From Lingula anatina (Eukaryota; Animalia; Brachiopoda), in the NCBI GenBank assembly GCA_051362555.1, contig CM120640.1:51748788-51812787 (forward strand): a DNA stretch of 64,000 nucleotides, read 5' to 3'. A model generated the notes under the pieces. That model did not search any database. It saw nothing but the letters and a program-made list of their open reading frames with translations, and was not told where the DNA came from. Of the stretch, positions 1 through 64,000 are shown one piece after another. How positions within the stretch are numbered: position 1 is the stretch's first letter; every line of letters begins with the position of its first letter. Position numbers and translations under genes: made by a program.

Positions 1-3000
1 GTCTATCCTGTAAAAATCAATATGTGAGTATTAGAACTGGACAATCGAAAAGTAAACATTTATGACATAACTTTACCATAATGTTCACTACATGAAAACA
101 TTAGTATATATATCCCTATTCTTTATCTAAATGCATTGCTTTTTTTCACAAAAGACTGTGATAAGGATATAATATCTAATCAATAACTCCCATCCATATT
201 CATTTCCAGAGGAATCCCCTAATCAAATTACCCAGATTTAGCCAAAAAAAAAAAAAAGAGTAGGACTAGTAGGAGGCTAACCATGACAAAGTTCTCTCCA
301 GGACGGCACTTGCTGATACTATCTGCCTTCCTCCCTAACCTGTCTACTTCTGTATGTTTCAGTAGTTAAGACTTCTGTATTCCATCATACCAAGATTGAT
401 TAAAAGGAAGTAACCTAGCCTAGGATATCTAACCCAACAAACTGAGATGAATCAAGTGTTTCATGTTTTAATTTAACAAAAAAAGTACATGTGTGTCCTT
501 AAGACCAATCCCCAGTAAAAAAGTATTTAAGACTTCTTTAATGAAAAATAGTTCAACTTCAAAGCTAGTGATATGTTTTGTACATGAACTTACAACAGTG
601 TTAACTGTCAAACTTTAGTCCTTTATACTCATCCAGTAGCAGCACAGTACTTTTAATTTACTTCAGACATTTTATCATATTCTACGCCAAATTTACAAGA
701 ATCTATTAGAAATATATCCATTCAATATTGCCTATTAAAAATTGTCTAATTTTATATGAACAAAGTTTTAACTGATAATGTATGTGAATATTCAAAAATA
801 ATATCAATCAAGACAAAAGGGTGGGGTAATTCTAGGGACAAACTCTTCCATTCAAAAGTATGACAATATTAAAAAAAAATCTTTTCTCTTGATGGTCATG
901 TATTTGTCAATCCACCTTTTCATTCATTCCAAGCAAAATTAAAAATACATTTACATGATCAACTTTTGAATTTCCTTAAGTAAGAGCCAAATCCATTGCC
1001 ATCTTTCACCATTTCAAACCTCTGAGCATGTTCTTGAATTAGAAAAATCAAGAACTGCCAATTAATGTGTGAATTAAAACAATATTTGGATTCTAAATGA
1101 AATACTGAAATATTGAAAAGTGACCCAATACAGGGTTCTAGCCCTGAACGACTACAAGTTAAAAAAAAAACAAAAACATCAAGCGTAGTCCACTAAGGTA
1201 AACCCCAATTCAATCTGCATATTCATATAGAATATTTCTTAAATACATTCTACTGAAAATAATTTTTTAAATTGTGCATTTATATTTCATTCAAATCCTA
1301 CCTTCACTACTTGTTAGATTAACCACTTATCAGTTACGTTGGTTGATCCTCAAGACTTGTTCTTCTTTTTTATCACAAATAGTAACCAAAATAAAATGCC
1401 ACGACTGCAGATGAGAACTTTACTGAGGTTGTGATTACAGTTGATGATCGGAAGCCAAGTTTTTGGGAATGATACCAAAATTCCTCTTTGTGTCACATTT
1501 AGAAGTGCTGATTGAAGTTTCTATCCTAATTCCTATCACTTCTTAGTGGTTACTTGTATGTACTGAAATTCTGCATAAGATATCACCATACTGTGGCTCA
1601 ATCAATGAAACAAAACATCTTTTATATATATGAAGTACTTCATTCTCGTTTCCCAGTCTCCTTGGAACTGTAAGCCAAGAATGTTCCGCTGGCCCTTGCA
1701 GCTGGGGCTGACAAGATAATCAGGATTTAAGACATCTTCCGCTCACAACCACAAAATTTATGAAGCCGCACTATGGAGATTTAACCTCACATTTCTATGA
1801 CCACCTATGGTCCTTCGTATGATGCACATTTATTTATGACTTTATTTTTATAAGTTAAACCAGAACTGGAACATATTTGAAATATCTGTTATGAAAGTTG
1901 AATTTAGAAGCTCATAAAGATGTCATAATATGGCAGACCCTGCCAGTCAATTTATGTCACATCTTACTACAGCAGACAATGGAAAAGCAATGAAAAGCAA
2001 TTTGGGAGACATAAAAGCTAATAATTCTGTTGTAATTTCCTGAAAGAGATCTGTCAGATTCTATTGCCATGGTGACAACTGTTTCATATTAACAAAATAT
2101 AGTGAAACCAAAATTGTTGCATAAAATTGGCTATTTTTCATTATTTCTAAATATAAATGTCCCATACATCTGAAAAAAAAAAACTCATTGTTAATGACTA
2201 GCCAATATGTGAAAAATATCACCAATTATTCACTAAAATCATAAACTGACACAATGCACAATATCAACCAATTTCAAAATTTGGAGCCTGACACATACTA
2301 AAATCTAAATTCTTTCACGAACTTGCTAGTATGTGCCGTGAGTCGTGGAGCCGTCATGTGCTCATGTGGCCAACTTGAACCTAACATGATTAGGGCGGGA
2401 GTGCTACAACCTGACACCACCATCACAACTTACCCTGATGATCCTTCCTCCTGTGATACATTGATACACATATATCACCACAAAAAACACTTTGACAGGT
2501 CTGTCATTGTTACCAAACACTTCAATTAACATATGCCTTAATATCTTGGCAAAACTAGATGTTTATGGTTGTATCTGTGGGGTTAAGCTGTGTTTCCAAT
2601 TTTAACCATTTTCTACAAATATTTGTCTATCAACTTCCTTCATCTTCATTCATCAATCCACTTTAATAACACTGCAGACAACAGATCTACCCAATTTGTG
2701 AACTATAATACTGACAATACTATGTAAATTAAATTTCTACAACATTTAAAGATAGCTCAAATTCTTATTTCTAATCTAATGTTGCCAATTAAAATACATC
2801 TGAAAACTTTCTGAATCATGAAAACATCTCAATAAGTATAAAGCTGAAGAAAAAAATTAACATCTTTGCTTTTGAGGTAAGACCATGAGGGTGCAACTCA
2901 GCAGTCAAACTGACTCCTGAAAGCCTGTCTATCATATGCATAATTCAATACAACAGTTAATTCAGGTTCTGAGGTAAGCTCAATCATCAGGGTGCAAATG

Positions 3001-6000
3001 TCACATATTCTCATAAACCACAGTATTATATCCTGCACCCATATATATGCTCAAATGTCACAACATGGTGAAGGCAGGTACCACACAATGCATTTGTCAG
3101 CCAGCAGATGAATGGACTGGTTTCAAATGAAATAAAGAAAATACGACTCCAACAACTCCATTATTTTCTATTCTTCATCATTTCCTAACAAACAGAGACA
3201 GAGCAAGCCCAACTGATTACTCACAGTCATTGTATCACGTCCTCAATTATAAATGATCCCCAGCTATTTTTGGAAGTTTTTTAATTGAAAAAAGAAGAAA
3301 AAATATCAATCTGTAAGCTAGATATTTAAATATGCAAAGAGTATGTGCCTTAGAGAAAGAGAGACTTAATTCAGCATTAATCCTGCATAACCTGCCAACC
3401 ACCTGACAAATGGAATTATTAACCCTTATTGATTGTTTCCCCTAAACTTAATGTCCTAGTTACTTACATTATGCCACTTTAATAAGCTGCTAATAGAAAT
3501 CAATTAAGTCGAAAGATGTTAATTACAGGGGTAAGGATTAATGTGTTTATGTACTTTGAGTAAATTGTATTCTTGAAAAAAAATACACATAATAAAACAA
3601 TGATGGGGGCTGTGAATGGATTATAAAGCCAGGTTAATGTCTGCCAACAAAAGTGCTGAGCTGCTAATATGACACAAAGAAAAATACTGGCACTGTATTT
3701 TATTCAGTAAACTTAATCTATTGCATCAAATAAATTTCATAATTTAATAAGTTCTTGCATGATAACTAAATATGGCATGACTTAAAATGGCTAAATTACT
3801 ATTGGTTTTGACCTGAAAAGAAGCTTCAAGCTAATAAAAAGTGTTAAAATTGTTTAAATGTGTTAAAAGTTTACAGTTGTATGTAGTAGAATGAAAAAAA
3901 AATTAATAAATAGCAGTTTACTACAAAATTGGAGGGGATATCAAAGGTAACTAAAACTGATACAAATGATACTACATATTTACTCTCTTTGGAAAGAAAG
4001 TAATAGATACATACTAACTAGGAATAAAAACTTTTTATGATAATGGCTTCTTATGTTTTTTTTTTTAAGTAACTCCCCACTGTGTAGGCTCTACAAGAAT
4101 ATGATACAGGTTGCAGGAAATGGAAATTTGTCTGATAATGAATGAAATTGCATGTAAAAGACTGAAATGTTTGTTTCAAAAAATTGGTCAATCATTGAAA
4201 AACATAAAAATAGGTTATTCATCACACAGCATGCAGGTCTAAGTTATTGAAATAAAGTGGCAATTATGAATTGTCAACTTTTCTGTGAAAATCACACAAA
4301 TTAAAGATAGATCCAAGAGTAAATGTAAATGAATGTAAAAACAAATGGAATAATAGGACTTAAAATCACTGCTAGTCTATTTGAGCTTTATGTACATTGT
4401 AGCATATACTATAATTTTCTTCTCAAACAAAAACAATGCAGGTTTCTTTATTATCAATCAGTATGTAGTCAAAATAGATATAGTGCTTCACTACATCTCA
4501 TCTTTTTGCTGAAAAACTATTTTAACATCTGACAAGTATCAAGCAAAGTGTCCATACCTGTCATTTTCCTTATTACTCTATTTTCCTTATTGCTCATTTT
4601 CCTTATTCCTTATTGCCAAATGAAGATTTTAAAGTTACTAGTCCCATCCATGTTACGTACAGTAAAAAATAATAAGCTGATAACATAATACAGATAAAGT
4701 TTTTAGTAGAAAAAATGGTAACTAGTACATTTTCTTTATGTATGTGGCTAGTAAAAACTTAATACATAGCAGTTACCTTATTCTTCCAAATAAATCGTTG
4801 AAAGCAAGCAATCCTTTCTTAGGTTGAAGCAATGTTTTGGGCTCTGCTGGTACATTCCATTTGTTATCCTACAAAAAAATGACTATAAATTACATCAAGC
4901 TTTGAAAAATATGGAAATAAAATTGTGTCAATCTTGTTGCAGTAAGACTTCATCCCAATCCAGGCCTCATGTCACACTGCACAGAGGACAATGCTCTAGT
5001 GGTCCCCACACTTAGTGAAGTATGCTTGCCATCCCTGAATTACAGTGTATAGTTACCTGGTGCTGGCAGGATCACCAGATACCTATGCTGTAATACCTTG
5101 TTCGGCTTTTTCCACAAAACAAGGTCACAAAGAGCATCCATCACCTGTGTCACCAGATCCCATACCAATGTCATGGATTGTAATTATTTGTTTTTCACCA
5201 TTGACTGTGGCAGTGAAATCACATTTGACGACATAGTTTCCAGTCATTACACTACCATCATCATTTTGGTTTCCAATTCCACAGCAGGTGGGACAAAAAC
5301 ATTCACAAAACATCTACTTTGTTCTTGTTTAGGGTTGAAAATCAGAATGCAGGTTTCTTTAAAAGTTTCTCACAGAAAAGTAATATTTGTATGCAGCAAA
5401 TAGTTTTTTTAACCTTTGTAACGATAAGAGCAGATGCATATTGAAAACCCTTCTCAGTGACAATAAATAATGAATACAGATGGATGCCATTATTGAAATA
5501 TTTATCATTTTAAGCTACCCTTTGTGTCTCATAAGAAAGAGTAAAGCAGCACAGCATTCAACAAAATTGATCTGATGAAAAGTTTATGTACTTCACATCA
5601 CTCAAAACACATGGTTTGTAAATGGGATGTATATTACAAAAATAAATGCAAATAGAATATATGCATACTAGTGTAAGGAAAATGCCTACATTTGTTTTCA
5701 CAACTCACCTAATTTACAAGCTGTGATCACTTCCAATATGTATTGGACATTGTACTGTTTGATCTGTTGTCAGTCACAAATGATTGATCATTGTGGGTAT
5801 AGGCAATACCCTATATATTAAGACAAGAATGAAGATGCAAAAATAAACTAAGTGGAGACTGTCCAACCTATGACACAGCAAATAGGTGTACTGATTCTGT
5901 TGATGTGCTGGACAGACATGCCCAATATTAGCCAAGCAATTCCCCCTGTTGTCAGTTATTAATTATTTTGTCCTTTTTGCAATATTCTATGACTTGTAAT

Positions 6001-6314
6001 CGATGTGAGCAATTCTAATTCACATAAGTCATTTTATGTATGTAAAATGAATATGAACATGAATCATACCAAATTAAACTTATTTTCTATCCAATGCCTT
6101 TTTAAAACACACACACACACACATACACTTTTTTGAGCTTACCTATAAAAAGTAGCATTAAAGCTATCTCAGTAAATAATGCAGAAAAGCACATACTTCA
6201 CTGCTGATGGCAGTGGAAAATTTAACTGTTATGTTGTGCTTTGATACCTGTGTATATACGTATTTTTTTTCTATGAATTAGTTTTAGTTTTAAAAACTTA
6301 CATTAAGACACATG

Positions 6315-6504
6315 GTACTAGCTGGGTGGGTCAAACTCTGTGGATGCTTCTCACAAAAGTGCCATCGGTGGAATCAGCTTAATCAGCACACGATAGACAA
6401 TTATCCCTAGCTGCTGGAGGAGGCATGTCAGACAATTAAGCTGACTCCACTGATTGCACTTTAGTGAGGATCCCCCAACAGAGTTGGACCAACCCAGCTA
6501 GTAC
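6315..6504. mobile_element. Palindromic MITE-like element
   Basis: GTACTAGCTGGGTGGGTCAAACTCTGT... pairs with ...ACAGAGTTGGACCAACCCAGCTAGTAC; imperfect inverted arms of ~70 bp. Confidence 0.7.
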
Positions 6505-6866
6505 AATTTTTGAATCGGAATTCAGTCTTAGAAATGTAAAGCAAAGGGAGATTAATTTCAAACAAAATTGTTTTTTAAATAATCACTGGCAGTTGCACTG
6601 AAAGTACAACAGCGCCATTTTTAAAAAAAGCTACAGAGGTACAGTCCAAATCATGACAAAAAGCCATCTACTTCTGAACATGTCTTCCATTAGTAACTAT
6701 TAAAGATAATTGCCATTAAGTGCACCCTTTATGTAAATTAACTATAATAAAGGATGCACTGAAAGGTCACAGTCAGATGTGACAGAACGGTCCTTCCAAC
6801 TGAATTCAATTTCAAAATCATTTGAATAAAGAATAAAGTTGAGTTTCTTTCCAAGATATTTAATTT

Positions 6867-7176
6867 GGGGTCATGTCGATACTCCCCCGCACCGTTATTC
6901 CCCTGCACCGATACTCCCCCGCACCGATAATTCCCCTTAGTAATTTTTTGTATTATGCGCATCGATACAACCCCACACCAATAGATCCCCGCACCGGTAC
7001 ATCCCCGCACCGATACTCCCCCACACCGATACTTCCCCACACCGATACTCCCACTCAGTATATCTGTAAATTGTAGGGGAATATCGGTGGGGAGAAGTAT
7101 TGGTGCGGGGATGTACCGGTATGGGGGAGTATCAGTGCGGGGGACTATCGGTGCGGGGACGTATTGACATGTAACC
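6867..7176. mobile_element. Non-autonomous DNA transposon with internal inverted arrays of ~16-bp repeats (CCCCGCACCGATACT), 8-bp TSD
   Basis: Termini GGGGTCATGTC / GACATGTAACC; flanking direct repeat TTTAATTT at 6859-6866 and 7177-7184; tandem units switch orientation near 7070. Confidence 0.75.
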
Positions 7177-9046
7177 TTTAATTTTATGTTATAAAAGCAA
7201 AGTGAGTATGAATATTACAGAACAAGAATTTAAAGGGGAACCATATCCTAGATATTGTCATCAATATCCCCCATGTTATTTGTACATGTTCACCTGACAC
7301 CTGGATTTTCCTAACTCAACTAAAAATCATGTTTATTTGCCAGACCTATTTTAGGCACTCAATTCTTAACCACTTGTCTTCATATGCTCTTAAAGACAGT
7401 GAAAATATAGACACATTTTGACAGGCAGTAAGATTTGTATCATCTTTGTCTTCCCTAGTTACTACCAGTACATGCAGTATTGGAATTCATCTCTCATATT
7501 TTTCACTTCACAAAATTGTATTTTTTACTAACATATTGGCCTTGCTTAAAGGATAAACCAACTTCTAATTACTGTTTCTCTTCAAAACTGCTATTTTGAA
7601 CTATTACTGTTAGCAGGGTATGTGTATGTGCCTGGCAGGTATGCTGGCCTAATGTTAGTTAGTGGCCTAAGTGATGGATGACAGCCCTACAGCTATAATA
7701 GTACAGGTGCAGCCATCATATAACTTACAACACAACACACTTCACTGTGTCACACTAGTCAGTGCACCAGCAGCTAGGTAATAAGATGGAGAGATTTTAA
7801 GCAAAAAATAGTTTTGAAAATAGTTCTAGCATTACCTAATCAAGTGAGCTGCGTAGGACTGCTGTAACATGTTTGTAATAATGAGAGAGTTTATTTCCAG
7901 TTCAGATAACATACCTAGTTTTCCCTTCCTCTTTGCTGATGGAATGATAGCTTTTGAAATTGTATATTAGTATGTTATCTTTTTAGTACTTTTCTAGTTC
8001 TGTCAACAGGATCTGTGTGATATCAGATTCATTAACTTTTTTGACAATTAATGAAGTTAAAATGTTTTAAGCATGGCATATTTCACTCATAAAATGCTAA
8101 TTGCAATTTTATTTTGTTCCAAAACAAACAAAAATGCCCCTTTTTTTGTTGTTGATCTAAATGCAAATACTGAAGCTTTTCATAAAACCAACCTTCATTG
8201 GAACAGAGAAACTGTTGATAATTATTCATGTACATATGTATCTACAGGTTTTATCAAAATAAGAAAATATAATTGTTTTCAAATACTATGTGCCATGGTC
8301 ATAACATTAGATAGCCAATCAGCTTTTTGGTTGGAGTACCGTGGTCCACAATGTAATGGATCCAACAAAAGTTGAGAGCAAATTATGCTTTTACACATCT
8401 ATATATTTAGAACATAATACATTGAACATCAGACTGAATTCAAATCATATCATATAATACACATGATGCGATAATTAACTTTAATCAAATATATTAAATA
8501 ACGAACAGTTCACCAGTTTTCTATACTTGCTATGACAAGTGTCATTCACTTAATTTTTTCCAAATTCTGATTACATTTGGCAGTAAAAGGGTCAGATCTC
8601 CAACTGGAGCAAAGAAGCAAGATTCAGCTTTATCACATTATCTTGGATGTGTTGTACCATCGGTAGGGTAAGGGTAGTAATTTTATGATAATCAAGTCAT
8701 ACCAGCTGTAAGATATAAACAATATATCCATAAATGCATAAAGTTGATGGCCGAGCTTAATGTCTATGATCATGATAGACAGTCATCATCACCATGACGA
8801 AGATAAAGACTGTCTTGTCTCTTTTCTGCCCCATTACTATATTACATGTTCTTCTACAAAGGACTGACTTTAAAACACTTTTTATAAGAAATGTAGGGTA
8901 CTGATAGCTCTCTAAGTTTTAAGATTTAAAAGTTCTGCAGCTTTGTTGAAGCATTCTCTTATGCTATATTTACAAATCTAGGGTTTTGCAGATATTTGCT
9001 TTATTTATGACAGACACCCAATTTACAACCTATAAGACCTTAGTAA

Positions 9047-9048
<2 letters not shown>

Positions 9049-9108
<60 letters not shown>
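9049..9108. repeat. (AT)n microsatellite followed by poly-T
   Basis: About 30 AT units read directly. Confidence 0.95.
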
Positions 9109-9125
<17 letters not shown>

Positions 9126-12100
9126 GTTTTGTTAAATTTTAAGAGAATCGTGCAATATCACTGAGGGTCACTGACCATTTCTTCAGACACAGTCATAAAG
9201 TGATTAATGTTTACGAATCAAATGTACTAATTCTATCCTGACATGCATTTAACCAGCTCAGGAGCCTGCATAAAGTAGTTCATCAAATGTACAAAAAATA
9301 TTGTACGTCTTCGTGCAGATTGCCCATATATCACGCCCTACATAACATGATATTATGTACCTGGTAGAGCATAGTCCAAGTACACAAAACATATCAGCAT
9401 TTGTCTTTAGCTCCGAGTCTGTAAAACTTGGATTTCATGTCTGTCATCCTAGTTCTTCAGCTGAGACCAAGCCTGTATTGCCAGTAATTTCAAAAGGAGT
9501 CTTTTTCAGAAAAATCATATTTTTACCTCCTCAGTTAACCCAACTTGTACATGTATATTGTACATGTACATGGTATAACACACATCTATTTTGATTTTGA
9601 TTCCATCTAATGAATGTTATATACAATCCACTGTACATATTAGAGCAGCAGACAAAAAGATTACTTTGATATGACATTTTTACACTGAAAAATTGCCAGG
9701 TGATATTGTCTAGTCTGTAACATTATTTGGGACCTACCATGTGCTTCATCTTGAAAGCTAGGGACCTGACAAAGGTTCAAAAGTTTAGGTCATTTTTCTT
9801 TAGCAACTAACTTGCAATAAACTGACTTTATCAGATAAAAAAATCTTAGGATGAAAATAATTGAACCTTTCCTACAACTATAGGTCTCTCTTACATGCGA
9901 AGTCTCTCATTTAAATCCCACACTAAACGTTGGACTCTAGTTCTTTCTCGGTATTAAAATAATGTGTGTAATTTGCCCAAATGCCAAAAAAAAAAAAAAA
10001 AAAAAAACAGAGGAAAAAACTTTTCCCCATTTTCACAATTTTATACGATTGTAAGGCTCATCTTCCTCAAACAGCATACGGGTTACTATTTTAAATTAAT
10101 TCAAAACCTATTTCAGTCAATTTTCTCATGTCATGTTAGAAGTTGCCACCTGTAGTGTCTATGGCTTTAGTCCCTTTCTCTGCTATCGGCTGGTCAATCT
10201 AACTCCCACCCAGGAGTGGCCTATGTATTAATCACTTTAAATCTAGCTATTACACAGTGTGAGAGGAAACTTAAAACTCCCAAAACAACATTTTCTAATC
10301 CATGGCTAAATAAAGCTGGAATAAGATAAATGGAATGGAATAACTGAATTACTGGGTAGGAACATCTATTTGTCCTTATTGGTTCAGTAGGACAGATTGC
10401 TAATGCACCTTAATTTATCTCCTGCAATTAAAATATCTTTTAATTCGAAAAAGTCAACCAAGTGCCTTAATGACCTATAAAAAGGAAGACTGGTTGAGAT
10501 AATCATGCATGACAAAAATAAGTAAAAAAAATTGTTGTGAAGTGGCAATCATAACATTACACTATTCAATATGCCGCAATTATGAAACTCTTTAATTGTA
10601 ATTTACTTGATATAACCTGTTTGGTATAATTTTAAGATGAATTTATGCAATAAAAAAGACAGAAGTTTTGCATCCATATCTTAAAAATAAATGTGGAGAA
10701 TTACAATAACTTAAATTATAATCCTATTAGTGAATTTGAACTGCATTTTTTATGTTCCACTTTACCAATTCCATTTATAATTCCGTTTGAAACAATTTCA
10801 AATTGTTCTACCTTATTTACTTCTGATTTAAGCATTAATGAGTGTCATCTTTTTTTATAATGAACCTCTAAGCCTGTTCACAAATCTAATTTTTCTTAGC
10901 ATATTAAATTTTCATGCACAAAGGACCATGGGCAGATCCCCCATATTAACAAGTGAGGGGAAGAAAAAAACATTTTGTGCCCAATCCCCAAAACAACTAT
11001 TTTAGCACACAAAATATGGCAGTACAATTCACAGAATGTATCTTCTCTCCCTTTATGGGAAGATCTGAGGTTGCATAAATAATTTTGTTTTGAAAGTAGC
11101 ACCACCATCTAGACCTGTGCATGAGGGTATGAAATATGGAGTCAATCTCCCTCCTTTCCATATTTTGTTCCATTCAAATAAGTGTCCAAACAGAATGACA
11201 GTCATAAAGGTTGCAGCTGCAGGTGTGCTCTTAGCTATGGAACACATTCAATAGAAATCTTCATCAACTTAGTAGTAAAATCCTGATTCCATTACACTCT
11301 GTATTAAAAAAGACACAGTGAGCATACATTCAAATTTGTAGCATTCTGTTATGTGAAAAGCTACCTCCTGTTACATTTTATTGCAGGTCTATAATTTTTT
11401 TAAAACCTAGGCTAGATAACTTCCAATTACATTCTATAATGCTACAGCCTATTTGTTGATGACACTATCCTCCAAATTACTTGATCAAACATGAACAGTA
11501 TTGCCATCAGTACAACAATAGGTATGATAGCATATGTGCTTTTGCATGCACAAACATACATTTGAACTACCAGTAATTCCATGTATATGAAGATGAAATG
11601 AATAGTGCATTTTCAACAATAATCTAAGGGGGCATATTAACTACATTTGATATTTAATGTAAAAGATTTCGATCAAGCTTTTGATCAAGTTGGCTTTCCC
11701 AATGCCTACATCTTCTTATTCCCAAAACACTGTATCAAAACTGTTTCCAGATTATTCAAACATAATTAGTCAAATAAAATTGAGAACAAAGTCAAAACAA
11801 TTATGAAAATGGCATATGTAAATTATTTAATTATTATAAATCACTTAAATTTAGCAAAAATAATTCACCCCTATGAAATCTCACAAACACTATAATGCAT
11901 ATGAATTCACTCTGCATTTAGTAAGAAAAAAAAAGAACTACTGTATTCAAATATTGCATATAAGAGGAATAACAACTCTTCATTTTTGTGGGAAAAGTGC
12001 CATAAAGTGGATTTTCCTTGGGTAAATGACACTGTTCCCTTATATACCAATTGTTAATGAATCTGTTTTGACATTCAAAGCAAGTCGCAAAGTGTTTTAT

Positions 12101-14379
12101 GTGTGTAATTTGTAATTTTCTCTTGAGATACCAGTAATTATCAAGGGTAGCAACCTATGAAGGTCCACGTGGTCCGATGGCAGAGATTCAAGAATAATCG
12201 TGATAACTGCCATTTTGGTAAATGAAATGGCATTTACTATATTCCTATGTATTGTTTACAATTTTTACAATATTTATTGTGGAAATTTGGAAATTCATAT
12301 GAAGAGTTTGTTATGCCTTTAAATTCATTTTTATTATATTTTGTTTTATCCCCCCACCCCCACCCAACAAAGAAAGATTGTCTTACTAGTAGTTCAAGGG
12401 ATGTTCAGAAAGGAACTAAAATCTCAGTCATCTTTAGCCTTACAAATGAGAATTTACATAAATGACAAGAAAATTACATGTTTTGTTACATATGTAATAA
12501 GCATTTGTAGTCAGTTACAAGATGGCATGCTAGTGTGTAACATTCAGCCAGCCCACTAAGACAATGTGGCACCAGAATGGGCAGAAGACAGCCATTTAGT
12601 GCCAAGTTTGCCGTCTGGAACTGAAAGGTATCTGATAAAATACAATCTTTAACTTTAAGGCTGAAGTAAAAAAAATAAAATGGATAAAAATGTCTGCATT
12701 CTTTGATTTAAATATAGTTTAAATTGTGATGTTTTACAGATAGGAGCATGCTGTCTCCAGGGCTACTCACCATGTCAGACCACAGATTTGTATCGCATAG
12801 GCTGTAATCTGGGATGATTTTTTTATATTGTGACATTTACATAAATAAATTTCAGGCTGCAAAAATAGAAGTAAGAGAGAGAGAAGGGGAGAGAGAGACC
12901 CAGTGAAGATAAATTATCTAAACAACGGATTACTTCTTTTACTATTTCAAAATTATACTACTTCTACAAATGAGTCTAAAGTTGAAATGAATATCACAGT
13001 GCCATGTGATATCTTTATGACAGTATTACATAAAGTTGTTATTTGTTTAAATCAAAGCTATCTTACCTATGTTCAAATTCACTGCTGTGTCAGCTACTCT
13101 TTGTAATCACTTAAACCTCCTTGAAAAAAAGTTACTATTTCAAATATTGTTTAAGAGAGAAAAAGGAGAACAAAGAAACCACTGAATGTCACAGGACAGT
13201 CTAACAGTCGTGACAGTGTAATGGAATAACAGGTCAACCCAGGCATGGAAATGAGGAAAGTTAAATTCATCTATTCCAGCAGAACCATATTTCATAATTT
13301 CCGTAGCATTGGCCTTTATTCATCTTTGTACACACAACCCGCATGACAGAATCATCTCATGAAAATGCACATATTTCAGCCACCAGTAGGCGTAACCATG
13401 GACGGTTATAAGAACTAAAGAACGCTCACTGCTATAACAAATGATGATGAAAATAATTACTTGCCGGAACCAATGAGAATGAAGTGTTGTTGGTGATGAC
13501 AATAGAAAAGGTCATCAATCAGTTATGCTCTAATTCAGGTAGGACAGAAATGGAGGGCTTACCACATCCAGTTCTGTGTGTAGGGTACTAGTACCATATG
13601 CACTGCCAACAGGGGGCACAGCTCACCTGTGACAAACAAGGAGTTAATCACTAAAGCCATAATCACTCATGTATTCAGGACACTGTCTCTTTCTCATTGA
13701 AATGATATATTGTATTAACTGTTCTTTGCTGCTTAACACCTGTTGGCTGTTGGTAATGTGATGTTTATTATGCATGCAAGTCTCTACAGTAATATGCCAT
13801 GGACAGGAAAAGTCATTAGTACAGATTGATAGTCCAAGATCTTACAATAAATAAATTTTCATTGAAGTGAAATGTCTTGGTTAAACATGAACAGGCAGTA
13901 ATTCATAATGTTTTTAATTTAAAGGCTCAAAAGTAAAACCATCTATGTCTATTGAACAAAATGTCCAACCTACGTGTATGAACCACATACTCTGAACAAG
14001 CATAAACTTCTTATATGCTACTAATGCAAAACACAATGTCTGCTTAGAAAGATAACATTCTTCAAAACTTATCTTTTACTATCTTTAGTAATATCATGCT
14101 ATAAGACAACATGTTTTTCTTTCCAATTTACTATATCTAAGTTCACATATGACATTAGACCAAACACATATCTCATGGATGTAAAGAATAAATAAATACT
14201 CTTACTTTTCTCCTCTTTATTTTTATTTATTTATTTATTTATTTTGAGAAATTGGCAAATAAATTAATAAGACACTAGTGCAAACATATATGGGAACAAA
14301 TCAGCACCTATACATCACAAACTGAATGCTGACTTCTAACTACAATGTCCCTCTTCAATGACAATATCATTATATATCA

Positions 14380-14546
14380 CAGGCCTGTAGCCAGGGGGAT
14401 TTCGGGGGGTTAGAAAGAACCGCACCTTTTGCTGGGAAAAGGTCCACTCTGGGTAAAATTTAATGTAAGTACATGATGTTTTTATGGAAAAAGGTCCACT
14501 TTTTAGAAAACGAACCCCCCTTTTGAAATTGCTGGCTACGGGCCTG
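14380..14546. mobile_element. MITE with 5-bp TSD
   Basis: TIRs CAGGCCTGTAGCCAG / CTGGCTACGGGCCTG; TSD TATCA at 14375-14379 and 14547-14551. Confidence 0.8.
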
Positions 14547-16778
14547 TATCATAATAGTTATGATTTCAAAAGTAATGTAGTCTACGTAGATATAAGAGTT
14601 TAGGAACCAATTTCAATGTGCAAAACAAAAACTACAACTATAATGATGACTATTCACGTAAAAAAAATAATAACTGAAGCACACTTTATTGAGTGGGTTT
14701 ATACACAGATATGATATTCTGCACAACAGAAAAGCAACGACACTGCAGTAATATATGCATTAATTCTATTATATAGTGTATTTTCTATGCATATAATGTT
14801 AATGTCAGTTTATCATAAAATTGTAGTCATTAGCTGCCTGTTGCAGCTATTTACTCATCTGACACATTAATAGTGACACTTGTATCACTTGCTGATCAGA
14901 CAGCAGGAATGTCTATAATGATCATGTACAACATCTTTGGCAGCCCCAGGTACTTAGTACGGCTGATCCACACGACATATTGACTAGATGTAATCAGCAC
15001 TAAATATTTGCAGTTTGCAGTTTGTTAAAATTAAAAAAAAAAAATCTTGAGTTATACAGTATGTATATTCCTTTAAATGACTGGGTAGTTATTTTTTCCC
15101 CCTTATAATTCTTATTTATAATTCTTATTTATCTTCCCTGTTAAAATTCTTTCTTTATATGGCAAAATATCCTACCTGAAAATTTACTTATAACAATAAA
15201 GTGTATTTCATTCTTTATAATTCAAATGTCTCCGTAGATTCAAGTTCAAAGATGAATTAAAGAACTGTTCATAGGATTTTCATGGCTCTACTACAGTTTG
15301 AATGTCGGTAGGAATGAATAAGAAAATTCGCAAATTGCAGTTTTTCCTGATGATATCTTAAATCAACCCATAGGACCAGACCATATTACCATTACCGCAA
15401 CCAGTCTCTTGACTGCTAGTTATGCATCGACTTACCGTAACTTGGAGTGTGTTCTGATTGCAGTATGTCTCTGCTTGATTGTTGCAACAAATGTACGACC
15501 TGCACCACGTCTTTGGCTGTCTCATCTAACACAATTATTTAAAAAAACGCCATCTGATTATACATGTAGTAGGCCTACTATAAAGAGAAAAACAACAAAG
15601 TGTGGTGCTGCTCCCATGTCTGATACGCCTGTTGATCGTGTTAAGATGCCCAAAGACAGATTTATCTACTCTATACCGTTAGAAAATAATAACCGTTTAA
15701 ACGTTTTTTTAATCAGCATCATATTTGAATTTCGTTCAACCTGGCGAAGTTCATTGACATCCTTTTTTTTTGTCTATCTAAGGTTTAAATTTGCAGATGA
15801 CTTTTACACATCATTCATTGAACTGAGAAAAGTGTTTTAGGCAGTTTTGTTGATCACAGTGACTCTGATTTTTTTTTCTTTTTTTTTTTTTTTTTTGTAA
15901 TGGAAATTAGATGACATGATTTCCGTCAGTTGCGGTTTTTCCGTTCACAAGAAAGTTCCGTCGTCATCAAAATTTAGTATTGCATATGACATTAGAGATC
16001 AGAAAACATGAAATTCATAATTTATTCTGTTGCATAAGCGATAATCAGCTCTCTTCATGTCTCTTGATCATCACCTTCAAGTATAAGTGTGATCACATCC
16101 ATTTAATCTCTAATTCAACATTGACAAACAGCATGGAACGGACATGTAACATGAGGTGAACTTTTTATTTTCCATAAAATCTAAAAGAATAAATTAGTAT
16201 ATAATCAATAAAACAGCTCAACAACAAATAGGAATAAGTAGCCTACCGAATAACGGTCAACAAATTTTAACAAAGTGTATAAATTTACCCTGTAATAACA
16301 TATCACAATAATACAACGTTAAAAGTATGTACCACTCAAGCTTGAAAATCCCAATGTGGGGGATAAATTTGGATAATATACCTTTAACCCTTACTTAACC
16401 TAGTAAAAATACCTTCGTGTACAATTGGCATGTGCATGTATGAGAAAATATCAGTATAGGCTATTTGGAGTCAGTAAACAAAACCAAGATTCAAAACTAA
16501 AGAATATTATGACGATCCCAAAAGATGTCTCAAATTTAAAAAAAATAGATCTTACATCGTGACTGATAGTCTACACATTTCAGTCTTCAATAAACATCGC
16601 TTTGATTATTTCCTTATAGCATCTAACCTTCCCTCACAGCAAACATACATACATGTAAGGTAGTCCATATAATAAAACAAAAAGTAAATGTCTAAATAAT
16701 ATTTCGAAAACATCACAGTTTGCATCAGGCTAGCACCAACATTTGTGTGATCACGCTGGTGTCATCAAAGCAAAAACA

Positions 16779-18239
16779 TTAGTTCAATGACCCTGGGTTT
16801 CCCAAAGATCTGAACCTCTCTGCCATAACATGAGAAAATGAGTCCTTAACACTGTTAACTAGACTGTGAACATGATGAATTAACACCAGGTCTCTGGCGT
16901 ACCTTTCACTTTTATTCGGATAACTCTTCCAACCGGAAGGGGTTTCTGTTTGGTAAAATTTTACTAGACCATCTTCTGTTTCATTTATGAATTCGTTTAT
17001 TTCACAGACTATGTCGTACATGAGATTCTCGAGATTTTCTAACAGATGAGTATCCGTGATATCTGCAGTTTGTTTGTGTGTCAAATATTCGGCATGTTCG
17101 TGTTCCCGTATGATCTCCAAGTGCATCGTCTCTTTTCGGAGAGATTCCGACACATTTCTCAAAAAGGTTATGCAAGAACCCTGAAAATAGAATATAGTAT
17201 TACATTATCAAAAATGATTAGCCATGAAATTAATATGTACGACAATTAAATCCATTTTAAGCCTTAAAAATAAGGAAAAAAGAAATGTAACTATAATTAT
17301 CCTATAAAGTTTAAACAAGCAGTTTTGGCTGGCGTTGTTCTACACCAAAGTCAACACATCAGTCCTTTTTCAATTTTCATCATGTTATTTGGTTTCAACT
17401 TACATTGCAAATGCCCGATTCATTGACCACTGGTCGTCCGTTCTCGTAATAGATCAGACTCGGCAGCGACGTCGGTGATTTAACGGATTTCAGTACGAAG
17501 TTGAAAATTTCAACATTGTCGTGGTATCTATTATTCAACTGGAAACGCATAACATCACAAACGTAAATAAGTCATTCAAAACATTGAATTTAAAAGCCTA
17601 GTTCATACAATTGAAACTCTTTGAATGCGGGCATTATTTAAGCTATATGTAATTAACACCGTGATGACCCAAGCCTTGGATACAAAAAGAACCGCTTTGC
17701 CATGTTCAAATGCAGGTAACTGATAGCGATATTTACCAAAATGATAATTCTGTCGTCGGCAACTATAAAATAGATGAACACTATTTTCTATCCTACAGAT
17801 GCCTTTCTCAAAGGTACTGCATTTGTTGCTAATTGAAAGAGACCTTCCTCGATCAACGAGCCAATATTGTTAAACCAAAAGACCAGTTAAACCTTTTAAT
17901 AAAACAATTTTGTAAGGGAAAGAAAATTCCTTCAATTTTTTTGCCTTTAAATACATTTAAAACGATTGATTATAATCTGTGCAGTGCCCTTACCCATCTT
18001 TTCTTGATGCTGTGCGCCTGATTAGATATCTGGATAGTGTGGTCCAAAAATACATTAAGCGCTTCCTCTAGGTTAGCCAATGTTTCGTTCGATATTGTGA
18101 CAGCTTTCGGCACGTTATCTGCCTTTTTTCCACCTCGGGCACACGGCATGTTCCATCGAAGATCACTGGACGGCAACGGGGATGTTGTAGATAACTGTAT
18201 CACAGTCACAAATACACTCACCAGTATCAAGGTCAGCAT
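16779..18239 (-). CDS. Secreted four-helix cytokine-like protein, paralog A (Unpaired/IL-6-like candidate), 260 aa, 3 coding exons plus a non-coding exon 1
   Basis: Coding exons 18239-17994 (MLTLILVSVFVTVIQLSTTSPLPSSDLRWNMPCARG...AHSIKKRW), 17538-17404 (LNNRYHDNVEIFNFVLKSVKSPTSLPSLIYYENGRPVVNESGICN) and 17180-16779 (GSCITFLRNVSESLRKETMHLEIIREHE...LMYDIVCEINEF...ERYARDLVLIHHVHSLVNSVKDSF...SLN*). All introns are GT..AG and phase 0, and the frame is open throughout. Non-coding exon 1 ends at 18434 (GTAAG donor), with the acceptor before 18244. Hydrophobic signal peptide. The family call is inference. Confidence 0.8.
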
Positions 18240-18535
18240 CTTTCCTACACATAAAGAGAATCATAAAGTGTTATTCACCACGAAGCCAATTTCTTTTCAG
18301 ATCGAAATAACAATACGAGTGTCTAAATCTCGATTAAGGTTTATATATCTTTTTTCCGCACAACATACAAAAGAAAAGTTACATACCACAGTATAATAAA
18401 TGATTATCGTAAATATGGGCACTTTGATCTTACCGTTCAAAGGTTAAAATTACAAAAGAAATCCCCCTTATTAAGTTTAGAACAGCTTCTTTTCAGACTA
18501 TAACTTTTGAATTGTTAGAAGTTGTCTGATCTTTT

Positions 18536-18693
18536 TATTTATACAACATTCGGGGAAGTAAAATAAGAACATTTGTCATAAGAAATTCCGTCATAAATAC
18601 TATCGCTGATCATCTGAAGGGCATGTTAAATATAGCAACAGAGACTTATGACTCTTGAATCCGGTCTACAAGGAGGATACAAAGAGAATTTCC
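18536..18693 (-). promoter_or_regulatory. Promoter of paralog A: TATA box with adjacent STAT (GAS) site and kB-like site
   Basis: Minus-strand TATAAATA at 18543-18536, about 100 nt upstream of the exon-1 donor. TTCCCCGAA (TTC-N3-GAA) at 18557-18549, 5 bp from the TATA. GGAAATTCTC kB-like sequence at 18693-18684. Confidence 0.55.
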
Positions 18694-19950
18694 GGTTGTT
18701 ATATTTTATTAAAATTTCAAGAAATTGTTAGATCTCGACGTCACTTTTATGTGGCCTAAAAAGTAAGATTTAGAATTTAAGGAAAATGTGTCTTTTGCGT
18801 CCATAACAGAATAAAGTAGAAGATACTGCAAGTCTAGAATCTCAAACCACAACCTACAGGTTGGGAAAGGTCCTTCTTCATTGTAGATTTGAAAAACAGT
18901 ATGCACTGCGTGCCTATCTGAAGGCATTTCAGTAATGGAGGATGAGGGGCATATATAAATGTCGTTAAGGTCATTTAAAAAAACTGAGGGGACACTATAT
19001 TCCCGAGATTGGGGCAATGTCACTAGTGACTGCTATGTCATCACATAATGTTTATTTATAAATAGACAGGCGGCCTTCGTACATCATGCGATATATATAT
19101 AATAAATTATATTTTATATATAATAAATTAAGAAAGGATTTTTGTGTAGATAAGTGAATGTGTATAAGGTTTGTAATATAATGTAGTTGTCGTGTTGTAA
19201 TGGATGTACCCTTGGCCCGCGGGGCTGAATTACAGTTGAATAAACTACCTAAAACAAAATTAAAACATTTGGTCAACCCAAAGAATTCTTTCCTGGTCTG
19301 CCGGACTTCCCAATTCCGCTTGTGAAGACTCTGTGTGCTGGCATGGTGTCAATGTATGAGAATGCAACTAAACGCTCCCCCCTTTTTTTCATTACACGGA
19401 TTCTAAAAGTTCAAATAGCTTTTCAGTTCAATTCATTTGATTTCCCTATAGCCTTACTTGTTATGGTTGGCCACAAGCATTTGTCCTGACACACGGAAGT
19501 TGATATATTATGTTACATACTGCTGGAAATACAGTTTTCCTAATTTTATGTAAAACCAGGTGGGATCGTGCCTATAGCAGAAAGTGCATTCACAGCAGAT
19601 TTTGTATACAGTATAGGTCTTTATAATTAATAGCAAGGAAAGTCTGCTAAGCCAGAACAATTTATGTCGGGAAAGACATTTTTCAAAGTCATTTTTCAAA
19701 CATTTGACCTTGAGTCTTTTTCATTTTTTCACGTACCCTCAACTCTACTGAAAGGTGTGACGTTTTTGGGTAGCAAAATCAACAGAACAGGAGCCCAGCT
19801 CTTTTGTCTCATGTACTTACGATTGTGGTTTGATGTACAGTATAATTAAAATGCTTATGGAATACAGCCACAAGGAAATTGAGTTACGATATTCTCAAAA
19901 ACAGAATTTCGAAATAATTTTGACGGACAAACCAGACTTCCAGTCAGTCT

Positions 19951-20236
19951 CAGGGGCGGATCCAGGATTACTTGAAGAGGGGGGTCCGCGGATGCGAAAC
20001 CGACCCCCCCCCCCCCCCCGGCGTTGGGTTCGGGGCCCGCTAAAGGGCCCCGATAATATTGGCATGTTAGAGGGCGAATGATGCCTTTTGGTACGGTTTA
20101 GAACTATGATTCAACTAGTCAACATTCTAATTTCAAGAGGGGAATAAAAGTGTGATTTTTTTCAGAAATCGAAGGAGGGGGGGGGGGGGGGGTCAGGACC
20201 CCCCTGACTTCCCCCCTCCCCTCTAAACCGCCACTG
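19951..20236. mobile_element. GC-rich MITE (CAGGGGCGGATCCAGG family) with 5-bp TSD
   Basis: Termini CAGGGGCGG / CCGCCACTG; TSD AGTCT at 19946-19950 and 20237-20241; partial copies at ~54442-54490 (+) and ~60545-60615 (-). Confidence 0.8.
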
Positions 20237-22301
20237 AGTCTAAGGAATTATGTTTAATTTAAGATCGTATAACTCCGATAAGTCAGGACATGACAGCAAG
20301 TACTGTCTTGAGGTTACTGACATGAGCTTAGTTTACAGTAAACGTATGTAGAACGTTCCGTCAAAGGTGAGCCTTTCAGCTAAATATTATCTAAATATAA
20401 TCTTTTTGAAATAAAAGACGTTGTTTTTCTTTTAATCTGCTTGGGTTTGATGTCATAACGGAAAATGTGTCTCAACAATCCGCCGACAGGTAAAATTTTC
20501 GTATCTTCATGAAATCATGCGAAGGCACAGGTGTTGAATAGTGGGTGCAGCAGGGGATCAGGCCACCGGGAGGAAATTTCTTGTTTTTGTGAAGGCTTCA
20601 AGTGATATGGGGCATACCGGGGTATTGCTTCTGCAATATTAAGTAAAAAGTATCAGACCTGTCGCCGCAGGAGATTTTTATAACACCAAGCGGAAAGTCA
20701 CAAGCTTAGTAAACCGAGAGAAAAGACAGGGGGTCGTTTGACGCACGTTTCCAAGAAAAGTACGTACAGAAATTTCATAATAACCACCCTGAGCTTCAGA
20801 AAAGCTTGAAACAAACCTCTACACTATAGCATACCCATTCAACTTTCACGCAAAAAGGAGGTTTGTTTGAATTTATTATTTTTTTATTTGCATTAAACTT
20901 AGTTATATATTTAAGGTTAATACATAAACATTATCTAATAATATCTTTCTACACAGATGCAAGACGGACCCACATCACACCACTGCCAAAACATTTGCGG
21001 TCTGTTTAGCGTGACTCCTGTTACAAGTGGACTGGGCTTCGTTCCTAGTTTAGAGTAATAGTTACACAAATTTCAATTTGCCTCAGTTTGAAACATGCAA
21101 GTCAATCTTGGCATAAACAGATGTACGGGATGGAAAATAAATTTTTGTCGATTACAATAACATGAACGCATTCCAATGTGAATAAGACAATGAATCATAG
21201 ATACCGTACAATTTAATGTCTTGTCAATTCAATTTTCAAATGGATAAAAATGACGCAGCTATAAGGACATCGAAGCCATATGCTTCCTCGTTTTCCGACA
21301 GGACTCGCAATGTAGGAAACTTAAGACACGAAAAGTTTGAGACTCACGTTAATGTTAAATGAAGGATCAAGAAACACTTTTGTAGTATTATTACCGTTTT
21401 TTTTTCAAAAGCAACAAAAGTAGAGTTCATTTTATGATGCAACATCGAGACGCGAGTGAAAATAGCGTGAAAAAATCAGTCTTTATTCAATTCGAGTAAC
21501 TCTCAATAGTAAGACAAACGTAAATTACTGCAAATATACAAGTGTTTATTTACAAATAACATTTTTTGGTCATAATTTACATCTATGTACAATTCTTTTA
21601 CATTTTATGACATACATTTATTCTGGCAATAATGAGACAACAATTATTAGAGAAATTCAACTTTCCTCCCAAATGTGTTAAAGAAAGCCACACACACACA
21701 CACACACACACATCTACCTCATATTTTTAAAAACATTTACTACCTTTTCTTATTATGTGGTCAGTTATACCTTCTTGATATACACCCTTGTCTACAATCT
21801 GCACTTGGCAATACCAATATGTTATAATTCTGTTGGCAGATCAAAGGTGCATGCTGGCTGTGCTATTTTCAATAAAAAAAATCTGCCATAATAATCCTTA
21901 AGTATGGACTCAATTTTTCTTTTCTTTTTTTTTTAATTTTTCAATATGGAGTCTGTTAATAGGAATGTTTATCAACACTGGCAGATGTCGTCAAATTTAT
22001 GCATGTACAAACTAGTAGGTATCTAGTTTTAATGTGAATTACAGAGAAGAAAACCAGTTATGCCCTTGTGAGCAACACTAAAACCACTTGCAGGATAGTA
22101 GAGTTTAATTGTGGTATTCACTAAGCATCATCATGCCACAGACCTGTGTTATATGGTCAGAGCTTTACACTTCCAGAACAGCCCTCAGTCTGGCAATGTC
22201 AATCAGCACTGATGAACTGCACTTTCTTGGGATAACTTCTCATCAAGATGTTGTATGCCTTTCTATAATTTAGTAGATATCCATCTGTTATCATGCAAAT
22301 T

Positions 22302-25300
22302 TTAATAGTTTGGCATCCAATTGCTGCCATCCTCCGGTAAAAGCTGCCCAGTTACAAGTAAAATGATGTCCACTATCCACCATATCCCAACTCCTCCCAA
22401 TGTCATCAACTTGCCTACAGCTGTCCCTAACATGGAAATTTGTAAAAAAAGGTATTATATATATATATATATATATAAGCAGTTTCAAAGGCAACATTAT
22501 TCATGAGGTATTGTGTAACTTAGATGTAATATCTCAAACTCCATGGAATAAGGCTTCGTTCACATGCAATGTCTATTTTCTAAATTCTATTTTCTATTTG
22601 CGGTATGTCTTATGATCACAGTCTGTGCCCTGAATATCCCGCGGCATAATTGCTGGCAGCGCGAGCCAGTTACTATAAGTTACTATAAGTAACTGGCTCG
22701 TGCTGCCAGTAATTACGCGGCGGTATATTCAGGGCACAGACCTTGATCATAAGATAGCGCGAATAGAAAATAGAATTTAGAAAATAGACATTGCATGTGA
22801 ACGAAGCCTAAAACTTATCTTACCAGTGTGACCTAGACAAAACCTGTCTATGCCTAAAAAGCCCAGTAGAACAGAGTAGATGAGAGTGACAACAAAATAA
22901 TGCCCTGTGTACCTGAAACACAACATGTTTCATGAATATACAACAATGTCTCTAAGGGTTTTGTTTGAAACATTATGAAAACAAAAGGATGATTTTTGTT
23001 ATCTCTTGCTCTCTTTCTGAAATGTGTCTAACGATTTTAAAGTAAAGCTGTGATTACTACCAGAACCCTTCATTACAATAGCAAAAATGCACCCAGTAAA
23101 TACACCCAGTAAAACTTCAGAGCAAGTATCTACACATGGCTGTTTGTAAGACCCTTACTTGATACATGGTACTCCATCCTTGAAAAAAGTTCTGTTGCCA
23201 AAACATTCGATGTAATCTAACACGCGGCACACTACTTTGGTCTTCTCCACTTCATCATACTTCTGGCCGCCCCACTATATAAAATAGCAGGGAATTTGGC
23301 ATTAAAATCATCATCATCATTATCATCAAATTTTATACCTGCTGAATAATTTTGGGTTTGAAAACAAGACCTCTACAAATCAGTGTTAGATACAACCATG
23401 AGACAAGGCAGCAACTGTTAAGGGCAAGTACAAAATGTGATATATATATACCTATCCTACCCAAGTGGGGCAAAGCTGGCAAGTACAGCTGCAGATCATC
23501 TGGCCCAAATTTTCTGTGAAAATACTTAGTCAACAATTTCTAACAATGCTAAGCATTAGAAAAAATATATATACCATAATAAATATAATGGTATTTACCT
23601 TAACACAACCATATCCTAACTCATCCCTAGCTGTCAGGTTCCCATCATGATCAGTTGGCTCTTCACAACCAATAAACTCTTCTGGCCTTAAAAAACAACA
23701 ACATTCTATGATATTTTTCAACAACTGCAAGCCAGCATATTCGGTTGACTGTGCATGACAACATGGACACCCCCCTACAAATGGATTGCAGGTTACTTTG
23801 AACGACCCAATAAAAAAAGTGAAGTGGAATAAAAAAAATCATAGTATGGTGAATGACAACAAAATAAACAACAATATGATTATTTCGGTACAGACCATTA
23901 GGTATAAGATCTTACAAATTCTAGATGACATTCAAAATGGTGAGAAAAAAAGGTTGATACACTACTGCTGTGAGCTGTGTAACTGGCTGACTGCTAGTGA
24001 GAAGCTACAAACTTAATCAAAGTTCTTGGATTAAAATATTAATTGGGTCTTCATGCCTAGCTCCTCTAACTCTTTTGTGGTAAATTTCAAGTTTCTATGA
24101 CATCATTTAAGGGCTGAAAATCCAGTGGGGTAATTTTTTACTCATTTTTGAAAGTGCTGTCTCAAAAATGACAGATGTGGTGCTATTTAAACTTAAAGCA
24201 ATAATAACTCTTCCTTTGAGATTCAAAATTCCACAAGAAATACATTGTAAACAATGCATGGAAATATATTCTATTCCATTTTACCACTAAAACAGCCGTT
24301 ATTGTAGTAAAACTAAAATCTGTGCTTGTCAGATGCCTTTCAATGCCTTTCTTCCCGGTCGTCAAGGCATCTGTTGCCAATGACATTAGGGTGTCACGCA
24401 GATTCTCGCATTCATTCGAGACCAGAATAACATCTGGCGCCAAACCCCTGATGCAATACGCAGATGTAAGTTGCGAGTTTTTGTACAGTGCATCGGATAA
24501 TGAAAAGCCCAGAATTGCACACATTGTAGATATAAATGCATTTTGAGCAATAAGACGAATATATCTTATGAATCTTATATTATTGTTATATAGCGTTGTT
24601 GTCGTCTGCTTTTGCCGCGGTTTTAAGTAGGTCACCAGAAACTATGCAATGTCAGAGAGGGCTCCGTCAGTTAAAATCTCTCTTAATCTCTTAAGAGATT
24701 TTAACAAAAAACCAAACGTTTAGGAAAAAACCCTAGACTAACTTTGAATGCAGGAATGGGGTCGCTGACCATTGGTAAGTACGGGAAAATTGCCGTTTAC
24801 TCTAGGAAAATCCAGTTTTTGGCCAAAACGAAGAGCTATTATGACTTTAAATAACTTTTGATCGAAATGAGAAAACTAAAAGTATCAACTGTTTAATAAT
24901 ACTCAAATTTGTGGCTATCTGTGTGCCGAATTTCAAGTCTCTAGCTCAATTAGACAAATCGTGTGTAACCCCACTTAATCAGAAAAACAGCAAAATCCCT
25001 GGTAAATCTAAAAGATAGAACAACAAGCAATGTCTTTCGTCCCTCTTCCCCATTTGAACTCTAAATATATTATTGATAAAATACATGTGTGACGGCTCGA
25101 TGTGTACCACTTACTAGAACTAATATAACATTTATTATTTTATGGGGTAAACTTACAGGTACTCACAGAGGACCAAAGGCCCTTCAGGGTTATAATGATA
25201 CCCCTCTTCTTCACTGTATCTTTCTTGACCAATTGGTACGTATATATTATCTGTTTGCAGATTGAGAATGAGAACAAATTGAAGTAAAATAAAAAACAAG

Positions 25301-25332
25301 CTGACGACGGCTGCTCTCAAGGAAGCAGCCAT
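22302..25332 (-). CDS. TM2D2: TM2 domain-containing protein 2, ~197 aa, 5 exons
   Basis: Exons 25332-25157, 23686-23599, 23274-23159, 22912-22824, 22426-22302 (594 nt, GT-AG, frame-consistent). Translation ...[54 protein letters not shown]...[73 protein letters not shown] matches TM2D2, including the DRF motif. The start could instead be the in-frame ATG at 25338 or 25368. Confidence 0.95.
22552..22808. mobile_element. PIF/Harbinger (Tourist-like) MITE, near-perfect palindrome, in TM2D2 intron 4
   Basis: GGCTTCGTTCACATGCAATGTCTATTTTCTAAATTCTATTTTCTATT... mirrored at the right end; TAA TSD at 22549-22551 and 22809-22811. Confidence 0.85.
24197..24846. mobile_element. TTAA-flanked non-autonomous DNA transposon (Kolobok-like) in TM2D2 intron 1
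   Basis: TTAA at 24193-24196 and 24847-24850; TIRs AGCAATAATAACTCTTC / GAAGAGCTATTATGACT; related copies at 26483-26926 and ~41930-42262. Confidence 0.75.
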
Positions 25333-25338
25333 TCTCAT

Positions 25339-25564
25339 ACGCACGCCATAAAGTAGTACTTCATACATTAACCTAACTTTAGTTCGGTACACTTTTAAAG
25401 CATTGTTCTCAAAATAATTAATTATATGTGATTTCAAGTAATTAAATTCTTTGCCATCTTAAATATATTGGATAAAGTTATTTCGACTAACAAAACGATA
25501 AAATCAATGGTTCTAAAAATACGCTTGCATTATACACTTTGCAAGACAAGACAAACTCCAGGTC
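25339..25564. promoter_or_regulatory. Bidirectional promoter shared by TM2D2 and STX18
   Basis: Divergent start codons only ~230 bp apart (25332/25338 minus; 25565 plus), so both 5'UTRs and the promoter must fit here. Confidence 0.7.
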
Positions 25565-36208
<10,644 letters not shown>

Positions 36209-37364
36209 GAGGGATGGCAAATTAAGCAAAGAATGAAGACATTGAATTCCAGTGTGCCAACACATAACATGAAGATCATTATCTTAACAGTTCCGACTGC
36301 CTTCTACAGATCCACGAGGGTTTTATGTCATGATGTGAATATCAGATGACAGCTGACATTCGTGACAAAAAGGTCGAGTCAAGTTAAGTTCAAAATTATG
36401 TTTAATATACGCAATGATAGCTCATGTGGGTGACCCTTTCTGAGAAATTGCTGTCAACGGAGCCAAGGATGCCGTTACTGTAAAGTTTTATGGATGCTTA
36501 TATAGCAACTTCACAATAGATGCTCACATAGTAACTTCACAATAAAGCTATTTTATATATTATTGTATATTGAGCAACTGTTACTTTCATGAAATATTTT
36601 GCTTCTTTGTCATTATTTCAATATAATGAATTTTATTGTGCTCTTATTAGTTTAAAAATAATTTCACATGCTTATAAATGACATTTGTATCTCTTATGAT
36701 AAAAATAAACACTTAAAGTATATTGCAGTACAGTTTATTATCCAGTTTCCAGGTGTTAATTCACAAGAAAAGTAAAGATAATTGTATCCCATTTTTTCCA
36801 CCCCAAATAAATGAAAATGATTTACTCATTCATTCTATTAAGTTTGCCTTATTGCATGTAAAATTATAACAAAATAATTTGAATGTGCATCTCTGACAGC
36901 TGGAATATAAATATAAATCTCGCTTGGTACATATAAATATCAACCAGCAATGGCAAAGACAGCTTTTTTTTCTTCTGAGCAATTTGCAAAGCATCTTAAA
37001 TTGACTATTCAGGTAACATGTATATAAGATATATACTTAATACCACTCCTGAGGTCTATTTCTAGTTCACATAAACATACTCCCAAAAACAGATGGTGGA
37101 CCACGCTCTATTACAGACTGATTGCCTGACAAATTGAATATCATATTTTCAATTATGACATTTGTCTAATGACAGAAAAACCTTACAAAGTTTTATTGTG
37201 CTCTCCCCCACCACTTCCTCCCAGAGACTAATATCACAGTGGACAGCCAAATCAAATGGAGCTACCCCAACAACACAAATGACCACAATTTATATTCTTT
37301 GGGCAGTGTCCATCACAGAGTAGCACTGGGAACATAAATTCTGATGCTGGTTTCTTCATTTCCT

Positions 37365-40300
37365 CTATTCCACTACACATCCTTTCTTCAAAATTATGTT
37401 TCCATACTTGGAACATTCCCTACAATAGCAATAAAACGGTAAAAATCAGCATACAAGCATATAACACAGCTTCTTTTGTTTTGAACATTTAATTTTGAAG
37501 AGGAGGAAAACTACTGATTATTTTTCCACACATTACATTGTTGCATAGAGCATACACTTATGCTTCTAATGTGTTGTTATAAAATATATGCAAGTTCTTA
37601 ATGAATTTCCCATAAGTTAAATTATGACTTTCTGATTTCCTGACAGTCATAAACATTTCCCACTTTTAAAAACTACAGTCAAACAGAAAACTGGACCCTG
37701 AAAGTTGAAAATCTTACCCTGTTTGAACCACAGCAAATGCTCGCTTTGCTCTCTCATAGAATTCAAATCTTTCTACTTTTTCCATTTCTACCTGAAAGAA
37801 TTGTAGAAATATTAGTTCTCTACACTGGCTCTCTTGCTTAAGTAATTCTTGAAGGGTTTTGTTTCTCCATTTCTCCCCTACTTACTTTTTTGCCTGCAGC
37901 AGCATCTACCAAAAGCTGGTATTTTTCCCAAACTGGCACTTCTAATTTCTTCTCTTTATCCGACAGTACCAAAGCCATCAGAGCAACCTTTAAGTAATGT
38001 GAAGATTTTTTTACTTTTAATATCTTTGGACAGGTATATCTGAAAGACTAAGGCCTCATTCAGAATGGGGGACTAACTAGTTCGAGGGTCAAATATGTCC
38101 GACCCATTTGAATACTTCCCCATGGGATATCTCTTCAGTATCTATTAACGGATTAGATGGCAAGCTGTAGTGGGTCACCATATTTGACCCTCGGACTAGT
38201 TAGTCCCATATTCTGAATGGGGCCTAAACTACAGCACCTACCACAGTGATAACCCTGACATGTCAATATTATAAGTTCACCAAAAAGAAAAGGGAGAGAA
38301 AGAAGCCTCAACTGCGCACATGTGCAACATGGCAAATTAAATTCATTCCATTTGTACTAACAAGTGAGGACTTTGCAGTGGCTCTGCCAATATTTTTGCA
38401 CTTTTTACTCTTTTTCAACAATTTTCAAAGCACATGTTGTTGTTTAAAGTGTAGGGAAAAAATGAAACAAATCATAAGTACGTATTCCAATTCATCTTAA
38501 AAGACCTAACAGATTCTAAGTATACAGACTCAGAGACCATATGTACCTCATCAGTTATTGTATGAAACCAAATTGTATGCCATCTTGTGGTTGACCATGT
38601 GGTTTTGATAACTATCTTTGTACGTTCCACAATTTGATAACTTTGACACTAGAAGTACGACTAGGCAAAAGGATATGAAGTGAAGTACTTCCTGGTAAGA
38701 TATATGTACAGAGCAGTCAAGCAAGGAGCAATAAATACCCTAAATTGATGATCTGGCTACCAAAATCCTGTGACAACAAGCAATTTACTAAATACATGTT
38801 GTACTCACAGGTTTTGGAACATAGGAATCCAGTGGAAACACCTTTAAAATGGCAGCAAGAAGCTCTGGAATCCCATGACCTGAAGAAAGGAATGGTTTTT
38901 GAGTGGTCATTACGGCATCAAAATAATGATTTTATTCCCAACTACAATGTATGCCAAAATACATAAAAAAGGTTGCTATGGGTGCAATACAAAAAAAAAA
39001 AAAAAAGAGCTGTGTCATCTTTTGGAGACAGTATATGTCTTTTCAGTGCGTTAAATCTTCCCATTCTCTATACAGATAAGCCACTTTCAATCCTTAATTT
39101 ATTGAAATCATGACAAAGAGAGAAAACACAAGGAAGTCATGTAACCTACCTGAAAAACAAAACCTTAAAGAAATACTTATTAAGCATTTTAAAATAAACT
39201 TGAGAGTGATGGTTAATGATCAGCTGAGTACTCAAAAAATGTTGGTTGTATATTTTTTTCCATGCTGAAATTCCGTATGCAGCACATTAAATGTAATTTA
39301 ATTAGGAACTCATGGTTGGTAACTTTCACCGTTTCCTCATATTTCCTCAAGAATTTTTTTCTTGGATATCACGATATATTGAATTGAATGTAATTCACTT
39401 GCAAGGATGTTCTCTTAGTTTTGAATTATATTTAAACGTCTTTCATCATTGGCCAAGTTACAAACACTAAACATCTAACAAATATTTTTCTTTACTTTTT
39501 AGATACTCCAACAAAGTACATCTATATCTAGTAATTAATTACGTCCACATATAACAGAGAGACTTAGGCTGGACATGGGAGCTCACACACAAACTCTTTG
39601 AGTTCAGGTTAGTCTGTGGTGAAATAAGAAACATCCCCTTTTTATTGCAAGCAAGAGACCTGGCACAGTGACAGACAATAACATTGGGAATTGTCTTGAA
39701 TGAAGCTTTCGTATGCTGTAATTTAATCTGAAAATTAAATTACAGCATCTAAATCACACTAAGTTTCACCATATTTATTATGCTTGATAGGTTTGTGTAT
39801 TAGTAAGCCCCCCGGAAACAGGCCTTGGTTTAGGGCCTAAATATACTTTTAGATGTTCATGTTACTGACCTGTATCTAAACAGAAGGTTTATTTACAATA
39901 TATATCCTTTCAATGCTGTGAAAGACTAACATTCTGTGCAGAGGAAAATTATGAGCATGATGATATTATCTTATTTGCATATCAGAAGGATTAAGGGGTA
40001 CAAAATGTCAAGGAATTAAAAACCTCACCTGGCTAAAAGGAAGACCTCAACTTTTGTTAAATTAAATGTTATTGGACTAAGTGTAAACTACCTGGTTCAT
40101 ATTAAAGAGGAATAGAACACAGTTTAACTTAGATTCCTGACAAAAAGATTAATTTTATCAAAATGAAAAAATATGTTAGTGTAGTTATCAAATAAGGCAA
40201 ATATAAGGCATTATGATTATATATAAAAATTCATAAAGGTTTCAAAAAAGTATAGAATAAATCCCTGACTTTCCAGTAATTACTTTTATTTGTAAAACAA

Positions 40301-43300
40301 ACAAACAAAAATTAAGAAAATTTTGCTTTACATTGATACTCATGAAACCTTTATACTGTAAGGTTCATCTGTATTCATGGCCTTTCTTTACAAAAGTGAA
40401 AAAAGTTTTAACCAGTTGTGAAAAACTTTACATGTGATGTAAAGATTTATATTTGTAAATATTACAATACATAAAATTCCTGCATAATTTACAATAGAGA
40501 GTGATCAAATCTACCAGGAAGTATAATTATATATGTGTGTGTGTGTGTGAAAGGGAGGGTAACACTGGAGATACTCCCCTTTGAATACCAAAATTACCTA
40601 ACACAGAAAGGTGCTGCTTTCTTTGAATATTTGAGCTGTGACTCATGCAATTTCTATCTGTATCTAGATCCACAGATAATACATGTAACATTACAAATTC
40701 ACTAAATGCTGTTCCAGGCCTGGTCACATTGTTAAAACAATAAAAATGGAAAATGTTTTTTCTAGATAATAACTCCTAAAGACCAATTTGATAATGATTT
40801 ATGAAACAGAAATTCAGTTCCCTGTAAGGGGATTTTTTCCTAAATTTGTAATTTATGGAAAACTAACAAAAAAAGTACCCCATGTACACATACAATTTTT
40901 GAGTTATTCAAAATTATCATGAAATTTGTGAATTGGAGCAGTTTCAGCTCAAACCAATGTCAAAATCATTAAGAGACTCAAAGTTTCAGAGCAGGTCTCA
41001 AAAGTAGAAGCAGAAGCGGTAGCAAATGCTTTTTGACAATGTGATATGGGGGCAAAATGCTACCATCTTCAGATTTGGAAGAAAAAAAAATAGGAAGAAA
41101 AAAATAGAAGTTGAAAGAAGTTTACTGCAACAAGTTTCTATTACAATTGGGTGGGGCCCAATAGTGATGCACATTACAAAAACTATAAGCGTATAATTTC
41201 ATCTTTGTCAGGATTGCTTGCAAAGAAGTCCTCAAAATGAGTACATCCTGTCTTCACCATGACATTTTATACTACAGCAAATATCAAGGAAAAACTACTT
41301 TTAAGGACTTTGTATGAATAAACATTCTATACATTTTCAAATATTTATTTATAAATACATTACCATTACTATTATTATTATTGTTGTTGTTGTATTTTTT
41401 CTATTTGGTTGAATTCATATCTTGTATTTGCACTTTGTATATTTTCCACACATGCACCTGTTGCATTGTGCCTGGGCCTTCTATTCTCAAAATCTGCTCT
41501 AGTAAAACTATTGTGAGACAAACACTCATCAGCAAGGTGCAGCTGATATCCACTTATGCTTTGCACTTGTATATATCACACATCTTGCTGACTTACGGTG
41601 TATTTATTACAAATTTCATAAATAACAGAAACACTTTTAGTCAACAATATGTAAAGTAAATCAGAAATGTATAAACACAGCATCCCTGCACTTTGACATA
41701 CAGGTTAGTATATGTATGTCAAAGAACTAGTCAAATGTGAAGACCCACTTACTAGTATATTTCCTATATATACAACTGACAAAAGTAATGGCTTGGACAC
41801 TGGCGTACAGCAATCAACTCATTATATACAGATATTTTTCAGTTAAATGATGCTGTGACTTATCTCAGCTATGCTATACCTCACAGCAACTAAAGTAAGT
41901 AACTGACATTTAACCATTTACCATTTAACAAGGGATAACAATTCTTCATATGAGATCCATATTTCACAATAAATACATCGTAAACAACTAATAAAAATAC
42001 AGTTAATTCTATTTTACCACCAAAACAGCTGTTATCACAATTATTCTGGAATCTGTGCTTGCCACTGGACCTCCATCGATGGCTACTCTCTGTGATAATC
42101 TCTTAAGAGATTAAAAAAACCAAACTTCTTAGAGAAAAAAAAAACAGGGATTAACTTAAATGTCATAACAGAATCATTAACCATTGGCAAGTATGGGAAA
42201 ATTGTTGTTTACCCCAGAAAAATCCATTTTTGGACCAAAATAAACAGCTGTCATCCCTTTAACCAATATATAAATGTCCACTTGTACACATGCACAAACG
42301 TCTGCATACACACAAACATGGCAAGTATGGTCTTACCAAGCATATATGGATGCACTTGCAACAGAGATAACAGCACCTCCTTTTCTTGACCTGGTTGAGC
42401 AATTTCTCAAACAATGTACAAGATAACAGGCATGGAAGAGTCTTAAAGCCAAATCATGGCAGACTTTTCATAGCACAAATTTAACTACAGAAATCATATA
42501 TGTTTTTAAAATAATTTTTTGTTGTGTTATTTATTTATTTTGTCAAAGACATGACAAATTGATAAGACATATTTTTATCAGTTTGTTTTTTATATTTAAG
42601 GTTTAAATTCTCAATTTACTCAAGTAAGCCTACACGAAGCACGTCCATGATAACCTTTTATCTGGCTACTATAATCTGTAGTTTATTTTCAAAGAAAGCT
42701 TTATCATGTTTTTATTTTCATACCTGGGTAACCAAGGTTAAGGATAAAACAATGAATACCTAGTCAGCTTTTCAAGAAAACTACAGTATTGTTCACTCAC
42801 CATCAGCCCTCAACTCCTGAAAGAAACAAACAACTATAAGCATCAACTGTTACACAGGAACTCCAACATCAACAAAATCAAACGACACAGGACCATTACC
42901 ATAAATTTCATTGAAGTATATTTATTTTAATTTTATTGATTAAATATGCAATGAAGGAGAATGGTTAATTATTATTTAATTCACTGATCTTCCTACATTT
43001 TAAATGCATATATTTAGAATTAAATTTAGGATACAATGAAATACTATTTATAAAATAAAATTGATTCCCTTGACAAAATATACCAAACCCTTCTTCTCTA
43101 ATCCCTAACTCATAACATACAATATTCAAATAGAAATAAAAAGGTCTAATTAAAATGTCACCATAGTGCTTAATAAATGAGTTCCGTGGGGGGCTGGATG
43201 ACTGACTCACCTTAGGTCCATTGCGGCATATGGAACTACCAGGGAAGTGGGCATCTGCCAGAACTAAAACATGACCAAAATTAAAACATTAATGAAATCA

Positions 43301-44450
43301 TGAAAGCATATTTTTCCTAGAAGATGGATGCCTTTGGGCATAAATGTTTGCACTGGTAAAATCAATTTCACATTTTGTATGATTTATTGGCAACATTTGT
43401 CAGGCAATGAAAGTTAAGAAATATTACATGGTTTTATGCTGCAGCAATGAAATATTCATTACGCACACCCTTTCTTGGAAAATTCAGCATGGGGGTACCA
43501 AAATGACAGATTCATGTTAATTGATCAATCATCACTATTTGTTTTATCTATTCATTTCAGATGTAAGCTTTATTGGGTCTATTGTCAATCCATATTGTTA
43601 TTGTGCTAGAAGAGTTTCATGCAGCAGATTTCATTAAAACTACACTGAAACACAAGCTGTACAGTACATGATTTTCCCAGTTTTCCCCACTCCCAGGACA
43701 GCAACTGATAACACTTTCACTGATGTAATGCCAATATTCCATGAATTTCCTATTCTACACATATTGTATATAAATAAGGCTTTTTCATCAGTATACTAAT
43801 ATACAAGATAAACTTGGCACTAACATGATCACAGACTTAAGTAGGAGCATTTTATGATGTCACCTTGTATAGCAGGCACTAAAAGGAAGATTCAAACTCA
43901 GGGAACCCTTTTTTATCATTTACTCAGTTGTTGGTATAAGCATTAATTTTGAGCACAAGATGTAAGGTAATGTGTATGTAACTGGCTATATACATGGATA
44001 TTGTAGCTGTCAACAGAAACAGAAACATGAATATGAGATTGTTTTTGTACTATAACAGTATATTTTTCTATTTTCTTTTTAGATACTTACTCATTCCTTT
44101 AATTATGTAATGATTTATATTAATAACCAAATTAAGGCACATTAATTTGTAGTACTATTATTCCCCTGCTCATATGTGTAAGTGCATTTTACACAAAATT
44201 AATATATGCAAGTTATTTTGATAGTAATTCTTGTCTAAGCCAAGAAAAAGAAATTGGTCCATATTAAGTACCTGTATTTTCAGTTAAATACTTGATTGTT
44301 GGAAATATTTATTCCAACAAAGTAGTACGGTATGTACTGGTATTATTAAAATGCACATTCATACCAAAAAGCCAATTATGTTTACCAAATAAAACAAGAA
44401 TGTTAGAGATTTTTTATTATCATCATAGCATTTCTTTTCTATTGACATAC

Positions 44451-44483
<33 letters not shown>

Positions 44484-45097
44484 TCCTTCTTTTTTTTATG
44501 TCATTTCAGTAATAACGAGTATCTTCCAGCGTGACAGTGCCATTAATAATACCAGTAAATATAGCCTGCGCATCTACAATACAAAGGGGAGAGGGGAAGA
44601 GCCCTGCTGGAACATTGTTACCCAAATAATCGACGTCATGAAGTAAAGAGTGGTCATTTAGCGGAACCCGGAAAATCCTCTCTTTTGATAATCCGATAGT
44701 TAATCCGCCGTTGATTTCCACAGGTGAGACAAAATTCCAATCACTAATCAGTATCTGGTCTCGAACATTTTTCGATCTCTTAAATTTGAATACTAAACAT
44801 TCCTAAATATTTGTCACCTGGTTTCGTGTGGTATATTGAAGTACTGAAACCAAACTATAAATTGAATAAAACCACATAAAACTGAAAACATGCATCCCTT
44901 GTTCGGAATTTGCCAACGAAGCCGGAAGTAAAATCATGCATTCCCCTGCGGACCTGCACACATTTTACGCTGTACATATAAACACGATGAACCGTAACAG
45001 TACCCCTGGTCTTACCGATTTCATCTCCATGTCCCATAGAACACAAAGCATGTAGCAGATCTGGAGATAAGATAAATGGTATTCCCTTCAACGGCAT
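37365..45097 (-). CDS. FUOM: Fucose mutarotase (RbsD/FucU family), 150 aa, 7 exons
   Basis: Exons 45097-45016, 43263-43211, 42816-42801 (16-nt microexon), 38879-38809, 37987-37886, 37791-37718, 37419-37365 (453 nt, in frame). Translation MPLKGIPFILSPDLLHALCSMGHGDEIVLADAHFPGSSICRNGPKELRADGHGIPELLAAILKVFPLDSYV...[36 protein letters not shown] has the MGHGDEIVLAD and YGNIILKKG hallmarks. Confidence 0.96.
38052..38224. mobile_element. PIF/Harbinger-type MITE in FUOM intron 4
   Basis: TIRs GGCCTCATTCAGAAT..GGGACTAACTAGT.CGAGGGTCAAATATG mirrored at the right end; TAA TSD on both sides. Confidence 0.8.
41930..42262. mobile_element. Diverged, internally deleted copy of the Kolobok-like element in FUOM intron 3
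   Basis: AATCTCTTAAGAGATT...CCATTGG.AAGTA.GGGAAAATTG..GTTTAC...GAAAAATCCA.TTTT matches 24685-24850 and ends in TTTAA. Confidence 0.6.
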
Positions 45098-46152
45098 TTT
45101 AATTCCCTCGGTGTTAGTGTCCTTTGAAAAGTAGGTCATAAAGTTGACTCGTTTTCGACTTGAACGTTGTTAAGTCGAGTAAGGAGGACCCAAACAGGGA
45201 AGTCCCTCAAACCAAGGAGTTATAACTCCTTGCTTAAACTTATGCTCGAATTAAGATAATGAGGAAATTTGATCTTTTACTCAAACTGCTGCTGTTATGT
45301 CGCTCGCTGTCACAATTCCTGATCTTATAATAAATAAATGTCGCATTTCTACCCCCTCCTTTTTATTTTGGGGAGGGGGGGAGAGGAAAATGAATAGGCC
45401 TACACATTTTTAGTTGGAGGGTGTGTGTGTGTGTGTGTGTGAAGCCAGTGCTCCCCCATGTGTTTGCAGTGAACTGTTCAGTTATGAACATAATGTGCAC
45501 TTCACTGTGAACCTTTCTATAAATAACCAAAGCTGCATACTCCTCTTTTTAAAGATCAATAGGCCTACCAATGGTGAAAGTGTTTTACTGTCTACATGTA
45601 ATAGGCCTACCCGAAGTTTAACTCGCAAGATTCCAGGTTAGTACGACTAGTACGCTTATCCTTGTAGATTGCGACGTTTAGGGCCTATGGGGAAAATGTG
45701 GCAACTCAATTTAGTTAACAATTTGCCGATAAATATCACAGTAAGTCAAGCAGTCTGCGCAAAAGAAAATATATTATCTTAAATATGATTATTAATTTTC
45801 TGCAACCGCTGGCATAAGATGGTGGTAATTCTGTGTTGCGGTCTCACTGCGGTACCTGTAAAAACTTTCCGACTATCGTTGATTTCTTCACAAAATGAAG
45901 ATATATGGACTTTAAACCAATAATTCATCGTCCGCAGAGCTGTATACATTATGACTTGGTCGTAACCAAACAGTTTCCGATTGCGACATGTGCGTTGGCC
46001 ACCCAGAGAAAAGAAAAGAAAAAGAAAAAAAAAGAGGTAATGGGCATGTCCCGCTAGTACGTAATACGTGATCCCCGCGGTTCCTGTTTCTGTACCGTTG
46101 TAAAGTAAAGTGGGGTATTCAAAGCCGATGAGGGTAACTTCCAAGTACGCGA

Positions 46153-46490
46153 TGAGTCAACCTACATGTAAGTGACATAGCTTATCTAGACATTATCTTT
46201 CGGATCATCCGAAACGGCGCTACTATTTTGTCGAAGTAAGATTAATCTTTTCTAATGTACAATAATTTGTGATTACACAGGGTTTATTGCATAATTGTTG
46301 AAATATTCGACAACGTGCGAATCCGATACGGTGGGGGTTCCCCGATTTTAAATGCGGCACTCATAACAAAGGGCACTTCCGTAGGTGCACGTCACGTCAG
46401 ACATCACATCCTATTCCGACCCACATCAAGAAAATCCATTAGGACATTGGGCATTTCTATATTTAACCCATGAATTCAACACGTATAAAA
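46153..46490 (+). promoter_or_regulatory. Inducible-type promoter of paralog B: AP-1, C/EBP, NF-kB, CRE half-sites, TATA
   Basis: TGAGTCA 46153-46159; ATTGCATAAT 46286-46295; GGGGGTTCCCC 46333-46343; GGGCACTTCC 46371-46380; CACGTCACGTCA 46388-46399; TATAAAA 46484-46490, about 125 nt upstream of the ATG at 46611. Confidence 0.6.
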
Positions 46491-46610
46491 AAAGATTTCA
46501 CCACCATCCGAGACATTACAATCTCGAGCCTCTGAACCGACAGCATCACTCAAGACTACAATTAATAAGAAACGAAATCACACTATCTATATTGAAGGAA
46601 GATTTTACAG

Positions 46611-47996
46611 ATGGCAATGGGAATTATCCAAAGTATGTAGAAGTATGATAAATAGTACATAATATTTTATTGTGGGTTATTTAACGTTGTGGCATATTTT
46701 TTATCTTGTTTTGCAAAGTTTAACTGAAATTTAAAGCGTTCAAAAACAACTGTTGGAGTTTTATTGAGAATGTTTAATCTTAACTGAATGTTTTTATCGT
46801 TTTAGATTCATGTCTGCTACTCTTGTGCTTGGCTAGTTGCACTGTCGCAGTGCCTCTGAGGAAATCCCGCGATACCTCTTCTTCGACGGCGGCACCAACT
46901 TCGCCCCTTCTTAGATGGCACCAACCGTGTGGGGGTAGTAGTCCTGTGAGCAACGGCCCAGCCCTACCCGCGATGCCTGCTCCTCCTCTGGGTCAGTCTG
47001 CTTTCACCATACGTATGCACATCACTGACAATATGAACAAAGTGAAGGATCTTCGTAAACGATGGGTAAGGGTTTTTCATCATCTTCTTCTAAATGAAGA
47101 AAAAAATGTAAAAACTAAAACATGATGATGATTCATATACTGAAACCTAAACTTTTTAAAGTATAGAAATTTAGTTTCTTATACTAACATCAAGTAATGC
47201 AGCTTTTTATTGAGATCGAAACTTATATGAAATTTCTGTTATTTCAGGTACAAGAAAGATTTCACAGCGATCCTGAATATATCAACTGGATTGAATCTCA
47301 GTACATAGTGTACAGTAGTTTGCCACAAGAGGAGCACTGGTCTCAGTTTGTTGGGATTCAAAATGCTGTAAATAACGTAAGTCCTCCAATTTCGACATGT
47401 GATTCTAGTAATTTTTTAAAAGTTATATTACATAAACTAGTCTATATGTTTTAATGATTGTCGCTTTTGGAAAAAATGTTCTTCTATGGAAAAGATAGTT
47501 GAATGTTTATCTTGCTCATTTCAAGGAATCGTGACGTTTGTTATTGCACCATTGTTTACATAGTTCCTGCAAAACGCTTGCATCGCCATCTGCAGTAAGA
47601 AATAATAACTAACGTTTTCTACTTCTATTTCAGATGGACGAGTTCTTTTCACAGAGTTATATTTGGCTAGCCAAAATAGCAGTGCACTTAGAAGAAATAA
47701 GGATAGATGAGCTCGCGTCCAATACAGTTTTTAACCAAGAAAACGTCGATGCTCATATGATCCAGAGTGCTGAGGATCAGCTGTACGTCTGCATGTGCGC
47801 CGTTCATACCCTCATGACGTCCAGGAACCTGCAGCTGGACCAGACGATCGAGCGAGACATACTGGAGACTACTTTCGCTGACCCGCCAGGCAATTCAAAG
47901 ACCCTGAGGTACAACAGAGACTGGATCGTTTTCAACCATTTCCTGAAACTCCTAACTCATTTGGAAAAGGTTTACACCGAACTCCAACAAATGTAA
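46611..47996 (+). CDS. Secreted four-helix cytokine-like protein, paralog B (Unpaired/IL-6-like candidate), 257 aa, 4 exons
   Basis: Exons 46611-46632 (22 nt, phase 1), 46806-47065, 47248-47376, 47634-47996, all GT-AG. MAMGIIQNSCLLLLCLASCTVA signal, then ...LLRWHQPCGG...VKDLRKRW | VQERFHSDPEYINWI...AVNN | MDEFFSQSYIWLAKIAVHLEEIRIDE...QLYVCMCAVHTLM...LRYNRDWIVFNHFLKLLTHLEKVYTELQQM*. Clearly paralogous to A (KRW| junction, HLExIR, RYxRD). Confidence 0.85.
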
Positions 47997-48632
47997 GAAG
48001 TTGAACTCTTTAAATTTTGATAATCTCCGTGGTAATACGGACAAAACAGTTTACTTGATTTGGGTCCGTTCTGTTATCTGTGCCTAGGGGTGTGCAGCTG
48101 CATGAAGGACTACGGCATCTATTATGATCTCTTACAATACAGTTTATCCATTATGGCATTCCAGCTTTAAGTGTGCGTTTACAAATTCATTTGTATATTT
48201 ACCATTAAAAGTTGAGGGACGAAATTAGTAAACAAAGAGTAAACTCAGTGCTTTAGAATTTTCGCTTATGTGAAAATGATAATAGTAGCGGCTATGCCGT
48301 GTTTTATGTAAGTGGGTTTTATCCACTGTCGATTATTTGTGTTTGGATTGGATAACTTTGTGCTATGTGTATTCGTATTTATATATATTCATTATTTATC
48401 ATATAGGGAATTTAAAATACCAATTCCTATAGTTAATAATTATGCTTGTACATAGGCTTTTATTTATTGAACTTCAATGTTCTTGTGAGCTTTATACCAA
48501 TTTTCCAGTCGATTCAATGTTAGCAGTGATATATTTATAATCTTCATCTTCCATTTTGGAATTAGGTATTTATTGAGCTGCCTGTGATATTTTTGTGAAC
48601 TTACAATTTTTACCATATGTTGAAACAATAAA
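47997..48632 (+). promoter_or_regulatory. AU-rich 3'UTR and polyadenylation signal of paralog B
   Basis: About 7 ATTTA pentamers including the nonamer TTATTTATT at 48460-48468; AATAAA at 48627-48632. Confidence 0.5.
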
Positions 48633-50195
48633 GTTGTTAAAGTTAAATCTACTGCTTTGTCTCTAACTTACTTTGTTTAACTGCTACGATTCAAGCGCCA
48701 GCGATCAGAAGGAACTTATTCTTGTATACTTTTACTGCCAGACGTGAAAATGAGAACGAAGTTTTTTATCACCTTAAATGATTTGGGCATTTGTTCCTGG
48801 ACATCTCTGATGTAACCGTTTTGGAGATGGAAACTGGTCGCTGACTTTACCTTAAAATATCACAAAATTGACCCTATATTTATATTTAGTCACTACATGC
48901 CGTGTTCTCATTCTACGGTATCAAGTACTGTGAAAATGAAAGGCCAAATTTGCTCATTAGTCATCATATATTTCCGACAGGTCGGACTCTCGAGCAGACG
49001 GGGTTTTTTTTGTTCTTATTCACTTTTTAATATTTATTGATTGATTTTAGGGGTATCTGGTGCATTGAAGGTGGTCAAAGACATAATGAAAGCGAATTTA
49101 ATTGGGAATGATGTATGGAATGCGTGTCATCTATAAGATTTTAATGGACAAAAGCAACGATAAAAGATTATTCAGAGGGCCACAAAAAGTTATTTGGTTC
49201 GACGCAGAAAAGAAGGCATTGACCCCATGAGCATTAGCTTAATTCTTGTCAATACCAGAATTAATTCACAAAATTAATTACTTCTTCGATATAATGTTTT
49301 GTCCTCAAATTAAAGCTAGTCGTTACATGACACCACGTCTAATTATCAAGCAGAAGTGTAAGCTGCATTTCCAGTTTTTGAAAGGACGCAAGAATGTAAA
49401 TCACAATGCTCGCTAATCAAAAACCTTCGGCGTTAAAATGGATCTTATACATTATGCATCACAATTAACAGAGATTCTCATTGGAATAGATAATTAATAC
49501 ATCCGATGAACTTGTCTTTCATTATAATATATTGTCGGAGTTTGATATTTGGTTTCCCCTCAACAACTCAATGATCTTCCTTTTTAATTAAGCAGAGATG
49601 AACGAATAGACTAATAGGGATAGAGTTGTCAAGCATTTGTCTCAATGTATCATTAAACTAATCCCATATCAAATTGACCACTTCTTTGTCTATGTCATGA
49701 TTCTCTTGACAATTAGCATTTGAAAATAAGGGAAGCATTTTATCATTAGTCAACAAATATTTCCAACAGCCTACACTGTCACCTTTTTTGAGAAAATCTG
49801 ACTCAAGGAATTCTTTATTTGAAAAATGTGATATTAGAAGCAGTCAAGATGTAATTGTGCCAGTTAATGAAACCAATGTAACTTGAAATGCTGAATGGAA
49901 TGATCGATCAGGCATTACGAAATAAAGAGGCAATTAAAGCAATAGTCACAAGCAATGAGAGTTTTTTAATCTGATGATGAACAGAAGGCATTGGCGGCCT
50001 ATTAGCTTGTGTTTTCTTGTTAATACCGATTCACATATATATTTTGGTCCTGGAATCGAAAAGGTGTCGTTATAAATCAGATGAGTAATGGAAGATACCA
50101 GATTGTGGGGTCATTTTGAACGAAATGAAAAAATTCAATTGTTTCTACATTTAACTTTTAGCGATACAATCAGAATTCATATTTACGCCGACTGT

Positions 50196-50197
<2 letters not shown>

Positions 50198-50239
<42 letters not shown>
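50198..50239 (+). repeat. Poly-A tract (~42 nt)
   Basis: Read directly; no recognisable retroelement body upstream. Confidence 0.9.
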
Positions 50240-50242
<3 letters not shown>

Positions 50243-53200
50243 CCCTTCAAAGCTTTAGGGCTACCAGTCTTAACGTTCTACCAGCCCGAACACAAAACCA
50301 CCTGCCTCAAGTGAAAGTGATCAAATGCCAAAATTAAATGCAGCCACATACTGTTTTAGCACATTAAACCAAATTCAGACGTTTTCCAAGTTAACGAGAT
50401 ATTCTAAATATCGGAAAAGTAATCTTTCACTGGTTCGACTAAAAATTATCTAGTTAGAAGCATCCTGTTTCATCTCACTGGGTCGTCTTCTTCTTAATGC
50501 GTTTGGGATTGTGCTCTATTTGTATAATGCATGTATATCATAAGGATAGTTTCTTGAATTGATCCATTAATGCTTTGATCCATCTATGATATTGGTTTGA
50601 AGAATTGTCCTATGTCACTTTGCAATATGTTGACTGTGGGCCCCTTCAGTAAACCCTTGACTTTACTTCTACGCAATTTCTGTTACATCCCAAAAATATG
50701 CAGCATAAATCACTTACTTCCCTATAACTAACTATTTTATCTTTTTTTTAAATTATATTTATTTGAAGCTCAAAGTTAAAATGTGTTGACAGTCATACCA
50801 ATTGGTCGGGGTGTAATTGCTTGTCGTTATTGTATGTTGATACCCTGATCTCACTTTACCGCCTACATGTTAATACATGTAGATCTATACAATAAATGAG
50901 GAGCCTTAAGGACCACGCCCTCTTTCTCTTAAGATGTCTAAAAGACTAGCAGCAGCTGTTCAATTATTTATCTATCTTATTTTATTATTGCAATAATCAT
51001 ACCAATAACCATGGTAAATTAAGACTTAAAAACAAGATTACAATACACTGTGTATCATTTTCTGCTGGTGGATTAATAAACCCTTCTCATTTTTTATTTC
51101 GGAAATATCAAAAAGAATGTTTACAGCAAATAGGTTACTGGGTGCGTTCATACAATTCTAGACTTAACAAAAAAAGAAGAAAAAACAGAATATGAAGCCA
51201 TTTAAAATATGAGACTATTTAATAATGCAGCGTACAAAGCGATACTACATTTAGAACAACAGACACATTACAATATTGAAACAGCGGAATAAAAAGGAAA
51301 CTAATTAAGCCGAACTACATAAAACCGGTGTTGTTTCTTTATTGGCGTGGTTCAGCTATATTTCAGTATAAGACAGCCATTGACGGTCTCTGTGCGGTCG
51401 ACTGCAAACACAAAACATGTGTTGTGAGAACATTAGCTGAATACTTGTGGATGGAGTGATTAACGGGAGACTAAAGTGTAATCTTGGATAAGGCACGTCT
51501 TGTGCTCGTATTTTCGCCTTCTTGGAAAACGTAAAAACTGCTCACGCCATAGTCAATGATAAAAAGCAAGATTTATAGACAAAGTTCAATGTTTTTCCCG
51601 ACTGTTGTGCAAAATAAAATCAAACTTGTTTAAGTTTAACGAAAAACAAAACAATTAATTTGTTCTTACGTTAATAAGACCCTAATTTGGTCAGTACAAT
51701 AATACTACGCATACGAGTGCTTCTAGAAGGTAAATCTACCGGGTTCAACAACGTAAGCGGATATCAAGAGGGGTGAGCCCGATGGAAGCACCATTTCCCT
51801 TTGTCCTACCCAGATGCTGTGGCAAAACAACCTGTTTCTTTGAGGTCGTGACTGAGTTGTTAATATTTCGGCCAGCCAGATGCTCGCTTCCAGCCTAATA
51901 ATAGACTTGAGTGAAATGCACAGTGTACATCCTGGAATTTTTTTTTTTTTCAATTTTAAGAAATGAAAAACATGCCCAATTTTCTACCCACAAAATGTTT
52001 TTTTTTTCACAACAGTTTAATACACGATGCATATCCCGAATCAAACTACCCATAATTTTTACATTCTATAATGTTTCGCAATAGACATGGAGCAGTTAAG
52101 CCTCTTCAGAATCACTTATATCCTCTTATGGAAATTGTCTTATTTCTAAAAGGATGCCGGGAGTATGTTTGGATCACTGGGAAGGACACAATCCTTGCAT
52201 CCAATGCAGGGTAACCCAGGTTTTCTTACATGTGATTGCACCCAATGTCCCAAAAAAGTTCTAGGAGTCAATTCAAAAACACTAAGCACACGGCACACAC
52301 AGCTGCGAACAGAGAGTAAACAAACTACATTGTACATTACACATGTATTACGTATTATGGTGTGACATTAAGTAGTTAGGGATCTGTCATTTACCTTTTG
52401 CACTCTCGAAGAGAGCGTATTACAGCTGTTAAGACAGAAGAGTGTATGGCGTAGGGGTGTCGTGCATATTGTGGTAAAAAGCACGATGCAAAACACGGAT
52501 ATTTTGTGTAATTGTCGACCGCCATTAAAAGGATAAGTCATTATGCAATTTTAAAGGGAGTGTTTATTTGTTTGTGATTTTTGAAAATGGTCCACGTGAC
52601 ACGAAGAAACCAATATGCTAAGTAAAACTTTACAAATGATTTTTTTAAATCTTATTTTAATATACATTATATCTAACGCATATGATTCACAGTGCTCAGC
52701 TTGAAATAACTTTACACTGATTGCCACGACCTTTTTTATTTTGAGTCAACTCAAGACGATGTATCCTTTTTCCGCAATACATGTATATATTGTTCACATA
52801 TAATACGCTTCATTTCCAATATCGATACAGTAAGAATACCCGATAAAGCCAAACATTTGTTGAAGTCTATTTTGGTTAATAGTTTTGCCCAAGCCTTTGA
52901 CCACACCAAATACCACAGCAATGCATTGTCACGTAATCCAAGCTGAGAAAAATCATTTTACGATTTTACTTCCTCTAATTATTTAGACCAGTTCTTCCTT
53001 GTCAGGACAGGGAAGAGTTGTGAAATACTGTCCTACCGAGGAAGGACTGAGCACATTCAATGACTTTGTATTTTTTGAAGATCCAAGATTAAACATTTGA
53101 TAGGTTTTCTTTATCCAACAGCTATTTATACAAGAAAATGAAAATGCGCCTTCCTATAATTTCATCATCTCATTTCCGTGGTCAAATGTAACCGAAAAGT

Positions 53201-54930
53201 TAATGTATTATATAGCAGTACAAACCTTATTACCCGAAATAGCTACTGATAAAAGAAAAATAATGCTAAAATGTAAACTCTTTGAGTTAAATTGGCTTGA
53301 GGAAAAACAACCCTGTGTATTATTTTTCGTCTTAATTGTCTTTCCTTTCGGTTGTAACGCAGCGTCATCGTTATTTTTACTCCCGCATAATCATTCAATA
53401 ATTCGTTAACCTGCACCCTTTATCGAGGGGCAAAACAATAGAATTCTACTTATTTTTGGGGGACATGGCATACGTAAATCCTGTGGTAAAAACGAACAGG
53501 ACAAACCTGACCAAAACACGATAACACTGTAGACTACTTCCCTGCAGTGTCATAACTGTCATTTCAAACCGCAGTCAACAATAATAAAATTGATGAAAAG
53601 GCACTTCATCACCTATCAAATCTATCATGTCTCATCTCGTCATACATTAAGTGACTGGGAAAACGCAATTTCCTCAGATTTCCTAGGAATCGCATGCCAT
53701 ACAAGCCTGCAATGATAGTCATTCTATGCTGATTAGCTTACGTCAGTACACTTAACTATATTTATATATATATTACCGAGAGAGCATATGGAAGCTTGTA
53801 CTGGGTCCTTTACAGAAACAAGCGCAAAATTGTCAAAATCACAATGATTATCTACTCGCACTTCAGTGTTTTTTTATGTTGACGCCGCACTTGCCAATTG
53901 TGTCAGTTGAGACAAACGCACTTGCTTGACTACAAAATGTGCTGACATGCGAAAGAAGCTAAAATCAGAGCCACAGTAAATTAACGCACATACACTTTTC
54001 TTTTTGTTGGACACATTTTGATTAATAACCAACTAAATCCCTTGTAGATTTCTATCGGCATTTATCTCCTTCTTGGGGATAATTACTTAGGGCAAATTTC
54101 ATGCACTTCGTTTATCTATCATTGACAGGGCTTTTTCTAACTCGAGCCTCAGATTTGTGAGCACAAATGCCCAAATTAATGACTCCAGCCACGAAATACA
54201 CTATCCTAACATAAAATAACTTGCCACAAGCACAGCGTTTCATTACACAAACCGTTTATCCGCTTATCTAACCGTTTGATACGTTCCATAACTTCCATAT
54301 GAGCCGGAGACACATTGACCTTTTTAGTACACCAGGTATCGCTTTTAGTGACAATTTTTCCCGCTTGGTGAGCCACTTGACGGGGCAGCAGGCCCTAGAC
54401 TGCGCGTGATGGAGGGATCGGATTTTTGTTGTGTGCCTGGGCAGGGGTGGATCCAGGATTATTTGAAGGGGGGGGGGGGGGGGGGGCGCAGATTGATAAA
54501 GTTGAATTTGTCGTTCCTCTTGCCGCAGTCCAAAGCGTTTGTATTAAAAAATCAATAACAGTGTCCTCTGCCACTGGTTGTAATGAAACCTTTTTATGAC
54601 GCGCAAAACGCAATCCGAAATTCGATGGTTCGTGTCAGATTTACGTTAAGTCGCTCAAAGAAAGCTCAAGTACACATAATGACCAGTTAAGCGGTTGACG
54701 CTCGCAAACTGCATGATCTACGTGAAGTCTTCATCTTCGGAACCCTCTCCCATGACTCGCGACCGTCTCCTTAGTATATTAATTACATGTAAGGCCAAGT
54801 GTAGCTTTTTAGTGACAACTTTTCCCGCTTGAGGCGCCACTTGACGGGACAGCAGGCAAGCTAGTCAACGTTTAGAGATGTAAAGTGAAGAAAACAAACA
54901 CTATCTAATGAAGAAAAAAAAAAAAAAACG

Positions 54931-55152
54931 GTGAAAGAACTTAAAACAATTTTGAAAAAATATGGCAAAAATGTAAGTGGAAGGGGGGGGGGAGAACAGT
55001 TGATTGCAAGAATGAATACCATTCGCGACCAAGAACTGTATATTTCACATGATTGCTTTACCGATGAAAAATTGAGAGACTTACAGTGGAGCGCTGATTT
55101 GGGAGATGGTCCACCGTGTCCAGTTCACAATAATACCCCCGAGACATGTTAA
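54931..55152 (+). pseudogene. Degenerate SAP-domain ORF remnant, probably transposon-derived
   Basis: VKELKTILKKYGKNVSG....QLIARM fits the SAP consensus (V.EL+..L+..GL..SG.K..LI.RL). No ATG start or splice support, and the ORF is short. Confidence 0.4.
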
Positions 55153-57357
55153 ATAATTTTAATGGAGTCGCTTGCTTGCGCGCTCGACTCATTTTATGAC
55201 CTTACAATTCAATCTATAAGTTCGTCGAACCTCGAGGCAAAGACGACAATTTCATTGTTATAGCCTATGTGGTTTGTTTCTTAAGTAACAGCGTGTTCAA
55301 ATGTAGTGAAGTCGAACACAAGCTGCTACTACAAAATGCACAAAATATACTTAAAATGACAAAGAATATTATTGCAAGACTTGAAACACGACTTACAGTT
55401 ACAGTGTATGTTGATATATCTAACGCAAAATGCAGAGAATAATGAATAAGAAAAAAAGAGATTGGAATTCATCCAAAAGCATAAAATCATCAATTAATGA
55501 CAGCGAATCGATCCACTTGGAGATTTTTCACCTCTAATCCTCTTCCGAAATAGACTCAGAAGCCGGCACTGTAGTGCGTTACTTGGTGCTTTTTGTAACT
55601 CTTGGTTGTTTTTAGTTCAAATTTCAGTTTTTAGTTTTTTGGCTGCGATTTCACCGCTTCATGTTTAATTTAGTTTATGTCAGCAAATGGAGCATGACTA
55701 GTGTCTTGACAATAACTTCTATCGCCCCTGGAAGAGTCAACAGGATACTGTTTATTAAAAACCGAGAAAAGGGAAAGGGTGTAATACCATCTCGCCTTCT
55801 GCCTACCCTCCATCAGGGCCACAAATTGACTTTTCAGTAGATATACACAGTTATGTACATGTATCTGGCTAATTCACGGTACAATATTCTCTATGCGTTG
55901 TAACAAAGTGCACATAAATAATCTGCAGCCCTGGTAGAGGGTACCTTCTGTTATAAGCATTACTATACATAGTGGACTCGAAAATGGTCGTTTTCGGCTA
56001 GTGGGGCGATTGACGTCATAGCGATAAGAATAGCGATAAGGTAATAGCTGTAGATTTCAACATACACCATTGCTGTATTATAAGGGATTAAGGTAATTAA
56101 CCTGTTAATGTCAACATCAACAGTGAACGGCACAGTGAAAAACAACTAAATGTGAATGATCTGAAGTGCCTTTGAAACTTTCACTTGTGATCGATGATGT
56201 TATCCCCTTGATGAAGACATAGCAATGGCATTTGTGGTTATCATAATTTTGAATAAGAATCATAAATAATGCACATAAAAATGTTTACACACTTCCTTAT
56301 CATTTCAGGGTTTGGTATCTTTGTAAACCCATGTTACAAAATTTCCCATGTCATATCTGTATATTGGATCAAACCATGATGAAAGTTTCTTAATGCAAGA
56401 AGGAAATTAAAGGAAATTGCAAATCATTTATCCATTTAAATTTCCCATTTAACAAATGTAAAAGGTACTATGATGAAAAAAATCCAGTCACACAAAATCA
56501 ACGATGTAAAACTTTACATTTTCAAATTGATTACTTTGACATTCTAAACACCTCTTTTGTAACAATAATTGATTTTAATTATCCTGACAGTTTTTAAAAA
56601 TTTTTGTAGATGAACGAAATATGTCAACAATCCATTTTTTTGGAATTAGAAGTTGCAAAGCTCCGAAAAATGGAATAAAAACTGGCGCACCTGAACAGCT
56701 TGACAATCTCAGGCTTTTGTCCGATATGAAGCAACATGTGAAAAAGTCAATTTTGGGTTTCAATAAGTTAACCTTAAGAAAATCAGTCAATAGTGATCTG
56801 TTTGGTGGTTTATAAAACGGAATCTATTTGAATTTGTATCACAATGGTTATTAACATTACCTTATGAATGTGATTAGCTTACTTGCGTTTTATTTTACAC
56901 TTTTATCCAATATTCTTATCTCTGCCAATTGAAGGACTAGTGAGTGGAGATAGGGACATTTTGATCAATAAAGACAGCAGAAGTTGAACACACACACACA
57001 CACACACACGCTTGAGTAACCAATTATTACAAACTGACTGTGGCTACGCTTTGTGGTATCAAATGGAGCATACCTGTTAAAGGCAAAATGAATAATTTCT
57101 GATCATATTCTTATCCACTGGAAAAAAGTCAAACCGCATGAAAACGGCAAATGTGGTGCCTTCCAAGGGTTGCACAACTTTAAGCAATGTTCAAAACAAT
57201 TTAAGTAGTTTAAAAGTGCAATCATTAGATACGGATGCGACCAGGTGGGAGGCTTGAAAAGGCCTAATGCTTGTGCACAAGTTAATGAAATAATAATGAT
57301 ACATTTTACGAATTTTGGACAATTTTGAGAGCTTTGCTTATTCACTTCCCGGTACAT

Positions 57358-57361
<4 letters not shown>

Positions 57362-57404
<43 letters not shown>
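57362..57404. repeat. (AG)n microsatellite
   Basis: Read directly; explains the SLSLSL ORFs. Confidence 0.95.
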
Positions 57405-57406
<2 letters not shown>

Positions 57407-58287
57407 AAAAGTGAATGCTGTCACAGATTTGGTCCTTTTTATCTTTAAAAGTGAATGTAGGATGTAGTAGAAACAAAAAGCATAGAGAACATTTTCTTTT
57501 TTGAAACTTTCAAAAATAATTTGTACCGAGAATACATACCAATCTACACCGATCATAAAACGATTAAAATGAAGACTAGAAATCCTGAAATCAGGCATAA
57601 TCCTGAAAACTTCACCCATGTTCAATAATGCGAAATCAATATTTTCATGAAACTTCAAACTGATCTAAACGAAAGAACAACTTAGTGACTGAGAAAACAT
57701 TGAAATGGAATGTGGGGATGTCGAAACAGTGAAGATATGGATAAAACATCTTTAAAATAATAAAAAACATTCGCAACAAGTTCTAGCTTTAGACTGTTTT
57801 CTACCCTGTGTCATGTCAACTCTCCGCTACTTTCATATCAAGTTCCACTGCTCTTTATCCATTGATTTACAGATCAATATTGTTTTAGGTTACGAAAACA
57901 ACAATAACATGAGCATGATTCACAATAAATCGGTTCAAGTGGAATTTAAAGAAACATAATTAGCTCCATAGTTTGATTTCAGGTAGGTAAATTATTGAAG
58001 TAATAAAAAAATAATGTCTTTATTTCCTTATAGCTCCTTTTTCAGAAACACCTGTTATTCAACAGCCTGTGTATGATAAACGCAGTCACGGATGACGAGT
58101 ACTTGTTTCCGTTATCAATTTATTGATGTCTATCAGTTGTCAGTTCCTTTTCGCGAATGTTTTAAAAGTTCATACCAAATTGGAGATCGATGTCACTTTC
58201 ACTGATGTCTTAATTTCCGGACAATTTCCACAGACTCACTGAAAAATAATTGTTTAGCGTCGCAAGACACGCCTAGGACGAGGTACT

Positions 58288-58386
58288 TTCGCCGAAATAG
58301 CGGGAATGTCCCAGAAAAAGTTGATGATCTAGATGATACAGTTGGCAACTTTTACCCTCAAGACATCACCAAGGTTTGCTATATAA
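58288..58386 (+). promoter_or_regulatory. Promoter of paralog C: STAT site, NF-kB site, TATA
   Basis: TTCGCCGAA 58288-58296; GGGAATGTCCC 58302-58312 (reverse GGGACATTCC fits GGGRNWYYCC); TATATAA 58380-58386, about 95 nt upstream of the ATG at 58479. Confidence 0.55.
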
Positions 58387-58478
58387 GGTAGGTTTAACAA
58401 GGAATCGACGAACATTATCTTTTACACTGACAACTCAATTGCCGTTTTAAATATCGAACAGGACTACATTTTAAGAAT

Positions 58479-60617
58479 ATGTGTAGACAAGGTGAGTGCG
58501 CATTTTTTTATAATTTTTGTTTCGAGCAAAAATAATCGGCCATATCTGCCAGAGAGCCGTATGGACTACTATATTCCCTTAATGCAAGTTATAAAGCACG
58601 TTCTACCATTCAATTTTATTAAATAAAGTGCATAGTATGGTTTACCATTTTATTGATTTATTTTATACACAGTTGGGTGCACCGGCATCCATATAGCCCA
58701 TTTCAACCATCATTTTGGACTTATAAAACCATTTTTTTATATATTTTATAGCAGTTTTATGTTTTAATTCAATGATTATCAATTACTTATCTTTTGCTAT
58801 TGACAAGGAAATTCAGACTTTACCATCGGTTCGAAAAGGTCTTTTTTACTTGATAGCTACTCCACCCCACAATTACTTTCAATTTATTATCATTATTTAC
58901 TCTTTAAGGGCGTTTCAATATTCATGGATAGTTGAAGTACTCTTTGGGACACACTCTTATAATCATTTTACATAGTAAGCGTAACAAATGTGACAACTTT
59001 TCTGTGACTGCCTTTAACACAACACTGTAACGCACCAGTTGTCTCATAATGACTTTTGCACCTGCTAAGGATCGAAATGTCTGCTTTTAAATATTTAAAA
59101 ATAAACATGAGAAAAAAAAAAAACAAAGAATTACATCAGTTGAGATCCTGGACTATTTTGAGAAAATTTGCATACCACGTTCATTTTGTTTCATTTTTGG
59201 CTCATTATATATTCCGAGCACATTCCCCGTCCTACCGGGCAAATAAATTGCGCTTTGTTCAGCACCTTCGAGACCGATTCGAGAGCAGTTTTATTAATCA
59301 GCACCGTTTATAATAAAAAAAAAATTACAGGTTTAATCACATCAGAAAATAATCATGCCATTCACAATCTTGCGTTGATACCAGTGGACTGGTGTGGTTT
59401 TACTCTTAGTTGGTTTAAGTAGCATTTTTGTCACTCCCCCTTTTCTTTCACATTCCCATTTCATTTTTCTACCTCACTTTAAAAAGGTATGCACTCTTTG
59501 CACTTTGATATTTTGGTCCACTTCTCCTTCTTTATTGACACCGTGAGGCGCTGCTACATATGTTTATACATCACTGGCTTTTTTGAATTTGGCGTATACA
59601 TAATTCATTATAATCATTATCATATTTTAACACACACATGGTAAGTTACCATGTCGCCAAACAGCGTAAGATCACAGAATGCAGCAATAAGGTACGTCTG
59701 TGTACTTGCGGTTTTTAAGTATAACGCGGAGGGCATTCTAAGTTTATTTCTCCGCATAGTTTAAGTGTAATTTACCGTCCACTATTGTGTCAATGATATC
59801 TACGCTTTACAGGTGGCTGCACGTTCCTTGGCGTATTCATACTTATGCTTTACTTCCTCGTCTGCCGAGGAAGGGAACACTCTCCAAAGCCAGTGTGTGC
59901 CACTCTTGCCTGCTCCATTACTCGTGTGATAGAAGTTGACTTCTCCAACCCTTGTGGCCGTGAGTATAACAACAGACTTAATTTTTATATGTATGTATTA
60001 TTAAATCTTTGCATGCATTGTGAAGGACGGACTTGAGGTAAACTGTGTCGTGAACGTGTAAATAGAGATTTGAGTTGTCGCTCTGTGCATTTTCTCAATG
60101 TTATGAAAAATGTTTAGGGTCACCGTAATGTTTTTGAAATTGGCAATCTCTCTGCGAATTATCTTAACTCGAATTTAATATCTTAACACCTTGACATGAC
60201 CAGTAATCCCCGTTTTATGGCCTATAGCCTTTCCTAAAAGCTTATCATAGGGGTAATAAGGATGCGAAAAACACTGAGAAACAAACATGATTTTACTTTA
60301 TAACGGACCCTGGCAGTAATTGAAACCACATTGTGTAGGTATGGTAAACGGCATTTTTTCAAAATAAATACCAACTTGCATTGAAATCATTGTTATATTT
60401 AGTTAGCAATTCATATAGATTATAGTGTGACAAGTACAAGCTGTAAAATGTTATGTTAGCAACTCCTGAGTAGATTAAGATCTTTGTTGGATTTTGTCCT
60501 TTTTGCCCCCCCCCCCCCAGACGCACTATCTAAGCATACGATGTTTGGGGGGGGGGGGGGGGGGGTCGGCTTCGCATCCGTGCCCTCCCTTCAAATGACC
60601 CTGGATCCACCCCTGTG

Positions 60618-60664
<47 letters not shown>

Positions 60665-62011
60665 CGAGAGCGAGCCAACGTAAACACACACGATATTAAA
60701 CACATTTTATCGTTAGACGCATTTCTGATTACATTTGATATGCAAAGATCTATTTTTTTCAGTTTCACCGTGCAAAAGCAACAGATCTACTCCAAAACCG
60801 AAATACCTTGAGAACTTTATTATCGACTTGGGAAAAGCGCGTACCCGGGCAGAGAAACTGTACGGTTTTTATGTAAGAGGAATTTGTATTTTTAAATATT
60901 TTAAACAGAAAAAAAAACGAATGCAGAGTTATAGAATTTTTGTTTTAAAAATGTATTTCGAAAATTTCGATAAAGAGATGTTGCATAATATTATATATTA
61001 TTTCACGAAGTGATACGATTTTATATGCTATGATATCATTTTTAAAATTGTAGCGTGGAAATCTGGGTAACATTATAGCTGACCGTCGACTCACTCGGAA
61101 TCCCAAAAACGATGTTAGATTGAACTGTGAATCATGGACCCGGGAAACGTTCGGTACTATCAATGGCGCTGACGTCCATCTGAACGGGGAAACGGTACGC
61201 TTCTTTTGTTTGGAAAAATAAAGAAAGGGGAGGATCATTTAAGTAAGAATTATAAAAATGAAAATACACTGTGGACAAACGTTGCTTTATGGAAAAAATA
61301 GGCGACACACATTTGTCCACTATTAATGTACTTAATCATCTGACAGACTGTTGGTGTGAATATACTGCAAATCACTACTCCGAATAACTCCATGTTATTA
61401 TAGGTCATAGATCATTTGAATCAAAACAAATAAAAAAAGGAAAACCTGCTGTAACAGCAGTTATCTATATTCTGAAACCTGGCACCGACATTTTTGCTTT
61501 TCTTTGAAAGAAATATAAACCAATGTTAATGGCATAGTTAGCACACTTAATATTCATATGTATCAACCACTTTGCCCCTTTACCCGTTACATTGTCACTA
61601 ACTTACTTCTTTTTACGATTTCAGCTGAAAATCATCCATCATGCTCTGTTGAATTTCACATATCACGTAAGTGACGTTTACAGGAATGCAATTCAAAATA
61701 AGTACTGCCAACCTGGAGACAATGAAGCGCGTGATATACAGGAATTTCAGGAAAATAATATGCTTCCAATCTTGTGTACTATCGACGTAATGAAACGTCA
61801 TCTTCAGATATGCCTTGATTCCGAGATACACGCTCAGGTCAAATCAGCACAGTGGGACAGATGTACAGAGACCAAACACCAAAGGAATGTCTACGGTTTG
61901 GAAGTATTTTATCACGGAAAGTGTCTTCTGTCGTTCCTTTGGGAATCGTTCAACGCTGCCATTTCGAAGCGACCTGACGGAAATACTTATTTTCTGGACT
62001 TTGGCAACTGA
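58479..62011 (+). CDS. Secreted cysteine-rich four-helix cytokine-like protein, paralog C (Unpaired/IL-6-like candidate), 265 aa, 5 exons
   Basis: Exons 58479-58491 (13 nt, phase 1), 59813-59959 (phase 1), 60763-60872 (phase 0), 61054-61194 (phase 0), 61625-62011, all GT-AG and in frame. MCRQGGCTFLGVFILMLYFLVCRG signal; DFSNPCG motif; helix A ..IIDLGKARTRAEKLYGFY|; helix C NMLPILCTIDVMK; helix D QRNVYGLEVFYHGKCLLSFLWESF. AATAAA at 62429-62434. Confidence 0.75.
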
Positions 62012-63340
62012 GGCTTGGCCACTAACTTGTCGCATGTCTTCATTTTGAAGACATGCGTTATATTTTTGAATCTCACATTAATTTTGCCATTAACTCCATC
62101 GTGATACTGACAGTTTGTCTGTGAAGACTAAAAATGCAAATTCGGTGTTATAATTATTAGATTGAGCGTCAGTTTGTGATTGTAATTATGTGCTAAAACC
62201 AGTCAGTCTGTAAGAGTCCAGATTTTGTCTTTGGAAAGTGAACTTATTGTGAGATGCATTTATTTTCATTATAGAAAATACTTTTTCTGTGATTAGCAGT
62301 GATATACACAAATTGTTTTTATTCCAGTTGTTTTTTGAAGAATACTCCATATTGATCAAACGACAATTTTGTACGTTTTATATGACCTTTTACACAATCC
62401 GTTTTTGCTACTATTTGCATGGGTTTTAAATAAATATAGTTTTATTCACAGCAATGAGTTTCTTTATTTTCCATCCGTCCTCCAGCACTTACATTAGGAA
62501 ATACTCTGGCATTTTATTCACCAGCTTACCATGTAGTCTCCGTTGAAAATTTATAGTGCATGCAAGTTTCATCGGAAACGTGTAGTTATAAACTGTACCT
62601 GTAAACCAGAAAAATCCGTTGTCAATTTATTCCTTAGAGGTGTTTTAACATTCTCACTGTTTTTAGTCGTATTCACATCACATATGAATGCATTTGAAAG
62701 GGGTTCAGAGAGACTGTTCAAGCGTGCATCCTTTCAGCAAGAGGTCCCATAGTTCACGGGCATTTACGGCAATTAGTGTGTAAAAAGTACAAATGCCTTC
62801 GAGTTGGCTAAGTGTGTGAGATGTTGACATTACTGACAAGGAATAATTGCCGACAGACACAAAGTGGTGCCGAAATGTTGCAAGGAATTACGTGTTACCA
62901 AACAACAAACTGATGGACACCCATGAATTTCAACTTTGTTTTATCGGGTACCAAGCAAATTCAAAATCCAAAGATCCCATGATCTTCTTTATAAAAGGTC
63001 TGTTCAATTACTGATCAAAACATTTTGTCATTTACCACATTAAAAAAAAAAAAAAAACATAACAATTGCAGAAAATATTAACTTATCTAAAACTAGTATT
63101 GCTTGGCTCGAATCAAATATCGCAGCTGTACAGAATGTCACAGGATTTTCTATGCCTTTGAATAAAATGAAATCACCAAACAGAATGGAAATAAGAAGAA
63201 TACATCTGCATGATGTTTGATATCTAATTACCTACATCACGAAAGTTGTCATTGAGCACAATGGATCCTTGCATGATTGCCTCAACATAGAGCATATTAA
63301 TAACATAAAATTGAATAATTAAAAAAATTACAATTGATAA

Positions 63341-63657
63341 CTCGAGGCAGTCGACGACTCGTGATGTATTTAGGGTTTTAGTTATGAAATAGGTTTTTAA
63401 TTGACCTCGGTACGTATGTATGTTATTATCTAGCTTCTTTTTTTTTCACAGCATTTAACAGTGGTGGCTTTCAGTAAATATAACTGCAGCCTCGAGGCGG
63501 TGAAGATTCGTGATGTGTTTGTGTCACACCCTCGATTATCTTGGGTTTTAATCATAAAACAAGTTTTTAATTAAGCTCCGTTTATAAATGTGCATTAATA
63601 TTTGGCTTCTTCCTTCCTCTCAGTATTCAACAGATGCCAGCTTTAAAGTAAATATAG
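63341..63657. repeat. Diverged tandem duplication (~145-165 bp unit, 2 copies)
   Basis: Both units start CTCGAGGC.G...A.GA.TCGTGATGT.TTT, contain GTTTTTAATT, and end GCTTT..AGTAAATATA. Confidence 0.65.
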
Positions 63658-64000
63658 GAGTAGGCCTATGTTGCTATTGTAGCTTGCCTATAAAAGCGTG
63701 TTTTATACCTCCTATTCGGATGTAGAGAGATAGTAAAGTCGGACAGAAAAATATTGAAAGCGTTTGTGAGCTATTCTGCTTACCAGGCACTTTTGTTTTC
63801 CGTCCACCAAGCTGAAAAATTAGATAAATACGCCCATTGTTTTGTTTAGAATTAAAGGGGTTTTTGTGACTGAATTTCATCGAAATACGTAACTTATAAA
63901 TACAACAATATGCTTCTGCGTCTCAAGTCCTTTGATAATGAAAAGATAATTGGTCAAATTTTTTCAAATATCAGGACCGCTATCAAAATTTGTTTTTATG

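What the first reader, a model, noticed from the sequence alone, without database searches (positions are those of the whole stretch)
46611..47996. Exon-intron phase pattern matches vertebrate class I cytokine genes
Paralog B has a tiny first coding exon (22 nt) ending in phase 1, followed by only phase-0 introns. C has 13 nt/phase 1, one extra phase-1 intron, then 0,0. A has a non-coding exon 1, then 0,0. A short phase-1 first exon followed by phase-0 introns is the established architecture of IL6, CSF3, GH and PRL genes. This supports the cytokine hypothesis independently of sequence similarity and confirms A, B and C as paralogs (the A-B loop exon is 135/129/141 nt).
Basis: partly seen in the sequence, partly recalled or inferred. 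Interest (0 to 1): 0.7.

Follow-up and report, generated by a model that had tools for sequence, protein, structure and literature searches.

The report
Brachiopod Unpaired/IL-11-like cytokine genes
A lamp shell (brachiopod) carries three related genes for secreted proteins of the insect Unpaired family; the one modelled is predicted to fold like human interleukin-11 and interleukin-6, and two of its introns likely sit at the same spots as in those human genes, which would date this family of immune signals to the common ancestor of insects, shellfish and vertebrates.

Summary
The exon and phase description is correct for all three genes. B (46611-47996) is Lingula anatina LOC106160736, identical to my four-exon model; RNA reads support its first junction only. 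The conclusion nevertheless holds on better evidence. An A+B profile finds insect and bivalve relatives, one of which passes Pfam Unpaired. B's model is a long-chain class I helical cytokine (CNTF Z 18.8, IL-11 Z 17.8). The two phase-0 introns lie at the end of helix A and the start of helix B. By structural register they coincide with the recalled IL11 introns 2 and 3 to the codon, and with IL6 within one codon. Best reading: a brachiopod trio of protostome Unpaired-like cytokines, likely ligands of a Domeless/gp130-type JAK-STAT receptor and likely homologous to the vertebrate IL-6/IL-11/G-CSF/prolactin group. The vertebrate exon positions are recalled, and no function was tested.

The parts
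46611..46632 (+). Gene B coding exon 1 (22 nt; 16 nt from the second ATG), start of signal peptide, phase-1 donor
46806..47065 (+). Gene B exon 2: rest of signal peptide, low-confidence linker, W-x-x-P-C-G motif, helix A (69-99) up to W94; phase-0 donor
47248..47376 (+). Gene B exon 3 (129 nt): last turn of helix A and the A-B loop; phase-0 donor after N137
47634..47996 (+). Gene B exon 4: helices B (138-167), C (175-200), D (226-256) and stop; no intron between helices B and D
47997..48632 (+). Gene B 3' UTR, 7 ATTTA motifs, AATAAA at 48627
   Evidence: reads to about 48650
46153..46489 (+). Gene B promoter region: AP-1 consensus 46153-46159, C/EBP-like site, NF-kB consensus 46333-46343, two CRE half-sites near 46395-46405, TATA 46484-46489 (consensus matches only)
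18434..18515 (-). Paralog A non-coding exon 1 (5' end approximate); its intron ends 5 nt before the ATG, phase 1 in the frame of the ORF
   Evidence: (P0003)
17994..18244 (-). Paralog A exon 2: signal peptide to end of helix A (W82), phase 0
17404..17538 (-). Paralog A loop exon (135 nt), phase 0
16779..17180 (-). Paralog A last coding exon (helices B-D by alignment)
58479..58491 (+). Paralog C coding exon 1 (13 nt), phase 1 (model)
59813..59959 (+). Paralog C exon 2: signal peptide to the P-C-G motif; extra phase-1 intron follows (model)
60763..60872 (+). Paralog C exon 3: helix A to Y90, phase 0 (model)
61054..61194 (+). Paralog C loop exon (141 nt), phase 0 (model)
61625..62011 (+). Paralog C last coding exon (helices B-D by alignment)

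Best explanation
Gene B and its paralogs A and C encode signal-peptide-bearing relatives of insect Unpaired-family proteins; B is predicted to fold as a long-chain class I four-helix cytokine, and the three likely act as secreted, inducible ligands of a Domeless/gp130-type receptor that signals through JAK-STAT. Shown: the exon layout, transcription of B, sequence kinship with insect and bivalve proteins, one of which passes Pfam Unpaired. Predicted: the fold, and a disulfide between the P-C-G cysteine and the invariant helix-C cysteine (inferred from conservation only). Inferred: the phase-0 introns at the end of helix A and the start of helix B are the same ancestral introns as introns 2 and 3 of IL11, IL6, CSF3 and PRL, so the family descends from one bilaterian cytokine gene; the third domain intron was either lost in this lineage or gained in another. 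Inferred from consensus sites only: B and C respond to NF-kB. Receptor binding and signalling are untested.
For: A+B profile against 1.84 billion representatives: 15 hits at E<=0.001, including Bemisia (1.7e-9), Henosepilachna (1.8e-7), Mytilus (8.7e-7), Tegillarca (1.2e-4); the beetle protein scores 29.1 bits on PF15972 Unpaired, cut-off 27; A+B against three insect-type proteins, HHalign probability 98%, E 1.8e-13. AlphaFold2 model of B, pLDDT 78.9, four long helices; best matches among 48,161 chains IL-11 Z 16.8 (rmsd 2.5, 162 aligned), CLCF1 16.7, IL-6 15.8, CNTF 15.8; the top 24 rows are all helical cytokines, first unrelated row Z 8.7; CNTF 18.8, IL-11 17.9, G-CSF 16.1, prolactin 15.8. 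ESM Atlas nearest clusters for B and A carry Hormone_1, IL6 or LIF_OSM on a minority of members, scores 0.92-0.95. Intron 2 falls in one column in A, B and C in 4 of 4 alignments, intron 3 within -2 to +4. Register: B W94 corresponds to IL-11 residue 60, G-CSF mature 35, prolactin mature 40, IL-6 precursor 71 (first aligned pairs); recalled intron 2 follows 60, 35, 40 and 70. First residue of exon 4 aligns to IL-11 residue 90 and IL-6 precursor 108; recalled intron 3 follows 89 and 108, written down before those runs. Three of 4 unnamed ORF calls that extend upstream of helix B show Gln exactly at B's intron-3 position, as a CAG acceptor would; one groups with insects, 95/98. IL-11's first intron lies 7 bp from the start codon in fish and mammals, which is phase 1 (PMC3271213 section 13).
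Against: Vertebrate exon positions are recalled, not fetched. Helix-A registers assume no gap from the first aligned pair to residue 94, and rows that start in the preceding loop disagree (prolactin 4 of 9 rows give other offsets; growth hormone 1a22 would be off by two; IL-6 1 of 10 rows differs). G-CSF, prolactin and growth hormone are not among the rows listed for the exon-4 model, so intron 3 was tested on IL-11 and IL-6 only, and ferritins score as high for that three-helix piece. A, B and the C exons have no Pfam Unpaired, IL6 or Hormone_1 hit themselves; only 1 of 15 proteins and 0 of 11 hit Unpaired. Foldseek E-values are weak (best 0.065); no sequence match to any solved cytokine. The Atlas model of A matched no cytokine by structure. 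C is very divergent (B-C local score z = -0.2; HHalign 43%) and lacks the helix-D R-D motif. The third vertebrate domain intron is absent. B introns 2 and 3 and all of C lack read-level joints. The Gln evidence rests on proteins without DNA, and P0014 does not fit.
Confidence: 0.8

Rival explanations
1. The proteins are Unpaired-like helical cytokines, but the match of introns with vertebrate genes is coincidence or parallel gain at favoured sites near helix ends.
For: Only two domain introns are compared; phase 0 is the commonest phase; signal-peptide phase-1 introns are generic; IL-6 is off by one codon at both sites; C has an extra intron and all three lack the third one, so introns do turn over here.
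Against: Both introns match IL-11 to the codon (with recalled positions); rough chance of two matches within one codon is about 7e-4 assuming uniform positions (not corrected for any preference for helix ends or for choosing among families).
Confidence: 0.12
2. The fold is that of a class I cytokine but the proteins no longer signal through a Domeless/JAK-STAT receptor; they act through another receptor (for example CRLF3-type) or have a non-signalling secreted role, most plausibly the fast-evolving A and C.
For: A and C have very long branches (4.5 and 8.2 changes per column); C lacks the helix-D motif; shrimp Domeless is reported to be activated by a lectin (PMC5645147 passages); no receptor was examined here.
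Against: B keeps all family motifs; NF-kB consensus sites lie within 200 bp upstream of B and C, 2 of only 4 such loci in the window, and B's 3' UTR holds 7 ATTTA against 2.2 +/- 1.9, as in inducible cytokine genes.
Confidence: 0.15
3. C is not a paralog or is mis-modelled (pseudogene or unrelated secreted protein).
For: No pairwise similarity to B (301 of 500 shuffles score as high) and weak to A (6 of 500); not among the 15 profile hits; no reads or record seen.
Against: Five GT-AG exons give an open 265-aa frame; 14.3 bits on a profile built without Lingula sequences, against a maximum of 7.2 in 1000 shuffles, aligned end to end with P-C-G and the helix-C cysteine in place; helix-A intron in the same column.
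Confidence: 0.1

Closest known systems
Insect Unpaired family (Drosophila Upd1-3; Pfam PF15972), ligands of Domeless
   Same: Sequence-linked through a beetle protein that passes PF15972; signal peptide, W-x-x-P-C-G motif, helix-C cysteine and helix-D R-D motif shared with the insect hits.
   Different: A, B and C do not hit PF15972 themselves; about 21-22% identity to the insect hits; no Drosophila protein was among the hits; Upd intron positions were not checked.
Vertebrate gp130-family cytokines IL-11, CNTF, CLCF1, IL-6, OSM, LIF, IL-27p28, and G-CSF
   Same: Predicted long-chain four-helix fold, Z 15-19, rmsd 2.3-2.9; tiny phase-1 first exon; phase-0 introns at end of helix A and start of helix B in register with recalled IL11 and IL6 positions.
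   Different: 9-15% identity; no third domain intron; longer N-terminal linker with the P-C-G motif; lacks the four-cysteine IL-6 pattern (B has three mature cysteines, 49, 190, 192); no TOMM7 seen nearby in a partial scan; cannot be assigned to one vertebrate ortholog.
Growth hormone / prolactin family (PF00103)
   Same: Same fold class (prolactin Z 15.8, growth hormone 12.8); intron 2 in register with recalled PRL position; Atlas neighbours carry Hormone_1 on 12-32% of members.
   Different: [quoted passage not shown]
Class II helical cytokines (IFN-lambda, type I IFN)
   Same: IFNL2/3 also has a tiny phase-1 first exon followed by phase-0 introns.
   Different: Lower structural scores (Z 9-11.7); four phase-0 introns.

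Membership tests
Long-chain class I helical cytokines | Four long helices with cytokine topology | tested here: met
   Predicted model of B aligns over 154-173 residues to IL-11, CNTF, CLCF1, IL-6 at Z 15.8-18.8. Prediction, not a solved structure; A and C not folded here.
Long-chain class I helical cytokines | N-terminal signal peptide, 150-280 aa | tested here: met
   257-265 aa; the most hydrophobic 11-mers lie at residues 1-23 in all three. Hydropathy only, no signal-peptide predictor.
Long-chain class I helical cytokines | Signals through a class I cytokine receptor and JAK-STAT | not testable with these tools
   No receptor sequence fetched; no genome held.
IL6/IL11/CSF3/GH/PRL gene layout | Short first coding exon ending in phase 1 inside the signal peptide | tested here: met
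   B 22 nt (reads), C 13 nt (model), A has a phase-1-frame intron 5 nt before the ATG. Feature is generic for secreted proteins.
IL6/IL11/CSF3/GH/PRL gene layout | Phase-0 introns at end of helix A and start of helix B | tested here: met
   vertebrate positions recalled.
IL6/IL11/CSF3/GH/PRL gene layout | Third phase-0 domain intron between helices B/C and D (five exons) | tested here: not met
   Helices B-D lie in one exon in A, B and C; IL6 has three domain introns.
IL-6 orthologs | Four conserved cysteines and TOMM7 synteny (PMC13081863) | tested here: not met
   B has three mature cysteines in another arrangement; neighbours found are syntaxin-18-like and FucU-like (57 of 199 ORFs scanned, so synteny is only partly examined).
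Unpaired family (PF15972) | Direct Pfam hit above cut-off | tested here: not met
   No PF15972 hit for B, A or any exon.
Unpaired family (PF15972) | Significant sequence homology to a protein that passes PF15972 | tested here: met
   P0006 at E 1.8e-7, 29.1 bits on PF15972; profile-profile 98%.
Unpaired family (PF15972) | Activates Domeless-Hopscotch-STAT | not testable with these tools
   Needs a cell assay.

The most novel reading that the evidence does not exclude
These genes are direct protostome homologs of the vertebrate IL-11/IL-6/G-CSF/prolactin group, and their codon-exact shared introns join insect Unpaired and vertebrate class I cytokines into one family going back to the bilaterian ancestor; they are the JAK-STAT ligands that a 2026 survey could not find outside insects and vertebrates, and B is an NF-kB-driven inflammatory cytokine of brachiopods.
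Probability: 0.65. Interest if true: 0.78.

Novelty: new member of a known kind. Interest (0 to 1): 0.64.

Why it matters
[quoted passage not shown] These genes give named candidates for the missing ligands in a lophotrochozoan, a sequence bridge to insect Unpaired, and a gene-structure bridge to IL11 and IL6 that does not depend on sequence identity. That makes the ancestry of class I cytokines testable with annotated genomes and one receptor assay.

Tried and rejected
No whole genome held. Word-based homolog searches found only the Lingula proteins themselves. Pfam on single exons, B and A: nothing relevant. PDB sequence searches with the A+B and 16-sequence profiles: no cytokine. No indexed RNA holder was listed; raw-read runs were laid instead. 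No read evidence was obtained for C or A. Two JGI metagenome scans for genomic loci of relatives found 66 and 595 pattern matches and no confirmed relative, so intron positions in other animals were not read from DNA. A profile scan of all window ORFs of 25 aa or more showed no fourth paralog. Foldseek on the exon-4 model was uninformative (best E 1.1). Loop-exon length (135/129/141) rejected as proof of paralogy: alignment position is the informative measure. The phase string rejected as stand-alone evidence; a published 0-0-0-0 screen in lamprey returned 132 genes, 14 with a signal peptide and under 300 aa (bioRxiv 10.64898/2026.05.30.728932 passages). STAT and C/EBP consensus sites are too common to count (18 and 32 of 106 tiles). 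The tree does not resolve whether A, B and C form one clade (83/88, long branches). Primary papers on cytokine exon conservation and on upd gene structure were not held. No complex prediction was run: no receptor sequence was in hand.

Full report
Observation. I rebuilt the three gene models from the window. B (+) has coding exons 46611-46632, 46806-47065, 47248-47376 and 47634-47996 with phases 1,0,0 and an open 257-aa frame. A (-) has coding exons 18239-17994, 17538-17404, 17180-16779 with phases 0,0. C (+) has five exons from 58479 to 62011 with phases 1,1,0,0. Loop exons are 135, 129 and 141 nt. All introns are GT-AG. B and A are letter-for-letter Lingula anatina LOC106160736 and LOC106160740, both 'uncharacterized'. 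C is my model only.

Transcript support. I laid 4 of 9 listed RNA runs on B. Seven reads in two runs span intron 1; I read the two letters between the sides as the 46806 acceptor with one allele difference. Introns 2 and 3 were too thinly covered to be listed, though depth drops to zero inside them, apart from a trace in intron 3; one pair in run X1 reads into intron 1. The first ATG is ATA in 9 of 9 reads of two runs, so '22 nt' is allele-dependent (16 nt from the next ATG, still phase 1). For A, record P0003 starts with residues that only the spliced exon 1-exon 2 join gives, and that intron is phase 1 in the ORF frame. I have no reads for A or C.

Is the phase string evidence? Hardly. With human phase frequencies (PMC5308243 passages) the string 1,0,0 has probability 0.05-0.075. 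[quoted passage not shown] Human IFNL2/3, class II, has the same kind of first exon (PMC2654155 passages). IL6 has five exons with three domain introns (PMC13081863 passages and section 5); IL11 has five exons (PMC12956725 passage); the GH/PRL family five to six (PMC9546618 passages). A, B and C have no intron between helices B and D.

Paralogy. A and B are clearly related (local score z 22.7, 0 of 500 shuffles). C is not related to B pairwise (301 of 500 shuffles as high) but scores 14.3 bits on a profile of 14 non-Lingula relatives, against a maximum of 7.2 in 1000 shuffles, with both conserved cysteines in place. The helix-A intron falls in one column in all three genes in 4 of 4 alignments; the next intron lies 1-2 residues earlier in A and 4 later in C.

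What the proteins are. The A+B profile found 15 proteins at E<=0.001 among 1.84 billion: B itself, whitefly, ladybird, mussel and ark-shell proteins, and ten unnamed ones. They share W-x-x-P-C-G, an invariant helix-C cysteine and a helix-D R-D motif. The ladybird protein passes Pfam Unpaired (29.1 bits, cut-off 27), the only one of 15 to do so; none of 11 further cluster members does. The AlphaFold2 model of B (pLDDT 78.9) has helices at 69-99, 138-167, 175-200 and 226-256. Among 48,161 chains the top 24 matches are helical cytokines, led by IL-11, CLCF1, IL-6 and CNTF (Z 15.8-16.8); the second look gives CNTF 18.8, IL-11 17.9, G-CSF 16.1, prolactin 15.8. Foldseek ranks the same proteins first with weak E-values. 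The ESM Atlas places B and A nearest to unnamed arthropod, chordate and mollusc clusters with minority Hormone_1 or IL6 labels; its own model of A matched no cytokine by structure.

Intron positions against vertebrate genes. In the model, intron 2 follows W94, in the last turns of helix A, and intron 3 follows N137, the residue before helix B. The aligner reports only first and last aligned pairs, so I used the first pair as the helix-A register, assuming no gap to residue 94. IL-11: 6 of 7 rows give residue 60 in precursor numbering (signal length recalled), the mutein row 61. IL-6: 9 of 10 rows give precursor 71. Prolactin: the 5 rows that start at the helix give mature 40; 4 rows that start in the loop differ. 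Human G-CSF: mature 35 in two rows, 36 in two rows numbered one higher. Growth hormone has one row starting in the loop, giving 33. Recalled intron-2 positions are after 60, 70, 40, 35 and 31. For intron 3 I folded exon 4 alone after noting the recalled positions. Its first residue aligns to IL-11 residue 90 and to IL-6 precursor 108 (7 of 8 IL-6 rows in equivalent numbering); recalled intron 3 follows 89 in IL11 and 108 in IL6. So both introns match IL11 exactly and IL6 within one codon. G-CSF, prolactin and growth hormone were not listed for the fragment, and ferritins score as high, so that search is a register check and no proof of fold. A rough chance for two matches within one codon is 7e-4, uncorrected. 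All vertebrate exon positions come from my recall; the only printed support seen is that IL-11's first intron lies 7 bp from the start (PMC3271213 section 13). Figure 2C of PMC13081863 and supplements of the papers read, which I did not see, may give the actual phases.

Other animals. I could not fetch DNA for relatives. Indirectly, 3 of 4 unnamed ORF calls that run upstream of helix B have Gln exactly where B's intron 3 ends, two more begin with Met at B's exon-4 start, one (P0014) does not fit, and two start further downstream and say nothing. One of the three groups with insect proteins. This fits a conserved phase-0 acceptor but is inference from protein sequences.

How it likely works. 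Signal peptide, cytokine fold, kinship with Unpaired, NF-kB consensus sites just upstream of B and C (2 of 4 loci in the window) and an ATTTA-rich 3' UTR in B point to short-lived, inducible, secreted ligands for a Domeless/gp130-type receptor and JAK-STAT. Lingula has a STAT (PMC13203501 passage); Domeless resembles gp130 and binds Upd (PMC7378365 passages; PMC12284397 passages). Binding, signalling and induction are untested.

Novelty. The kind is known: Upd in insects, IL-6-type cytokines in vertebrates. PMC13203501 (2026) reports no IL-6-family ligand in the invertebrates surveyed, brachiopods included. In searches I saw no listed title or abstract start that describes Upd-like ligands in brachiopods or molluscs; the library lacks most subscription journals, and a 2024 review of Unpaired signalling cited was not read. 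Using intron phase plus predicted structure to find distant cytokines is established practice. Earlier AI notes of this scan report similar genes in an annelid (four exons) and in cephalopods (five exons); these are unchecked leads, not support, but the cephalopod layout, if right, would suggest the third intron is old and was lost in Lingula.

Verdict. Observation confirmed; interpretation partly supported; new member of a known kind, with intron-position evidence for deep homology. Interest 0.64.

Noticed in passing
window 46611-46613: B's first ATG reads ATA in 9 of 9 covering reads of runs X7 and X9 but is unchanged in 2 reads of X1; the second ATG two codons on would serve as start. Those two runs differ from the window at over 20 places, so they come from a divergent population or sister form.
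   Followed up: partly
window 18434-18244 (-): A's 5' UTR intron ends 5 nt before the ATG, which is phase 1 in the ORF frame; database record P0003 begins with residues that only the spliced join gives. It may be the same first intron as in B and C after loss of the upstream start codon.
   Followed up: yes
window 46153-46489 and 58303-58312: Strict NF-kB consensus occurs at 4 loci in 64 kb; two lie within 200 bp upstream of B and C. B also has AP-1, CRE half-sites and a C/EBP-like site, recalling the IL6 promoter (recalled). Consensus matches only.
   Followed up: partly
window 44858-45169 (-): FucU/RbsD-family (fucose mutarotase-like) exon, 23 bits, under the cut-off of 25, head-to-head with B about 1.4 kb away; a further NF-kB consensus lies at about 45197.
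   Followed up: no
window 25517-25771 (+): Syntaxin-18 N-terminal exon, 29.9 bits, just under the cut-off of 30.6, between A and B. Recalled and untested: human STX18 lies near the cytokine-like gene CYTL1.
   Followed up: no
window 54889-55152 (+): SAP-domain fragment (19.7 bits, under cut-off), probably a mobile-element remnant, between B and C.
   Followed up: no
P0027 and P0026 (Mytilus edulis): A 401-aa model holds two family units end to end, likely two tandem paralogs fused by annotation; bivalves also seem to carry tandem copies.
   Followed up: no
window 59959-60763: C's extra phase-1 intron lies directly after the P-C-G motif; C has 13 cysteines against 4 in A and 6 in B.
   Followed up: partly
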